A stretch of DNA of 64,000 nt from Alphaproteobacteria bacterium (GTDB lineage: Bacteria > Pseudomonadota > Alphaproteobacteria > RF32 > CAG-239). The stretch is from contig SUUJ01000008.1 of NCBI GenBank assembly GCA_015062585.1, forward strand, positions 2,837-66,836. Direction: 5' to 3'. Both the position numbers and the translations under genes were made by a program. Positions 1-64,000 of this stretch are shown in pieces (the stretch's first letter is position 1; the number at the start of each line of letters is the position of its first letter). The notes beneath the pieces were generated by a model that saw nothing but the letters and a program-made list of their open reading frames with translations, did not search any database and was not told where the DNA came from.

Positions 1-457
1 AAATACAGGCGTTTTTAATCGCATTTTTGTCACCTCCGGCCACAGCCAAAAGTTCTTTATACAATGAGGCATTTACTGCTTGCAAATTTTCATAAGGCAT
101 AAATAAATATATCGCAGCTTCAAGATTTAAGTCATCTTTAGTAAGGATTTTATTTAACAATTCCAAATTTTCTTTTGCTATATTTCTATAAGTTTCGGGA
201 TATTTTGTTAAAACCACATCGGCGGTTTTGCACACGGTTTTATAACCGTAGATGTGTTGATATGCATTACCGATAAATCTGCCGATACCGACTTGTTGGT
301 CGTCACTCAATGACGATAAAAATTTTAAAGGTACACGATTCGCTAAATAAAGGTAGATACCTGTTGCGACAACCAAAACAAACGCAACCGACAAAGCAAC
401 GGTAAGTTTTTTATGATTCGATATAAAAGATTTGATTTTATTGAAAAAATCTTTCAT
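1..457 (-). CDS. hypothetical membrane-anchored protein (partial, runs off window start)
   Basis: Manual translation from ATG at 457: MKDFFNKIKSFISNHKKLTVALSVAFVLVVATGIYLYLANR..., open to the window edge. One N-terminal TM segment; abuts the stop of the upstream gene. Confidence 0.7.
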   Translation of the reverse strand, partial: MKDFFNKIKSFISNHKKLTVALSVAFVLVVATGIYLYLANRVPLKFLSSLSDDQQVGIGRFIGNAYQHIYGYKTVCKTADVVLTKYPETYRNIAKENLELLNKILTKDDLNLEAAIYLFMPYENLQAVNASLYKELLAVAGGDKNAIKNACI

Positions 458-1216
458 TTAATTATCTTTCTTTAGAGGTTGCTTTTTCTTATTCCAAAAG
501 TTTTTTCTGGGCTTGCCGAATCTGTTTTTATTAGATTTTTGTTTCTGTAAAGATGGTTTTTTTTCTTTAATTTTTAAGGTGCCGTCTTTGATTTTTTCTT
601 CGATTCTTAATATTTCCATAAATTTGGATTTGCGTGGTTTTGTTTTGTTTTCTTTGGTCTTGTCAACCGAAAATCCAAAGGCACCTAAATCACGGCCGAG
701 AGTATAATATCTGCCATGAGCAAATGCCAAAAGTCCGGCCTTTTCAATAGCCAGTCTTCCGTCTTCTTCAATATATTTATCATCGACATTAACCGCTAAT
801 ATTTCGGCCAAAAACATATCGTGAGTGCCAAAAGATTTTGTGCCTATAACTTTGCACTCCAACGAAACCGGAGCACTTTTCAGCATAGGTGTTTTAACCT
901 TTGTACAAGGTTCCAATTCTAAGCCCATTTCTTTGAATTTGTCGGTTGATTTGCCGGATTTAACACCGCAAAAATCACAAGCTTTAGCCAAGGGCAAATT
1001 AGCAATATTTATAACAAATTCTTTTGTTTCGCTGATGATTTTGTGCGAAAAACGACTTGGACGAACCGAGATATATGTTATCGGAGGTTCCGAATTGATA
1101 ATTCCGGTCCAAGCAATAGTCAAAACATTTGGTTTTTCCATCGTTCCGCAAGTCACCATTACGGGCGGTACGGGAAAAAGCATAGTTCCTGGTTTCCAAG
1201 TCGTTTTTGTCATCAC
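458..1216 (-). CDS. flavin reductase family (DIM6/NTAB-like) protein with a Lys-rich C-terminal tail
   Basis: PVPPVMVTCG, NVLTIAWTG, EFVINI, CGVKSG..DKF, LECKV and GTHDMFLAEI motifs. Confidence 0.85.
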   Translation of the reverse strand: MMTKTTWKPGTMLFPVPPVMVTCGTMEKPNVLTIAWTGIINSEPPITYISVRPSRFSHKIISETKEFVINIANLPLAKACDFCGVKSGKSTDKFKEMGLELEPCTKVKTPMLKSAPVSLECKVIGTKSFGTHDMFLAEILAVNVDDKYIEEDGRLAIEKAGLLAFAHGRYYTLGRDLGAFGFSVDKTKENKTKPRKSKFMEILRIEEKIKDGTLKIKEKKPSLQKQKSNKNRFGKPRKNFWNKKKQPLKKDN

Positions 1217-1234
1217 ATATCCTTTTTATACTTC

Positions 1235-2176
1235 CTATTGGACATTACCAAAAGGATTAACATTATTCTGAGCTTCTTGAGTTGCTCTTAAATCAAACGG
1301 AGTCAAAAATGCGGTAGAAACATAAATAGAAGAATATGTTCCGACAATTACACCCCAAAAGATTGTAAAGGCAAAACTGCGCAATGTGTCACCGCCCCAA
1401 ATTAACAAGGCCAGAGCCGCAAACATTGTAGTTAAACCTGTCAAAAATGTACGCGATAAAATATCGTTCAAACTTTTGTTTAACAAATCAGTTTGATTCA
1501 TTTTCTTAAACTTAGCCAAGTTTTCTCTGATACGGTCATAGGTAACAACAGTGTCATTAACCGAATAACCGGCCAGGGTCAAAACAGCTGCTACGGTTGT
1601 CAGGCTGAAATCAAGTCCGAAGAAGGATAACAAGCCGCAAGTAACGATAATATCGTGAACAAGTCCGATAATTGTACCTAAGGCAAATTGCCATTCAAAG
1701 CGGAACCACACATAGACAGTAATAGCCAACACAGCCAATACAGATGCAATAATACCATCTTTTTTGAGTTCATCACCGACTTGCGGGCCTACTAAGTCAA
1801 TACGGCGATATTCATACTTTGCGCCCAAGGTCTCTTTGATTTTGTTGATGATACCCATTTGAGCTTTTTCATCTAAGTCTTTGGCTTGTGCGCGAATAAC
1901 AATTTCGTTACCTTCTTCGCCGATGGCTTGCAGGTTTAAGTCATCAATATCCAGCACACCCAATTCAGAGCGCAATTCTTCAACATTTATTTTTTCAGGC
2001 GATTTGATTTCCATTAAAATACCGCCGGAAAAATCGATACCGAAATTAAATCCTTTTACGGCGATACAAATAATGGATAACAGCACCATAATTGTCGACA
2101 CGGCAAAAGTAATTTTTTTGGTTTTCATAAAATCAAAATTAGTGTCTTTCGTAACCCAACTGAAAATTTTAATCAT
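1235..2176 (-). CDS. secF: protein translocase subunit SecF
   Basis: GIDFSGG, VGPQVGDEL and GYSVNDTVVTYDRIREN motifs; follows secD. Confidence 0.97.
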   Translation of the reverse strand: MIKIFSWVTKDTNFDFMKTKKITFAVSTIMVLLSIICIAVKGFNFGIDFSGGILMEIKSPEKINVEELRSELGVLDIDDLNLQAIGEEGNEIVIRAQAKDLDEKAQMGIINKIKETLGAKYEYRRIDLVGPQVGDELKKDGIIASVLAVLAITVYVWFRFEWQFALGTIIGLVHDIIVTCGLLSFFGLDFSLTTVAAVLTLAGYSVNDTVVTYDRIRENLAKFKKMNQTDLLNKSLNDILSRTFLTGLTTMFAALALLIWGGDTLRSFAFTIFWGVIVGTYSSIYVSTAFLTPFDLRATQEAQNNVNPFGNVQ

Positions 2177-2194
2177 AGTCTTAAATCCTTTAAC

Positions 2195-3739
2195 TTAAAT
2201 AGGTAATCTTGTTGGTTTGTATTTGTTTAACCAAGCGGTAATTATGAGTCTGGTAACTGTAACCGAAGTAAACATAGAAGTTGCAATACCGATTGCCAAA
2301 GTAACGGCAAAACCTCTGACCGGTCCTGTTCCGAAATAGAACAATACCAAAGCAGCAACCAAAGTAGTCAAGTTAGAGTCAACAATAGTTGCCCAAGCTT
2401 CTCTAAATCCGGCATCGGCAGCGTCACGAGGTGAACGACCGTGTTTAACTTCTTCTCTCATTCTTTCAAAGATTAACACATTAGCATCAACCGCCATACC
2501 GATTGTCAAAATAATACCGGCAATACCCGGCAAGGTTAATGTTGCACCCATAGCACTCAAGATACCCAACATCAAAACAAGGTTAGTAAATACGGCAACA
2601 TTGGTAAATATTCCGAACAAGCCATAAGCACCAAGCATAAACAATACAACGAACACTAAGCCGATAATCGAAGCAATTACGCCGGCTTTAATTGAATCTG
2701 CGCCAAGTCCTGCACCGACTGTACGCTCTTCCAATACTTCCAATGGAGCAGGCAAGGCACCTGAACGCAATAACAAAGCCAAATCATTAGCTGATTTAAC
2801 GGTAAAGTTTCCGGTAATTACGCCCGAACCTCCCATAATGGCAGATTGAATAACCGGAGCTGATATGACTTCGTTATCCAAAACAATAGCCAAGCGTTCT
2901 CCGATATTATCCTTAGTTGCTTCTCCGAATTTTTTACCACCCAAAGAGTTAAATTTGAACGATACAACGGCTTGACCTTCTTGGAAAGACGGTTGAGCAT
3001 CAACCAGGTTTTCGCCACTAACAACCGGTTTGCGAGTAATCACATAAGGCTCGCCCATTTCACCATAAGCGATTTTGTATTTTGCACCGAGCATACCTCT
3101 TTTGGCATCACTTGCTCTGGCAGTACTGTCAACTAAGTGAAAAGCCATTTTTGCTGTTTTTCCGAGCAATACTTTTACATACTCAGGGTTTTGTAATCCC
3201 GGTAATTGTACAACGATTCTGTTCGTTCCTTGTGATTGAATAACCGGTTCTTTGGTGCCCAATTCATCAATTCTGCGTCTGACAATTTCGATAGATTGGT
3301 CAACTATTTTGGCCTTTAATTGATTCAAGGCAATATCAGAATATTTGATTTTTAATGCACCGTCATCTGTTTCAATAACCTCGATACCGGAATCAATTTT
3401 TCTAAACAAATTAGCAGCCTTCGAACGAGAACCTGTGTTTTCTACAACAACGCTTACTTCATCAGCGTTAGATGTCAGGCTTTTATATCTGATACGGCCT
3501 TCGCGTAAAATTTGGCGAGCAGAATCTTCAATAGAGCCCATTCTTTCTTTTAATACTTCGTCCATTTTAACTTCTAACAAAAGGTTTGAACCACCTTGCA
3601 AATCAAGGCCCAAGTTTATCGGTTGCCACCATTTTGGCAGAGCGTCTTTATTAGGTACAATGTTAGGTACGGCAAAAAACACACCGACCAAACAAATGGC
3701 TAAAATTGTTAGCACGCGAGATCTTGAAAGTTTGTACAT
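2195..3739 (-). CDS. secD: protein translocase subunit SecD
   Basis: LGLDLQGG, RRIDELGTKEP and GMAVDANVLIFER motifs. Confidence 0.97.
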   Translation of the reverse strand: MYKLSRSRVLTILAICLVGVFFAVPNIVPNKDALPKWWQPINLGLDLQGGSNLLLEVKMDEVLKERMGSIEDSARQILREGRIRYKSLTSNADEVSVVVENTGSRSKAANLFRKIDSGIEVIETDDGALKIKYSDIALNQLKAKIVDQSIEIVRRRIDELGTKEPVIQSQGTNRIVVQLPGLQNPEYVKVLLGKTAKMAFHLVDSTARASDAKRGMLGAKYKIAYGEMGEPYVITRKPVVSGENLVDAQPSFQEGQAVVSFKFNSLGGKKFGEATKDNIGERLAIVLDNEVISAPVIQSAIMGGSGVITGNFTVKSANDLALLLRSGALPAPLEVLEERTVGAGLGADSIKAGVIASIIGLVFVVLFMLGAYGLFGIFTNVAVFTNLVLMLGILSAMGATLTLPGIAGIILTIGMAVDANVLIFERMREEVKHGRSPRDAADAGFREAWATIVDSNLTTLVAALVLFYFGTGPVRGFAVTLAIGIATSMFTSVTVTRLIITAWLNKYKPTRLPI

Positions 3740-3758
3740 CTTTTTACTACCTTAAATA

Positions 3759-4115
3759 TTATTTTTTAGATTTTTTATTGTTGTTTGCAGGTTTTACTTC
3801 GTCTTTAACAACATCACGAACAGTTGCCAAAGCAACTTTAACCACAACATCTTTTGCTAATTCTACTTGTAATTCATTTTGTTCGATATTAGCCGATACA
3901 ACTTTGCCGTAAACACCGCCACCGGTCAGGATTGTGTCGCCTTTTTTAATGGCGTTCAAAGTGGCTTCATGTTCTTTCATTCTTTTTTGTTGCGGGCGAA
4001 TAAGCAAAATATAAAAAATTGCAAAAATAAGCAACAATTGAACAATCATACCTGTCATTGACGAACTGCCTGCCGCCGCAGTAGTTGCTTGAGCAAAAGC
4101 TGGATTGATAAACAT
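3759..4115 (-). CDS. yajC: preprotein translocase subunit YajC
   Basis: FYILLIRPQQKR...GDTILTGGGVYG; directly upstream of secD. Confidence 0.95.
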   Translation of the reverse strand: MFINPAFAQATTAAAGSSSMTGMIVQLLLIFAIFYILLIRPQQKRMKEHEATLNAIKKGDTILTGGGVYGKVVSANIEQNELQVELAKDVVVKVALATVRDVVKDEVKPANNNKKSKK

Positions 4116-4305
4116 ATTTTTTCTCCAAAAATTTAAACATTATTTAGCAATATAAAACATTTATTAGAGCTTATATAGGAAAATTTTCAATCTATCACAA
4201 GTTATTTTTGATTTATTTTGCAAAAAATGATTGCGCATTAAGAAATAATAATATACAAAAACGGCATAAAAATTTAATTATTAACCTTTTAAGTATTTAT
4301 TTATC

Positions 4306-5232
4306 ATGAAAGTTATTAGTTTATTGCTGTTTCGAATACGAACAGCTTTTCAAAAAGCAACCTATGTTGTTTTGTCGACATTCAGTACCGCTTTGGCAGG
4401 TTGGTACCAAAAGCACATGTTAAATTATGAAGAGCGTTTTGCCATCAAGTCTTTACGACACGGATGGGAAGATATAATGCTCAAAGAAATGAAGCATTGG
4501 TGTAGCCTTAAAAATTTTAGGCGAGAGCTTATTATTGACGAATACAAGGCCGGTAATGATGTTGTTTATCAAATGCTAAAGGAACTCAATAAGCAAGGAA
4601 AAGGTCTTGAAGATCATTTTACCAATATTGAGATTGAGCTTTTGATGTTGAATCGCCGATATTTCGAAATGGATGAAGAAATGAATTTCTTCAAGAAGTT
4701 TTTGCTGTACTCTCTGGTTAAGCACAAAAAAGAGTTGATAAAGATCTTTTATATGAGATCTCATCTCGGAGAGCCTGACTTTGTGTTAGCCACATATCTC
4801 ATGGATATGTTCAGTGATGACTATGAGTTCATTGCATATCTGGCAAAAAACAGAGATTCTCACAGGGTCGTGCACAGCAAATTCATTGCTGAAACATTAC
4901 TTCTTCAAGGTAATGTCACGAGATGCGGCAACATCACAAAAGCAAAGCGAGAGTTGAAAGACTATGTGCTGGAGGTGGGGTTTGGCAAGTGCGACCTTAA
5001 ACAGTTTGGTTACAACCAATTGTTAGCAGAACTTAGAGAACATTTGTATGATACCGATAATATAGCTGCTTGGGAGAAGTATTTGTTTGACCATGCGGAT
5101 GTTCATATTGTCAGAGATATGATAGCCAAACACGGCATTCATTCTGAGGAAGGTATCCAAAGGCTCTTAGAAAAAAATGATAGTATGCTTATTGAGGCAT
5201 ATAATCATTACAAAAAGAATCACAAGCCGTAG
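4306..5232 (+). CDS. hypothetical protein (ORFan, paralogue of 5395..6291)
   Basis: 308-aa ORF sharing FRRELI, IKIFY, WE.YL and HGI.S..G motifs with the next ORF. Confidence 0.75.
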   Translation: MKVISLLLFRIRTAFQKATYVVLSTFSTALAGWYQKHMLNYEERFAIKSLRHGWEDIMLKEMKHWCSLKNFRRELIIDEYKAGNDVVYQMLKELNKQGKGLEDHFTNIEIELLMLNRRYFEMDEEMNFFKKFLLYSLVKHKKELIKIFYMRSHLGEPDFVLATYLMDMFSDDYEFIAYLAKNRDSHRVVHSKFIAETLLLQGNVTRCGNITKAKRELKDYVLEVGFGKCDLKQFGYNQLLAELREHLYDTDNIAAWEKYLFDHADVHIVRDMIAKHGIHSEEGIQRLLEKNDSMLIEAYNHYKKNHKP

Positions 5233-5250
5233 AGCTGAGAGATTCTGAAA

Positions 5251-5296
5251 GAGATTCCGAAAATTGTTAAAACAATTTTCGGAATTTCGCTTTTTA
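5251..5296 (+). terminator. intrinsic terminator
   Basis: Long hairpin gagattccgaaaattgtt/aacaattttcggaatttc followed by a T-run. Confidence 0.75.
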
Positions 5297-5394
5297 AACA
5301 TCATTAAAAATAAAAAAATATTGCAATATTTTTAATAAAATGCTAGGTGGTTTGATATACAACTTTAATTATTAACCGTTAAAATTATAAAATT

Positions 5395-6291
5395 ATGGAG
5401 AGACTTAGTTTATTTTTCTTCAACATCAGAGCCTTTTTTCAATCGGCGCTCTATCTGATTATTCGTCTTTTTTCAAGCAAAGCTTCAGAAAAGTACATGT
5501 CACACATTGACAAAGTTTGCTCAAGCTTTGGTATCAAAGCTATCCGCAAAGAATGGGCTTTAGTTTTGTGTGATGAGATGAGGATGTTTGCGTCGTTCCC
5601 AAAATTTCGGCGCGAGCTGATATTGAGCCAATTGCATGACACATTCGTATTGGATATGCTTCGTTATGTGGATATGAGCGATTTGAGTTTAGACGAGATT
5701 AAATTGATAGCTCTTAATCGAAAGTTCAACGAAACCGGAACCGTCAGGTTGTCCTCGTTTAAGTCGAGACTGATGTGCTTGGATTTTGAAAACAAACTTG
5801 AGGTCATCAAGATTTTTTACAAAAATTCCCAAGCATCGGAATCATCTGATATTTTATCAGAACATTTGCTAAAAGAGACAGAAAATGATTTTGATTTTTG
5901 GTATTGGCTTGCAATCAATGAAGGCGCTTCCGCCACTATCAAAAAGGAATTCATCCGAAGAATTACAGCGGGTGAGGTTAGTAAAAATGCTCAATCAGAA
6001 CTCAGAACCTTTGTCGAAAAAGTCGGACTTACAGGTTGCGATGTTGAAAAATTGAACGGGTATTCCGAGCTTTTGCTGGATATCAGAGAATATCTTACAA
6101 GACCCGAGGATATCGAAATTTGGGAAGATTACCTTCTCAAAGGTAAAAACCCCGAAATTATCAAACTCCATGTCAGACGACACGGAATTGAAAGTAAAGA
6201 TGGATTGAAAATGTTGTTAGAGCTAAATAACAAAGATGTTATAGATGCCTACAATTTTCACAACTCCGTCGGCAAAAGGCTAACCTCATAG
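5395..6291 (+). CDS. hypothetical protein (ORFan, paralogue of 4306..5232)
   Basis: 298-aa ORF, colinear similarity to the previous ORF. Confidence 0.75.
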   Translation: MERLSLFFFNIRAFFQSALYLIIRLFSSKASEKYMSHIDKVCSSFGIKAIRKEWALVLCDEMRMFASFPKFRRELILSQLHDTFVLDMLRYVDMSDLSLDEIKLIALNRKFNETGTVRLSSFKSRLMCLDFENKLEVIKIFYKNSQASESSDILSEHLLKETENDFDFWYWLAINEGASATIKKEFIRRITAGEVSKNAQSELRTFVEKVGLTGCDVEKLNGYSELLLDIREYLTRPEDIEIWEDYLLKGKNPEIIKLHVRRHGIESKDGLKMLLELNNKDVIDAYNFHNSVGKRLTS

Positions 6292-6302
6292 GTTAGCCTT
6301 TT
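6274..6302. terminator. bidirectional intrinsic terminator
   Basis: aaaaggctaacct-cat-aggttagcctttt between convergent genes. Confidence 0.75.
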
Positions 6303-6458
6303 GTTGTTTTTATATCTTTCCGGTAATTCGATAGAAAAGATATTGGAATATGTTTGTTTTTTTGTGCTTTAAGAATAATTTTCTAGTCAGATATTTTTTT
6401 AAATTAAAGTTGCATTTGTTTACTTTAATCAATTTGTCTGCCAATATTTTACATCCTT

Positions 6459-8117
6459 CTAACCTTTATCATTTGTAGCTCCTTGTAAATATGGAAACGC
6501 ATTTAATAAATTTGTTTGAATTTGAGATAATTTTTTTTCATCCATGAAGTACTTATTTTTGACTTCTAACCATGATTTTTCATCAAATTCTTGGTTGTTA
6601 AGATCAATTTTGTTATGACTATTTATTCCAAATACTGAATAATAATCATTAAATTTATAATCCTTTCCGATAATTTTATCACTCAGTATCATTCTTACAT
6701 TTGGTATACATAGAGAATCTGCACAAATAAGCCCATGCATGGCACTTGATATTATGACTTCGCATTCTGCAACTTTTTGCACAAAATCAGAAGTACCGGA
6801 GCTTACATCTATTAGTATGGAATTTTTTACTTTTATTTTCTGTAAAAGAGGATTTTCTTTGTCAACATAATGAGGAATAATTCCCAGTTTGTATTTCTTT
6901 TTTATCCTTGAAGTATCAAATATTTTTGAAATCAACAAGGCCGGATCACCTATTGCAACAGTTGGTGAAATTGTCACATTTTTACATTTTTTCAATCGGT
7001 CTAAAGTTAAATATCCTCTGACTGCGCGAACATCTAACGGACGAATAAAAAAATCATCTTGCGTAGGGGCTTCTATGAAACCGCTTCCATAAACAATTAT
7101 AGGTTTTTTATTGATAATTTTGTTATTTTTAGAAAGTAAAATTTGCAAAATAGACCCTATGGCGGTGATTTTGCATTTTCTTTTATCAGATTCTTCAACT
7201 GAGGCATTAGCTAGTTTTCTGAATAAATCAATGTTTAATATATCACCGAAATTTACTTCGCCTGTATAAAACAATAACCTTATTGAATTATTCAAGTTTT
7301 TGTTAAACACAGGAATTTTACATATTTTTATAATCAGTTTATTAGATCTTGTTATTTTTTTCTGAAATATAAAACGATAAGCCCGACATAAAAAATTTAT
7401 TATTTTTACAATATGCAACACCGGATATTTTTTTGTCAGAGCTCTTGTTAAATCTTGGCTGTAATAGTTATCGGCTTGAGCATTTCTGGATTCCTCAATG
7501 TTTTTCACTCTGAAGAAAAACAAAAAATCATCAATGCGATAAATTTTTAAGTTAAGATGTAATAACATATTTAACCACAAATCATAGTCTTCCCAACCTT
7601 TATCAAAGGCTTTATCATATCCCCCGCATTTCTCAAAATCTGATTTTCTGAACAATGATGAATTAGTAATACAGCACCTCAAAATCATATTAAATTTAGA
7701 TGGGGTAAAAAATTTGTTGGTTAATTTTGGAAGGTTGATTTCATCAATTTTGTAAAATGATCTGTACTTACAACTTATAATATCACCTTTACCCGATTCG
7801 ATGGCTTCAAACGATCTTTTCAACGCATCAGGATGAACAATATCATCGGCGTCAAGCGGATAAATATATTTTCCTTTTGCGCGTTTTATGGCATTATTTC
7901 TGGCTGTAACTACACCTTGATTTATTTGCTTTATAAGGCGAATTTTATCAGATTTTTTTAAGTATTCTTCAATTATTTTTACTGAACCATCGGTTGAGCC
8001 GTCATCAATTACAATTGCCTCATAGTCATCAAAAGTTTGAGCCAAAACAGAATCAAGGCATTCGGCAATATATTTTTCTTGATTATAGCAGGGAATTATC
8101 ACTGAGATTTTAGTCAT
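6459..8117 (-). CDS. GT2 glycosyltransferase fused to a polysaccharide pyruvyl transferase domain
   Basis: N-terminal ISVIIPCYN, DDGSTD, LDADD and EDYDLW; C-terminal NFGD, IGSIL, VRGYLT, GDPALL, GIIPHY and SSAMHGLI. Likely start MTKISV at 8117. Confidence 0.88.
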   Translation of the reverse strand: MTKISVIIPCYNQEKYIAECLDSVLAQTFDDYEAIVIDDGSTDGSVKIIEEYLKKSDKIRLIKQINQGVVTARNNAIKRAKGKYIYPLDADDIVHPDALKRSFEAIESGKGDIISCKYRSFYKIDEINLPKLTNKFFTPSKFNMILRCCITNSSLFRKSDFEKCGGYDKAFDKGWEDYDLWLNMLLHLNLKIYRIDDFLFFFRVKNIEESRNAQADNYYSQDLTRALTKKYPVLHIVKIINFLCRAYRFIFQKKITRSNKLIIKICKIPVFNKNLNNSIRLLFYTGEVNFGDILNIDLFRKLANASVEESDKRKCKITAIGSILQILLSKNNKIINKKPIIVYGSGFIEAPTQDDFFIRPLDVRAVRGYLTLDRLKKCKNVTISPTVAIGDPALLISKIFDTSRIKKKYKLGIIPHYVDKENPLLQKIKVKNSILIDVSSGTSDFVQKVAECEVIISSAMHGLICADSLCIPNVRMILSDKIIGKDYKFNDYYSVFGINSHNKIDLNNQEFDEKSWLEVKNKYFMDEKKLSQIQTNLLNAFPYLQGATNDKG

Positions 8118-8295
8118 TTTGACAATCCTCCCAGTCAATCGATTTTTCGACCTCATATAAAGGAATAAAACCAAACAGATAAATCTTTTTTACAAACTCT
8201 GTTTTAACGATTTTTAAGATAGTAAGTTTATCAAACAAACAAAGCTTTTTTTCATTAGCTGTAAGAACAGTTTTTAGAATAGATATTTTAGTCAT
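8110..8295 (-). CDS. small hypothetical protein (61 aa) overlapping the GT start
   Basis: SD-like AAGGA upstream. Contains a K-x-x-L-F-G-F-I-P-L-Y type motif resembling the KIFKIPVF/KICKIPVF motifs of both GTs. Confidence 0.55.
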   Translation of the reverse strand: MTKISILKTVLTANEKKLCLFDKLTILKIVKTEFVKKIYLFGFIPLYEVEKSIDWEDCQND

Positions 8296-8321
8296 TTAAT
8301 TATCCTTATTTTCAAAAAAAA

Positions 8322-8646
8322 TAAAAAAAGACCACCATTGAAAACAAGGTGGTCGGAGAGTTCAACAATCATATCTCATTAAATGACTCTCTTAGCCTTT
8401 AGAACCATAAAAATGGCTCTTGGACATACGCTAAGAGCTCCCCGACCAAAAATTAAAAGACGGGGACATATTTAATTGCTCGTCCGATATTATTCAAAAA
8501 TAACAGACGAGAATTTTTACGACGTCATATCCTGAAACGCCGAATGAGATAAGAGCCGTTGAAAGCCCCGCACCTTTAATGTGCTAAATACAAACATTTG
8601 TTTGTATCTGTTTGGTATCCTAGAGCAATATGAGAAAAAAAGTCAA
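8322..8646 (-). promoter_or_regulatory. structured leader/attenuator resembling phage P1 c4 / P4 CI antisense-controlled leaders
   Basis: Promoter TTGACT-N18-TAGGAT. Upstream segment (8543-8570) is complementary to 8354-8380; antiterminator pair 8438-8448/8350-8360; terminator hairpin 8330-8354 followed by a T-run. Confidence 0.6.
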
Positions 8647-8697
8647 GATATAATCAAAAAATCAATATATAGTTTTTGAAAGGTTAGTTTTTATTTA

Positions 8698-9513
8698 TCA
8701 TAGCTTTTTATAAAACACCGGGATCTTAAATATTTTAACTATAAGTTTCCCGTTGCGAGTAATCTTTTTTTGAAAAATAAATCGGCAAAATGTGACGATT
8801 ATATCACTAATCAGTTTTTGCGGATATTTTTTATGAATCAACCGGTTTAGCTCTTTGCGGCGTTTGTTGGCATTAACATCTCTTGATTCGTTGGCATCTT
8901 TCAAACGATAATAAAATAAAAATTCTTCAACACGATAAATTTTTAAGTTGTGCTTTAATACCATATTAAGCCACAAATCATAATCTTCCCAACCTGTACT
9001 AAATGCCGGATCATACCCGCCACAGTTGATAAAATCAGACTTTCGACACAATGCCGAATTAGTGATACAATTGCGCAAAACCATATTTAGTTTGGTCGGT
9101 TTTCTGAAGCGGTTGGTCGGTTTGTCTTTACCTATTTCATCGGTATTGAAAAAGTTTTGATATTTACAACTGATAATATCGCCTTTACCCGATTCAATAG
9201 CTTGATACGATTTTTCTAAAACTTTTGGGTGAACTATGTCATCACCGTCAAGAAAATAAATATACTTACTTGTTGCTTGCTTTACCGCATTATTCCTTGT
9301 TGTGATAACTCCTTGATTAGTTTGTTTTATAAGGCGAATTTTATCAGATTTTTTTAAGTATTCTTCAATTATTTTTACCGAATTATCGGTTGAACCGTCA
9401 TCAACTACAATTGCCTCATAGTCATCAAAAGTTTGAGCCAAAACAGAATCAAGGCATTCGGCAATATATTTTTCTTGATTATAGCAAGGAATTATAATTG
9501 AAATTTTACTCAT
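8698..9513 (-). CDS. GT2 family glycosyltransferase
   Basis: ISIIIPCYN, DDGSTD, FLDGDD and WEDYDLW; start MSKIS at 9513. Confidence 0.9.
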   Translation of the reverse strand: MSKISIIIPCYNQEKYIAECLDSVLAQTFDDYEAIVVDDGSTDNSVKIIEEYLKKSDKIRLIKQTNQGVITTRNNAVKQATSKYIYFLDGDDIVHPKVLEKSYQAIESGKGDIISCKYQNFFNTDEIGKDKPTNRFRKPTKLNMVLRNCITNSALCRKSDFINCGGYDPAFSTGWEDYDLWLNMVLKHNLKIYRVEEFLFYYRLKDANESRDVNANKRRKELNRLIHKKYPQKLISDIIVTFCRFIFQKKITRNGKLIVKIFKIPVFYKKL

Positions 9514-9611
9514 CAAAAGTCCCAAGTGTCAAACAACAATACTCATTTTTTTTATGATAGTATAATTCTCGAAAAAATAAATCAAAAAATTTCAAGTTTT
9601 AAAAAAAATGA

Positions 9612-10523
9612 TTATTTTAAGTATGCTCTCGGATTATAGGCCTTTTTACCGGCACGAGTTTCAAAGTGAAGTTGAGGTGTGGAAACACCGCCCGAAGTTC
9701 CGACTTTGGCAATTGTTGCTCCTTTTAGCACTTTCTGACCTTTTTTGACATTCATCGATTCTGTGTGCGCATAGGCTGTTACCCACCCATCGTAGTGTTT
9801 AATCAATATCAAGTTGCCAAAACCTTTTAATTCATTTCCGGCATAAGCGACGATTCCGTCATCGGCTGCCTTAACCGGAGTTCCTTTAGGTGCTTTTATG
9901 TTTATGCCGTCATTATTTCGACCTTTGGCAATAGGGCCATAATTTGAAATAATATTGCCTTTTACCGGCCAAGCAAACTTGTTTTTACGATTCTTTTTAG
10001 CTTTTGCCGAGATGTAATCTTTTTGGTACGAAGTTCGATATATTTTAGTGGTTTTTGCCGGTGTTATTCCCGAAGCATTTTCGCGCTCTATCGGTCGGTA
10101 AGCCGTATTGGTAACAATACTTCCGGGTATCAATAATTTTTGACCTATTTTCAAAGTATAAGGAGCTGACAAATTGTTTGTTCGGCTAAGAGTTGATCTG
10201 TCAACATCATACCTTTTTGAAATGTTGTAAACCGTATCTCCTTTTTCGACGATATGATATTTTGCTTTTGGAAGTTTTACGATTTGTCCTTCTTTTAATA
10301 TATAAGGCGGCTTAAAATTGTTTATTTCGATAACTTCGCGAATAGGAACTTCATGAAATTTGGCAATACTGTATAAAGTATCGCCTTTTTTTATCGTGAT
10401 TACTGTCGGACGCTCTCCGCTGTATGATCTTCCCCACAGGGTACGGCCAAACAACTTAACATCTGTCGAGCAGGCGCTAAGCATAAAAAACAATGCGCAT
10501 ATCAAAAATTTGCAGCAATTCAT
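9612..10523 (-). CDS. NlpD-like lipoprotein, 2x LysM plus M23 (LytM) domain
   Basis: Lipobox LSAC; two LysM repeats (KGDTLYSIA, KGDTVYNIS). M23 domain has NDGINI instead of HxxxD (degenerate, typical of amidase activators) and LHFE. Confidence 0.9.
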   Translation of the reverse strand: MNCCKFLICALFFMLSACSTDVKLFGRTLWGRSYSGERPTVITIKKGDTLYSIAKFHEVPIREVIEINNFKPPYILKEGQIVKLPKAKYHIVEKGDTVYNISKRYDVDRSTLSRTNNLSAPYTLKIGQKLLIPGSIVTNTAYRPIERENASGITPAKTTKIYRTSYQKDYISAKAKKNRKNKFAWPVKGNIISNYGPIAKGRNNDGINIKAPKGTPVKAADDGIVAYAGNELKGFGNLILIKHYDGWVTAYAHTESMNVKKGQKVLKGATIAKVGTSGGVSTPQLHFETRAGKKAYNPRAYLK

Positions 10524-10660
10524 CTTTAGTTGTTTGACCTTTTTATAAAGCTTTACGCTAAAAGATTTAGCACTTAACCCTTAATATTTTCTAAATCTTA
10601 AGTTTTTATGTAAAATAGAGGTTGATTTTAATAAAAAAAAACACTAATTTCTAAAGCGCG

Positions 10661-12112
10661 ATGAATAAAGAAAATGAATTAAATTTAACCGACGCTTCGG
10701 GCGATAAATATAAGTACGGCTTTGTTACCGATATACAAGCCGATACGATTCCTTGTGGCCTAAGTGCTGATATAATTCGTATGATATCAGCCAAAAAAGG
10801 CGAGCCTGAATGGCTGTGTGATTGGCGACTAAAGGCTTTTGAATTTTGGCAAACGATGAAAGAGCCTTCTTGGGCAAAGCTTGATTATGAAAAAATAGAC
10901 TATCAAAGCCTGTCATATTATTCAGCGCCCAAACAAAAAGTTGCACCCAAAAGCTTGGACGAGGTAGATAAAGAGCTTCTGGATACCTATGAAAAGCTTG
11001 GTATTCCGCTAAAGGAACAAGAAGTTTTGGCCGGAGTTGTCGCTGTTGATGCTGTTTTTGACAGCGTATCGGTTGCTACAACCTATCGTGCTAAATTGGC
11101 CGAACAAGGTGTAATCTTTTGTTCGATTTCCGAAGCGGTTAAAGAACATCCCGAATTAGTGAAAAAATATCTTGGCTCGGTGGTTCCTTACACCGACAAT
11201 TTTTACGCTTGTCTAAATTCGGCAGTATTTACCGACGGCTCATTTGTATATATTCCCAAAGGGGTAAAATGCCCGATGGAATTATCAACCTATTTCAGAA
11301 TAAATGCCAAAAACACCGGACAATTTGAGCGCACCCTGATAATTGCCGATGATGACAGCTATGTTTCTTATTTAGAAGGTTGTACCGCACCGCAACGAGA
11401 TGAAAATCAACTTCATGCCGCTATTGTTGAAATTGTGATCTTAAATAATGCCGAAGTCAAATATTCAACCGTTCAAAACTGGTACCCCGGAGATGCCGAG
11501 GGTAAAGGCGGAGTTTATAATTTTGTGACCAAGCGTGCGGCTTGTCGTGGCGAAAATTCAAAAGTTTCATGGACACAGGTTGAAACCGGTTCGGCGGTTA
11601 CTTGGAAATATCCGTCTTGTGTATTGCAGGGCAATAATTCGTCGGGCGAGTTTTACTCGGTGGCAATTACTAACAATAAACAACAGGCTGATACTGGTAC
11701 TAAAATGATTCATATCGGTAAAAATACCACTTCAAAAATCATTTCCAAAGGTATTTCTGCCGGATTCTCAAATCAAACCTATCGCGGTCTGGTAAAAGTT
11801 TCTCCTTCGGCTGACAATGCCCGAAACTATACTCAATGCGATAGCTTGCTTATCGGTACAACTTGTGGTTCGCATACCGTTCCATATATTGAAAACAGAA
11901 ACAAAACAGCTAAACTTGAGCATGAAGCAACCACATCTAAGATATCCGATGAGCAGTTGTTTTATTGTATGAGCCGAGGTATCGGCGAAGAAGAGGCCGT
12001 GAGCTTGATTGTTAACGGATTCTGTAAGGAAGTAATGCAACACTTACCTATGGAATTTGCTATTGAAGCTGCAAAATTGATAAATATAAGTTTGGAAGGA
12101 AGTGTGGGATAA
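10661..12112 (+). CDS. sufB: Fe-S cluster assembly scaffold SufB
   Basis: [32 protein letters not shown] and EHEATTSKI motifs. Confidence 0.97.
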
Positions 12113-12390
12113 TGACTAACCCTGTATTAAAAAGAGCTTTAGAAACTTGGGGCGAACAAGCTCAAATGTTAATGGTCGTTGAAGAAATGAGCGAGTTGAT
12201 GAAAGAGGTCTTAAAAAACATCAATCGCAAGAAAAATAATATTGATGAGATTATTGAAGAAACGGCAGATGTTGAAATTATGTTGGAGCAATTGAAAGAA
12301 AATTATAAAATTGCCGAAAAAGTAGAAGCCTATAAAAAAGACAAAATAAAAGTTATTGAACAACGTTTAAATGATTGGGATAAAAAATAA
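12112..12390 (+). CDS. MazG-like nucleotide pyrophosphohydrolase domain protein
   Basis: Q..MVVEEMSEL...IIEETADVEIML (EExxE...EExAD) motif; TAATG coupling at both ends. Confidence 0.75.
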   Translation: MTNPVLKRALETWGEQAQMLMVVEEMSELMKEVLKNINRKKNNIDEIIEETADVEIMLEQLKENYKIAEKVEAYKKDKIKVIEQRLNDWDKK

Positions 12391-13151
12391 TGACAACCCC
12401 TTTGCTCGAAATTGAAGATTTATATGCCGGTGTTGACGGAAAAGACATTATCAAAGGCTTTAATTTAACCATAAATGCCGGAGAAATTCACGCTATTATG
12501 GGACCTAACGGTGCCGGAAAGTCAACTTTGTCCAATGTACTATGCGGTAAACCTGGTTATTATGTAACATCAGGTAAAGTAAGGTTTAAGGGAAAAGATT
12601 TATTAGCCTTGTCCCCCGAAGAAAGAGCTTGTGACGGTTTGTTTTTATCCATGCAATATCCGGTTGAGATTCCCGGTGTTCCGGTAACCTCATTTTTGAA
12701 ACATGCCGTAAATGCAATCCGCTCGTACAAAGGCGAAAGCGAGCTTGATACCATGGAATTTATCAAAATGGTAAAAAGCGAAGGCAAAAAATTGGGACTT
12801 GATTCCGAGATGATAAAGCGTGCCGTAAATGTCGGCTTTTCCGGTGGTGAAAAAAAGCGTTTGGAAACTTTACAAATGTCGGTACTAAAACCTGTATTGG
12901 CGATTCTTGACGAGGCTGATTCCGGCTTGGATATTGATGCTTTGCGTGTGGTTGCTGAGGGTGTAAACGCTCTTCACAATGAAGAAAATGCACTTTTGGT
13001 AATTACTCACTATCAAAGATTGCTTAACTACATTGTTCCCGATTTTGTTCATGTTTATGCCGACGGCAAAATTGTCAAAACCGGAGATAAGACATTGGCT
13101 CTCGAATTAGAAGAAAAAGGCTACGCCGGATTTGTGAAAGAAAAAGAATGA
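12390..13151 (+). CDS. sufC: Fe-S assembly ATPase SufC
   Basis: GPNGAGKST, FSGGEKKR, LDEADSGLDID and ITHYQRLL motifs. Confidence 0.97.
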   Translation: MTTPLLEIEDLYAGVDGKDIIKGFNLTINAGEIHAIMGPNGAGKSTLSNVLCGKPGYYVTSGKVRFKGKDLLALSPEERACDGLFLSMQYPVEIPGVPVTSFLKHAVNAIRSYKGESELDTMEFIKMVKSEGKKLGLDSEMIKRAVNVGFSGGEKKRLETLQMSVLKPVLAILDEADSGLDIDALRVVAEGVNALHNEENALLVITHYQRLLNYIVPDFVHVYADGKIVKTGDKTLALELEEKGYAGFVKEKE

Positions 13152-14410
13152 ACAACTTGTTGCAAGATATAAAATTGATTGGCGATGAAATACCTTGGCT
13201 CAAAGACCTAAGAGCCAAAGGTCGCGACGCTTTTATTTCTCAAGGTGTTCCCACAGCCAAAACAGAAGCATGGAAATATACCAAACCAAATCGATTTTTA
13301 GCTAACTCGTTTTCTTACACGCCGTCAAATTTGATAGGTATTTCACCAAACAAGACTTTGCCGTTTGACTGTTATCAAATCAATTTTACTAATGGTGTTT
13401 TTAATCCTTTTAAATCAAATTTGCCTCAAGGTATAGAAGTGACGCCTATTATCGAAGCAATAATGTTTAAGCCCAAAGTTCGTGAAAAAATATCATTGAT
13501 TGCCGACATAAATAATAACCCGTTTGTAGCTCTAAACACTTCATATTTAAATGAAGGCGTATACATTCACATCAGTTCAAATGTTGATATTAAAAAGCCC
13601 TTAGCCATAGTCTATGATACGATTTGTACAGACAGAAATGATTTGTTCAATTTGCGCAATTTGATAGAGTTGGAAAAAAATTCTTCTTTGAAAATTATTG
13701 AAACATTCGGCTATGAAGGAAAAGTTAAATCAACCTATTTTATGAATGTGGTAAACGAGATTTATGTTGATGAGAATGCTTCGCTTAAACACTACAAACT
13801 CCAAGACGAAGCTTTTAAGGCCGGCCATATTGCATACAACGCCGTAAAAGTATCCGGCGGTGGTTCATACAAAAGTTTTTGCTTGCAAAAAGGTGCCGAT
13901 ATGGCTCGAAACGAGACTTGCGTTTTGCTATCCGAAGAAGGTGCTTCGGCTTGTGTCGATGCCGCTTATATTATGAACGGTTGGGCAACTATTGATACCA
14001 CAACTGATATCAAACACCTAAAGCCTCATACAACTTCATCGCAATTGGTTAAAGGTGTTGTCGGCGGTCAGGCCAAAGGTGTATTTCAAGGCAAAATCCA
14101 CATAGCACCAAATGCTATTAAGACCGAAGGTTACCAACTTCATAAGGCTATGCTGTTAACTGATGAAGCAGAAATAGATGTCAAACCCGAATTAGAAATT
14201 TTTGCTGATGATGTCAAATGTTCGCATGGTTCGGCTTGTGGCGAATTGGATAAAGAACAGCTTTTTTATATGCAATCACGCGGAATTAGTGAAGACAAGG
14301 CTAAACAATTGTTGATAGAGGCCTATCTTAACGATGTTATTGCTAAAGTAGATGATGAAAAAATCATTGAATGGATTAAATTATCATTAGATAGCACTAA
14401 AAGTGAATGA
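13148..14410 (+). CDS. sufD: Fe-S assembly protein SufD
   Basis: EAWKYT, GVFQGKI, KPELEIFADDVKCSHG and FYMQSRGI motifs. Confidence 0.95.
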   Translation: MNNLLQDIKLIGDEIPWLKDLRAKGRDAFISQGVPTAKTEAWKYTKPNRFLANSFSYTPSNLIGISPNKTLPFDCYQINFTNGVFNPFKSNLPQGIEVTPIIEAIMFKPKVREKISLIADINNNPFVALNTSYLNEGVYIHISSNVDIKKPLAIVYDTICTDRNDLFNLRNLIELEKNSSLKIIETFGYEGKVKSTYFMNVVNEIYVDENASLKHYKLQDEAFKAGHIAYNAVKVSGGGSYKSFCLQKGADMARNETCVLLSEEGASACVDAAYIMNGWATIDTTTDIKHLKPHTTSSQLVKGVVGGQAKGVFQGKIHIAPNAIKTEGYQLHKAMLLTDEAEIDVKPELEIFADDVKCSHGSACGELDKEQLFYMQSRGISEDKAKQLLIEAYLNDVIAKVDDEKIIEWIKLSLDSTKSE

Positions 14411-14431
14411 TTGACAAACAAGGGCAAAACG

Positions 14432-15649
14432 ATGGTGTATAATGTAGAAAAAATAAGAAAAGATTTTCCTATATTTGACATTAAGGTAAATAACAAGCCT
14501 AATACTTTTCTTGATTCCGGCGCTTCGGCTCAAAAACCCAAATGCGTAATTGACGCAATGGTTGATATTTACACCAAAGAATATGCCAATGTTCATCGCG
14601 GTTCTTATCTTTTGTCCGAAGAAATAACTTATAAATATGAGCAAGCTCGTAAAACGGTGCAAAAGTTTATAAATTCGGTCAAATCCGATGAGATTATTTT
14701 TACTCGCAATGCTACCGAGGCAATCAATTTGGTAGCATCAACCTGGGGTAAAAAGTTTTTAAGCAAAATTGACGAAGTTATTATTACCGAGCTTGAACAT
14801 CACGCCAATTTGGTACCATGGCAGGTTTTGCGCGATGAAATAGGTTTTGAATTAAAAATTTGCAAAATAAACGATGACGGCTCATTTAATTTTGACGAAT
14901 TTAAAAATATGCTTTCAGGCAAAACTAAACTTGTTGCCGTAAGCGGAATGTCCAATGTTTTGGGAACAATATTACCGCTAAAAAAGATAATATCGGTTTC
15001 ACATAAAGTCGGTGCCAAAGTTTTAGTCGATGCTTGCCAATTGGCTGTTCATCAAAAAATAGATGTTCAAGATATGGATTGTGACTTTTTGGCTTTTTCC
15101 GGTCACAAAACTTACGGACCGACCGGAATAGGTGTGCTGTATGGTAAATATGATATTTTAGATACCATGCCTCCTTATCAATATGGAGGCGATATGGTAA
15201 ATATCGTAACCTATCAAACCACGACTTTTGATGCTCCGCCGGCTCGATTTGAGGCCGGAACACCGGCTATTGTTCAAGCCATAGGTTTAGGCAAGGCACT
15301 TGAATATATGATGAATTTGGGGCTGGAAAATATTGCCAAACACGAAAAAGAATTAACTCGTTATGCAACGGAAAAACTATCTCAAATCAAAGGCCTTAAA
15401 ATGATTGGCACAGCCAAAGACAAAGGCGGAGTTTTTTCATTTGTTGTAGATAAAATTCATCCGCAAGATTTGGCTTTTATCCTAAATAAAGAGGGTGTTT
15501 CGGTAAGAGTAGGTCATCATTGCGCCGCACCTCTTGTACGCCGCATGGGATATGAATCTGTTGTCAGAGCAAGTCTTGGTTTGTATAATACCAAAGAAGA
15601 TATAGATATTTTGTGCCAAGCGATTAACAAGGCAAAAACATTTTTCTAA
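14432..15649 (+). CDS. sufS: cysteine desulfurase SufS
   Basis: LDSGASAQKP, ANVHRG, FSGHKTYGPTGIG and RVGHHCA motifs; ATG 14432 preferred as start. Confidence 0.95.
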   Translation: MVYNVEKIRKDFPIFDIKVNNKPNTFLDSGASAQKPKCVIDAMVDIYTKEYANVHRGSYLLSEEITYKYEQARKTVQKFINSVKSDEIIFTRNATEAINLVASTWGKKFLSKIDEVIITELEHHANLVPWQVLRDEIGFELKICKINDDGSFNFDEFKNMLSGKTKLVAVSGMSNVLGTILPLKKIISVSHKVGAKVLVDACQLAVHQKIDVQDMDCDFLAFSGHKTYGPTGIGVLYGKYDILDTMPPYQYGGDMVNIVTYQTTTFDAPPARFEAGTPAIVQAIGLGKALEYMMNLGLENIAKHEKELTRYATEKLSQIKGLKMIGTAKDKGGVFSFVVDKIHPQDLAFILNKEGVSVRVGHHCAAPLVRRMGYESVVRASLGLYNTKEDIDILCQAINKAKTFF

Positions 15650-15663
15650 GGACTTTAATAAAA

Positions 15664-16053
15664 ATGGAAGAAATTACAGACATCAATCCTGATGATTATA
15701 AAAAAGACTATATTGCCAAAGCAGGCGCGCCAATAAAAGATGGCATTAAACAAAGTACGCGCGAAGCAATTATTGACGCCTTAAAAACCGTATCAGATCC
15801 CGAAATTATGATAAATATATGGGATATGGGTTTGGTTTATAAAATCGAGCAAAAAGAAAATGCCGATGTCTATATCGAGATGACTGTAACTTCGCCAATG
15901 TGTCCGGTTGCCGGCGTTTTACCGCAACAAGCCGCTGAAGCTGTTGCTTCTTTAGAAGGTGTGGGTGAGGTTGAAGTAAGAATAGTTTGGGAGCCGGCTT
16001 GGAGCTTGGCTAACCTGAGTGACGAAGCCAAAGAAATGTTTGAGATGTTTTGA
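15664..16053 (+). CDS. DUF59 / SufT-like Fe-S maturation protein
   Basis: DPEI..NIWDMGLVY, MTVTSPMCP and WEPAW motifs. Confidence 0.9.
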   Translation: MEEITDINPDDYKKDYIAKAGAPIKDGIKQSTREAIIDALKTVSDPEIMINIWDMGLVYKIEQKENADVYIEMTVTSPMCPVAGVLPQQAAEAVASLEGVGEVEVRIVWEPAWSLANLSDEAKEMFEMF

Positions 16054-16056
16054 TTG

Positions 16057-16728
16057 TCAGGCCAGTTCACAAAAATTAAATATTGCTTTTTCAGTTTCGC
16101 AATATATTTTTTCAAAATCTTCGTCTGATTCTGCTTTCCAAGTTTCTAAAGTGATGACGGGAATTTGTTTTTCGATTCCGGCCCAAGTTCCGAAGGATCC
16201 GTTTGTCGGATAACCGATATTATCTACCAATTTATAACCGCAGTCTAAAGACATTTTTTCAGCCAATTGTCTTGCGGGCCCGTCATAATCAACCAAATGA
16301 AGGTCAGAATGTATTGAAAGTATGCGAACAGGGCTGATTTTTTCTACCCAAGTCATCATATTTCTTGTTTCTTGTTCTGACGCAGGTGTTCCGGATGACA
16401 GTTTTTTAGTATGCGGATTGACACTATCAGGTAAAAAGTTTTTTGTCGGATAGTTTCGATTTAAGTCAACCTCATTAGAGTTTCCTCGGGTAAACAATTT
16501 TTTACCGCTGGGATTAAGACAAGGAACAATATATATATTATATGATGAAGTAAACTTATCTGTTTTTAATTTTTCTATCAATTTTTCTAAGATGTACTCA
16601 CCCTCAGGCTCATCACCGTGAAATCGTCCGATGAGAAGAATATTGGGATTATTTATGTCTGTTTGAAATTTCCACAAATTGATACAATTTGCAAAATTAT
16701 CATAAGCAACTTCATCAATGGCTATCAT
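16057..16728 (-). CDS. M14 zinc peptidase, murein tripeptide amidase MpaA-like
   Basis: HGDE, NPSG, VDLNRNYP, SIH, GYPTNGSFGTW and TLE motifs. Confidence 0.85.
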   Translation of the reverse strand: MIAIDEVAYDNFANCINLWKFQTDINNPNILLIGRFHGDEPEGEYILEKLIEKLKTDKFTSSYNIYIVPCLNPSGKKLFTRGNSNEVDLNRNYPTKNFLPDSVNPHTKKLSSGTPASEQETRNMMTWVEKISPVRILSIHSDLHLVDYDGPARQLAEKMSLDCGYKLVDNIGYPTNGSFGTWAGIEKQIPVITLETWKAESDEDFEKIYCETEKAIFNFCELA

Positions 16729-17453
16729 AATGTGTTATTTCCCCGAGACTGAGATTTAAAAAGCTTTTCTTTAGCTTCAATTCTTTTCAATACTTTCGAA
16801 AAATTGCTTATACCGATAGTAACCGGGCTGACACAAAATTCAGCATGCCTGTCATTGTTTTCCGTAATATGGTCAAAATCGGTAGTTTTGGCAATTTGCT
16901 CGGCGCAAAGAACATCTTCGTGAAATCTCTTTCCGTTGGTATTATTGTCATTATATTCTACAATAAATTGTTCAAAACCTTGTTCTTGCAAAGTAGGGAT
17001 AACACTTTTCATAAAAAACGAGCCCCAGCCTTTTTTTTGCGCTTCCGGTGCTAAATAAATTTGATTTAATATCAAAGTGTTTTCGCTGTACTTAGGATCT
17101 TTCAGGTAACGGATTTTTCTTTGTCTGGAAATAGTCCAACCATCCAAAAAACCATGTTCGTCTTCAACGGCTTCAAGATTTTTAATATTTCTGTAATCTT
17201 TTGGAATTTCATTAAGACGCATAACACCGCAAACATTTTCACCGTTGTACAAAACAAAGATAAAAGGTTCTTGCCCTTGTTTTTGTTTTTCAGCCCAATT
17301 TTTAAGCTTTTTGATAAAAGAGCCTTTGGTATAAAGCTGCATTTCCGCACTGCTCTTATATTGTCTTGAAAGCTCGTTATACGAGCGCATGTATATGTCA
17401 GCCAACGGCAAAATTTCTTTGACACTTCCTGAAAATTTTTTTACCTGCAACAT
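16725..17453 (-). CDS. GNAT family acetyltransferase
   Basis: LNQIYLAPEAQKKGWGS (motif A) and N..G.RF. Confidence 0.75.
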   Translation of the reverse strand: MLQVKKFSGSVKEILPLADIYMRSYNELSRQYKSSAEMQLYTKGSFIKKLKNWAEKQKQGQEPFIFVLYNGENVCGVMRLNEIPKDYRNIKNLEAVEDEHGFLDGWTISRQRKIRYLKDPKYSENTLILNQIYLAPEAQKKGWGSFFMKSVIPTLQEQGFEQFIVEYNDNNTNGKRFHEDVLCAEQIAKTTDFDHITENNDRHAEFCVSPVTIGISNFSKVLKRIEAKEKLFKSQSRGNNTL

Positions 17454-17631
17454 TTTGCTAAATCCTCAATCAAAAAATATTGTAAAACATATACTATGCG
17501 GTGTTTTTTTTGTCAAGTATTTGACTAAAAATAAACATTGTTTAAATGTTATGTATATAGCCTTTTTTCTTGCGCTGATTTTTTTTAGATGCTAAATATA
17601 TTACATACGAAAAAAAATTATAGAGATAAAA

Positions 17632-18033
17632 ATGACAATAGAAGAACTGATTGAAAATTTTGAGTTTTTGGATTCTTGGGAAGACAAATATAAATATATT
17701 ATTGAACTTGGCGAAAAGCTTGAAGTCCTGCCCGAACACCTTCATACACAAGAGTGGCAGGTAAAAGGATGCCAGTCACAAGTTTGGTTGGTTCCGCACA
17801 AGCAAAACGACGGAACAATACACTTTATCGGCGATAGTGACGCCATGATTGTTAAGGGTTTAATAGCTATCGTTTTGATGATATATAATAATTTAACCTC
17901 AGATGAGATAAAAAAACTTGCAATTAACGATATTTTTGCTTCAATAGGATTACAAGAGCATTTAAGCCCTTCGCGTCGAAACGGTTTAGAAGCTATGGTC
18001 GAAAAAATTAAGCATTATGCGGATGTTTTATAA
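17632..18033 (+). CDS. sufE: cysteine desulfuration protein SufE
   Basis: WEDKYKYIIELG, VKGCQSQVW, DSDAMIVKG and LSPSRRNG motifs. Confidence 0.95.
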   Translation: MTIEELIENFEFLDSWEDKYKYIIELGEKLEVLPEHLHTQEWQVKGCQSQVWLVPHKQNDGTIHFIGDSDAMIVKGLIAIVLMIYNNLTSDEIKKLAINDIFASIGLQEHLSPSRRNGLEAMVEKIKHYADVL

Positions 18034-18049
18034 CTAAAGGTTTTTCTTC

Positions 18050-19252
18050 ATGAACATACACGAGTATCAAGCAAAAAAAATATTGAGTGAATATGGTATC
18101 AAAATACCTGACGGTATGATTGCTTATACTCCCAAAGAAGTAGGACTGGCCGCTGAAAAAATTTCCAAAAGAGGACCTTGGGTACTGAAAGCGCAAATAC
18201 ATTCAGGCGCTCGTGATAAAGGATATTTTATTGAAAAATATTCGGGAAAAGATGGCGGAGTTCGGTTTATTAAATCAAAACGCCACCTATATGAAAATGC
18301 TGAGCAAATGCTCGGTTCTACACTGGTTACGGTTCAAACAGGACCTCAAGGCAAAAAAGTCAGTCGCGTTTATGTCGAGAAATTTATCAGAACTGAAAAA
18401 TGTTTTTATATGGCCATTGCAATAAGCACCATGACAGCCGATTTAACTCTGATAGTTGCGCCTCTGCATTATCGTGATATTATAAAAGTAGCATTAAATC
18501 ATCCGGAAAAAATCTTAAAAATAAAACTTGATATGAATGCCAAAGTTAAACCGCAACAAATACAAGAGGTTATGGAATTTTTAAAACTTCCGTCTCGTTC
18601 AGCCAAGCATTTGGAAGATTTGATTAACGGAACGCATCAGGCATTTTTGAAAACAGATGCTTCAATGATTGAAATAAATCCTGTGGGTTTGCTGAAAAAC
18701 GGTCAATTGATTGCTCTTGATTCAAAAATTTCAATCGATGATTATGCCTTAAATCGTCAGCCGGAGCTCTTAAAATTTAATGATGAGAGCGAAGCTTCGG
18801 AGCGCGAACTTCAGGCTTCTAAATACAAGTTTAAATATAGTGAATTTGACGGTTCGGTAGGCTGTATCGTTAACGGCGACGGTATCGCTTTGGCTGCAAT
18901 GGATATGTTGCGCAATCGTTCGCAAGGAACAGCTTGTTTTATCAATGTAAAAGGTGGTGTTGATAAAGATAAAATAGCTTCCGGTATAAAAATAATTATG
19001 ACTAACCCTAAAGTTGAAGGTATATTATTAAATATTTTGGGAGGTTTTGTCAGATGTAACCTTATTGCCGACGGTATCGTTTCGGCAGCTTCAGAGGTCG
19101 GATTAAATGTACCGATGGTCGTTCGTTTTGAAGGTACCAACAAAGATATGGCAAAAGAGATTTTGGAAAATTCTAGACTTCCGGTAATTTGGGCCGATAC
19201 AATGGAAGAATCTGTTGAAAAATTGGTTCAAGCAATGGAGGAGGCTGCATAG
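18050..19252 (+). CDS. sucC: succinyl-CoA synthetase beta subunit-like protein (divergent)
   Basis: MNIHEYQAK, EINP, GGFVRC and VVRFEGTN retained; GGRGK changed to GARDK, NGAG to NGDG, NFLDVGGG to CFINVKGG. Confidence 0.85.
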   Translation: MNIHEYQAKKILSEYGIKIPDGMIAYTPKEVGLAAEKISKRGPWVLKAQIHSGARDKGYFIEKYSGKDGGVRFIKSKRHLYENAEQMLGSTLVTVQTGPQGKKVSRVYVEKFIRTEKCFYMAIAISTMTADLTLIVAPLHYRDIIKVALNHPEKILKIKLDMNAKVKPQQIQEVMEFLKLPSRSAKHLEDLINGTHQAFLKTDASMIEINPVGLLKNGQLIALDSKISIDDYALNRQPELLKFNDESEASERELQASKYKFKYSEFDGSVGCIVNGDGIALAAMDMLRNRSQGTACFINVKGGVDKDKIASGIKIIMTNPKVEGILLNILGGFVRCNLIADGIVSAASEVGLNVPMVVRFEGTNKDMAKEILENSRLPVIWADTMEESVEKLVQAMEEAA

Positions 19253-20122
19253 ATGTCTATTTTTGTAAATAAAAACACCAAAGTTATTTGCCAAGGTATA
19301 ACAGGTACACAGGCTTCGTTCCATGTTCAACGCTCACTGGACTATGGTACAAAAATTGTCGGAGGTATCACCCCCGGAAAGGGTGGAAGTATGCACCTTA
19401 ATTTACCGGTTTTTGATACCGTAGCCGAAGCAGTTAAAGAAACACAAGCTACGGCCAGCGTTATGTATGTTCCGCCACAGGCTGTTAAAAAAGCTGTTCA
19501 AGAAGCGGTGGAAAATGAACTTGATTTGGTTGTAACCATTACCGATAGAGTTCCCTTAAAAGATATGCTTGAAATAAAGGCAATGCTAAAGGGAGCGAAA
19601 ACTAAGCTTATCGGTCCTAATACTCCGGGAATTATCACGCCGGAAGAGGCTCGCTTGGGGATTTTTCCTGAGAATATTCACAAAAAAGGCGATATCGGTG
19701 TTGTGTCACGTTCATCAACCTTAACCTATGAAGCGGTATTAGAAATAAATAGAGCCGGTATGGGACAAACTTCGGTAGTCGGCCTTGGCGATGATGTCTT
19801 AATCGGTATAGATTTTGTTGATGTGCTGACAGCCTTTCATGCTGACAAAAAGACCAAAGCAATAGTTATGGTCGGACAGCTTAATGGTGGTTTTGAAGAA
19901 GCCGCTGCCGAATGGTATAAAAGTATTCCCAATAAAAAGCCTGTTATTGCTTTTGTCGCCGGAAATGCTGTTCCTTTCGGACATAAAATGGGATACGCCG
20001 GAGATATTCTTACTAAAGGTAATATATCTGTTTTGGATAAAAAAGATATACTTGCCGCTGCCGGCATTACGGTTGTAAATAATGTAAACGATATCCATAC
20101 TGAACTGGCCAAGCTTAAATGA
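19253..20122 (+). CDS. sucD: succinyl-CoA synthetase alpha subunit-like protein lacking the catalytic His
   Basis: KVICQGITG, YGTKIVGG.TPGKGG, GPNTPG and SRSSTLTYEA present; MGHAGA changed to MGYAGD. Confidence 0.85.
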   Translation: MSIFVNKNTKVICQGITGTQASFHVQRSLDYGTKIVGGITPGKGGSMHLNLPVFDTVAEAVKETQATASVMYVPPQAVKKAVQEAVENELDLVVTITDRVPLKDMLEIKAMLKGAKTKLIGPNTPGIITPEEARLGIFPENIHKKGDIGVVSRSSTLTYEAVLEINRAGMGQTSVVGLGDDVLIGIDFVDVLTAFHADKKTKAIVMVGQLNGGFEEAAAEWYKSIPNKKPVIAFVAGNAVPFGHKMGYAGDILTKGNISVLDKKDILAAAGITVVNNVNDIHTELAKLK

Positions 20123-20847
20123 GCTTTATAAAAGACATCATAAATTTTATATTACCTCCGCGATGTATGATATGCGGCAAAGTTCTTGATAAAGACAAGG
20201 GACTTTGTGATGAATGCATATCTCAAATAGAATTCCTAAATCATGCAATATGTCGACGCTGCGGTTATCCGATTGTGGAAGCAGGGGAAGGATTATCTGA
20301 AAAGTTAATTTGCGGCAATTGTATAAAATCAAAGCATCATATCCCGTTTAGAATGTTGCGCTCAGCTTGTGTGTATGATGATTTTTCCAAAAAGTTGATT
20401 TTAGATTTCAAATTTTATGATAAAACCGATTTAGCACCGCTTTTAGCAAAAATGATGTATGTTGCCGGTAAGGATATTTTTGCTTCGGGTATAGATATGA
20501 TAATTCCGGTACCGTTACATTATACCAGATTGATAAAACGCCGTTATAATCAGTCGGCATTACTGGCTAAAGAATTGGGCAAACTCACAGGAATAAAAGT
20601 TGATTACAAAACACTGATAAAAAGGAAAATGACCAAAGCCCAAGTTGATTGCAGTGGCAAAGAAAGGCTTACTAATGTCAAAAATGCTTTTTATGTGAAA
20701 TATCCTGATAAAATAAAAGGCAAAAGAATTTTGTTGGTAGATGATGTATTAACTACCGGAAGTACCTTAAATGAATGCGCTAAAGCTGTTAAATCAGCCA
20801 AACCGAAATCAATTGATGCCCTAACCGTGACCAGAGCAATATCTTAG
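20119..20847 (+). CDS. comF: ComF family amidophosphoribosyltransferase-like protein
   Basis: N-terminal CxxC zinc motifs, PVPLH, RRYNQS and LLVDDVLTTGST. Confidence 0.9.
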   Translation: MSFIKDIINFILPPRCMICGKVLDKDKGLCDECISQIEFLNHAICRRCGYPIVEAGEGLSEKLICGNCIKSKHHIPFRMLRSACVYDDFSKKLILDFKFYDKTDLAPLLAKMMYVAGKDIFASGIDMIIPVPLHYTRLIKRRYNQSALLAKELGKLTGIKVDYKTLIKRKMTKAQVDCSGKERLTNVKNAFYVKYPDKIKGKRILLVDDVLTTGSTLNECAKAVKSAKPKSIDALTVTRAIS

Positions 20848-21950
20848 ATAAGCTCCAACATTTCTTGATAATGCGCTATTGCCTGACGATATTTGGGTAT
20901 ATTGTTAAAAGATTTGTGTATGGATAAATATAAGGTAGCTTCTACATTGCACGGTATGTGCTCCAAATATACCAAATTACTTTTAGGTATAATCAGCGGA
21001 ATTAAACAAATTCCTGCTCCATACTCAACCATATCCAAAAGAGCAATATTCGGATTTTTAATAAATTTTGTTTTTTTACAATCATCAATAAAATCGCAGT
21101 AGTTTTCATTTGCGTATGATTGATTCCGCCCGTCTAAGACAAGATGATTATTTTTAACATCATCAATATCACGCGGAGTTCCAAAGTTTGTCATATATTC
21201 CGAACTGGCAAAAAAACCGCAATGTATCTTGCGAGTATAAGGAATAATAAGACATTTTTCATGAGGCTTTGAAAAGCTTATTGCAATATCCCACTCATCC
21301 ATATGCAAATCAGGATTATCGGTAAATACGATAATATCTTGACTCGAAGCTTCATTAAGTGAGTTCACCGACAGATTTATGCCTTTTTCTAAGGCCAATC
21401 TGATATTGTTATTGTGAGTTGCTTTTTGTGATATTATGTATTTAATAAAGCTGTTTATACGATCAAACTTGATAATGATGGCAGTGCCTTCATCTGTTAA
21501 AAAAGTACCATGACTGTCGCTGTATAACAAGGGAACTTGTAAGGCGTTTTGCAAATAGTCAATATAAAGATTTATGGTTTCAATCGAAGTTGCTAATTTT
21601 TGCGATGCGTTTCTCTTGTTTCTATAAAACGATATCGCCTTAAGGTAAAAAATTCCGCGTACATTTTTTATATCAAAAATATTTATTTTGTTGCTTCTGA
21701 CTTCCCAGTTTTCAATATCCAAATTTTTTAATTTTGTGATGAGCTCATTTGCTTTAGAAGTCAAAAAACAACCATTTTTATGAGGTTCTTGCAGTTTTGC
21801 TCCGATATCATTTTCTAAAAAGTTTATATATTTTGTCAGGGTGTCAACTGATATTCCTATAACAGAAGCGGATAAACGCTTGCTCTTTGTCTTGTTTAAC
21901 AATATAAGCAGCAAAAGTCCTTCAAGTCGTTGTAAATCTCGTTTATTCAT
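20844..21950 (-). CDS. LysR-like regulator with two tandem N-terminal HTH domains
   Basis: Two LysR HTH-like repeats (SVDTLTKYINFLENDIGAKL...LT; SIETINLYIDYLQNALQVPL...LTDEG), plus substrate-domain motifs DIAI, FASSEY and GAGICLIP. Confidence 0.7.
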   Translation of the reverse strand: MNKRDLQRLEGLLLLILLNKTKSKRLSASVIGISVDTLTKYINFLENDIGAKLQEPHKNGCFLTSKANELITKLKNLDIENWEVRSNKINIFDIKNVRGIFYLKAISFYRNKRNASQKLATSIETINLYIDYLQNALQVPLLYSDSHGTFLTDEGTAIIIKFDRINSFIKYIISQKATHNNNIRLALEKGINLSVNSLNEASSQDIIVFTDNPDLHMDEWDIAISFSKPHEKCLIIPYTRKIHCGFFASSEYMTNFGTPRDIDDVKNNHLVLDGRNQSYANENYCDFIDDCKKTKFIKNPNIALLDMVEYGAGICLIPLIIPKSNLVYLEHIPCNVEATLYLSIHKSFNNIPKYRQAIAHYQEMLELI

Positions 21951-22106
21951 TATTGTTATCTTTCATGAAGTTATGCTTGCTATATATACTTATAGTTTAA
22001 TAATAATATATAATCAAGCAAAAATTGAAAAAATAGAAATATAAAACAGTTGATAAAAGATATTGTTTGTAATATAACAGCTCATAATTAAGATAACGAG
22101 GCAAAA

Positions 22107-23192
22107 ATGAAAGTAGAACTGTTTGATTATGAATTACCGAGAGAGCTTATTGCTTCACAACCGATAAGCCCGCGTCACGCATCGCGCTTGCTTGATTTGT
22201 CCGATGAAAACAAAATAACCGATCGGCATTTTTGCGATCTGCCGGACTTGTTAAAAGAAGGCGATATTTTGGTTTGCAATGACACCAAGGTTATTCCGGC
22301 GCGCCTATATGCTAAAAGAGGCGAAGCCAAAGTCGAGGTTACTTTATATCATCCCGAAGATATGCTCAATTGGTGGTCGTTTATCAAAAATGCCAAGCGC
22401 CTCAAAGAAAATGATACTATCTATTTTTATAATGACAACATAAGTGCACAAGACTCAAAATTTAGCGCTACTGTCATAAAAAAGGATAGTGAAGACGGAG
22501 TGTTACTGCAATTTAATTGCAAAGACGAAGACCTATCCGAATATTTACAAATTTTCGGATATATGCCGTTACCTCCTTATATAAAAAGAGAGCGCCCAGG
22601 CGAAGATTCTTTATGGCACAAGTTTGATGATAAAGAAAACTATCAAACAATATATGCCTCGAAAGAGGGAGCTGTTGCCGCTCCGACAGCAGGTTTGCAC
22701 TTTACACCGGAAGTCGTTTCCAAATTAAAAGAAAAAGGAGTTCGCCAAGTTTTTGTTACGCTTCATGTCGGTGCCGGAACATTCTTGCCTATAAAAACCG
22801 ACAATACCGAAGATCATAAAATGCACGCTGAATATGGCATAATATCTCAAGAAACAGCTGATATTATCAATCAAGCCAAACAAAAAGGAAACCGTATTAT
22901 CGCTGTGGGTACAACTTCATTAAGATTATTGGAATCAGCGGCTGACGAAAAGGGAGTTTTACACCCGTTTGCCAAAGAAACCGATATTTTTATAACTCCC
23001 GGTTATAAATTCAAAATGATAGATATGTTGATTACTAATTTTCACCTTCCGAAATCAACTTTGTTTATGTTGGTGTCAGCCGTAGCCGGTTTAGATAGAA
23101 TGCAAACCGCTTATGCTCACGCAATTAAACAAAAATACCGTTTTTATTCGTATGGGGACAGTTCTATCTTAAAATGCGTAAACAAAATTTAA
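22107..23192 (+). CDS. queA: SAM:tRNA ribosyltransferase-isomerase
   Basis: NDTKVIPARL, PLPPYI, AAPTAGLHF, TLHVGAGTF, TNFHLP and YRFYSYGD motifs. Confidence 0.97.
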   Translation: MKVELFDYELPRELIASQPISPRHASRLLDLSDENKITDRHFCDLPDLLKEGDILVCNDTKVIPARLYAKRGEAKVEVTLYHPEDMLNWWSFIKNAKRLKENDTIYFYNDNISAQDSKFSATVIKKDSEDGVLLQFNCKDEDLSEYLQIFGYMPLPPYIKRERPGEDSLWHKFDDKENYQTIYASKEGAVAAPTAGLHFTPEVVSKLKEKGVRQVFVTLHVGAGTFLPIKTDNTEDHKMHAEYGIISQETADIINQAKQKGNRIIAVGTTSLRLLESAADEKGVLHPFAKETDIFITPGYKFKMIDMLITNFHLPKSTLFMLVSAVAGLDRMQTAYAHAIKQKYRFYSYGDSSILKCVNKI

Positions 23193-23243
23193 CTTTTCTT
23201 TGTTACAAATAAGCAAACAACAAAAAAAAGAAAGGCCGGAAAT

Positions 23244-24401
23244 TTGCGCATCCAACAAACATTGGAAAAATATGTACCGCTGATTAGCAATATGCTGATA
23301 CCGGCGCTTATATATATTATTGCTTTGCTGTATTTTTTGGCCGCAAATGATTTTAACGCGTCATTAGGTATGTTTTTTCACAATGGCTTTTATGTCTTAA
23401 GTATATTAGGAATAATCATTCTCCTAAATTTTAATATAAACAGACATATGTTTTGTTTAATTGTCAATTTGATTGCCTATGTATTGATAAATCAGATAAA
23501 AAGAGAATATGGCGCGGAATTTGACCAAACAATATGCTTTGGTTATTTAATGATACTACTGCCGCTTAATTTGTTGATTTTTTACATTTTGGGACGATTT
23601 CGTTTTTTAAGTGTTCGTTCACTGCAGTTAGTTATGTTAATATTATTGGAATACGGTATTGCCGATGTTTTGAACAAACACAATATAAATCTAAATATTT
23701 CGTTTTTTGGTGTAAACATACTGTCATGCTTTTTTTATTTTTTGCTCATATTGATTGCATTTATAAAATCTGTAAATTCTAATCGAAATTATGATTATAC
23801 ATTTATGTATGTCGCAATATCTACCGCAACAGGGCTTTATTTTGCCGAAAATTCTACCGGCTTGAGTATGTTTTTCTTTATTGCTCAACTTATAATTTTT
23901 ATCGATTTGGTATATACCCTGACTTATAATCACTTTTATGACGAAACAACCGGTTTTTACAGTCGTAACTCGTATTTGCTTAAATCAAAACATTTTCCGT
24001 TCAAATATAATTTGGGAATTGTCAGTATTGATAATTATGACAAATTGCAAAAAACATTCGGTTACAAAAAACAAAAAATTCTTACAAATTTGATAGCCGA
24101 AGTTATCCAAGAACTAACCCCCGAAGAAGAAGTTTTTCGTTATGCCGCAGATCAATTCGTGGTGCTGTACAAGGATAAGGATAATAAAGAATCTTTTGCT
24201 CACTTGGATAACATCCGAAGGATTATTGCCGGTCTAAGCTTTAGTTGGTCAATAAAACAAAAGCCGATAAAATTGACCGTATCATGTAGCTTGGCCGAAA
24301 AAAAACGCAGTGACGCCAGTTCTATCGAAGTTTTGATGCGCGCGGACAAGGCTATGCAAAAAACCTTAAAATTCAGCCACAATGTAACCTCTCGCGGTTA
24401 G
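23244..24401 (+). CDS. membrane protein with a degenerate GGDEF domain
   Basis: About 8 TM segments, then D..TG..SR, IDNY.K...FG, RYAADQF (in place of GGDEF/GGEEF) and RADKAM. Confidence 0.8.
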   Translation: MRIQQTLEKYVPLISNMLIPALIYIIALLYFLAANDFNASLGMFFHNGFYVLSILGIIILLNFNINRHMFCLIVNLIAYVLINQIKREYGAEFDQTICFGYLMILLPLNLLIFYILGRFRFLSVRSLQLVMLILLEYGIADVLNKHNINLNISFFGVNILSCFFYFLLILIAFIKSVNSNRNYDYTFMYVAISTATGLYFAENSTGLSMFFFIAQLIIFIDLVYTLTYNHFYDETTGFYSRNSYLLKSKHFPFKYNLGIVSIDNYDKLQKTFGYKKQKILTNLIAEVIQELTPEEEVFRYAADQFVVLYKDKDNKESFAHLDNIRRIIAGLSFSWSIKQKPIKLTVSCSLAEKKRSDASSIEVLMRADKAMQKTLKFSHNVTSRG

Positions 24402-25189
24402 TGTTTTTTGTAGTTTTTTAACAGTAAGACAACACCAAGAATAACAAAAGGCAAAGACAACAACTGTCCCATTGTTATGCTGTTGAAGAAAAATCCTATA
24501 TGCGCGTCCGGTTGTCTGAATTGTTCCATAGACATTCTAAATATTCCATACATTAAAACAAAAATTGCCGATATTGTACCGCTATGTGCTCTTATCGTCT
24601 TAAAACGCCACAGATAGTTTAGCAAAACAAACAGGATTAGTCCCTCGAAAAAGGCTTCATAAAGTTGAGATGGGTGTCTTGGTAAGTAGCCTCCGTTAGG
24701 AAATCTGACGGCCCAAGGCACATCGGTAACTCTTCCCCATAATTCATCATTAACAAAATTAGCGATTCGTCCCAAAAACATTCCTATCGGAGTGTACAAA
24801 GCGATTAAATCCGTAATTTGTAAAAATTTAAAATTATATTTTTTTACATATAACCACGAAGCCAATATAACACCGCATATTCCGCCATGAAAAGACATTC
24901 CGCCTTTCCAAAGTTCCAAAATTCGCCAAGGCTTCAGCCACATTTCGCTCCCACCATAAAAAACAGCATAACCAAGTCGGCCACCGATGATTATTCCCAA
25001 AGTAATATAAAAAGCCAAATCCTCAATATGTTGCGAAGTATAGCCCAGATTATATTTTTTGCTGTTACGAAGTATCAAAAACCACGCAATCAAAATACCG
25101 AATAAATATGCCAAAGAATACCATCTGATAGCTAATGGTCCGATGCTCAAAGCAATAGGTGAAATTTCCGGAAAAGGTAAGCCTGTCAT
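24398..25189 (-). CDS. lgt: prolipoprotein diacylglyceryl transferase
   Basis: IRWY, GGRLGY, GGMSFHGG, GRIANFVN.ELWGR and HPSQLYE motifs. Confidence 0.97.
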   Translation of the reverse strand: MTGLPFPEISPIALSIGPLAIRWYSLAYLFGILIAWFLILRNSKKYNLGYTSQHIEDLAFYITLGIIIGGRLGYAVFYGGSEMWLKPWRILELWKGGMSFHGGICGVILASWLYVKKYNFKFLQITDLIALYTPIGMFLGRIANFVNDELWGRVTDVPWAVRFPNGGYLPRHPSQLYEAFFEGLILFVLLNYLWRFKTIRAHSGTISAIFVLMYGIFRMSMEQFRQPDAHIGFFFNSITMGQLLSLPFVILGVVLLLKNYKKH

Positions 25190-25229
25190 ATAAAAAACCT
25201 CTGTTTGCTAAACGAATTAAAAAACTTAA

Positions 25230-25370
25230 TTAAAGAATAATTAATTTCCACAAATATATCCACATATAAAAAATAAAAAATTTTTTTTAATATCTAACTT
25301 TTTGATTTTTAAAGGATATTGTGTTTTTTATTTATCCACAGAAGTAAATATAGTGGAAAAAAACGACTCG
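25230..25370. promoter_or_regulatory. divergent promoter region with DnaA-box and CtrA-like sites
   Basis: TTATCCACA at 25332-25340 plus near matches (25244, 25256, ~25352); TTAA-N7-TTAA at 25230-25244; GACTC at 25366. Confidence 0.4.
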
Positions 25371-25449
25371 GCGGTTGCAAATATTAAATGTCCAATGCAA
25401 GCTTGTTCATATGCAAGAGTAAAACTGTATATTTGGGAGTAATATAAGA

Positions 25450-25947
25450 ATGCAACCGGCTCAGAATTTAGCCACAAATATAAATCCGATAGATATGGTC
25501 GAGAATATTTTTAGCGCCAAATCTTACGAGTTTGATCGTCGCAATATAAACGAAGTAGTTGTTGAAGTCCAAGGAAAGTGGACTAATATGTTATTGTTTT
25601 TTGCGTGGGAAGCGTCAATGAAATGCTTGCATATGTCTTGTTTGATGGATGTTGAAAACAAGATGGAAGATCGCTCAAAAATATTTGAATTATTGGCTTT
25701 GGTTAATGAAAATCTTTGGGTCGGTCACTTTTCATATTGGACTGAACAGAATATGCCGGTCTTTAAACATTCGGTGTTCTTAAATTATGAGGAAGAATTT
25801 TTTGAACACAAAATATCACAACTGATAGATATAGCGGTTAACGAATGTGAACGCATCTATCCGGTTTTTAAGGTAGTAATGACCAAGGGAATGGAGCCCA
25901 AGGATGCGCTTTATCCCATGATGATGGAAACAGTTGGTCAAGCCTAA
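25450..25947 (+). CDS. YbjN domain-containing protein (alphaproteobacterial type)
   Basis: NPIDMVE, G.W, NENLWVGHF, ECERIYP.F and C-terminal ETVGQA; typical neighbour of lgt. Confidence 0.85.
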   Translation: MQPAQNLATNINPIDMVENIFSAKSYEFDRRNINEVVVEVQGKWTNMLLFFAWEASMKCLHMSCLMDVENKMEDRSKIFELLALVNENLWVGHFSYWTEQNMPVFKHSVFLNYEEEFFEHKISQLIDIAVNECERIYPVFKVVMTKGMEPKDALYPMMMETVGQA

Positions 25948-26020
25948 GATTACGTTTAAAAAAAGAGCGTCTCTTTGATAAAGAGAGGCTCTTTTTTTCT
26001 TGTCTGTTGACAAGGAAAGA

Positions 26021-26215
26021 TTATTTGTGTTGCTCATGCCTTTGGTGTCGTTGCTTATAGTTCGGATGGTTAGACCGATATTTATCTTTGTCAACATAAG
26101 TAACATGACCTGTCGGAGGCAGAACTCTGGTTTCATTTGAACTAAACAGATTCCTCCAATAAGCGCGCAATTTCTTAACAATCTTTCTTACAAGATCTTT
26201 GCAAAATTTATCCAT
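26021..26215 (-). CDS. small hypothetical protein (ORFan)
   Basis: 64-aa basic ORF with the AT-rich ttattattaacc leader shared with other ORFans. Confidence 0.45.
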   Translation of the reverse strand: MDKFCKDLVRKIVKKLRAYWRNLFSSNETRVLPPTGHVTYVDKDKYRSNHPNYKQRHQRHEQHK

Positions 26216-26291
26216 AATGGTAGTTGATTTAAAGGGTTAATAATAAAAAAAACACTGCTTAGAACATAGCAGTGTCAATTTATTATTGCAA

Positions 26292-27275
26292 TTATTTTTT
26301 TTTCTTTTTTGCTTTTCTTTCTTTTAACCAATTTTGGACATTATCGTTGTGCTCTTTTAATGATTTTGAAAAATTATGTCCGCCTTTGCCGTCAGCTACA
26401 AAATATAGGTAAGAGCTTTTTTGCGGATTTGCGGCAGCTTCCAGAGATAGTCTTCCCGGATTGCAAATAGGTGAAGGAGGAAGCCCGTAATATTTATAAG
26501 TATTATAAGGGCTGTTTATACTTAAATCTTTTTTTCTTAATGAGCGTCCCAAATCCTTTTTACCGAGAGTTATTGCATATATAACTGTCGGGTCTGTTTG
26601 CAACTTCATACCTTTTTTTAGTCTGTTTACAAAAACGGAGGCAACCAAAGAGCGCTCCTCATCGACAGATGTCTCTTTTTCAACGATAGATGCTAATGTG
26701 AGCAAATCATCCTTATTTTTTATCGGTATGTTATTATTGCGATTATTCCAAGCACTATCCAAAGCATTTTTCATAGCTTCCTGAGCCTGAATTATTATAC
26801 TGTCTTTGCTATCGCCATACATAAAACTGTATGTTTCCGGTAATAACTCACCGTCTTTTACCTCAATGGATATCTCACCGCTTAAAAATTCTTCTTTATC
26901 AATAATATTTAACATTTGTGTCGAAGTTAAACCTTCGGGTAAAGTTATTTTACGATAAATGACATCGCCGTTTGCCAGCTTTTGTAAAGCCTCATGCATT
27001 GATGTTTCGGCCTCGAAAATATATTCACCGGCCTTCAATTTTTTATCCAAGCCCATAAGTCTGGCCGCAATTTTAAACAACCATTTTTTATCAATAACTC
27101 CCGCTTCTTTCAACTTATCGGCAACAATAGAACTTCCGTTTCCTTTATTTATGATAACATGCGCGTTGGTTAAAAGCGTGCTGCTTCCATATATCCAGCC
27201 ATAAACTTGCCATGTTACCAAAGCAAACAGCAAAGAGTAGATTACAATTATTTTTTTGACACTAGGATTATTCAT
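26292..27275 (-). CDS. mltG: endolytic transglycosylase MltG
   Basis: LKAGEY, TLPEG, LASIVEKET, LQTDPTVIY, SPYNTY and YLYFVADG motifs; follows fabF. Confidence 0.95.
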   Translation of the reverse strand: MNNPSVKKIIVIYSLLFALVTWQVYGWIYGSSTLLTNAHVIINKGNGSSIVADKLKEAGVIDKKWLFKIAARLMGLDKKLKAGEYIFEAETSMHEALQKLANGDVIYRKITLPEGLTSTQMLNIIDKEEFLSGEISIEVKDGELLPETYSFMYGDSKDSIIIQAQEAMKNALDSAWNNRNNNIPIKNKDDLLTLASIVEKETSVDEERSLVASVFVNRLKKGMKLQTDPTVIYAITLGKKDLGRSLRKKDLSINSPYNTYKYYGLPPSPICNPGRLSLEAAANPQKSSYLYFVADGKGGHNFSKSLKEHNDNVQNWLKERKAKKKKK

Positions 27276-28539
27276 ATTTCTTTATAATCATACAAGAATT
27301 AGTACCGCCAAACCCGAAAGAGTTTGACATAACAGCCTTAATATTTCGTTTTTTTGCTTTCAAAGGAACCAAATCTATTCCCTTAGCTTCTTCATCAATA
27401 TCTTCCAGATTTATGGTCGGTGGGCATATTTGATCGCGTATGGCCAAAGTTGCAAAAATCGCTTCAATAGCACCGGCAGCCCCAAGCATATGGCCGGTTG
27501 CTGATTTTGTTGATGACATAGACAAGTTTTTAGTGTGTTCGCCAAAAAGCTCTTTGACTGCCTTTATTTCGCTGATATCACCCAAAGGTGTAGAAGTGCC
27601 GTGAGCGTTGATATAGTCAATATCAGTTAAGTCAATATTGTTGTTTCTTGCTTTTGTAATAGCGGTCTTCATTGCTCTGAAAGCACCTTCACCTGAAGGA
27701 GCAGTGATGTGGTAAGCGTCAGAAGACATACCATATCCGGCAATTTCAGCGTATATCTTGGCTCCGCGTGCTTTTGCGTGTTCCAACTCTTCTAATACGA
27801 TGGCGGCAGCGCCTTCACTCATAACAAAACCTGAGCGCCTTTTATCCCAAGGACGCGAAGCTTTTTCCGGCTCGTCATTAAATTCGGCAGTAATTGCACG
27901 CATTTTAGAAAAACCGGCCAAGCCTAAACAATTTACCACAGCTTCCGAGCCACCGGCCAACATAATATCAGCGTCACCATCTGCAATAAGTCTGGACGCT
28001 TCACCAATGGCATGATTTCCTGTGGAACAGGCTGTTACACAAGCCAAATTTGGTCCTTTTAGGCCGAATTTAATAGATAAATTACCGGCAATCATATTGA
28101 TAAGGCTGGCGGGAATCAAAAAAGGCGAAAGCTTTTTCATACCAAATTCGTTAAATGACAAAGCCATATCGTGAACAGTTTGCAGTCCGCCAAATCCCGA
28201 ACCGATTAAAATACCGGCGCGTTGTTTGTCTTCTTCGGAAAACTTCTCGGCATCCCAACCGGCATCTTTCAGGGCTTCGCTTCCTGCGGCGATACCATAT
28301 AACAAAAATCGGTCATGGCGTTTGATGTCTTTTGCCGGCATATAACGAGTGGGATCAAACATATTGTCATCTTCACCCCAATCAACCGTGCCGGCAATTT
28401 TTACGGGGATATCTTTTAGATTTTCGCTATCTAATTTCTTTATACCTGATTTTCCGCTCAAGACATTTTGCCATATTTTTTCGACATTACATCCCAAGGG
28501 AGAAATAGCACCAATACCGGTAATAACAACTCTTCTCAT
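27268..28539 (-). CDS. fabF: 3-oxoacyl-ACP synthase II
   Basis: TACSTG, NAHGTST, KSATGHMLGAAG and SNSFGFGGTN motifs. Confidence 0.97.
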   Translation of the reverse strand: MRRVVITGIGAISPLGCNVEKIWQNVLSGKSGIKKLDSENLKDIPVKIAGTVDWGEDDNMFDPTRYMPAKDIKRHDRFLLYGIAAGSEALKDAGWDAEKFSEEDKQRAGILIGSGFGGLQTVHDMALSFNEFGMKKLSPFLIPASLINMIAGNLSIKFGLKGPNLACVTACSTGNHAIGEASRLIADGDADIMLAGGSEAVVNCLGLAGFSKMRAITAEFNDEPEKASRPWDKRRSGFVMSEGAAAIVLEELEHAKARGAKIYAEIAGYGMSSDAYHITAPSGEGAFRAMKTAITKARNNNIDLTDIDYINAHGTSTPLGDISEIKAVKELFGEHTKNLSMSSTKSATGHMLGAAGAIEAIFATLAIRDQICPPTINLEDIDEEAKGIDLVPLKAKKRNIKAVMSNSFGFGGTNSCMIIKKYE

Positions 28540-28629
28540 AAGATATCCTTAAATAAAACCATTATAAACAAATGAAACTCGCCTTGAAGAACAGACGAGT
28601 TTCATAAACTTTCCTAAAGCCATACAGAC

Positions 28630-28863
28630 TTAAGCATTCTTTGCAAGATAGTCGATTGCATCTTTAACAGTAAGAATTTTTTCAGCAGCTTCATCAGGAA
28701 TTTCGCAACCGAATTCTTCTTCAAAAGCCATTACCAATTCTACTGTATCCAAACTATCAGCGCCCAAATCGTCAATAAAGCTGGCAGTTTCTGTAACTTT
28801 AGATTCTTCTACGCCAAGATGCTCTGCAACGATTTTCTTAACGCGATTTGCTGTATCAGTCAT
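28630..28863 (-). CDS. acpP: acyl carrier protein
   Basis: [20 protein letters not shown]; start MTDTA at 28863. Confidence 0.97.
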
Positions 28864-29151
28864 ATTATAAACCTCAAAAAAATTAAAACAATTAACCAAA
28901 CCTTTCTTAAAAGGTCGTTCACAAGCTAGTTAGCACTATTTTATTTAATTTAGCAAGCATTTTTTAAAAAAAACACACAATTTCTGTATTTTACAATGCT
29001 TAATCAATTGTTTTTGCTGTAAAATATCAATCTTATCAACAAAGACACTCATAATATAAAATATGTTTGATAAATTTCAAATGCTGTTGACAATAAAACA
29101 TATAATTCTTAAATTTAATATAGTGCATATGTATATTTTAAGGAGATAAAA

Positions 29152-29460
29152 ATGAAAAAAGTTATTTACATTGTTGTGGTATTAGCAATTTTGTTGGTAT
29201 TGTCTATGTTGTTAAAAGACAATTTTATTTCAACAAATGAAACCCCGACCGTTGCCGAAGCTCCTGTAGCTGTTGAAGAAACAGTTGCCGAGGTCGCTCC
29301 TTTAGCTGAAGACGCAGTAGTTGTTGATGTTGAACCGACAGCAGAGACAACAGCTGAAGCACCGGCAGAAGCTACAGCTGAAGCAGCTGTTGTTGCTGAA
29401 GAAGTTGTTGAAGAAAATCCTTCTGCAACAGCTGATGAAGGTGAAACAGTTGTGGAATAA
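29152..29460 (+). CDS. membrane-anchored acidic Ala/Glu/Val-rich low-complexity protein
   Basis: Strong SD (AAGGAG), N-terminal TM helix, disordered acidic tail. Confidence 0.75.
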   Translation: MKKVIYIVVVLAILLVLSMLLKDNFISTNETPTVAEAPVAVEETVAEVAPLAEDAVVVDVEPTAETTAEAPAEATAEAAVVAEEVVEENPSATADEGETVVE

Positions 29461-29576
29461 TAAAAGAAACAACAATTAAAAATCATTACCCCTTGTACCT
29501 TATGATACAAGGGGTTGTTTTTTTTAAATTTGATTCCTAAATATAACATTAGGACAAACAATACAAGAGGTGTAAG

Positions 29577-30515
29577 ATGAAAGTAGGAATAGTCGGTGCC
29601 GGCTCGGTCGGTGCGGCCACAGCCTTTGCTCTGATTATGCGAGGTGTTGCCAGAAAAATAACTTTGGTTGATATTGATGCAAAAAAGTCTTATGCCGAAG
29701 CAACCGATATTGCTCACGCCGCTCCTTTTGCCTATGCAAACAAAGTAAAATCCGGTGACTTTGAAGATTTATGCGGTTGTGAAGTGGTTATTATTACAGC
29801 CGGAGCCAATCAAAAAAAAGGCGAAACCAGAACAGATTTACTTGAGCGCAATGTTAAAATATTTGCAAATATTATTCCCAAAGTTGTTGAAAATGCACCA
29901 ACATCGACCTTGGTTATTGCAACCAATCCCGTTGATATAATGACCGAAGTAACCTTAAAATTATCAGGCTTTCCCGTTACTCGTGTAATCGGAAGCGGAA
30001 CGATTTTGGATACTGCGCGTTTTCGTACAGACTTAGGCTATCATCTGGGTGTCTCGCCAAAATCTATTCATGCCAATGTCTTAGGCGAACATGGTGATAG
30101 CGAAGTTTTGTGTTGGTCAAACGGCGATGGTGGCACAATACCGCTTCATGAACTGGCTTTGGACTTAAACAAGCCTCTGACTGACGAGGTAAAAAAACGC
30201 ATTGATGACGATGTCAGAAACGCAGCCTATAAAATAATTGATGGTAAAGGTGCAACATTTTACGGAATTGCCGGTGGGTTGTGCCGTATATGCCAAGCCA
30301 TAACCACTAACGAATATGCAATTTTGACCGTTTCGACTCATCACAAAGAAATTTTAGGAATTAAAGATGTATCTGTTTCAATGCCTACTATTATCGGCAA
30401 AAGAGGTGTGCATAATGTTTTATATCCCAAACTCGATGAAAAAGAAACATCAGCTCTGAAGAAGAGTGTCGAGAAGATGAAGCAATTGTCTGAAACAGCC
30501 CTCGCGATGATATAA
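29577..30515 (+). CDS. ldh: L-lactate dehydrogenase
   Basis: GAGSVG, TAGANQKKGETR (Gln at the LDH specificity position), TNPVD, LDTARF, GEHGDSE and KGATFYGI. Confidence 0.93.
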   Translation: MKVGIVGAGSVGAATAFALIMRGVARKITLVDIDAKKSYAEATDIAHAAPFAYANKVKSGDFEDLCGCEVVIITAGANQKKGETRTDLLERNVKIFANIIPKVVENAPTSTLVIATNPVDIMTEVTLKLSGFPVTRVIGSGTILDTARFRTDLGYHLGVSPKSIHANVLGEHGDSEVLCWSNGDGGTIPLHELALDLNKPLTDEVKKRIDDDVRNAAYKIIDGKGATFYGIAGGLCRICQAITTNEYAILTVSTHHKEILGIKDVSVSMPTIIGKRGVHNVLYPKLDEKETSALKKSVEKMKQLSETALAMI

Positions 30516-30554
30516 AATAAAAGCCCTTTGTTTTGCAAAGGGCTTTAGAGTTTA

Positions 30555-31367
30555 CTAGAACAAAATTTTTAGTCTTGCTTCGGCGCTATATCTGGAATCA
30601 AGTTTTGGTTCCTCATCTCCTGCCATACGATAATCAATCAGACCGCCTACCGATACATTGTCGCTGACATAATAATCAGCATTAACCTCAGCACTTAATG
30701 TTCTGTTTCTGTCAGCAGAGGTTTCAAACTCATATCTTAAACCGCCGCCATAAGCAAAGTTGTTTTCCAATTTGTGAACACCGGCAAAAGCATTATAATA
30801 AAAATCTCTATCAGCATCGTCCAAATTGGCATCAACACCCAAACTTGCGTAAGGAAGCAAGCCATCCTCCATTTCATAAGCTGCTTTTACTTCGGCTCTG
30901 GCTTCTTTATACCAACGAGTATTACCTTTATCTTCTCTGATTTTTTCTTTTGCTTGTGCGCTGCGGCCATACCAACTGCGAGGATTATAAGTATAATAAG
31001 AAGCACCTGTTTGTAAGATAAAACCATCATTTGTGCGCCAATTTTTTACCAAGCCCAGTTCATAATCAAAGTTGTGTCCATTATTGTAATCTTCATTGGT
31101 AACACCTTCCAAATTAAAGCGATTACCGATAGAAGCCATAACGGCTGTTTCTTGACCGAAACCGACCAACGCGGTTTCTCTCAAGATAAAGTCTTCTTTA
31201 GCACCGGCACCATCAAGATTTGTTCTTTCATAGGCTACGGATGTCGTTGATAATGTTTCCAAGTCGCTGGGTACATACAAAGGTGAAGCAAAATCTTCAT
31301 TAGCTTGCGCATTAGAGACAAAAAGACTGCCACAAGCAAAAACAGCTAAAATTTTATGTAGTTTCAT
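30555..31367 (-). CDS. putative outer-membrane beta-barrel protein
   Basis: Signal peptide (AQA), alternating beta-strand pattern, C-terminal Phe. Confidence 0.65.
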   Translation of the reverse strand: MKLHKILAVFACGSLFVSNAQANEDFASPLYVPSDLETLSTTSVAYERTNLDGAGAKEDFILRETALVGFGQETAVMASIGNRFNLEGVTNEDYNNGHNFDYELGLVKNWRTNDGFILQTGASYYTYNPRSWYGRSAQAKEKIREDKGNTRWYKEARAEVKAAYEMEDGLLPYASLGVDANLDDADRDFYYNAFAGVHKLENNFAYGGGLRYEFETSADRNRTLSAEVNADYYVSDNVSVGGLIDYRMAGDEEPKLDSRYSAEARLKILF

Positions 31368-31515
31368 GGTGTATACTCCCTATATATAACTTATTTACTC
31401 TCATTATATATCCGAAAGATTAACAAAATTATAATTAGACCGGATTTTTTGACTTGCGCGAGCAGTCATTTATGCTTATATTACTCAAAAAAAGCAAAAC
31501 AAAAAAATAAATGAT

Positions 31516-32559
31516 ATGGTAAAAGTGGTAACTTTAGGGTGTCGAATAAACACCTATGAATCAGAAGTAATAAAAGAAAAACTGGCACATTTGGACAATG
31601 TGGTGGTTGTAAATACTTGTGCCGTCACAGGCGAGGCTGAGCGCCAATGTCGTCAAACCGTCCGTAAATTGCGTAAAGAAAATCCTGAAGCCAAAATAAT
31701 TGTGACCGGTTGCGCCGCGCAAATAAATCCTGCAAAATTTGCCGAAATGCCCGAGGTTGATTTGGTTTTAGGAAATAGAGAAAAAACAGAAATTGAAAAG
31801 ATTTTAGCTCAGGATTTGCGTGAAAAAACTATTTGCGGAGATATTTTTACTTATGACGGTCATGATGATTTTGTAATTACCGGATTCGAGGGCAGACAAA
31901 AAGCTTTTGTTCAGATACAACAAGGTTGCAATCATCGTTGTACCTATTGTATTATTCCCTATGCCCGTGGCAATAATCGCTCGGTTCCCGAAGCAGAAGT
32001 ATTAAATCAAATAAGAGAATTACTGGCGCAAGGTTTTAAGCAAATATGCTTAACCGGTGTTGATGCTTGTTCTTATACTCCGTCATTTAGCGGTTTGGTC
32101 AAAAAGATATTGCAAACATTTCCCAAACTTCCTTCGCTTCAATTCGGTTCACTTGATCCGGCTGCGATTGATGATGAATTTATCGGCTTGGTCAGAGATT
32201 ACAAAAACATCGATTCTCATTTTCATTTTTCGATTCAATCGGGCGATAATATGGTGTTAAAGCGTATGAAACGCCGTCATAGTAGAGAAGATGTTATCAA
32301 TTTGTGTAACAAGATAAGACAAGTTCGTCCCGAGGCTACTTTTGGTTCTGACTTTATATGCGGCTTCCCGACCGAAACCGAAGAACAATTTTTAAACACC
32401 GTAAAGTTAGTAAAAGAAGCAGGTATCACAAAGCTTCATGTTTTTCCATATTCCGAGCGTGCGGGAACACCGGCAGCCTTAATGCCCCAAGTTCCTGTTG
32501 AAGAAAGACGAAGAAGAGCAAATATTTTGCGCCAAGAAGGAGAAGAAATAAATGGCTAA
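31516..32559 (+). CDS. mtaB: tRNA methylthiotransferase MtaB-like (MiaB family), no TRAM domain
   Basis: TLGCRIN, NTCAVT, TGCAAQ, GCNHRCTYC and GFPTET motifs; upstream of ftsY as in other alphaproteobacteria. Confidence 0.85.
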   Translation: MVKVVTLGCRINTYESEVIKEKLAHLDNVVVVNTCAVTGEAERQCRQTVRKLRKENPEAKIIVTGCAAQINPAKFAEMPEVDLVLGNREKTEIEKILAQDLREKTICGDIFTYDGHDDFVITGFEGRQKAFVQIQQGCNHRCTYCIIPYARGNNRSVPEAEVLNQIRELLAQGFKQICLTGVDACSYTPSFSGLVKKILQTFPKLPSLQFGSLDPAAIDDEFIGLVRDYKNIDSHFHFSIQSGDNMVLKRMKRRHSREDVINLCNKIRQVRPEATFGSDFICGFPTETEEQFLNTVKLVKEAGITKLHVFPYSERAGTPAALMPQVPVEERRRRANILRQEGEEING

Positions 32560-33457
32560 TTGGTTTGAAAAAATAAAATCAGGCTTAAAAAAATCATCAG
32601 ATAAAATTTCTACCGGCTTAACTGATATTTTTACCAAACGCAAAATAGATTCCGATACTTTGGATGAATTGGAAGAACTGTTATTGACTTCGGATATCGG
32701 CTATGCGGCAACATCTGAGATTATCAAAAACTTTGCCGCCAAAAAAATGAATAAAGACGCTGACGATATAGAGATAAAACAAGCATTATCCGAAGAAATT
32801 GAGCATATATTACAACCTTGTGAAAGAAATTTTGCTGTTACCTCAGCTAAACCCCATGTAATTTTGATGGTTGGTGTAAACGGAGCCGGCAAAACCACTA
32901 CCATTGGCAAACTTGCTCATAAATTAAAAGGTAAAAAAATATCTCTTATTGCCGGCGATACATTTCGTGCCGCAGCAGTCGAACAACTAAAAGTTTGGGG
33001 TGAGCGCAATCAAGTCAGAGTATATAGCGGAGAACCCGGTTGCGACTCTGCTGGGCTGTGTTATGACGGATTGGCAGAGGCAATCAAGCAGGGTGATGAC
33101 ATCGTATTCATTGATACAGCCGGTCGTTTGCAAAACAAGGCTAATTTGACCGAAGAATTAAAAAAAATCGTGCGTGTTATCAAAAAAATAATACCCGCAG
33201 CTCCTCATCACACTTTGCTATGTATTGATGCTATCACCGGCCAAAATGCCCTCGATCAAGTTAAAATTTTCAAAGAGATTGCTTCGGTTAACGGTCTGAT
33301 TGTAAATAAACTTGATGGCACTGCCAAAGGCGGAATACTAGTGGCTATCGCCAAAGAATCGCCGGTTGATATATATTTTGTCGGTGTCGGCGAACAAATT
33401 GACGATTTGCTGGAGTTTAATGCCAAAGATTTTGCCAAGTCACTATTGGGAATATAA
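32552..33457 (+). CDS. ftsY: signal recognition particle receptor FtsY
   Basis: GVNGAGKTTTIGK, DTFRAAA, DTAGRLQ and KLDGTAKGG motifs. Confidence 0.97.
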   Translation: MANWFEKIKSGLKKSSDKISTGLTDIFTKRKIDSDTLDELEELLLTSDIGYAATSEIIKNFAAKKMNKDADDIEIKQALSEEIEHILQPCERNFAVTSAKPHVILMVGVNGAGKTTTIGKLAHKLKGKKISLIAGDTFRAAAVEQLKVWGERNQVRVYSGEPGCDSAGLCYDGLAEAIKQGDDIVFIDTAGRLQNKANLTEELKKIVRVIKKIIPAAPHHTLLCIDAITGQNALDQVKIFKEIASVNGLIVNKLDGTAKGGILVAIAKESPVDIYFVGVGEQIDDLLEFNAKDFAKSLLGI

Positions 33458-33521
33458 ATTTTGCTTGCGATAAAAACAACAAGACCTGTTCCAGCTATTA
33501 GCTAAAACAGGTCTCATTTAT

Positions 33522-33971
33522 TTACATATTAAGAAGCATTTCTGCCTCGTTAATTTGTTCCATATACTTGATATGGGTTTTGCTACTGTTCATGATCAGA
33601 GGTGTTTTGGATATATTCATCCAATCAATTAAAGTTTTTGTCTTCTTCTGATTTGGATGTATTCTTAGTTCGTCCAAAGCAACATCTATCAACCATGATT
33701 TAAGTTGAATGGGGCCGATATAACTCGGTATCAACTCCTTCTTTTCTTTTTTGGGCAACTCCTCTAAAAGCTTTTCAGCTTTAATAGCTTCATCATACAG
33801 ATGTTGTCTTTTTAGAGAAACAACAAAGTCCTCAAGACATATTGCTAATTGCACACATTCTTTAGAGATGTTTTGTTGTTTTTTGATTCTTTGATGAACT
33901 GCCAAATTCATTACCCACAGCCTAAAGCTGATAATTTGCAACGGTGTGCTGCCGGAATAATTTTTCTTCAT
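33522..33971 (-). CDS. hypothetical protein (ORFan, internal repeat)
   Basis: Two K/R-x-W-L/V helical repeats; similar to 34038..34508. Confidence 0.6.
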   Translation of the reverse strand: MKKNYSGSTPLQIISFRLWVMNLAVHQRIKKQQNISKECVQLAICLEDFVVSLKRQHLYDEAIKAEKLLEELPKKEKKELIPSYIGPIQLKSWLIDVALDELRIHPNQKKTKTLIDWMNISKTPLIMNSSKTHIKYMEQINEAEMLLNM

Positions 33972-34037
33972 TTTTTTTGTTTTTAAATTGTTGATGAAAA
34001 GAAGTACCTATTTTAAGGTCTTCCAAATTTTTTCGAT

Positions 34038-34508
34038 TTAACCTGCAAACCTAGTAAGTTGAGAAACGATACTCGTATACTTACCTAAAAATTCAAGGTT
34101 TCTTGTTTTGATAAGGTCTTTTGACATCTCTAACCAAAACATCAACCTTTTGGCCTTTTCCTTAGCAGCAGAAATGTTTGCGCATTCCTTAAATTCGCAA
34201 ATAGCCAATTCCGCCAGCCACAGTTTTATTTCTGTAAGATCAACAGGGATTCCTGATTGAAATCTCTTTGATGGTGTTAATTGAGATTTCAAATACTCTG
34301 CATATTTGATATCATCATCAGAAGAGCCTGTTCCATACATACTTGCATGATGATTATTTATCATCTGCCATAATCGGTCAATTTTCTTTTGACTTTCGTT
34401 GGTTTTTAGGTCGTTTATTCCTAATTGTGACAGCCACAGTTTCATGGCGTCCATTCCGGGTTTTTCAAAATAGTTACCCTCATAGCTTTTTTCTTTTGCC
34501 ATAGCCAT
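34038..34508 (-). CDS. hypothetical protein (ORFan, internal repeat)
   Basis: MKLWLSQLGI / IKLWLAELAI repeat; has its own consensus promoter. Confidence 0.65.
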   Translation of the reverse strand: MAMAKEKSYEGNYFEKPGMDAMKLWLSQLGINDLKTNESQKKIDRLWQMINNHHASMYGTGSSDDDIKYAEYLKSQLTPSKRFQSGIPVDLTEIKLWLAELAICEFKECANISAAKEKAKRLMFWLEMSKDLIKTRNLEFLGKYTSIVSQLTRFAG

Positions 34509-34550
34509 TTAATTTATTAAATTAGACATCGTAATTTTTTTTATGAAGCG

Positions 34551-34622
34551 ATTATACTATTTTTGGAAAATTTTGTCAACATCGTAAAAATAAAAAAAAG
34601 AGTGCCATTTTTAGTGACACTC
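34551..34622 (-). promoter_or_regulatory. terminator plus consensus sigma70 promoter unit (copy 1)
   Basis: TTGACA-N17-TATAAT, with hairpin gagtgtcactaa...tggcactc and a T-run upstream. Confidence 0.8.
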
Positions 34623-34641
34623 TAAAAAAAAATATTTTTTT

Positions 34642-35040
34642 TTACAATTCGACACCATAAAGTGTCAGAGTCGACATTTGCGAGTCAGTAGCTTCCTTTT
34701 TAAAACAAAGCTTTTCTCTTTTTGACAGGATGATATTCTCACCTCTGCTTTTAAGCACATTAGCTTTCCACAGGATGAACTCACATGCTGACATGAGTCT
34801 TTTTGCGTTCCTTGTGTGTCCCCTTTTCGTCTCTAGGTTATGGATCATTTTATTCAAGTCTCCGATTTGATCTTGAACATCGGTCTCGGATCCTATTAAA
34901 ATGTCTCTTTTCTCTTCTAGATCGTGTATCACTGATGATAGTTGATTAGGGTCTTGAGGGCTTGCCGCTTCAAAGAAAGCTTTAGCTTCTTTCATGATCG
35001 ATGCAACTTTGTCGTTGCCGGTTCTTTTTGTTGTTGCCAT
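34642..35040 (-). CDS. hypothetical coiled-coil protein (ORFan)
   Basis: ORF, likely start MATTK at 35040. Confidence 0.6.
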   Translation of the reverse strand: MATTKRTGNDKVASIMKEAKAFFEAASPQDPNQLSSVIHDLEEKRDILIGSETDVQDQIGDLNKMIHNLETKRGHTRNAKRLMSACEFILWKANVLKSRGENIILSKREKLCFKKEATDSQMSTLTLYGVEL

Positions 35041-35185
35041 AAGTTTGATTGATTTTAAGTTAAACAATGTGTTTTTTTCAACCACTTTGTCTTCAAAGAG
35101 CTATTGTTTAAATTTCAGGAATCAATAATAAAATTATGACATCCGCTTAACAATAATTCTCATATATATAGTAGTTGATAAACAG

Positions 35186-35280
35186 AATATACCATTTTTG
35201 GAAAATTTTGTCAACATACAAAATGCAATAAAAAATCATTTATTTTTAAACAAAAAAAGAGTGCCACATTAGTGACACTC
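35186..35280 (-). promoter_or_regulatory. terminator plus sigma70 promoter unit (copy 2)
   Basis: TTGACA-N17-TATATT with a nearly identical spacer to copy 1, and the same terminator hairpin. Confidence 0.75.
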
Positions 35281-35301
35281 ATCAAGTTTGTTTTTTAAGG
35301 C

Positions 35302-35661
35302 TCAAAAGCTTGCTAAGATTTTCTCGAACTTTGTTCGTTGTGAGAAATCAGCGAGGCTGAAGAAAAGTTCTTTAATCTCGATCATTTCTTTCTTTAATCT
35401 TGCCGATGGGCAAGCTTTTGCAAGAATTTCAAACCGCCACAGGGTAAACCCTATGTCATTCATTTTAACCCTTGCTTCGTGAGGAAGTATTGCCTGAGGA
35501 AGTGTGCTCAGGCTAATTTCTGCACTTTCTTTAGCGTTGCCTTTAAGCTTTAGTGATTTTACATACTCTCTCAGAGAGTTTATCTTTGCCATATCGACAA
35601 CTTCTTTGTTGATGGCATCTACTAAGGTCTTCACCTCAGTACTTCTAGAAACTTTCGTCAT
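35302..35661 (-). CDS. hypothetical protein (ORFan)
   Basis: 119-aa ORF with a TTGACA promoter upstream and a terminator downstream. Confidence 0.6.
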   Translation of the reverse strand: MTKVSRSTEVKTLVDAINKEVVDMAKINSLREYVKSLKLKGNAKESAEISLSTLPQAILPHEARVKMNDIGFTLWRFEILAKACPSARLKKEMIEIKELFFSLADFSQRTKFEKILASF

Positions 35662-35865
35662 AATTTGTTAGTATTAAAAGATTATGTATAATGTTTAATG
35701 CAGAAAATGTATCATTTTTTTTACCTCCTGTCAACATATTTGACAAAAAATTTCCAAAATCAATCAATCGCCATTTTTTTGTTTGCTTGAGGTAGAAAAA
35801 TGTGGTATAATGAGTTATTGCTAAAAATTATAAATAGATTTATTAACAAATTAAAACAACAGAGT

Positions 35866-36306
35866 ATGAGACTATTTTTATTCGGACTACTGCCTGTAGT
35901 CGTTGGTGCTATGATATCTATTGTAGCCGTAAATTATGAATCGCAATTCGCCAATGTTGAGCCTGTGGGCGCAATTTCGGGGGAAGAACCGGTTTATGTT
36001 AAATATCTGGATGCCAGCGATGCTGTACGTGTGAAAGACGAGAGGCTGTTATATGGATATTCCAAGTATGATGACAACTTGTTCATCATTCTGGATGACC
36101 ACTCTCGCTCTCAAGTGGAGTATGATACTCCCTGTTATGTAAAAATAACAGAAGAGACCACCGACCATAACGGCGAGAAATACGCCGTTTGGCGACTTTC
36201 ATCATCAAAAGAAGCTAATTTCTTGAAGATATGGAAGCTGTGTGGCTGGGTATTAGTTTGCTTTGGAGCAATATCCATAGCACTTATAAGTACATCCAAA
36301 TATTAG
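35866..36306 (+). CDS. hypothetical membrane protein (TM at both ends)
   Basis: Promoter TTGCTT-N17-TATAAT overlaps the track's start, so ATG 35866 is preferred; terminator follows. Confidence 0.65.
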   Translation: MRLFLFGLLPVVVGAMISIVAVNYESQFANVEPVGAISGEEPVYVKYLDASDAVRVKDERLLYGYSKYDDNLFIILDDHSRSQVEYDTPCYVKITEETTDHNGEKYAVWRLSSSKEANFLKIWKLCGWVLVCFGAISIALISTSKY

Positions 36307-36423
36307 CATTAAGGAGGTCTTGGCGCAAAGCCGGACCTCTTCTTTATTTTTAAATATTCTTCTTGATTAGACAAAAAAATATGCTATAATTTCGGTATAA
36401 AACACTATAAATCTGAATATATT

Positions 36424-36903
36424 ATGCGAATGAAAATTTTTTTGGCAATTACTGTCATAGTGACGGCTGTTGCGTTTGTTTGTGCTTTTGAGCACAAGCC
36501 ATTATTAGAAGTGACGGTAACCGATGTAAAACACGAAGTGTTTCATTCGATTGTTACCACAATGCTGGACAGTGAAACTCTTTCAGAATCAGTCTTTAGA
36601 ACAGATTCTGTTTTGGTTCGCGAGGAAATGCGTTGCAAATACAAATCATTGCAACAAGTTGACGAAAATGAGTTTCAACTCGAAATCATTGTTACTAAAA
36701 ACAAGAAACTCCAAGTTGGAGAAACCTACTATCTTTATGTCGAAAACGATGTTAAAGACAATACTCAGGTTTACCGCTTGAGTGAGAAGCCGGACTTTGC
36801 CTATGGAGCAGGTCAAATTATATCATGGCTTTTCATGATGATATCTGTGTTTTTGGTAGTTTTGATTATTCTGGCAAAAAAAGGTATCGTTGCCTTGGGT
36901 TAA
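36424..36903 (+). CDS. hypothetical membrane protein (TM at both ends)
   Basis: Same architecture as the previous ORF, including a V(W/Y)RLS motif before the C-terminal TM. Confidence 0.65.
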   Translation: MRMKIFLAITVIVTAVAFVCAFEHKPLLEVTVTDVKHEVFHSIVTTMLDSETLSESVFRTDSVLVREEMRCKYKSLQQVDENEFQLEIIVTKNKKLQVGETYYLYVENDVKDNTQVYRLSEKPDFAYGAGQIISWLFMMISVFLVVLIILAKKGIVALG

Positions 36904-36918
36904 TCCCCAAGGCTTTTT

Positions 36919-37515
36919 TTATGCTTTCCAATCTATCAAAGGATAATTTTGCCAATTTACTAAGTTATAGTGCCACCATTCGTGGTCAATTGGCTCAAAT
37001 CCGACGCTTTTCATCAGGCACTTCAATACTTGCCGGTTCTCAATTTCTTTTGCATCGGCTTCCATATAATCATGACGAGCTCTAAGCAAGTGTTGGGCAA
37101 ATTTTTCAAATTCGCCTCGACAAATCTGCTCTTGAAAACATTGCTCATAAGCATCGATTTGTGTAGGATAACACAGGTTATTGCCATTTTTATAACATAA
37201 ACAAACATCAATAGCCGTACCGTGGCAATGATTCGACTTTTCCGGCGTTTGGGCAAAAAGTCCGGTCGGCACAACCTCGAGCAATTTTTGATGAGCAAGC
37301 GGCGGACGATAGGCATCGCAAATACGCATTTTTAGGTTGTTTTTTTCTAAAAATGGCACAATTTTTAACAAAGCACTCCACAAATCTTTGTGAACATACG
37401 CCTTATTGCCGAAACCTATTTCATTATATACATCGCGCCCGATAATGTTGTCAGATCTTGCATACATCATATCGACAATAAAATACGGATTATCTATTAA
37501 AATCAAATTTTTCAT
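36919..37515 (-). CDS. D-Ala-D-Ala dipeptidase (M15D, VanX/DdpX family)
   Basis: DAYRP, SNHCHGTAIDV (SxHxxGxAxD) and EWWHY; start MKNLI at 37515. Confidence 0.9.
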   Translation of the reverse strand: MKNLILIDNPYFIVDMMYARSDNIIGRDVYNEIGFGNKAYVHKDLWSALLKIVPFLEKNNLKMRICDAYRPPLAHQKLLEVVPTGLFAQTPEKSNHCHGTAIDVCLCYKNGNNLCYPTQIDAYEQCFQEQICRGEFEKFAQHLLRARHDYMEADAKEIENRQVLKCLMKSVGFEPIDHEWWHYNLVNWQNYPLIDWKA

Positions 37516-37645
37516 AAAATCACTCGTTTTTTTATTTCTTGTAAAACAAACTAGCAAAATAAACACAAAAGTAAAACATTTAATTTGACTATTTCCATTC
37601 AAAAAACTAATCTCAAACATATATAAATAAGCAGGAGCCGATAAA

Positions 37646-39034
37646 ATGTTGATATTTTTAATTGCTTGCGTTTCGTTGTTATTAGGATACTTCTTATATA
37701 GCAAACTGGTTGAAAAGGTTTTTGGAGCCAATTCGCAAAATATCACGCCGGCAGTTGCCAAATGTGACAATGTCGACTTTATGGTTTTACCCAATTGGCG
37801 AGTGTTTTTAATTCAATTTTTAAATATTGCCGGACTTGGTCCTGTGTTTGGAGCTATTTTAGGTGCTTTGTACGGACCTGTTGCCCTGTTTTGGATTGTT
37901 ATCGGTTCAATTTTTGCCGGCGGTGTTCATGATTATATGTCCGGTATGATTTCTGTTCGAGAAGACGGCAAATCGCTTGTGCCTTTGGTCGAAAAATATA
38001 TGGGCTCCAAAACAAAAAATCTGTTTTTGGTATTTATGGTGTTTTTCTTGTTGTTATTGGGTTCGGTATTTGCCATGTCGCCGGCGCAAATGTTAGCAAA
38101 TTTGTCCTCAACTGATTTCATATGGTGGATTGTCGCCATATTTGCTTACTACTTTTTAGCCACATTATTGCCCATTGACAAGATAATCGGTCGTTTTTAT
38201 CCGCTTTTTGCCGGTTTGCTCATATTTGTTACGATTGCTTTGCTGATTGTCTTATTTATAACCGGTGCTGATTTTTATTCAGCTTCAATGTTTTCAAATC
38301 AACACCCCAAGTCCTTACCGATATTTCCGCTGATGTTTGTAACTATTGCTTGCGGTGCTTTGAGCGGTTTTCACGCTACACAATCGCCTTTGATGTCACG
38401 CTGTTTGCAAAATGAGAAAAACGGGCGCCATATTTTTTATGGGGCTATGATAACCGAAGGCTTTGTTGCTTTGGTGTGGGCAACTTTAGGTATGGCATTT
38501 TATGGCGATAGTGCCTCTATGCATCAGGTGATTACTCAAGACGGCCCCGGAGGCATTGTCTCCGATGTAGCAAAAGGTTATCTCGGTGAAATAGGGGGAA
38601 TTTTGGCAGTAATTTCGGTGGTATTGCTTTCGATTACCTCCGGTGACACAGCCTTTCGTTCAGCTCGCTTGACCATCGGTGACTATTTGTTAAAAAACAA
38701 CCACTCACTTACCAAGCGCCTTATTATCAGTGTGTTGGTATTATCCGGCGGTATAGCCATGAGCTTTTTTGATTTGACTACCATTTGGACTTATTTCGGT
38801 TGGGCTAATCAATGCCTTGCCTCCATAACATTGTGGATGGCGTCATTTTATTTGTATCAAAAAGGCAAAAACTATTTAATCACACTTATACCTGCCGGTT
38901 TTATAACTTCGGTTTGCATTACCTATATCATGTATGACAAAATAGGTTTTCGTCTTCCGCTTAACTGGTCTGTCATAACCGGCGCGGTTGTTTCGGCGTT
39001 GTTGGTTATAATTTTTTGGTATAAAAAAAGATAA
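37646..39034 (+). CDS. cstA: carbon starvation CstA family peptide/pyruvate transporter
   Basis: IQFLNIAGLGPVFG, GGVHDY, TIACGALSGFHATQSP, TSGDTAFRSAR and YFGWANQ motifs. Confidence 0.9.
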   Translation: MLIFLIACVSLLLGYFLYSKLVEKVFGANSQNITPAVAKCDNVDFMVLPNWRVFLIQFLNIAGLGPVFGAILGALYGPVALFWIVIGSIFAGGVHDYMSGMISVREDGKSLVPLVEKYMGSKTKNLFLVFMVFFLLLLGSVFAMSPAQMLANLSSTDFIWWIVAIFAYYFLATLLPIDKIIGRFYPLFAGLLIFVTIALLIVLFITGADFYSASMFSNQHPKSLPIFPLMFVTIACGALSGFHATQSPLMSRCLQNEKNGRHIFYGAMITEGFVALVWATLGMAFYGDSASMHQVITQDGPGGIVSDVAKGYLGEIGGILAVISVVLLSITSGDTAFRSARLTIGDYLLKNNHSLTKRLIISVLVLSGGIAMSFFDLTTIWTYFGWANQCLASITLWMASFYLYQKGKNYLITLIPAGFITSVCITYIMYDKIGFRLPLNWSVITGAVVSALLVIIFWYKKR

Positions 39035-39277
39035 GCACTTAGTTCTTTGATTTAGTATAATATGTTTCTTTATAATCCGTGTTGACAAAATATACAAAAA
39101 TGATATATTAAAGCCATTCAAATTGTATAGATATGCCTAGTTATTTTGTTATAGAGTTTTGATAATCATGTTTTTTGATTGTTGATTTTCTGTATTTTAT
39201 GGCATACGAAAAATAAAAATATGAGCTATATAAAGATAGCCTCAAAAATAAAAAACAACTCAAAAAACAACAGATTT

Positions 39278-40498
39278 ATGGAAAAACTAAATTTCATCAA
39301 AAAAATTTGGAGAGCCCTTGAGGGGGTAGAGTGCTGGTTTCGTTACTGTGTGCTCGGTAAGAAAAGATTCATCGATTGTGAAGTATGCTTTGAAAATGAG
39401 CCCAAAATTATTCAATGGCTCAACCGCAAGTTCAGAAGCGATGCACACGCCGGAAAACTGCCGGAAGAACAAATCCTACGGATGCTGAAAAAGCATCCTG
39501 CAGATATCAATAATCTGCCTGTGCAAAGTGTTTATTTGCGTGAGTATCCTCAGCTCATGGGTTATTTGGGGCTGAGAGACTTGATCGTTCACGCAGAAAT
39601 TTCAAATTTCAAAGAGACACTGTATAGAGCTATTGAGAATCAAAGCGGAGAGTTCCTCAATCTAATGCTGAGTTCTGAGAAATATGGCATTGAAAAAAAG
39701 CCATACGGCAAAATAGCTGCTAAGTCATTAAGCTATCTATCTAATGAACAGCTAAAAAATGTCAATACTCTATTAAACAGGAATATTAAGTTCCCATGGA
39801 TTAAAGGTGTTCCGCATTTTTGCGATGAAGCAGCCTCATTCATCATTAGCAAGATGAATGGAGAACTTTGCTTCCTCGCAGTAGTCAGCCGACTGGACAT
39901 AGCCGCAAATCTTTGTATGAACAATACAGAGATTTTGGAAAAAGTTCAAGATCTTCTGATAAAACATTTCAGTGGGTGGTGCTTCTTCGAAAGATTCAAC
40001 CGAAATGTTGTAGATCTTCTCAATTTGTTAGAAAAAAACAACAAATGTGAAGGGATCATTAGAGCGCTGATATTTGCCAAGGCATTGGATATCTCTCATT
40101 TAAGGCAGCTGTTGATTAACACCCCAAATGATTCGCACGAGGTTATGGTGCGTTTTGTAAAAGGTGTTTTATCCGGAGACTACAAAGACTATCTGGATGT
40201 AAAATCCGGTGGAAATATTACAAAGGGAAAACTTTGTAAAGAAGCAGTTAAACTACTGAATGCCGATCAAGCTATCCAGTATGTTGCTAAAGGGGGGCAT
40301 CTGCAAGACAGCGAAATAATTGCTCTGATAGAGCGAGGATTTCCGATTGCTAGGATCGAAGCGATATTAGGCGAGAACAGAGAAATATCGCAGAATCTGA
40401 GAGAAATTATCATTCGCAAAAAGTTGCTGACGAACTCTCTTAAGGCTGTAGATGGGTTGCAACCGGAGATGTTTGAGTTAATCCAATCTCTGAGCTAA
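39278..40498 (+). CDS. large hypothetical helical protein (ORFan)
   Basis: Long ORF, likely start MEKLNF at 39278; own TTGACA promoter at ~39082 and a terminator. Confidence 0.7.
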   Translation: MEKLNFIKKIWRALEGVECWFRYCVLGKKRFIDCEVCFENEPKIIQWLNRKFRSDAHAGKLPEEQILRMLKKHPADINNLPVQSVYLREYPQLMGYLGLRDLIVHAEISNFKETLYRAIENQSGEFLNLMLSSEKYGIEKKPYGKIAAKSLSYLSNEQLKNVNTLLNRNIKFPWIKGVPHFCDEAASFIISKMNGELCFLAVVSRLDIAANLCMNNTEILEKVQDLLIKHFSGWCFFERFNRNVVDLLNLLEKNNKCEGIIRALIFAKALDISHLRQLLINTPNDSHEVMVRFVKGVLSGDYKDYLDVKSGGNITKGKLCKEAVKLLNADQAIQYVAKGGHLQDSEIIALIERGFPIARIEAILGENREISQNLREIIIRKKLLTNSLKAVDGLQPEMFELIQSLS

Positions 40499-40514
40499 AA
40501 AAACAAAACTTCAA

Positions 40515-40545
40515 TAAAAAAGGTCGCGCAAGCGACCTTTTTTAT
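40515..40545. terminator. intrinsic terminator
   Basis: aaaaaaggtcgc-gcaa-gcgacctttttt. Confidence 0.8.
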
Positions 40546-40606
40546 TGCTTTTTTACAAACGGATACTAATATAAATATAAAATAACTCATTTTTAGGAAG
40601 CAAGAT

Positions 40607-40756
40607 ATGAAAAAACTGACTTTGTTACTTTTGGTTGTTATGTTGTCCGGCTGCACCAATGGTATAAGATGTATGTTTACTCATCCGGATAATATGTCGC
40701 CGGCCTTACTTGATCTTTGTAAAGCTCGTGCCAAAGGTACTAAGATAAATCTGTAA
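40607..40756 (+). CDS. small lipoprotein (49 aa), not in ORF track
   Basis: MKKLTLLLLVVMLSG-C lipobox; AGGA SD; terminator follows. Confidence 0.7.
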   Translation: MKKLTLLLLVVMLSGCTNGIRCMFTHPDNMSPALLDLCKARAKGTKINL

Positions 40757-40802
40757 CAGTTGTTAAAAATCCCTGAAGCTATAAAAAACTCAGGGATTTT
40801 TT

Positions 40803-41306
40803 TTAATATTTTTTGCGGTTTTTATAAATTTGAAACAATGTCCAAAATGTTAGTACGATACAGGCAATAGCCGACGGATATGCTTGAATATATACGCCGT
40901 GAATAAACCATAAAACCTGATTTAAGACCAAAGCCCAACGCATTTGTTGTTCGTTTTTGGTAATATAGATACAAATAGTATAAACTGCCGAAGCAATAAT
41001 AGCCAACCATCCGATAATTCCCAAATTATTTGCCCACCAACCGACAATGACGCTGATAAGCAAAAGGGCATAGGTAATGTTTTTGGTCAACTTGTTCTTA
41101 TAAGACAAAAAGTTTCTGACTAGGCAAACAATACTGATGACCAAGGCTGCATAAGCCGACAAAACAAGGTTGCAAAAAATACCGAACAAGGTGTCGCCGA
41201 CCTGCCAATACATAAAATCGTTTTTGCTTTGTTTAACTGCCGAAATAGCAATGCAAAGTGCCGAAAGTAAAGAAAAAATATTTCCGATAATCAAAGTTGT
41301 TGTCAT
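40803..41306 (-). CDS. YgjV-like inner membrane protein
   Basis: Multi-TM, with Q....L......L, VRN.L and LWFIH..YI patterns. Confidence 0.7.
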   Translation of the reverse strand: MTTTLIIGNIFSLLSALCIAISAVKQSKNDFMYWQVGDTLFGIFCNLVLSAYAALVISIVCLVRNFLSYKNKLTKNITYALLLISVIVGWWANNLGIIGWLAIIASAVYTICIYITKNEQQMRWALVLNQVLWFIHGVYIQAYPSAIACIVLTFWTLFQIYKNRKKY

Positions 41307-41309
41307 AAG

Positions 41310-41822
41310 TTATTTGTCCTGAGCAATTTTATCAAAAAAATAGGTTAGGGTATTTACAAATTTTCCTTGTTTATGCAGTTCCATAATCTCGGAGGGATAG
41401 AGCCATTTTGCTTGCGCCACTTCATCGGTTGTGGCCAAGCTTAAATCAATTTCACCGTCATATTCAAAAAGCCAAACATCCACAATATCGTTAAACCTAA
41501 AACCGTTAACAAATTTTCTGATTTCGGAAAATACAATTTTTCCCTTGTCGGCATCCATATCAACACCGATTTCTTCTTTAGTTTCGCGTAAAGCTCCTTG
41601 CAGACTTGTTTCACCTTTTAATACCGAACCGCCTGAACTTAGCTCCCACATCAAAGGATTTTGTTTTCGTGAAGCAGCTCGTTGAGAAATCAAAAATTGA
41701 CCTTTAGGATTTTTAATCCAAACATGAACAACCAAGTGGTATCCGTTATCAGGCAGTTCATTACCGCGAATATGTTCGCCGATAATGTTACGATTTTTGT
41801 CATACAAGTCCCATATTTCCAT
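41310..41822 (-). CDS. NUDIX hydrolase
   Basis: GGSVLKGETSLQGALRETKEEIG Nudix box; N-terminal EIWDLYD. Confidence 0.92.
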   Translation of the reverse strand: MEIWDLYDKNRNIIGEHIRGNELPDNGYHLVVHVWIKNPKGQFLISQRAASRKQNPLMWELSSGGSVLKGETSLQGALRETKEEIGVDMDADKGKIVFSEIRKFVNGFRFNDIVDVWLFEYDGEIDLSLATTDEVAQAKWLYPSEIMELHKQGKFVNTLTYFFDKIAQDK

Positions 41823-42036
41823 GTTTCAAAAGCCTTGTTAAAATTAATTATTATTTATATTACTGATAGAAGTAGCATGCAAGCAAATATTTTTTTGTCC
41901 AAATTTGTACTTGCAAGATTAAAAAAAATGTGCTATCTCTCTTTCACATAAAATAATATAATTGTGTAAAATTACTGTGCTGTCCGGTGGGAGTTCTTTT
42001 TACACAAAATGTTTAATAATTAACTAAAAATGCTAT

Positions 42037-42522
42037 ATGGAACAAGAATTACCTATGGATGTTGTGTATATCATGCGCAACGGAGAGATCAAAGTATCTG
42101 ACATCTTTATACCCGGAACTAAAATAAGGGGTATAATGCTTTCATCAACTATGGAGTTGGTCATAGATGAAAGCCTTGATAATTATGAGGGTGCAAAATC
42201 AAGAGCGGCTAAGTTGGGTGGAGAACTGTTAAGCCTAAAAGACTTTTGGCTTATCAGACATAAGCTGGAAAAAATTCAAGACACCAAACAAGTTTTGCGA
42301 AACTTGATGGGCGAAGGTTACCATTTTTACAAAGTACCAACCATCAAGGGAACAAAGGAGTTCTATTGGACTCAAGAAGAAAAGCCGGAAGATCTAGAGA
42401 TATTCGGTAAGGCATACAATCACAAGTGTGTATGTATAGAAACATTGGACGAACAATTCAAGCCAGATGTTTTTTTCATGGCGACCCTGATAAAAATTAT
42501 GCACCCGTTTCCTATGTACTAG
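42037..42522 (+). CDS. hypothetical protein (ORFan)
   Basis: 161-aa ORF; leader similar to that of 46143..46451. Confidence 0.65.
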   Translation: MEQELPMDVVYIMRNGEIKVSDIFIPGTKIRGIMLSSTMELVIDESLDNYEGAKSRAAKLGGELLSLKDFWLIRHKLEKIQDTKQVLRNLMGEGYHFYKVPTIKGTKEFYWTQEEKPEDLEIFGKAYNHKCVCIETLDEQFKPDVFFMATLIKIMHPFPMY

Positions 42523-42609
42523 AAAAATCAAAAGAACAGTGTAGGTAAATCCTGCACTGTTTTTTTGTACAAACACTTGACAAAACAAAGCACCTGCTAT
42601 ATAACAAAA

Positions 42610-42745
42610 TGCGTTAACCTATTATATATTCGCTATAGATTTGAATTTGTCTTTCTTTAAGCTTTTTGTTTTTAAAGGGGGATGTTTCGGGTTTATTTAG
42701 AGGGTTTGATTGGTTGGCTTCCTGTAAGATAGTCTTATGGGAAAA
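42610..42745 (+). promoter_or_regulatory. conserved structured 5' leader (copy 1)
   Basis: Aligns with 44380-44512; hairpins show compensatory changes. Confidence 0.55.
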
Positions 42746-42763
42746 TATCAAAATTCATGTTTT

Positions 42764-44281
42764 ATGTTCCAAATTTTCAAAAACTTCGTGAAATCCACAA
42801 AAAGTTTGTGGTTCCACTTTACCCACAAGGGTAGAAAAAATCGCACAGACTACATCCCAGTAGATGTGCAAATCGAAATTGCTTATTTCGAAAAAAAGCT
42901 GAGACACAACCCCAAAAGAGCTTTCATCATGACTGATCATGCCTGGTCCAAGGCATTTCGTTTGTGGATGTTCCAAAACGGTATGTTTGAGCTATTTGGC
43001 CAAATTTCCTCTGATGAAGAGATAAAAGAATTGTTGGCGCAAAAGGCTGACTTATCCATCGCGAAAAAGGTGTTGTCGGACAACACACCCAGCCGTAAGC
43101 TATTAGAGGAGTTAGACTATTCTGACCCCTATATCAAAGAGCTTGTGAAAGCCGTTCCATTGGCATTCCAAAATGCGCCTACGTATAAGGTTATCGAGCA
43201 AAAAGATGTCTTAGAGGTCTTAGTTGACACTTTCTTAGATAAAAAATGGTTCGACTATTTGAATTCTTACATGCTAAAAATCGTCAACAGCAAAAAACAG
43301 GATTATGAAGACATAATTCTTAAAATCGCTGACAGGTCGATTAACGGAAAAGAGATTGCTAAGGTTATTCCAACCCTTAGGATTGATTATCCAAATGTAT
43401 ATGTTTGGGTTCGCGAGAACATCGAACGTCTTACATCACCCACGGATGTTATGCTAGCAGCCTTCGTCCCTAAAGATCTTCCTTCTGATATCAATATTGA
43501 TATTGACAATATCAGCGACATCAAAACGAAAGGAACTATGGACAAGCATAGTGATGCGTTGGCTTGGCTTAGGTTACTCATCGAAAACATAAAATCCAAA
43601 GAGGTGTTTAATACTTTGGTGTCATCGCTCGATGACATCAAAAGGATGAATGAAACCTTATTTGAGCAACTATGCGAGAAGCTTGCTGGGTATCACTATG
43701 CAGGTAAAGATTTTCTTGCAAAGGCAACCCCAAAGGCTAAGATGATAGTCTTACGTAAAAAAGCAGACACTACAGATTTGTGGTCATATTATCCGTTTAC
43801 GAGCTGGCCTGAAGATATACAAAAGGAGGCTTTGGATATTTTGGTAAAACGCAGTGGTATATCCTATTATAATGCTGCTCAATTGCCGGAAAATCTGCGA
43901 TACTATGTTTTCGAGCGAGCGGAAGTTTACGCTCAAATTTCCACTATTTTCAATGGCAATCATGATGACCTCAATAGCCTGTATTCAAAGAAGCTTTCAA
44001 AAGAGGTTGAAGAAGTCATAGTTAAGGCTACTGCTGCTAACTTTCGTGGAGATATGGGAATGAGTTTCGACATGAAGCTGGGCTACGCTCAAAAGGCTAG
44101 GAAATATATAGAGGAACATCATATTGATCCTTCAGTTTTTCGAAAGTATCTGCTCAAGCTCAGTGAAGATCAGGTTCGAGATCTTATTGTGAAGAGGAAG
44201 AGCTTTTCTCGAGCTGAATACAGCGAGCTTATGGCATCGAGATTTAAATTTTTAGCACATTTGGTTAAGGTTGAAGACTAA
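42764..44281 (+). CDS. large hypothetical helical protein (ORFan, paralogue of next)
   Basis: Long ORF; ATG 42737 lies inside the leader hairpin, so 42764 is preferred. Confidence 0.75.
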   Translation: MFQIFKNFVKSTKSLWFHFTHKGRKNRTDYIPVDVQIEIAYFEKKLRHNPKRAFIMTDHAWSKAFRLWMFQNGMFELFGQISSDEEIKELLAQKADLSIAKKVLSDNTPSRKLLEELDYSDPYIKELVKAVPLAFQNAPTYKVIEQKDVLEVLVDTFLDKKWFDYLNSYMLKIVNSKKQDYEDIILKIADRSINGKEIAKVIPTLRIDYPNVYVWVRENIERLTSPTDVMLAAFVPKDLPSDINIDIDNISDIKTKGTMDKHSDALAWLRLLIENIKSKEVFNTLVSSLDDIKRMNETLFEQLCEKLAGYHYAGKDFLAKATPKAKMIVLRKKADTTDLWSYYPFTSWPEDIQKEALDILVKRSGISYYNAAQLPENLRYYVFERAEVYAQISTIFNGNHDDLNSLYSKKLSKEVEEVIVKATAANFRGDMGMSFDMKLGYAQKARKYIEEHHIDPSVFRKYLLKLSEDQVRDLIVKRKSFSRAEYSELMASRFKFLAHLVKVED

Positions 44282-44291
44282 AACTTAAAGC

Positions 44292-44342
44292 AAGACAACA
44301 AAAAAAGGGTGTGAGTTCATCTCGCACCCTTTTTTTTGTCTA
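44292..44342. terminator. 51-bp terminator identical to 45977-46027
   Basis: aagacaacaaaaaaagggtgtgag-ttcat-ctcgcacccttttttttgtcta. Confidence 0.85.
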
Positions 44343-44379
44343 GTTATTGACAAGCATGTAAAAAAATGATATATTTGAT

Positions 44380-44512
44380 ACGTTAATCAAATTATGTATT
44401 TTCTATGGATTTGTAGTTGTCTTTCTTTAAGCTTTTGCGTTTAAGGCGGGATGTCCTATTTTCTATAGCGGGTCGTTTGGTTAGCTTCCTATGGGGTATT
44501 CCTGTGGGAAAA
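44380..44512 (+). promoter_or_regulatory. conserved structured 5' leader (copy 2)
   Basis: Aligns with 42610-42745; TTGACA promoter at ~44347. Confidence 0.55.
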
Positions 44513-44533
44513 CTTAAAAAAATATCAAACAAA

Positions 44534-45967
44534 ATGAAAAAAGAAACAAAATTGGCATTCATTGGCCTATTGGCCAAATGGATGTGGGCGTGCAAATGTC
44601 AAAAGTTCGCCAAGAGATTAACCCAAGAGTTTGCGAAAGGTTTAATCTACCAAACGAAGGAAGTGAATGAACGTATTTTGGCTCCCGGCCGTATAACCTG
44701 GCCAAAAGAGGTACGTCTTGCGGTCATAAACGCAGGCATCTCCGTATTGCGTCCTGAGACATCGGAGGAAGTACTCGCAACTATTCAAAAAGGAGTAGTT
44801 AAGGCCGAAGACTTGTATCCTATTCTTAAACAGTGGACGTTCAGTGAAGAGGAAGTGAAACGAATTGAGGTTAATGACAATAATTATAACTATATTTTGT
44901 CATTAGTTAAAGTTTCACCATACACTTTCCAGAACGCATGGGAAAAGATAATCTTTTCTCCAAATTGGAAAGTACTAGTCGATAAAGGCATTGAAAGAAG
45001 CGATGAATATATCTTGACCAGGTGTATTTCACTTGCAAAAGACAAGCCCCATTCGAAGGATTGTAAAGAGGTAGTTAACGCCGCGGTCGGTGCCCTTTTG
45101 GAAATGGGGCGTGAGACGGCTAGGTATCTATTAACCGAAAACATCCCTCAAGAGCTTAGCGACAAAGCGCTAAGATTGTTTAACTCTTTGCCGGATAAGA
45201 CTTCGTGGTTACAACTGATGGTTAATAGAACCATACCAGGTTCTGATCAAACACATGAAAGTTGGGTTAAACTTGCATGCGATTACGTAGATTACGACAA
45301 GCATATCTATGTAGCTCTCGTTAATTTATTAAAAAGAATGAGAGAGACTGAAGTCGGAGATGCTGATAATTTGTGTGATTGCCTAGTAAACAGCGAATGG
45401 TTAGATGAAAAGGTGGTCCTCTACTTGAAAGAGGAGAAATACCTTGTTAAAGCCTTTTGCTTAAAACCTGATCTTGCAAAGAATTTGTTCCCCTTTAATG
45501 GATGGGGTACAGAGTCGACTAAACAGGCTCTGGAGTGTATGGCTCTAAGCGGAGATCTGGAAATGGAACATTTGCTGTATTTCAGCGATGACATCAAGGA
45601 CTTTGCCATAAAATGCATGGAAGTCGAAGCATTCAAAGCTGTTTGCTTAAAAGCGGTTTGTCTAAATGAGAACCTTGAGGATCTTAAGAGCCTGGTTAAG
45701 CATTCTCTTGATCCTAATGTGGAGTATGTACTCATGAGTGCAATGTCCTCAGATTGCACTAAGGTTAGAAAAATTGTTAACCAGTACGTTAAAGAGCATT
45801 TGACGTCGATTGAGACATGGGCATTCATTGAGTACCTGGAACATGCGACTATTAAGGAAATCGAGGCCGCAATTGAAGGAGCTTCAACCGTTTCTAAAGA
45901 GGTGTATGACACATTGGCTATGACAAAATGTCGTTATCTCTTAAAAGATCTGAAGATTGCTGAATAA
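44534..45967 (+). CDS. large hypothetical helical protein (ORFan, paralogue of previous)
   Basis: Start MKKETK at 44534. Shares LVK..P..FQNA, (Y/F)PF..W and L...VE motifs and the C-terminal pattern with the previous ORF. Confidence 0.75.
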   Translation: MKKETKLAFIGLLAKWMWACKCQKFAKRLTQEFAKGLIYQTKEVNERILAPGRITWPKEVRLAVINAGISVLRPETSEEVLATIQKGVVKAEDLYPILKQWTFSEEEVKRIEVNDNNYNYILSLVKVSPYTFQNAWEKIIFSPNWKVLVDKGIERSDEYILTRCISLAKDKPHSKDCKEVVNAAVGALLEMGRETARYLLTENIPQELSDKALRLFNSLPDKTSWLQLMVNRTIPGSDQTHESWVKLACDYVDYDKHIYVALVNLLKRMRETEVGDADNLCDCLVNSEWLDEKVVLYLKEEKYLVKAFCLKPDLAKNLFPFNGWGTESTKQALECMALSGDLEMEHLLYFSDDIKDFAIKCMEVEAFKAVCLKAVCLNENLEDLKSLVKHSLDPNVEYVLMSAMSSDCTKVRKIVNQYVKEHLTSIETWAFIEYLEHATIKEIEAAIEGASTVSKEVYDTLAMTKCRYLLKDLKIAE

Positions 45968-45976
45968 AGCTGATGT

Positions 45977-46027
45977 AAGACAACAAAAAAAGGGTGTGAG
46001 TTCATCTCGCACCCTTTTTTTTGTCTA
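45977..46027. terminator. 51-bp terminator identical to 44292-44342
   Basis: Exact repeat by eye. Confidence 0.85.
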
Positions 46028-46142
46028 AAACACTTGCATGATACATAAAAATATGATAAACTCCATTACATAAAATATATAATTGTGTTCAAATTATGGT
46101 GTTATAGCTATTTTTTAGGACACAATAAAAACATAAAAAAAA

Positions 46143-46451
46143 ATGAAACAGATTAATTTTAGTCCATTGCACGTTTGGTGCAATTGGTATGAGGCCAATA
46201 AACTGGCTGAAGAAAAAGGTATGAAGCTTCCATCCATAGAGGATGTCGAGATCATTAAAGAAGTTGCAGCTTCAATGAAGGCTAATGGTGAACCACTTAT
46301 GCCCCGGGGAGAACCGGATGGTATGTGGTGCAGAGAAGCCAAAGATGAGGAGTTTGCTACAACAATTGATCCTCGTACCGGAGAAATTCGGTATATTAGA
46401 AAGATAGGCGTTCGGCTATGTATGCTAATAGAAGAAGTCTCTACCGAGTAG
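46143..46451 (+). CDS. hypothetical protein
   Basis: NWYEA...G.KLPSIED motif reminiscent of C-type-lectin-like (FGE/DUF1566) folds. Confidence 0.6.
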   Translation: MKQINFSPLHVWCNWYEANKLAEEKGMKLPSIEDVEIIKEVAASMKANGEPLMPRGEPDGMWCREAKDEEFATTIDPRTGEIRYIRKIGVRLCMLIEEVSTE

Positions 46452-46546
46452 AGACTTTTTTTTTGATCTGACAAAAGATAATAAAATTTTAATTTGTTGA
46501 TAGTTAGTATATATCTTCAATAACCGATACAAAAAAAGAGGTAAAA

Positions 46547-47377
46547 ATGATAGATATATTACTAAAATTTACGCAAAAAGCCGGACGCAAGCTAAAATCA
46601 ATGCGTAAAAATGTCAAAACTATGGGCAACAAAGATTCTTCGGTCAGCTCACTGGTTACACAGGCTGATGTTTATATATCTGATATTTTTGCCAAGACTG
46701 TAAAAAAACATTTCTCTCATCTTAGCTACATGATTATCGACGAAGAAAAAATCACAAATTATGGCAAAGATATTTTCAACAAAATAAAGTCTACCGAGTA
46801 TCAATTTGTCATAGACCCTATCGACGGCACTATTCAATATGCCAATAACCATCCGCTTTACGGTATAACCATCGGTGTATACAAAAATGCCAAACCGCTA
46901 ATGGGACTGATTTATTTGCCCGAAATCGAAGAAATGATATATTTTGACGGCAAAAAGGCTTATTATGTGCAAAATTGCTTCAAAAAAAATGAGATAAAAA
47001 CCGAACTTTTACCGCAAGCAAAAGCGGATACTTCAATTATTTTCGGACATCCGTGGCTTTGGGATCTAACTTCTGAATTTTCGACTGACAAGGCATTGTT
47101 TTTAGACTATTTTGCTTCGGTTTCCCAATGTTTTTATACTCTGCTGGGCAAAGCAAAAGGCTATTGTATGTGGCTGTATTTATGGGATATTGCCGGCACT
47201 TTACCGATTGCCGAATATTTGGGAATTAAATTGTATAAATATGGAAGCAACAAAGCTTGTAATGGCATTTCGCCCGACTTTTTCGATAGCGACATGGGAT
47301 TAAAAGACCTATGCGTAATGTGTCATTCCAAAGATTACAAAGAAATATGCTCTATGGTCTGTCCCAAAAAGCAATAA
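46547..47377 (+). CDS. inositol monophosphatase family protein
   Basis: LVTQAD, IIDEE, VIDPIDGT and LWDIAG motifs. Confidence 0.9.
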   Translation: MIDILLKFTQKAGRKLKSMRKNVKTMGNKDSSVSSLVTQADVYISDIFAKTVKKHFSHLSYMIIDEEKITNYGKDIFNKIKSTEYQFVIDPIDGTIQYANNHPLYGITIGVYKNAKPLMGLIYLPEIEEMIYFDGKKAYYVQNCFKKNEIKTELLPQAKADTSIIFGHPWLWDLTSEFSTDKALFLDYFASVSQCFYTLLGKAKGYCMWLYLWDIAGTLPIAEYLGIKLYKYGSNKACNGISPDFFDSDMGLKDLCVMCHSKDYKEICSMVCPKKQ

Positions 47378-47446
47378 TCATCATTTTGGTTCATTAAAAT
47401 AAGAAAAGCACCCGTTAAGGTGCTTTAATTAAAAAAAAACGATTTA

Positions 47447-47722
47447 CTACTGCTTCTCGTTTATGAGCTCTTCGAGGCGTGTAGTAAGATTGTTGAGGTC
47501 CTCTTCTTGCTCCTTTGTAGCTTTTTCCCAAAGAGGAGTTGTAGACAAAGCCTTCATCTTACCCAAAAGATTTTCAGCCTTCTCTTTGTTGAAGCGGTTT
47601 GCCAGTTGTACGCAGTTTCCTGCAAAAGTCCAAAGACGGAAACTAATTTCACCGGTTTGTTCAAAATAACGGTTTTGCAACTCTACGGCTGCGACAAGAG
47701 TCTTTAATTCAAGCTGTGTCAT
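47447..47722 (-). CDS. hypothetical protein (ORFan)
   Basis: Promoter TTGACT-N17-TATAAT at 47815-47843; start MTQLEL at 47722; terminator at ~47405-47426. Confidence 0.6.
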   Translation of the reverse strand: MTQLELKTLVAAVELQNRYFEQTGEISFRLWTFAGNCVQLANRFNKEKAENLLGKMKALSTTPLWEKATKEQEEDLNNLTTRLEELINEKQ

Positions 47723-47864
47723 AATATTTTTATTAAAAGGTGAATCTATAACTACGCACTGGCCAAAGGCTCTAAAAGACATAATTATAGACATACTGTG
47801 ATTTATCGAATATGATTATACCACATTTCAGAAGTTGAGTCAATTAAGAAAATCAGCGCTTTAT

Positions 47865-48311
47865 CTAAGCATTTTTTCGCAAAATATAATGCGGCATATA
47901 GATCCCCGAGGCATCATATTTTTCTTCACTTATTTTTTCAAAACCAAACTTTGTATATATATGCAATGCAACATCATTGTCGGTTCTGACACCTATACTC
48001 ATAGGTCCGCTATATGTATCTATAATATATTTAATCAATTTTTGCCCGATACCCTGATTATGATATTGCGGCAAAACATAAAGCTGTTTAATTATTTTTT
48101 CTTTTGTGCAATAGCTGATATATCCGACACTTTTATCGCCTTGCTTATAGATATATGTATCAAGGCTCGGATAATTATATGTTATTACCCGTTCATACAG
48201 TTTTTTCCAATCATCATCAGGTAAATCAATGCTTGAGCGCAAAGATTTATCAAATATTACTAACAAATCCGGCCAATCAGAAACAACTGATTTAATTATT
48301 TTTGTTTTCAT
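47865..48311 (-). CDS. GNAT family acetyltransferase
   Basis: QLYVLPQYHNQGIG and N..AL..Y.KFGF; GGAG SD before MKTKII. Confidence 0.85.
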   Translation of the reverse strand: MKTKIIKSVVSDWPDLLVIFDKSLRSSIDLPDDDWKKLYERVITYNYPSLDTYIYKQGDKSVGYISYCTKEKIIKQLYVLPQYHNQGIGQKLIKYIIDTYSGPMSIGVRTDNDVALHIYTKFGFEKISEEKYDASGIYMPHYILRKNA

Positions 48312-48371
48312 TTTTTTTGCTCCGTATTTCAGCAAAAGGGTCGCAATATTCGTTATTTATATAATCTTCTA

Positions 48372-49034
48372 TCATATCGTCAGTTTAACTTCTTTCATGG
48401 TTGAACAAACAGCGATAACGCCTGTATCATAACATTTCTTACGATATTCAGGTGTATCATTACCTTCTGCGCCCACAAATGCAATACTTTTCATTCCGGC
48501 ATCATTGGCGGCCTTAAAATCATTCAAACTGTCACCGATTACAATGCAATCCTGCGGCCTATAACCTTTTGTTTTTGCTGCTAACAAAAATAAATCCGGC
48601 GCCGGTTTTCCATGATTTACCATATCAACAGTAAAATAATCTTCAGGCGACATATATTTTTCAATCCACTTAAACTGTGTCATTTTCCAAGAATGTTGCT
48701 CTTTTGTAGCTCCGGTAGCGATACAATGCTCAAAACGATTATCGCTCATAACATCTTCCACCCCCTCTATCGGTTGCATAAAATGCATTCCTTTATATAC
48801 TTCACCTTCATCAATTTTTTGCATAAAATCTTCATCCAAAATCAAATCAGGAAAATATCTTTCCAAATTTGCTTTTCTGCTTTTGTCAGCAATACCAACC
48901 AACAGATTAAGTTTTTCGTCTTCGGAAAGGGTGATGTTTTTTTCTTTTTTTAATGTTTCGAGCCAAACAGAAACCCACAGCTTTTCGCTGTCAGCAATAA
49001 CTCCGTCAAAATCCCAAATGATTAGCTTGTTCAT
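48372..49034 (-). CDS. HAD family phosphatase (CbbY/beta-PGM-like)
   Basis: WDFDGVIADSE, GKPAPDLF and VIGDS..D motifs; GGAG SD before MNKLII. Confidence 0.9.
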   Translation of the reverse strand: MNKLIIWDFDGVIADSEKLWVSVWLETLKKEKNITLSEDEKLNLLVGIADKSRKANLERYFPDLILDEDFMQKIDEGEVYKGMHFMQPIEGVEDVMSDNRFEHCIATGATKEQHSWKMTQFKWIEKYMSPEDYFTVDMVNHGKPAPDLFLLAAKTKGYRPQDCIVIGDSLNDFKAANDAGMKSIAFVGAEGNDTPEYRKKCYDTGVIAVCSTMKEVKLTI

Positions 49035-49099
49035 ATTTTTCTCCATAATGAATTGCCGAAAGTTTATCATAAGCAATAAAAAAATCAATAAGATGAAGT

Positions 49100-49245
49100 A
49101 AAAGTCTGATAATTGATAAAAAATTACTATTTTCGGAAACATGACAATCGGACTTTGCGTGAAGTAGTAATCGCAACAAAAAAAGCACCTTTCGAGGTGC
49201 TTTTTATAAAATGGTGCACGCCACGATGCAATTATCGGAGTAATC
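49100..49245. repeat. cassette-junction module A (inverted repeat, hairpin, terminator, tRNA-3'-like site)
   Basis: TCTGAT(49105)-N36-ATCGGA, hairpin ttgcg..cgcaa, terminator aagcacct-ttcg-aggtgctt, and TGGTGC(49212)-N16-ATCGGA. Confidence 0.7.
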
Positions 49246-49305
49246 TTAACAATAAAAAACGCCCCGATTTTTGATTGAGGCGTTTGCTATAAAGTATTAA
49301 TATAA

Positions 49306-51306
49306 TCAGTCGTTTGTCTTTTGAAGAACCGCATTAATAGCAGCACCTAATACCTTTTTATCCTCAGCAGAGCGCTTAGGCTTCGTCACTCCTTTTTCCG
49401 GCGAAACATTATCCTTTGCAATTTCGCGCAAAACTTCTGTTTTTTCTGCTTGTCCGTTGTTGGTATCGCCGGCATGCAATTTGCCTTTAACCTTAGCTAA
49501 ATACTTTGCTGTGGCCACTTTTGTTTCGTGATATGTTACAACTTGCGCCGCCGAAATTTTACGATCCGCCGGAACTTGTTGCCATAATGTATAATCCGGA
49601 TCACCATATGAAGTTAAACTCTTAATACCTTGTTTTTCAGGAATCGTATCATCATACACTTTACCTGCCAAACAGATATTTTCTTCTGTGAATGCCTCCT
49701 TAGAATATATCGGACATCCGTTTGATAGTTTTGACTTAAAATCGCTTATCAGTACTGATGTTTCTTCATTATTTCGATGCGATATTTCTGCGTTCTCACA
49801 TGCTTTTAACAAAATTTTTCTTTGTTTTTCCGGTTCTCCGCCGGTATAAATTGCATAGTCTTGCTCTTTCAATTTCTTTAATAATGAAATATTCAAGTTT
49901 CCATTGTCTAGCAAAAGAGTCCCGTCGATATCAACCATAGTTGTATCAACATACAGCATATTCGGATTTTGAATGTATTCTTTCCTTGTTTCATTAAGGT
50001 CTTTTTCTTTTTCACCATTCATATAACCAAGATATTTTCGACATAGAGAAACATGCGGATGTTTTTCCAATACCTTTCTAAAATCTTTTGCGGCCTCAGG
50101 GTACCACTGTACTGATTGCCAATACCCTGCAAAACAGCGGCTATCATTATTAAATTCTTGTCCTTCTTCACATAAGCGTGCTATTTTATCTAAAACGATA
50201 TTGCCTTTTACACGGTTGTCTTTATCTTCCATAAAACCATGCTCATAACAATGACATAACGTATGGACACAATGATCAATATCACCATGTTTACCATAGT
50301 CTAAAAATTCTATTGCCTTATATACATCTTCAACCGACATATCTTCCGGACGATGTTCAAATAGTTTTTGATAATATTCACTATATGCCCTTTTTGCATC
50401 ATAAACAGGAACTTGCGTGTTTCCATATTTAGTTTCAATCGTTATATTCCCATTTGCATCGGGATGTTCAACTTTTCTTTCAACTTCATCATGAAACAAA
50501 CCTCTTTCAACCATTGGTAATATGTCAGATTCTTGTATTTTTGCGCCCAGTTCGACCAATTTATCAACAGCGGCTTCAGTTGAAACTTTTTCAACAAGAT
50601 ATTGGGTATTATCACTCTGTAAACAATAAGCTTTTTCAAACCAATAGTCGTTGTGCAATAAATGAGGTATTTCATTATAATCTAGAGAAAATTTACCGGA
50701 TTTGATAGAGATGTTGACCTCATCAGACGCAGGTTTTATATCAAGGATAGGCATAATCATATCAATTTGCTTGCTGTCATTGCTATGCAAAAACAAGGCG
50801 TAAGCCGCTATTCTTGATTTTTCATCCTCCATATCAATGTAAGGCAGCAACATTTCAGTTGATGCCGCATCTTTAGCCCTAACAAAAGATTTTAAAATAG
50901 CATCTTTCACGGTTGGGTATTCTTTATCCAATTTCGGTAATATTTCTGCAATTTCCGAACTGTTTTTGGCATTAATTAAATCATTGATATTTTGCTTATT
51001 TTCTAAAATTTTTTTAATTGCACGACCGGAACAAGTATCAGGATTAATATTTTCAGTCAAAAATGCTTTTGCCTTATTACTGTCAGTATTACTAAATACA
51101 TTATCTAGAGCTTTTTCAATAGCAAAGATAAATTGATTTTCGTCTTTTTCAAAAACATCAGAAAATTGATTTATTTTTTCCAAGTATTCAGATAAACCAT
51201 TAGGAAATTCATCTTGGCTACGTTTTAATAGTCGTTTTAGTATAAAAACATTAGTTATATGATTAAGTAATTGTGTCTTTCTGTCTTGTTCCATATCATC
51301 AGCCAT
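49306..51306 (-). CDS. large hypothetical protein with a HAD-like DxDGT motif near the C-terminus
   Basis: 666-aa ORF with SD GAGGAG; VDIDGTLL, YTGG and YDD motifs; charged C-terminal tail. Confidence 0.7.
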   Translation of the reverse strand: MADDMEQDRKTQLLNHITNVFILKRLLKRSQDEFPNGLSEYLEKINQFSDVFEKDENQFIFAIEKALDNVFSNTDSNKAKAFLTENINPDTCSGRAIKKILENKQNINDLINAKNSSEIAEILPKLDKEYPTVKDAILKSFVRAKDAASTEMLLPYIDMEDEKSRIAAYALFLHSNDSKQIDMIMPILDIKPASDEVNISIKSGKFSLDYNEIPHLLHNDYWFEKAYCLQSDNTQYLVEKVSTEAAVDKLVELGAKIQESDILPMVERGLFHDEVERKVEHPDANGNITIETKYGNTQVPVYDAKRAYSEYYQKLFEHRPEDMSVEDVYKAIEFLDYGKHGDIDHCVHTLCHCYEHGFMEDKDNRVKGNIVLDKIARLCEEGQEFNNDSRCFAGYWQSVQWYPEAAKDFRKVLEKHPHVSLCRKYLGYMNGEKEKDLNETRKEYIQNPNMLYVDTTMVDIDGTLLLDNGNLNISLLKKLKEQDYAIYTGGEPEKQRKILLKACENAEISHRNNEETSVLISDFKSKLSNGCPIYSKEAFTEENICLAGKVYDDTIPEKQGIKSLTSYGDPDYTLWQQVPADRKISAAQVVTYHETKVATAKYLAKVKGKLHAGDTNNGQAEKTEVLREIAKDNVSPEKGVTKPKRSAEDKKVLGAAINAVLQKTND

Positions 51307-51436
51307 TTTTGTCTCCTCATTTGATATTTTGTTTTACACTAAAACAAAATTTTTAAAATATAATTTAATATTACTATAAAAATAGATTTCTATCAAGTTT
51401 TTTTTGGATTTGTAATACCTGTGTGGCACTGAGTAA

Positions 51437-51728
51437 AAAGTCCGATAGTTTATGAAAAATTGTCGTTCCAAAAATTTATAAAATCGGACCTTATGAAAGG
51501 AGTGGTTTTCATAACAAAAAAACCTCCCCATGGGGCGAGGCAATAAAAAGCCAAAAGTAATTGGCTTTTTATAACGCAGGTTACACTATTGTTAGCTTGT
51601 GAGCGAATGAAATGACGCAAAACAAGCGTTACAATAGAGGTGACCGAAGCGAGTTAGAGAGCGATAGCGAACTTACGAGCAAGAGCTTTTTTAATGGTGC
51701 GCGATAGTTTGCAAGTATCGGAATAACC
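51437..51728. repeat. cassette-junction module B
   Basis: TCCGAT(51441)-N36-ATCGGA, hairpin ttatgaaa..tttcataa, terminator interrupted by a 151-bp element, and TGGTGC(51695)-N16-ATCGGA. Confidence 0.8.
51535..51685. repeat. 151-bp palindromic MITE/REP-like element (copy 1)
   Basis: Identical by eye to 52642-52792; splits the cctccc/gggagg terminator. Confidence 0.7.
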
Positions 51729-51766
51729 GTACGCAAGAATATACAGCATCGGAAAATAAGTTGACG

Positions 51767-52525
51767 TTATTTCTTAATCAAATCAAAAATAATTGAGTAA
51801 CTTTTCTCAATATCAACATCATTCGGATATGCCAAAAGCTTGCTTTGATATAAAATATTGCTCTGAGAATAGTTATACAAATTTTCTAAATTCACGCTTA
51901 AATCTTCTTCTATTTTAAGCATTTGAGCTATAAGTTGGTTAATAAAGCTTTGCCCTAATATGCGATTAATCTTAAAATCTATATCACTCAAATAATTTAG
52001 CATTTTTTCATACTCTATCACGGATAAATGGAACGGATCTAAGCTTTTTCCATTTTCATCAATCATCTCATTTTGCGAGTTCGGAAAAGATAAAATCAGT
52101 CTTCCGCCGTGGGGTAAGATATTATAAAATTTCTCGATAACCGCAAAAGGATTGGGAGTATGTTCTATTGTTTCAAAACTGATAATAGTTGATATACCAT
52201 AATCAGATAAATCTATGTTATTATTTAAATCTGTTTTTATGAATTGTAAATTTTTGCGTTTATAACTTTTGTTTGCTTCTTCTAAGTATTTATCGTTAAT
52301 ATCCGCACCGACAACAAATTTTGCTTTTTGCGCAAGTAAATCGCTTCCATAACCTGTTGCACAAGCAATGTCTGCGACAATATCTTTCTTTGAGATATTA
52401 TCAAGCGCATAAAGATACCGTCCGCAATGTTCAAGTTTCATAAAGAAATTTTGCGGTTTTTTATCAAAAGGATTGCAGAATTCATTATTTGTATAATTTT
52501 CTATCATATTGGCAACATAATCCAA
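51767..52525 (-). CDS. class I SAM-dependent methyltransferase
   Basis: EH..RY.YA, DIACATGYG, ISFETIEH and L..GG.LILS.PN motifs; start may be ATG 52507. Confidence 0.9.
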   Translation of the reverse strand: MDYVANMIENYTNNEFCNPFDKKPQNFFMKLEHCGRYLYALDNISKKDIVADIACATGYGSDLLAQKAKFVVGADINDKYLEEANKSYKRKNLQFIKTDLNNNIDLSDYGISTIISFETIEHTPNPFAVIEKFYNILPHGGRLILSFPNSQNEMIDENGKSLDPFHLSVIEYEKMLNYLSDIDFKINRILGQSFINQLIAQMLKIEEDLSVNLENLYNYSQSNILYQSKLLAYPNDVDIEKSYSIIFDLIKK

Positions 52526-52543
52526 AAATTTTAAAAAATATTA

Positions 52544-52819
52544 AAAGTCCGATAATTGATGAAAAATGGCTGTTTTGAAATTCATAAAATCGGACCTTAT
52601 GAAAGGAGTGGTTCTCATAACAAAAAAACCTCCCAAAAGGGGCGAGGCAATAAAAAGCCAAAAGTAATTGGCTTTTTATAACGCAGGTTACACTATTGTT
52701 AGCTTGTGAGCGAATGAAATGACGCAAAACAAGCGTTACAATAGAGGTGACCGAAGCGAGTTAGAGAGCGATAGCGAACTTACGAGCAAGAGCTTTTTAA
52801 TGGTGCCGCTAGTAAGAAT
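52544..52819. repeat. cassette-junction module C (joins the tRNA-linked repeats)
   Basis: TCCGAT(52548)-N35-ATCGGA, the same hairpin and 151-bp element as B, then the exact 19-bp tRNA 3' end. Confidence 0.8.
52642..52792. repeat. 151-bp palindromic MITE/REP-like element (copy 2)
   Basis: Identical by eye to 51535-51685. Confidence 0.7.
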
Positions 52820-53144
52820 GGGTACTCCCGCTCATTCATTCGCGGGTCCTCCTCGCGTCGTAAGGCTCGCGCTTCATTTTATTTGCGCTTGCCAACTATC
52901 CGCTCCGGACAAGTCCGCTTCTAACTATCCTCAAACCATTAAAAAAAAACCTCCCCAAAGGGAGGCTTTTTTAATGGTGCCGCTAGTAAGAATGGGTACT
53001 CCCGCTCATTTATTCGCGGGTCCTCCTCGCGTCGTAAGGCTCGCGCTTCATTTTATTCGCGCTTGCCAACTATCCGCTCCGGACAAGTCCGCTTCTAACT
53101 ATTCTCAAACCATTAAAAAACCTCCCAAAAGGGAGGCTTTTTAA
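52801..53144 (-). repeat. two tandem tRNA-linked repeats (174 and 170 bp)
   Basis: Units start at 52801 and 52975. Each contains tggtgccgctagtaagaat (last 19 nt of the tRNA) plus a terminator hairpin. Confidence 0.9.
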
Positions 53145-53219
53145 TGGTGCCGCTAGTAAGAATCGGACTTACGACCCCACCCTTACCAAGGGTGTGCTCT
53201 ACCACTGAGCTATAGCGGC
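53145..53219 (-). tRNA. tRNA-Thr(GGT)
   Basis: GCCGCTATAGCTCAGTGGTAGAGCACACCCTTGGTAAGGGTGGGGTCGTAAGTCCGATTCTTACTAGCGGCACCA; 75-nt cloverleaf with encoded CCA. Confidence 0.95.
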
Positions 53220-53241
53220 AAAATAATATTTTTTCTTTTTT

Positions 53242-53415
53242 GTAGAGCACACACCTTAAAGGGTGTGCCTTAGGCATCTAAGCTCGCTTCGTTTGATTGC
53301 CATCTGCACTCGCTCACTAAGATGTTCCAAAGAGCTTGCAGACAAAATTGATATGCCATATCAATTTTACTTAGCGCTACCACTGAGCTATAGCGGCAAA
53401 ATAATATTTTTTCTT
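53242..53415 (-). pseudogene. interrupted 5' partial copy of tRNA-Thr
   Basis: 39-bp direct repeat 53377-53415 = 53199-53237, then a ~110-nt insertion, then GCACACCCTT-TAAGGTG with the anticodon GG missing. Confidence 0.65.
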
Positions 53416-53444
53416 GGCAAAATAAATATCATCTTGCGAAACAC

Positions 53445-53473
53445 AACATACAAAACCATTTTATAAAAATCAA
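53445..53473 (-). promoter_or_regulatory. putative sigma70 promoter for the tRNA locus
   Basis: TTGATT-N17-TATGTT. Confidence 0.5.
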
Positions 53474-53557
53474 GGGATTTTTTAAGGATTTTAATTTTTT
53501 TTTTGTAAATATAGTATATAACCATAACTATACTAATAATACCAAAAGGAATACATA

Positions 53558-53704
53558 ATGCCAAAAGCTTCTGAAAATAAGCAAAAACCTCGTTATGAAG
53601 AACGATTCGAGCGCGAGGCTAAAGCTTTGCAAAAAAATTTGGAAAAACGCAAAATCCAACAAAAAAAGCGCGAGGCATTAAAACAGGAGAAAAACAATGG
53701 ATAA
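53558..53704 (+). CDS. small basic protein (48 aa) upstream of murA, not in ORF track
   Basis: [48 protein letters not shown] with AAGGA SD. Resembles the AL..NL..RK peptide preceding murA in alphaproteobacteria. Confidence 0.7.
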
Positions 53705-54995
53705 GATTAAAATTCGCGGTGGTAAAGCCTTGGAAGGTAAAATATTCATCAGCGGTGCCAAAAATGCCGCTTTGCCTTTAATTTGTGCCTCGTTGCTTAC
53801 TGATGAAACCGTTACCTTGACCAATGTCCCGATGCTTTCGGATATTAAGGCAATGAACGATTTATTAACCCAACACGGCACCAAAATAAATGAATTTGAT
53901 GATTTTGTTGATGGCCACTCCACCAAAACTTATTCTTATCGCACTAAAGAAATTGAAAGCCTTATCGCACCATATGATTATGTCAGAAAAATGCGTGCTT
54001 CTTACTATGTGCTAGGACCTTTGTTGGCTCGCTACGGTAAATGTGAGCTTTCACTTCCCGGCGGTTGTGCAATCGGGGCTCGCCCAATGGATATACACTT
54101 ATCTTCTTTAGAAAAAATGGGTGCTAAAATCGAAATCAAAAACGGCTATATTCATGCTAATGTTGACGGACGCCTAAAAGGAGCTCATATCATATTCCCC
54201 GGCGTTTCGGTCGGTGCAACATGTAATGTTTTAATGGCAGCCGTTTTGGCCGAAGGTCGCACAGTTCTTGAAAACTCGGCTAAAGAACCTGAAATTGGCG
54301 ATTTGGCAAGATTATTAAATGCAATGGGTGCCAAAATTTCGGGTATCGGAACTGCTGTTTTGACCATTGACGGCGTAGAAAAGCTTCACGGTGCCGTTCA
54401 TAAAGTTATTGCCGATAGAATTGAAGCCGGTTCCTATGCTGTCGCCGCCGCTATCACTCGCGGTCGTATTGAATTGATAAATGCTCAAATCGAAACCTTG
54501 CGCCGTCCGATTCAAGTTTTGCGTGATATGGGAGTAAATGTCGAAGAAACTGAAACCGGTATAATTGTTGATGCCAAAGGTTGCGAACTGGTCGGTAAAG
54601 ATATTATGACCGAACCTTTCCCCGGATTTCCTACCGATCTTCAAGCTCAATTTTTGGCTTTGATGATGACCGCTAAAGGTGCATCCATGATTACCGAAAC
54701 CATTTTTGAAAATCGCTTTATGCACGTTCCCGAACTTCTGCGTATGGGTGCCAACATTAATGTTCATGGTCATGCTTCTGCTATTGTTCGTTGCGTGGAC
54801 AAACTTTCCGGAGCACCGGTTATGGCGACCGACCTCAGAGCTTCGTTTGCTTTGATTTTGGCTGGACTTATTGCCGAAGGCGAAACAACGGTAAATCGCG
54901 TATATCACTTAGATCGTGGCTATGAAAAGTTGGAAGAAAAGCTTCGTTCGGTCGGTGCCGATATCGTTCGCGTAAAAGAAGATGATGAAGAATAG
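53697..54995 (+). CDS. murA: UDP-N-acetylglucosamine 1-carboxyvinyltransferase
   Basis: [24 protein letters not shown] (catalytic Cys), FPTDLQAQ and HLDRGYE motifs. Confidence 0.98.
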
Positions 54996-55004
54996 GGGCG
55001 TATT

Positions 55005-55388
55005 ATGAAAAAAATACTTATTGCGGCGCTTTTGCTTTTGGGGGCTTGTTCGCAGGATAATACTATGACCTTAAAAACAGGTTCGTACAAATTAAAAAAC
55101 TCAATGCATAATGTTCCCACTATTTTGACACTTTCCAAAGATGGAAAACTGAATGCTAAGGTTGTTAATGTGATTATGGGCGAATATACAACCTCACAAG
55201 ACAATATCACCATAACACCGGGCGGTACAACCATGATGATGGGACCTCAAGAGGAAATGGAAGCCGAACAAAACTTTATTCAGGCATTACCATTGATTCG
55301 AAAATACAAAATGCAGGAAAGTAATTTGGTGTTGATTTTGGAAAATGGCGGCGAGCTGATATTTGAACCATATACCGAGCCAAAATAA
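55005..55388 (+). CDS. META domain lipoprotein
   Basis: Lipobox LGAC; VN...G.Y, TMMMGP...MEAEQ.F...L pattern. Confidence 0.8.
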   Translation: MKKILIAALLLLGACSQDNTMTLKTGSYKLKNSMHNVPTILTLSKDGKLNAKVVNVIMGEYTTSQDNITITPGGTTMMMGPQEEMEAEQNFIQALPLIRKYKMQESNLVLILENGGELIFEPYTEPK

Positions 55389-55427
55389 TAAAAAAGCGAA
55401 GTTCTTAAAAACTTCGCTTTTTATTAT

Positions 55428-56933
55428 CTATTTTCTCACTTCTTTACCATAGAGCAACCAGTCATAGATTTTTGATTTTTTCCTTACTTCTATGTCCATT
55501 TCTTCAACGGTAAACATTCCTTCGGTCAAAGTCGGTATTTCCGAGAATAACGAAGTTCCCAGACCTAATCTGTGTCCTTCAATTTTGGCTCCTAAGCTTT
55601 CGACAATCGTCGGATAAATGTCAAAAGGCGTAAATACTCGATTTTTAGTAAAGTTCGCCGCAACAGGTGTATTTATAAAAATATTTATCGGACGACGCTC
55701 CATATCTTTGGTAAAACGCTGATTCATTGTTAAGTGGTCGCCCAAAACTACTACAACCGTATCTTTATAAAAATCTTGAGCCTTTATCCAAGTAATAAAT
55801 TCATTTATCTGTTTGTCCGAGCACGAAACTACATTTTCAATATTGTTGTCAGGGCCAAACTTTCTTTCGCAAACATCGTCGGCAAAACGATATGTTCCGT
55901 AATGTGTATCAAGTGTCATCAAAGTAAATACAAACGGCTTATTTTCTTTTTTCAGTTCATTTAAGGCCTCTTTAGCATAAGCAAAAACTTGAGTATCCGG
56001 CAATTTTGTTGTTTTTTCCAAAGACAATTTTATACCGTCGCGTTTTGCATAAAAGTTTGTATCCAAGAGTTTTTGCTTGCCATGAGTTTCAACAAACTTG
56101 TCCATACCGGCAAATTCACCGTTTGAACCGATAAGCGAAACCAAGTTATAGCCTTGTTTTTCCATTATATCATATAAGCACCAAGCCTCCGGAAAAAAGC
56201 CTTCTTTGGGATGAAACCAGTTTGGATCGTTAATCGGAAGCTGTATCGGAGCACCGCAAGTTTGTGCAAATAATCCGGCTTGTGTCCATTGTGTGCCGTC
56301 AATTTCATATGCACCACCCATATATTCATTGTCGCTGAACGATATATTTTCATTGGCTAATTTTTGCATATTCGGAATCAAATCAGCGCCGAAATAGTTG
56401 TGCCTTGGGGTTTTGGCATAAGTAGCCTCAAACGATTCGGCAAACAGTATAATTAAATTAGGTTTCTTCGTCGGGAAATTGATTTTAACATGCTGTGGAA
56501 TTACATAGTGTTTTTCATAAAAATTGGATGTTTCACTTTTATATTTGTGATATGTAATCATATTCCAAACATTCATTTTAAAGAATACAAAAACTATGCA
56601 AAAAGCCAACCATACATAGCTCAAAAGGTTGCGCTTTTGATAAACAAACTCGCGAAATTTATCAATAAGCTTAATATGAAATTTATATTTATAACAAAAC
56701 AGCAATGTCAAAGCCAAAACAATAATCGCACCGGTCATCACGGTATTTTTAGCATAGCTTAACATCATTCTTGTTTCAGAGGCAAACGGCATATTTAAGT
56801 GGAACATAATCTGTTCATAAGTAACTTCGCCAAATTTTCGAACAATCCAGTTTGCTGAAGAAAACATCATAAAACCAACAAAAACAATAAATAATGCTAA
56901 CATAAATCTCTCTCCAAAAGTATAATTTATCAA
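55428..56933 (-). CDS. LTA synthase / phosphoglycerol transferase (OpgB-like) sulfatase family protein
   Basis: N-terminal TMs, then NLIILFAESFE, WT.AG, TLDTH, LGDH and FDIYPT. Confidence 0.85.
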   Translation of the reverse strand: MINYTFGERFMLALFIVFVGFMMFSSANWIVRKFGEVTYEQIMFHLNMPFASETRMMLSYAKNTVMTGAIIVLALTLLFCYKYKFHIKLIDKFREFVYQKRNLLSYVWLAFCIVFVFFKMNVWNMITYHKYKSETSNFYEKHYVIPQHVKINFPTKKPNLIILFAESFEATYAKTPRHNYFGADLIPNMQKLANENISFSDNEYMGGAYEIDGTQWTQAGLFAQTCGAPIQLPINDPNWFHPKEGFFPEAWCLYDIMEKQGYNLVSLIGSNGEFAGMDKFVETHGKQKLLDTNFYAKRDGIKLSLEKTTKLPDTQVFAYAKEALNELKKENKPFVFTLMTLDTHYGTYRFADDVCERKFGPDNNIENVVSCSDKQINEFITWIKAQDFYKDTVVVVLGDHLTMNQRFTKDMERRPINIFINTPVAANFTKNRVFTPFDIYPTIVESLGAKIEGHRLGLGTSLFSEIPTLTEGMFTVEEMDIEVRKKSKIYDWLLYGKEVRK

Positions 56934-56970
56934 AGAAATAGCACACTAAATTTGACTTAGCAAGTCAAAT

Positions 56971-57663
56971 TTATACGAGCAAGTGGTGTTTAGCAAAAGA
57001 GTAATAATCCGACGGGGTTATGATAAGGTGTTCGTGCAAAACGATACCGAGAGCGTCACAAGCTGATTTTACTCGTTTTGTTGCTTCAATATCATTGCTC
57101 GAAGGTTTTGGGTCGCCGGATGGGTGATTATGCACCATTATCACACCCGAAGCATTTTTCTTCAAGGCATTGGTTACAATATCTCTCGGGTTAATATTTA
57201 CCGAAGATACCGAACCTTTTTGCAAAACTTCCGTTTCAATAACTTTTAGCTTGGTATCTACATAAATAACTCGCAAAACTTCAACTTCGCTATAACCCAT
57301 GGCGCAACGACAAAATTCTATCAACGCGTCGGTTGATGATATAAACGGTGTATCATCGCAAGCCAAATTTTGCCAAGACAATTTTTGTGAAGCAAATTCG
57401 ATAAATTTTATTAAAGTAGCCGAGTTTTCTTTGATACCATCAATTTCTAACAGCCTTTGATAATCTGCCGTTATGATTCCGGCAAATGATCCGAACTCTT
57501 TAATCAAATTTTTGGCCAAAGGTTTTACATCGCGCCTGGGAATTGCATAGGTTAATAACAATTCTATGGCTTCATAATCCGCCATATCCGAACCTTTTGC
57601 TCGCAAAAATCTTTCTTTTAATCTTTGCCGATGTCCGATATACAACGCTTCTTCTTTCGCCAT
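56971..57663 (-). CDS. radC: RadC family JAB-domain protein
   Basis: GHRQRLKERF, IPRRDVKPLAK and HNHPSGD..PS.ND motifs. Confidence 0.95.
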   Translation of the reverse strand: MAKEEALYIGHRQRLKERFLRAKGSDMADYEAIELLLTYAIPRRDVKPLAKNLIKEFGSFAGIITADYQRLLEIDGIKENSATLIKFIEFASQKLSWQNLACDDTPFISSTDALIEFCRCAMGYSEVEVLRVIYVDTKLKVIETEVLQKGSVSSVNINPRDIVTNALKKNASGVIMVHNHPSGDPKPSSNDIEATKRVKSACDALGIVLHEHLIITPSDYYSFAKHHLLV

Positions 57664-57684
57664 TACAATAGTCCCTAAGAAAAA

Positions 57685-58488
57685 TTATTTTTTATATGGT
57701 GGTTGGTTTAAGCCCTTTGGCGAATAGGTAAATACTTCAGCACCGTCTTTGGTTACGCCGAGCGAATGTTCAAATTGCGCAGATAAAGAACGGTCTTTAG
57801 TTACGGCCGTCCAATCATTAGTTAAGATAGTGGCCTCTTTTTTACCGAAATTTATCATAGGTTCAATGGTAAAAAACATACCTTCTTCAATACGAGGTCC
57901 GGTTCCTTTTTTGCCGCAGTGCATTACATTGGGTTCATCATGAAAAACTTTGCCCAAACCATGACCGCAAAACATATCGACAATCGAATAACCGTAATGA
58001 TGCGCAACTTCTTCGATTGCCGCGCCGATATCTCCGAAATAAGCCCCCGGTTTAACCGCATCGATTCCGCGCATTAAACATTCATAAGTTACATCGCACA
58101 ATCTCTTAGCCTTAACCGATGGTTTGCCGGCATAATACATTCTTGAAGTGTCACCATACCAACCGTCGACAATAACCGTAACATCAATATTTAGCATATC
58201 GCCGTTAAGCAATTTGCGCTCAGCTGAAGGAATACCGTGACAAATTTCATGATTTATGGAAATACAGGTAGATTTAGGATAACCTCTATATCCTAAACAA
58301 GCCGGAATTGCACCATGCTCTAAAATAAATTTTCGGCACAAATCATCCAAATATTCGGTTGTCACACCAACATCAACAAAATCGGTAATATAATCCAAAC
58401 ATTCGGCAGCCAGCTTTCCGGCTTTGCGCATTCCTTCAAAGTCTTTAGTTGTATATATAGTGATTCCGTCTTTATTTTTATTAGCCAT
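57685..58488 (-). CDS. map: methionine aminopeptidase type I
   Basis: CHGIP, NIDVT, GDTSR, GHGLG..FH, TIEPMIN and AQFEH motifs. Confidence 0.97.
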   Translation of the reverse strand: MANKNKDGITIYTTKDFEGMRKAGKLAAECLDYITDFVDVGVTTEYLDDLCRKFILEHGAIPACLGYRGYPKSTCISINHEICHGIPSAERKLLNGDMLNIDVTVIVDGWYGDTSRMYYAGKPSVKAKRLCDVTYECLMRGIDAVKPGAYFGDIGAAIEEVAHHYGYSIVDMFCGHGLGKVFHDEPNVMHCGKKGTGPRIEEGMFFTIEPMINFGKKEATILTNDWTAVTKDRSLSAQFEHSLGVTKDGAEVFTYSPKGLNQPPYKK

Positions 58489-58497
58489 GTTCTATCC

Positions 58498-59193
58498 TTA
58501 ATACAAAATATCCAATTTGTGATCTATTTCTATATTGTCCTTTTTGACACTACATCCGTAACAGATAAATTTTACGCCTGATTGAGCAGCTTTATAAACC
58601 GCGCCGGAAGCCAAAGTGCTGATATCCCAAACAAACTTTGCATCAAAGCAATCTTCTCGCGGTACTATCAAAAACACATATGTTTCATGACCTTGCTCTG
58701 TTTTGCGCATCAACTCTTCAAAAACTTTCATTTCAAAAAAATTGATAGTATGCGGAAATACGGCGTATGAATCTCTTTTCAAATATATAGATGAAGCATA
58801 AACAAAACATTTTTCACCTTTGCTATTTGATAATATAAAGTCAACCCCTGAGAATTTTTCACTATTTTCTAATATGGTACAATCCTCATATTTATCAAAT
58901 TCTTTTAAGAGGTCATTTTCAAAGGCTTCTAAAAAAAGCGTTTTGTCATATTTGGGATTAGCAAATACCAAAGTTCCGTCAACTTCAACAAAAGCAACAT
59001 TATATCGTACAATACGATGAGGGTTAGATGTTCTTTTCAGCCAAACGGTAGTACCTTTTTTGCATTGACCGGCAACATTCGGAGCACCGCAAAAAGCAAC
59101 TATTTTTTGTCCGTCCTCAAGTTTTGCATCAATCAGCAAATTGTTGCAAACTGCATCTACTGAGGCTCTCAAAAGTTTATATTTATATTCCAA
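58498..59193 (-). CDS. sfsA: SfsA-like protein (degenerate nuclease motif)
   Basis: SfsA length and layout with sfsA-map-radC synteny; DF.L retained but EVK replaced by YAS. Confidence 0.7.
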   Translation of the reverse strand: MEYKYKLLRASVDAVCNNLLIDAKLEDGQKIVAFCGAPNVAGQCKKGTTVWLKRTSNPHRIVRYNVAFVEVDGTLVFANPKYDKTLFLEAFENDLLKEFDKYEDCTILENSEKFSGVDFILSNSKGEKCFVYASSIYLKRDSYAVFPHTINFFEMKVFEELMRKTEQGHETYVFLIVPREDCFDAKFVWDISTLASGAVYKAAQSGVKFICYGCSVKKDNIEIDHKLDILY

Positions 59194-59271
59194 TTGCTAT
59201 AATCCCATTTAAAAAACTCAAACATTTCTTAAATTAAATGAAAATATTTAACATTTCAAGGAATAAACGCA

Positions 59272-59757
59272 ATGAAGCAGGTATTTAAATTTATTTACAC
59301 ATTTTCCGCCACTATGCTTACCGCGTATATTTGCTCGGTTTTTACTCAATCAGGCATAAGAGAATGGTACAATGCGGTTGAAAAACCGTTTTTGACACCG
59401 CCAAACATAGTATTTCCTATTGCGTGGTCGATATTGTATGTTTTGATTATGATATCAACATTTATGGTTTTGCGCGATGCCGATTCTTTTAATCGCAAAA
59501 AGGCCAATAACCTGTTTATAGTTCAGCTTTTTTTACAAATTTTGTGGTGTTTTACATTTTTTACGCAAGGGCATTTGGGCTTAGGTTTTGCCATAATACT
59601 TTTGCTTGATATGAGCGTGTTTGCCATGATAGTTGTATATGCCAAGGCAAACAAATTGGCTTCATATATGTTATATCCGTATTATTGGTGGCTTTTGTTT
59701 GCCAGTTTTATGAATTTTAATTTTGTTTATAAATATGGTTTGGTAATGGTTTTTTAA
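59272..59757 (+). CDS. tspO: TspO/MBR family membrane protein
   Basis: WY....KP..TPPN.VF..AW..LY and PY..WL.FA..N motifs. Confidence 0.88.
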   Translation: MKQVFKFIYTFSATMLTAYICSVFTQSGIREWYNAVEKPFLTPPNIVFPIAWSILYVLIMISTFMVLRDADSFNRKKANNLFIVQLFLQILWCFTFFTQGHLGLGFAIILLLDMSVFAMIVVYAKANKLASYMLYPYYWWLLFASFMNFNFVYKYGLVMVF

Positions 59758-59838
59758 GTGTTAAAAACACTTGCCAAGGTCAAAATTTTACATTACAAAT
59801 GAGAAGTTAATGTTTATTTTGATTTTTGGGAAGAAAAA

Positions 59839-62457
59839 ATGACTACAGTAAATGAAATCAGAAGTACTTTTTTGAAGTATTTTGAAAAGAACGGACATAA
59901 GATTTTGCCTTCATCATCTTTGGTCCCCAATAACGACCCGACTTTAATGTTTACCAACTCGGGAATGGTTCAATTCAAAAATATTTTCACCGGCAACGAA
60001 ACTGCCGCCTTCAAGCGCGCGGCGACCTCCCAAAAATCTGTACGAGCCGGCGGAAAGCATAACGATCTTGATGCTGTCGGTTATGATGTCAGACACCACA
60101 CATTTTTTGAAATGTTGGGCAACTTTTCTTTTGGCGATTATTTCAAAGACGAAGCCATAGCTTATGCTTGGGAATTGGTTACCAAAGAGTTCGGTATTGC
60201 TAAAGACAAATTAGCCGTAACATATTTTCATACTGACGAGGTTTCACGCGATATTTGGAAAAAAGTTTCCGGCTTACCTTCTGACAGAATTATACCGATT
60301 GCCACCAAAGACAATTTTTGGCAAATGGGCGATACCGGTCCTTGCGGTTACTGTTCTGAGATTTTTTATGATCATGGTCCCGAAGTTTGGGGCGGATTAC
60401 CGGGTACACCGGAAGAAGACGGCGATCGTTGGATAGAAATTTGGAATTTAGTGTTTGATGAGTTTGAAGATTTGCCTGACGGAACTCGTGTTAACCTAAA
60501 ACAGCGTTGTATTGATACCGGTATGGGCTTAGAGCGTATTTCGGCCATTTTGCAAGGCGTTCACTCTAACTATGAAATTGATTTATTTCAAAACTTAATA
60601 AAATCAATCGCCGATATGGCCAATTCAGACCCCAAAGGCAAGTTTGCCTCATCTCACAATGTGATTGCCGACCACTTGCGCTCTATGTCATTTTTGATTG
60701 CTGACGGCGTATTACCGTCAAACGAAGGCAGGGGCTATGTTTTGCGTCGTATTATGCGTCGAGCCATGCGCCATGTTCATATGCTCGGTGTTAACGAACC
60801 GATGATTTACAAACTATTGCCTTCATTACAAAAAGAAATGGGCGAAGCTTATCCCGAATTGATAAAAGCCGAAACTTTGATTTCTGAAACAATCAAAACC
60901 GAAGAAGAGCGCTTTATCAAAACTATGGAAAAAGGCTTAAAATTGCTCGATGACGAAACCAGAGATATGAGCGAGGGCGATTGTTTGGACGGTAAGGTCG
61001 CATTCAAACTTTATGATACTTACGGATTCCCGCTTGATTTAACTCAAGATGCCTTAAAATTGCGTAATATCAGTGTTGATGAAAAAGCTTTTAACGAGGC
61101 AATGGAAGCTCAAAAAGCTGAAGCTCGCAAAAATTGGGCTGGTTCGGGTGATGCCGGAACGGAAAAAGTTTGGTTTGAAATGCAAGACAAACATGGTTCA
61201 AGCGAATTTTTGGGTTATTCTACTTTGTCTGCTGACGGTCAAATTATTGCTTTGGTTAAAGACGGCGCTTTGGTTAACGAAGTCAAAGACGGCGAATTTT
61301 CATTACTTGCCAATCAAACACCGTTTTATGCCGAAATGGGCGGACAAGTCGGCGATATCGGTATTATCAAAGGTGCTGATTTTGAAGCCGAAGTTTATGA
61401 CACCAAAAAGAAATGCGAAGGACTTCATGTTCATATGTGCCGCATGATAAAAGGTGTTATCAAAGTCGATACTTCGGCAACTTTTGAGGTCAATGCCAAA
61501 AATCGTGATGCTATTCAGCGCAATCACACCGTAACTCACTTGTTGCACAAAGCTTTGCAAGAAAAATACGGCGCTTCGGTTACGCAAAAAGGTTCATTTG
61601 TGGCACCTGAAAGAATGCGTTTTGATATTGCTTATAACAAGCAAATTTCTTCTGATGAATTGCGTCAGCTTGAAGACAGAGTTAATGAGATGATTTCCTC
61701 AAGCTATGATGTTCAAACTAAAATTATGTCGCAGGAAGATGCAGTTAACTCCGGTGCTATGGCTTTGTTTGGCGAAAAATACGGCGACGAGGTTCGTGTT
61801 GTTTGCGTCGGCGACGGTGTTTCGGTAGAGCTTTGCGGTGGTACTCATGTTAAAAATACCGGCAATATCGGAAGCTTTTCTATTTTATCCGATTCTGCTA
61901 TTGCTGCCGGAGTGCGTCGCTTGGAATGTGTAACCGGTTGTGGTGCTGTTTCGCACACCAGAGATTTAGAGAATAAAGTTCACAATATCAGCCAACTTTT
62001 GAAAGTGGGAGTAAATGATATTGAAGAGCGTTTGGCTAATTTATTGGTTGAGCGCAAAGAAATGGAAGCCAAAATTTTTGAGTTAAAAAAACAGCTTGTC
62101 AGCGGTGGTGCCTCAGCTAAAGACGAAATAGAAGAAGTAAACGGCATTAAATTTGTGGCTAAAAAGTTAAGCGATATTCAGGCCAAAGAAATGAAAGCTA
62201 TTGTCGATGATATGAAAGACAAATATAAAGACAATGTTATTGTTGCGTTGTTTGCCGCTAATGAAGGTAAAGCTTCGGTTGTTATCGGTGTCAGTGATGA
62301 TATCAAAGGCAAGGTTTCTGCTGTTGACTTGGTTAAAAAAGTTGCTTCATATGTAGGTGCTCAAGGTGGCGGCGGTCGTCCTGATATGGCTCAGACCGGC
62401 GGAACGGATTGTTCTCGTTTTGATGAAGCAATTGCCGAAATTAAGAACTCACTTTAA
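59839..62457 (+). CDS. alaS: alanine--tRNA ligase
   Basis: RHHTFFEMLGNFSFGDYFK, DTGMGLER, NHTVTHLLH, ELCGGTH and GGGRPDMAQ motifs. Confidence 0.98.
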   Translation: MTTVNEIRSTFLKYFEKNGHKILPSSSLVPNNDPTLMFTNSGMVQFKNIFTGNETAAFKRAATSQKSVRAGGKHNDLDAVGYDVRHHTFFEMLGNFSFGDYFKDEAIAYAWELVTKEFGIAKDKLAVTYFHTDEVSRDIWKKVSGLPSDRIIPIATKDNFWQMGDTGPCGYCSEIFYDHGPEVWGGLPGTPEEDGDRWIEIWNLVFDEFEDLPDGTRVNLKQRCIDTGMGLERISAILQGVHSNYEIDLFQNLIKSIADMANSDPKGKFASSHNVIADHLRSMSFLIADGVLPSNEGRGYVLRRIMRRAMRHVHMLGVNEPMIYKLLPSLQKEMGEAYPELIKAETLISETIKTEEERFIKTMEKGLKLLDDETRDMSEGDCLDGKVAFKLYDTYGFPLDLTQDALKLRNISVDEKAFNEAMEAQKAEARKNWAGSGDAGTEKVWFEMQDKHGSSEFLGYSTLSADGQIIALVKDGALVNEVKDGEFSLLANQTPFYAEMGGQVGDIGIIKGADFEAEVYDTKKKCEGLHVHMCRMIKGVIKVDTSATFEVNAKNRDAIQRNHTVTHLLHKALQEKYGASVTQKGSFVAPERMRFDIAYNKQISSDELRQLEDRVNEMISSSYDVQTKIMSQEDAVNSGAMALFGEKYGDEVRVVCVGDGVSVELCGGTHVKNTGNIGSFSILSDSAIAAGVRRLECVTGCGAVSHTRDLENKVHNISQLLKVGVNDIEERLANLLVERKEMEAKIFELKKQLVSGGASAKDEIEEVNGIKFVAKKLSDIQAKEMKAIVDDMKDKYKDNVIVALFAANEGKASVVIGVSDDIKGKVSAVDLVKKVASYVGAQGGGGRPDMAQTGGTDCSRFDEAIAEIKNSL

Positions 62458-62459
62458 GA

Positions 62460-62490
62460 AAAAGCCCTCGAAAAAAATCGAGGGCTTTTT
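62460..62490. terminator. intrinsic terminator after alaS
   Basis: aaaagccctcga-aaaaaa-tcgagggctttt. Confidence 0.8.
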
Positions 62491-62583
62491 ATTACCTTTG
62501 TATAGATTAGATTTTTTGCTTAACTTTTGACTTTGCTTTGCTTAAAGTTAATAAAAAGAAGCCAATAAAAAGAATTGTTAAAA

Positions 62584-63960
62584 ATGGAAGATTTATTTAC
62601 CCAAAGCCCAAAAGCTCAAGATATACCCGAATTTAGCGTCAGCGAGATTTCGTTTGAAATAAAACGATTTGTCGAAACGGCTTTTGCTCGCGTTAGGGTA
62701 AAAGGCGAAATTTTTGGTGCCAAGCGAGCCGATTCAGGACATTGGTATTTGTCGCTAAAAGATGAAAATGCCACACTTTCGGCAGTTGTTTGGCGTGGCG
62801 TTGCTTCCAATCTGGCCATAAAACCCGAAGACGGGCTCGAGGTCGTAGCTACCGGAAAAATTACCACTTTTGCCGGCAAATCATCATATCAAATGGTCAT
62901 CGAATCAATGGAAGTTGCCGGAACCGGTGCTTTATTAAAATTATTGGAAGAACGCAAACAAGCATTCGCTAAAGAAGGCTTATTTGATGCAATTCATAAA
63001 AAAACAATTCCTTTCTTGCCCAAAACTATTGGCGTGGTAACTTCGGCTTCCGGTGCGGTAATCCGTGATATTATTCATAGAGTAAGGGACAGATTTCCTT
63101 CTCATATTTTGCTTATTCCTACCCCGGTACAAGGCGAGGGTGCTGCCGAAAAAATTGCTCAGGCGATTAAAGATTTTAACCGTCTTGATGAAATATCAAA
63201 TTATGACAAGCCGGATGTTTTGATTGTAGCGCGTGGTGGCGGAAGTTTGGAAGATTTGTGGCCCTTTAACGAAGAGTGTGTAATCAGAGCTGTTTTTGCC
63301 AGTCAAATTCCGATTATTTCGGCAGTCGGACACGAAACCGACACCATGTTAATTGATTATGTCGCGGATAAAAGAGCTCCCACTCCGACCGGTGCCGCTG
63401 AATTTGCTGTTCCGGTAAAAGCCGAACTTCAAGCTAATCTCAATAATTTGGAAGCTCGTTTAAAAAATTCGAAAATCAGATATTTTAACGAGCTTAACAA
63501 CATATTATCCGGGTTGGCTCGCGGTATTCCTAATTTGGAACAAATTTTACATGAAGCGACACAAAAATTTGATGACAGAATAGACCGGCTTAAAACAGCT
63601 TTTAAAAATTTGTTGCAAAACAAATTAAGCCAAATCGAACTTTGCGCAATAAAGCCGTTTTATATCAAAACAATTTTAGACAAGAACAAAGAAACCTTAA
63701 ACAATTTGGAATTGCGTCTAAACTCCGTTTCGGTTGAATCAGTCTTAAATCGTGGTTTTGCTTGGGTAAAAGATGATATGGGAAAAACAATATATTTGGC
63801 TGAAGAAGCCCAAAAAGATGAAAAGCTCGAAATCAAATTTGCCGACGGCAGTATTATTGCACATACCAAAGAACACAGCGACGAAATAACTAAAACAACA
63901 AAACTTACAAAAAAGGAAAAACATCAAAATGAAAAACAAATTTCTCTTTTCGATATTTAG
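62584..63960 (+). CDS. xseA: exodeoxyribonuclease VII large subunit
   Basis: SGHWY.SLKD, ARGGGSLEDLW.FN, SAVGHETD and RAPTPTGAAE motifs. Confidence 0.96.
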   Translation: MEDLFTQSPKAQDIPEFSVSEISFEIKRFVETAFARVRVKGEIFGAKRADSGHWYLSLKDENATLSAVVWRGVASNLAIKPEDGLEVVATGKITTFAGKSSYQMVIESMEVAGTGALLKLLEERKQAFAKEGLFDAIHKKTIPFLPKTIGVVTSASGAVIRDIIHRVRDRFPSHILLIPTPVQGEGAAEKIAQAIKDFNRLDEISNYDKPDVLIVARGGGSLEDLWPFNEECVIRAVFASQIPIISAVGHETDTMLIDYVADKRAPTPTGAAEFAVPVKAELQANLNNLEARLKNSKIRYFNELNNILSGLARGIPNLEQILHEATQKFDDRIDRLKTAFKNLLQNKLSQIELCAIKPFYIKTILDKNKETLNNLELRLNSVSVESVLNRGFAWVKDDMGKTIYLAEEAQKDEKLEIKFADGSIIAHTKEHSDEITKTTKLTKKEKHQNEKQISLFDI

Positions 63961-64000
63961 TGCGCTTTTTATAATTTCAAATGCCCAAGCTTTTGAACTT
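63929..64000 (+). CDS. secreted protein (partial, signal peptide only)
   Basis: MKNKFLFSIFSALFIISNAQA-FEL with AAGGA SD, overlapping the end of xseA. Confidence 0.55.
   Translation, partial: MKNKFLFSIFSALFIISNAQAFEL

Follow-up and report, generated by a model that had tools for sequence, protein, structure and literature searches.

A tRNA-Thr gene as the probable attachment site of a large serine recombinase in gut Alphaproteobacteria, with orphaned cassettes beside it

The tRNA-Thr Locus and its Cassettes

The window, a 64,000-nucleotide stretch of contig SUUJ01000008.1 (assembly GCA_015062585.1) from an alphaproteobacterial genome (G000), carries a tRNA-Thr(GGU) gene with two gene cassettes alongside it (Table 1). 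In the 3′ part of the tRNA gene the hexamers TGGTGC and ATCGGA stand 11 nucleotides apart (N11); read as the antisense of the tRNA, this copy corresponds to the T loop UCCGAU, the 3′ strand of the acceptor stem, the discriminator A, and CCA. Each cassette is closed by a site in which the same hexamers are separated by 16 nucleotides (N16). All three sites had been proposed in a first-pass annotation and were found where it had placed them. The pattern TGGTGC-N8..20-ATCGGA matches the window three times against an expectation of 0.02, and three or more matches were reached in 0 of 100 shuffles. The whole 1.5-Mb genome holds six TCCGAT..GCACCA pairs, and a T-rich tract and terminator follow only three of them, namely the sites of the window.

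Cassette 1 encodes a methyltransferase and has a homologous cassette in relative G056 (locus L188), while the 666-aa ORF of cassette 2 matched nothing in Pfam or PADLOC. Beyond the last site, a terminator and inverted repeat show the layout with which cassettes lacking a large serine recombinase (LSR) gene begin in relatives. The HAD and GNAT genes at this distal end belong either to the native flank or to an older cassette whose distal site has been lost; both genes recur as cassette cargo in relatives, together with Fic/Doc, NUDIX, restriction-modification, and Abi genes. The two A1 modules are 98% identical, each carrying an exact 19-nt copy of tRNA nucleotides 58-76 (52975-52993 in copy 1), and the two B repeat elements are 97% identical, with an RNA fold z-score of -5.9 for the copy at 51549..51686.

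Table 1. Features at and beside tRNA-Thr(GGU), in window coordinates.
Feature	Position	Strand	Basis or remark
GNAT acetyltransferase (47865-48335) and HAD hydrolase (48372-49142)	47865..49142	-	Pfam; distal to last site
48-bp inverted repeat (49105-49152, TCTGAT variant) and terminator (49182-49204)	49105..49204	.	Beyond last site
N16 site J1 (49212-49239)	49212..49274	+	Pattern match; translation; tblastn
Cassette 2 cargo, 666-aa ORF	49306..51306	-	No family match
48-bp inverted repeat TCCGAT-N36-ATCGGA	51441..51488	.	Weak tblastn match to LSR KSPIISEKRDILKLILSD, E=5.7
B repeat element, cassette 2 proximal end	51549..51686	+	nhmmer E=6.5e-35
N16 site J2, P arm (51695-51722)	51695..51796	+	Pattern match; translation; tblastn
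Cassette 1 cargo, SAM-dependent methyltransferase, 252 aa	51767..52525	-	Pfam Methyltransf_31/11/25
47-bp inverted repeat TCCGAT..ATCGGA	52548..52594	.	Homologous 48-bp repeat inside LSR codons of LSR-bearing relatives
B repeat element, cassette 1 tRNA-proximal end, inserted in terminator	52656..52793	+	nhmmer E=7e-35
A1 module copy 2 (core 52820-52907; 19-nt tRNA 3′ copy 52801-52819)	52801..52907	-	nhmmer; blastn-short
A1 module copy 1 (core 52994-53081)	52975..53081	-	nhmmer with own A1 profile, E about 1e-20; blastn-short
Terminator hairpin 3′ of tRNA-Thr(GGU)	53110..53144	-	Copy after each A1 module
B arm TGGTGC-N11-ATCGGA	53145..53167	.	Within 3′ part of tRNA-Thr(GGU)
tRNA-Thr(GGU)	53145..53219	-	ARAGORN; Rfam tRNA 70 bits

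The two N16 spacers, initially described as otherwise divergent, are instead homologous to each other and protein-coding on the + strand. J2 opens a 33-codon remnant of the C-terminal tail of an LSR (WCAIVCKYRNN...), has a stop codon immediately upstream, and matches the tail at locus L192 with a tblastn E-value of 0.097; it is the putative P arm and attR scar. A decayed 20-codon remnant (WCTPRCNYRSN...) persists at J1, and the AG before TCCGAT is absent from both sites.

The Recombinase and its Sites in Related Genomes

An LSR adjoining the same motif, which the first-pass annotation had suggested should be sought in a related genome, was found as a full-length gene in 13 relatives, in each case abutting the 3′ end of tRNA-Thr(GGU) (four genomes of the genus and nine of other genera of the family). 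The reading frame in these relatives stops within the tRNA antisense (…KWCR*). Of eight loci in the genus, four have full-length ORFs ending in this way, two have ORFs that reach the contig end, and two have none; in the other genera the gene is full-length and abuts the tRNA at nine of 10 loci. The next N16 site lies in the same orientation 8.2-11.4 kb away in the seven contiguous LSR loci. All genomes are metagenome-assembled bins, with contigs often broken by repeat arrays. The 513-aa ORF of locus L196 contains the motif ..ARVSSEEQ and scores above cut-off for Pfam Resolvase (54 bits), Recombinase (48 bits), and Zn_ribbon_recom (37 bits). An LSR would be expected to have a coiled-coil motif inserted in its zinc-ribbon domain; an AF2 model is poor overall (mean pLDDT 50.8) but predicts that the ribbon strands are followed by a pair of long helices (364-466, pLDDT 73-84). 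The nearest integrases from phage records are 24-35% identical. No ortholog was detected in G000 (0 matches at E<=1e-10; tblastn scraps at E>5); its cassettes are therefore orphans and the array is now immobile.

More than 100 further sites in relatives keep the N16 spacing, as the first-pass interpretation required. Exact AGTCCGAT-N16-GCACCAT is present 112 times across the family, in 69 of 151 genomes representing 15 of 20 genera; the control gave none. A scan of the genus returned 63 pattern matches in 56 genomes against one for the reversed pattern; on inspection, 54 were assigned to the site family (50 N16 and four N17) and nine were judged unrelated. Across 14 syntenic loci, N16 was found at nine sites and N17 at one. 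All tRNA-Thr(GGU) genes retrieved from relatives show the N11 geometry (12 in the syntenic-locus set and 10 in the other-genera set), and both blocks and their spacing are fixed while the acceptor-stem bases between them vary among genera. A second target, tRNA-Leu(UAA), carries AGTTCGATT in the form TTCGAT-N11-GCACCA, and N16 cassettes are found there also.

The inverted repeats of about 48 bp had been considered attP-like in size. They are not attP, being within or derived from the LSR codons P-I-I-S-E-K-R-D-I-L-K-L-I-L-S-D, and they are intact in integrated LSR elements. Among 51 sites there are 16 such repeats, 15 of them exactly 48 bp long and 13 at +59 to +61. In the window, the repeat upstream of the methyltransferase gene (52548..52594) can be read as a probable decayed remnant of LSR 3′ coding sequence.

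A Probable Attachment Site within the Recombinase Gene

In relatives the N16 site is coding: it begins a tail of about 30 residues (WCxILCxYRTxxYDDFK…) that is read only when both ends of the element are joined. The LSR gene thus contains attP, and the tail gives way to W-C-R-stop on integration. At locus L192, 228 LSR codons and a 30-codon tail form a single frame across the N16 site, as do the corresponding sequences at loci L240 and L245. Among 44 public LSR proteins, 11 of 540-565 aa span the tail region, and the tail was present in all six of these inspected, while the inspected forms of 514-526 aa end in WCR or WCRWQESDL... Because ATCGGA also represents the codons (T)AT-CGG-A(CT), for Y-R-T, its conservation is partly at the protein level. 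Third codon positions carry 1.1-2.0 bits inside the 30-nt site versus 0.15-0.7 bits further downstream, and all 20 sites that were located independently of the motif retain TATCGGACT (ACA in three).

LI integrase provides the relevant geometry, its ZD motif being placed at positions 16-24 in attP and 11-19 in attB in the account of Rutherford et al. (2013; PMC3783163). In the tRNA-Thr system a shared 9-mer, AGTCCGAT(A/T), stands ahead of GCACCA, with 15 nt between them in the P arm and 10 nt in the B arm. The 5-bp offset to which the first-pass annotation had drawn attention thus fits the shift given in that account, for the left arm only, and AGTCCGAT/ATCGGA may be the zinc-ribbon-domain motif whose displacement tells attP from attB. 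The 3′ end of tRNA-Thr(GGU), in whose antisense the LSR ORFs of relatives end, is the putative attB-type left arm. LSR attachment sites are expected to pair two half-sites in imperfect dyad symmetry about a central dinucleotide, and to cross over at a 2-bp overlap that attP and attB share. No ATCGGA-like motif was found at the mirrored distance in the P′ arm, and in five attP-like junctions the reconstructed attP gave a best dyad of 12-14/28 with no consistent centre. GCACCATTT is common to attL, attR, and attP-like junctions, and crossover probably occurs inside the shared GCACCA(TTT). Exact LI numbering would place unlike central dinucleotides in P (C/G) and B (G/G), which moves the expected centre 1-2 bp further in, into GCACCA. 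Between N16 sites and the tRNA, only AGTCCGAT/TCCGAT (8 nt) and GCACCAT (7 nt) are in common, with no continuous block to the 3′ end.

A Model for the Locus and its Alternatives

Given the observed site family, LSR adjacency, read-through frame, and distances, we consider it likely that an LSR circulating in a family of uncultured Alphaproteobacteria from the gut has its attB at the 3′ end of tRNA-Thr(GGU), and that the N16 sites of the window are P-arm scars of LSR-less cassettes. Elements of 8-11 kb, with cargo such as restriction-modification genes, would integrate by crossover inside GCACCA(TTT), leaving the tRNA (B arm, TCCGAT-N11-GCACCA) on one side and, across the element from it, the P arm (TCCGAT-N16-GCACCA) as attR. 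The LSR gene, running antisense into the site, would read the P arm and gain its tail of about 30 residues in the attP form, and would stop at W-C-R-stop once integrated. The two cassettes in the window would then be bounded by P-arm scars, the LSR having been lost; LSR-less cassettes in general probably arose by decay or by mobilisation in trans. Against this model, attL after integration would be a non-canonical attB, yet arrays of up to four or five cassettes exist.

Mobilisation in trans can be developed into an explanation of its own, in which LSR-less cassettes constitute a non-autonomous integron- or SCC-like family, with a terminator and 48-bp repeat at one end and N16 at the other, moved by resident LSRs. 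Many cassettes with unrelated, integron-like cargo do have their proximal ends arranged alike, the 48-bp repeat falling at +59 to +61; the position of A1 modules, precisely between P and P′ in an attP-like junction, looks like that of an integrated element; and N16 cassettes have reached the second tRNA. We nevertheless regard this as rather doubtful, as the first 25 or so nt after GCACCA differ between LSR-bearing and LSR-less elements, so that a single enzyme would need to tolerate either sequence; neither circular forms nor empty sites were seen; and the genome of the window keeps its cassettes in the absence of any LSR.

It is less likely still that the LSR uses this locus with N16 merely fixed by the coding of the tail (W-C-x-x-x-C-x-Y-R-T), the likeness to the T loop being coincidental and the zinc ribbon reading other bases. 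Such a by-product is suggested by the plainly coding frame, with a 3-nt period of conservation downstream of the site and the tail present in full-length proteins, by the P′ arm without a mirrored motif, and by four N17 variants, translated or read as W-C-V-stop or W-C-A-stop, that break the frame. Against it stands the invariance of synonymous positions in TAT-CGG-ACT, where arginine is CGG throughout in a genome of 36% GC while neighbouring codons wobble. Identity with the tRNA also reaches 8-9 nt (AGTCCGAT), tRNA-Leu(UAA) retains AGTTCGATT at N11, and the blocks and N11 stay constant among genera across a variable acceptor stem.

It is highly improbable that tyrosine integrases built the array as a classical tRNA island, crossing over at the T loop or 3′ end and leaving diverged copies of the tRNA 3′ end as the N16 sites. 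Additional tyrosine integrases of 360-470 aa are common in the genus, 5-6-kb elements with 402- and 446-aa integrase ORFs and a 45-nt identity block occupy tRNA-Lys(CUU) (L164, L169), the 19-nt tRNA copies of the A1 modules are of the kind such elements have, and one A1 adjoins a tyrosine integrase at tRNA-Val (L173), but the N16 sites share just the 8 + 7 nt with the tRNA, and it is an LSR gene, its frame running through the site, that abuts it in 13 genomes. A tyrosine integrase linked to the site, which the first-pass annotation had named as a finding that would tell against it, was not found among the ORFs of the examined N16 cassettes and their flanks (Phage_integrase in 0 of 29 and 0 of 96, hence 0 of 125). 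A tyrosine-type direct repeat, identical to the tRNA from the crossover to the 3′ end, was seen only in the separate A1 modules and not at N16 sites. The two PF00589 matches of the genome (299 and 342 aa) are on other contigs and are read as XerC/D-like from their length and universal presence in the genus. An integron (IntI/attI/attC), which would have an IntI tyrosine recombinase and, behind every cassette, an attC site in the form of an imperfect palindrome with R″/R′ core sites, was rejected, since G000 has no extra tyrosine recombinase, the site is LSR coding sequence, and the junction regions fold no better than shuffles (z=0.2 and -1.7).

Relation to Known Systems

In staphylococcal cassette chromosome (SCC) elements, Ccr large serine recombinases move cassettes at rlmH. 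The tRNA-Thr arrays resemble them in the stacking of serine-recombinase cassettes at the 3′ end of a housekeeping gene, with short site repeats, defence and accessory cargo, and many cassettes without a recombinase; they differ in phylum, target, and enzyme lineage, and in that the recombinase ORF overlaps the site. The A118/LI phage integrases, as described by Rutherford et al. (PMC3783163), share with the LSR a Resolvase N-terminal domain, a recombinase domain, and a zinc ribbon, to which a long coiled coil may be added. They share with its sites an outer motif that stands 5 bp nearer the centre on the chromosomal side, and a short identity at the probable crossover. Unlike theirs, the LSR target is a tRNA 3′ end, the second arm has no recognisable mirrored form, and attP lies in the enzyme's own ORF. 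Tycheposons of Prochlorococcus are tRNA-adjacent islands formed by repeated integration, with an LSR in 27 of 937 elements, and in the published account (bioRxiv 10.1101/2020.12.28.424599) newer elements likewise push older ones outward while degraded remnants and partial tRNAs persist. That account has them using mostly tyrosine recombinases and partial-tRNA repeats of about 40 nt, whereas the scar at tRNA-Thr is LSR-specific and shares two short blocks with the tRNA.

A Possible State-Dependent C Terminus

Location of attP in the 3′ coding end of its own gene would give the LSR a different C terminus in each state. Tentatively, and with the balance of probability somewhat against it, we propose that the tail senses, within the enzyme itself, whether the element is integrated, and shifts activity, stability, or direction accordingly: free or joined elements would make the tailed LSR (WCxILCxYRTxxYDDFKxLxxKIE..), integrated elements would make the W-C-R form from the antisense of the tRNA acceptor end, and one site would double as P-arm DNA and codons. 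In the integration-dependent immunity of mycobacteriophage BPs and its relatives, attP lies in the repressor gene and integration, by a tyrosine integrase at a tRNA gene, alters the C terminus of the repressor. The LSR resembles it in having attP within a gene whose C-terminal end is replaced upon integration, at a chromosomal site in a tRNA; unlike BPs, the gene is the serine recombinase itself, and any regulatory role is putative. Archaeal SSV integrases, which are of the tyrosine type, also carry attP in the integrase gene, which is split into two halves on integration. The LSR gene likewise spans its own attachment site but exchanges only the last ~30 codons, leaving the enzyme whole.

The same tentative proposal extends to sister LSRs, which may use at least seven other tRNA species in this manner. 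If so, serine recombinases of these gut bacteria would use tRNA 3′ ends generally as landing pads, which would bear SCC-like stacks of defence and accessory cassettes. Of 20 LSR paralogs examined, 11 end inside a tRNA.

A Conserved Site Beside tRNA-Thr(GGU)

Sequence comparisons support a system of serine-integrase elements that would target tRNA genes, leave stacked cassettes and have the tail of their recombinase rewritten by integration. Read on the plus strand, the last 23 bases of tRNA-Thr(GGU) are TGGTGC-N11-ATCGGA, comprising the CCA end, discriminator, acceptor strand and T loop, and both hexamers recur 16 bases apart (N16) at the two cassette ends, J2 and J1. This arrangement, described in the first-pass annotation, was confirmed, the TGGTGC..ATCGGA pattern having three matches in the window against 0.02 expected and reaching three or more in none of 100 shuffles. 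In an Rfam scan of positions 46000-56000 (E≤1) nothing but the tRNA passed, leaving the repeated A1 and B elements of the region without a family match.

Features of the tRNA-Thr(GGU) region and related repeats (window positions unless a contig, C, of the window's own genome is given; order 1-5 runs outward from the tRNA along its own strand)
Feature	Location	Strand	Description
tRNA-Thr(GGU)	53145-53219	minus	window's single tRNA gene
T loop of tRNA-Thr(GGU)	53159-53165		UCCGAUU
Copy of tRNA-Thr 5′ end	53238-53415		repeat pair D11
Order 1			terminator
Order 2			two A1 modules, tandem, 174-bp, each ending in 19 nt identical to tRNA nt 58-76
Order 3, cassette 1			B element, 47-bp inverted repeat, methyltransferase gene, N16 site J2
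Order 4, cassette 2			B element, 48-bp inverted repeat, 666-aa ORF of no known family, N16 site J1
Order 5			terminator, third inverted repeat, HAD gene, GNAT gene
J2	51695-51722		N16 site
J1	49212-49239		N16 site
A1 module	52801-52907, 52975-53081; C5:62369, C12:75342, C10:2124, others
B element	51549-51686, 52656-52793; C13:31468, C3:43007, C5:105715, C8:754, others
Methyltransferase start	52456-52514		repeat pair D8
GNAT ORF start	48324-48382		repeat pair D8
514- and 516-aa ORFs	42737-44342, 44417-46027		adjacent
Second stack (L031)	C5:29800-35950		at tRNA-Pro(CGG)
tmRNA gene	C19:10316-10642		permuted, two-piece

The N16 form occurs only twice in the 1.5-Mb genome of the window, and just two tyrosine-recombinase matches (299 and 342 aa, read as XerC/D-like) were found there; for these reasons the array was at first interpreted as old tyrosine-integrase scars, with N16 under-sampled at two copies. 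Sites in relatives overturned that interpretation. All genomes compared were metagenome bins, and the tRNA-Thr(GGU)-murA neighborhood is kept in 54 of 56 from the genus; at 14 fetched loci, cassettes follow the tRNA with differing cargo and the same closing site (nine N16, one N17). The pattern TCCGAT-N15..17-GCACCAT gave 63 matches in the 56 genomes (control, 1), which on reading comprised 54 of a single kind, TCCGATAAYTGCAYAGTATCKCGCACCAT (50 N16, four N17), and nine that were unrelated. The N16 spacing is conserved in additional copies, the stricter AGTCCGAT-N16-GCACCAT recovering 112 exact sites in 69 of the 151 genomes of the order (control, 0), all 69 within one family (15 of 20 genera). 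Related repeats in public records came from bins of uncultured gut Alphaproteobacteria of people, rabbits, deer, sheep, and buffalo.

A Serine Recombinase Ending in the tRNA Gene

Pfam scans of 29 + 96 ORFs in and around N16 cassettes detected one recombinase and no tyrosine integrase, so that the alternative of a tyrosine enzyme found no candidate among them. The recombinase, a 513-aa ORF at locus L196 of the related genome G062, is a large serine recombinase (LSR) in which the Resolvase, Recombinase, and Zn_ribbon_recom domains each score above cut-off; it runs antisense to tRNA-Thr(GGU) and its stop codon falls within the tRNA 3′ end. Orthologs with 83-100% identity occupy the same place in G020, G057, and G007. 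Eight loci of the genus were examined, four having a full-length LSR, two reaching a contig end and two carrying an A1 module instead, and in other genera a full-length LSR ends in the tRNA antisense at nine of ten loci, the tenth having a truncated LSR with an A1 module between it and the tRNA. An LSR adjoining the same motif is thus present in relatives. The proteins end in WCR*, WCRR*, WCH* or WCRWQESDLRPRHYQ*, as set by the local acceptor-stem sequence. From the tRNA end, the distance to the nearest N16 site of like orientation is 8.2-11.4 kb in seven contiguous loci, the G062 element carrying a type II restriction enzyme and a C5 methyltransferase as cargo, and at least eight additional genomes have C-terminal LSR fragments next to the tRNA or next to N16 sites. 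A phmmer search of PDB sequences with the LSR returned no recombinase match, only spurious RecA repeats.

The genome of the window has no ortholog of the tRNA-Thr LSR, tblastn yielding nothing but scraps at E>5, and the window itself holds orphan scars only. Two resident genes were rejected as the enzyme, neither matching the tRNA-Thr LSR at E≤1e-10. One is the LSR of C16, a plasmid-like contig with RepB/ParB and AbiEii, on which the B element was not detected and the tRNA match was just 17 nt (chance level); the other is a 211-aa resolvase on C5, about 4 kb from the nearest B copy.

The genus contains 20 more distant LSR paralogs (32-40% identity), 11 of which end within a tRNA antisense 3′ end (His twice, Glu-UUC four times, and Asp, Gln-CUG, Leu-CAG, Thr-CGU, and Gln-UUG once each; loci L216 and L220-L229, in other genomes of the genus), so that an ending within a tRNA 3′ end is habitual in this LSR clade. 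The remaining nine have no tRNA nearby. A1 and B were considered as far-end arms of the other tRNA-targeting LSRs and rejected, neither being found downstream of 10 LSR-tRNA loci, one Thr(GGU) element among them; these regions (5-20 kb each) also had no tRNA copies of 12 nt or more.

Geometry of the Attachment Sites

The tRNA and the element arm share the block AGTCCGAT(A/T), which is followed by 10 nt in the former or 15 nt in the latter and then by GCACCA; attL, attR, and the attP-like junctions all contain GCACCATTT. The LI integrase study put the 9-bp zinc-ribbon motif at positions 16-24 in the attP half-site and at 11-19 in attB (PMC3783163), and numbering of this type would put the center here at the first bases of GCACCA. 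Since exact LI numbering gives unlike central bases (C/G vs G/G), the crossover may lie 1-2 bp further in. A second target, tRNA-Leu(UAA), reads AGTTCGATT, N11, GCACCA and has N16 cassettes in two genomes, and from genus to genus both blocks and N11 stay fixed while the acceptor-stem bases separating the blocks differ.

The first-pass proposal that the 5-bp offset recalls serine-recombinase attB/attP geometry is supported: the spacing on the tRNA side (B arm) and the element side (P arm) agrees with the LI motif positions, but the other arm (P′) has no mirrored motif, and dyad symmetry, never exceeding 12-14 of 28, was discarded as a guide to the crossover. Folding of the junctions into tRNA-like structures was no better than that of shuffles. 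A serine recombinase is supported by the LSR adjoining the site in relatives and by the LSR frame that runs through the N16 site. The spacing oddity thereby becomes a testable pair for an uncharacterized serine recombinase lineage, with the T-loop-to-CCA end of tRNA-Thr(GGU) as putative attB and the N16 junction as putative attP. More than 100 natural site variants are on hand for reading specificity, and natural tRNA-targeting serine integrases with defined sites would help to show how attP and attB are distinguished and could serve as integration tools.

The T loop of tRNA-Thr(GGU), UCCGAUU, has C in place of the near-universal U55 (Rfam alignment), a feature conserved in all relatives examined, and is itself the motif common to the tRNA and the LSR element arm.

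Inverted Repeats and the Exchanged Tail

A reading of the inverted repeats of about 48 bp as attP was rejected, as they stay intact inside integrated elements and lie within LSR codons. In the sequence following 51 sites, 16 such repeats were found, 15 of them TCCGAT-N36-ATCGGA with a length of exactly 48 bp. LSR-bearing elements have the repeat at +83 from the tRNA end, within the codons P-I-I-S-E-K-R-D-I-L-K-L-I-L-S-D; in LSR-less cassettes it is at +59 to +61, after the terminator, and some copies translate as PIISQK... The window copy matched this stretch of LSR codons weakly (tblastn, E=5.7). The repeats may be read as remnants of the LSR 3′ end.

On the strand antisense to the tRNA, a frame of 20-40 codons begins at each N16 site, reading W-C-x-(I/L)-L-C-x-Y-R-(T/S)-x-x-Y-(D/E)-(D/E)-(F/Y)-K-x-L...; it lacks a start codon and twice has a stop codon directly ahead of it. 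It is the frame that the LSR uses at the tRNA, and where LSR sequence follows an N16 site it is unbroken (228 LSR codons and 30 tail codons on contig C16 of G020, and likewise in L188, L240, and L245). A protein search with the extended ORF found 44 LSRs in two length classes, one of 513-526 aa without the tail and one of 540-565 aa (n=11) that covers it, the tail being present in all six read. Frame continuity together with the two protein lengths therefore places the putative attP within the last codons of the LSR, so integration would exchange about 30 LSR residues for W-C-R-stop. Such rewriting of a recombinase's own tail is apparently undescribed for serine integrases, literature listings having yielded no description of a serine integrase gene that crosses attP in this way.

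Conservation downstream of the N16 site has a 3-nt coding periodicity. Third positions carry 1.1-2.0 bits within the 30-nt site, where the hexamers are fixed by the search pattern, versus 0.15-0.7 bits downstream, and sites found through the downstream coding part alone kept TATCGGAC in 20 of 20, the next base being T in 17 and A in three; together these point to constraint on the site as DNA as well as protein. An AF2 model of the extended LSR (mean pLDDT 50.8, tail below 50) was too poor for interpretation of the tail fold.

Cassettes and Stacking

LSR coding sequence comes after 11 of the 64 distinct junctions, and nearly all others read have a terminator-type start. The diverse tails, with coding-type substitution, suggest that each scar derives from a separate active element, whereas the common proximal layout suggests a non-autonomous cassette family; the LSR-less cassettes may have arisen by decay or by mobilization in trans. 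Fic/Doc genes recur in the cargo, which also includes HAD, HD, NUDIX, GNAT, methyltransferase, and restriction-modification genes as well as AbiU2, AAA_14/DUF4143, zeta-toxin-like kinase, Bro-N, HNH, and PLD genes. Once an element has integrated, the junction on the tRNA side ceases to be a canonical attB; for stacking, SCC elements at rlmH are the nearest working analogy. The system would explain the build-up of hypervariable defense and accessory genes beside tRNA genes in a widespread family of uncultured gut Alphaproteobacteria.

In a second stack of the window's genome, B-element 3′ parts, all with 22-24 nt copied from the tRNA 3′ end immediately after them, enclose a Dam methylase, an N4/N6 methylase, a PD-(D/E)XK nuclease, and an AIPR abortive-infection gene, with a GNAT gene thereafter.

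Associated Repeats and Other Observations

The B element (~155 nt) is strongly folding, with a hairpin and a long imperfect hairpin followed by GTGACCGAAGCGAGTTAG...GAGCTTACGAGCAAGA, and is often flanked by a 16-38-nt copy of a tRNA 3′ end. It has 13 nhmmer matches in the window's genome, 10 of them within 352 bp of a tRNA gene, and occurs in 16 of 24 sampled genomes of the genus; public bins of gut Alphaproteobacteria contain at least 121 stretches with it. The A1 core, conserved, GC-rich and ~90-114 nt long, reads CGGAGYGGATAGTTGG...GAGGAGGACCCGC..GCGGGAGTRCCC and matches nine times in the window's genome. Its neighbors are always a T-stem/GTTCG-like piece on one side and tRNA nt 58-76, exactly copied, on the other, which gives it the look of an insertion into the T loop of a partial tRNA copy. 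In G062, A1 splits a displaced tRNA-Val 3′ half with a tyrosine integrase alongside, and in the related genome G058 it separates the P arm from the P′ arm at an attP-like junction.

Copies of tRNA 5′ ends were also seen. A stretch of 42 nt located 178 bp upstream of the tRNA-Thr gene repeats its 5′ end (nt 1-21) together with the upstream flank (98%), and the intervening segment matches several places in genomes of the genus. Exact 5′-half copies lie upstream of tRNA-Pro(UGG) (nt 1-38) and tRNA-Ser(UGA) (nt 1-36), that of tRNA-Pro(GGG) being diverged, and at both tRNA-Pro loci a B element comes after nt 37 of the anticodon loop.

The starts of the GNAT ORF and the cassette methyltransferase are alike over 59 nt (80% identity) and code a similar N-terminus of ~19 residues, MIE.Y..NE.C.PF, a leader common to unrelated cassette enzymes. 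The 514- and 516-aa ORFs, without a Pfam match and each followed by the same 62-nt terminator region (D6, 92%), are probably a tandem gene duplication. The tmRNA gene of the window's genome, with the tag ANDNNVAPVAMAA, is consistent with an alphaproteobacterial host.
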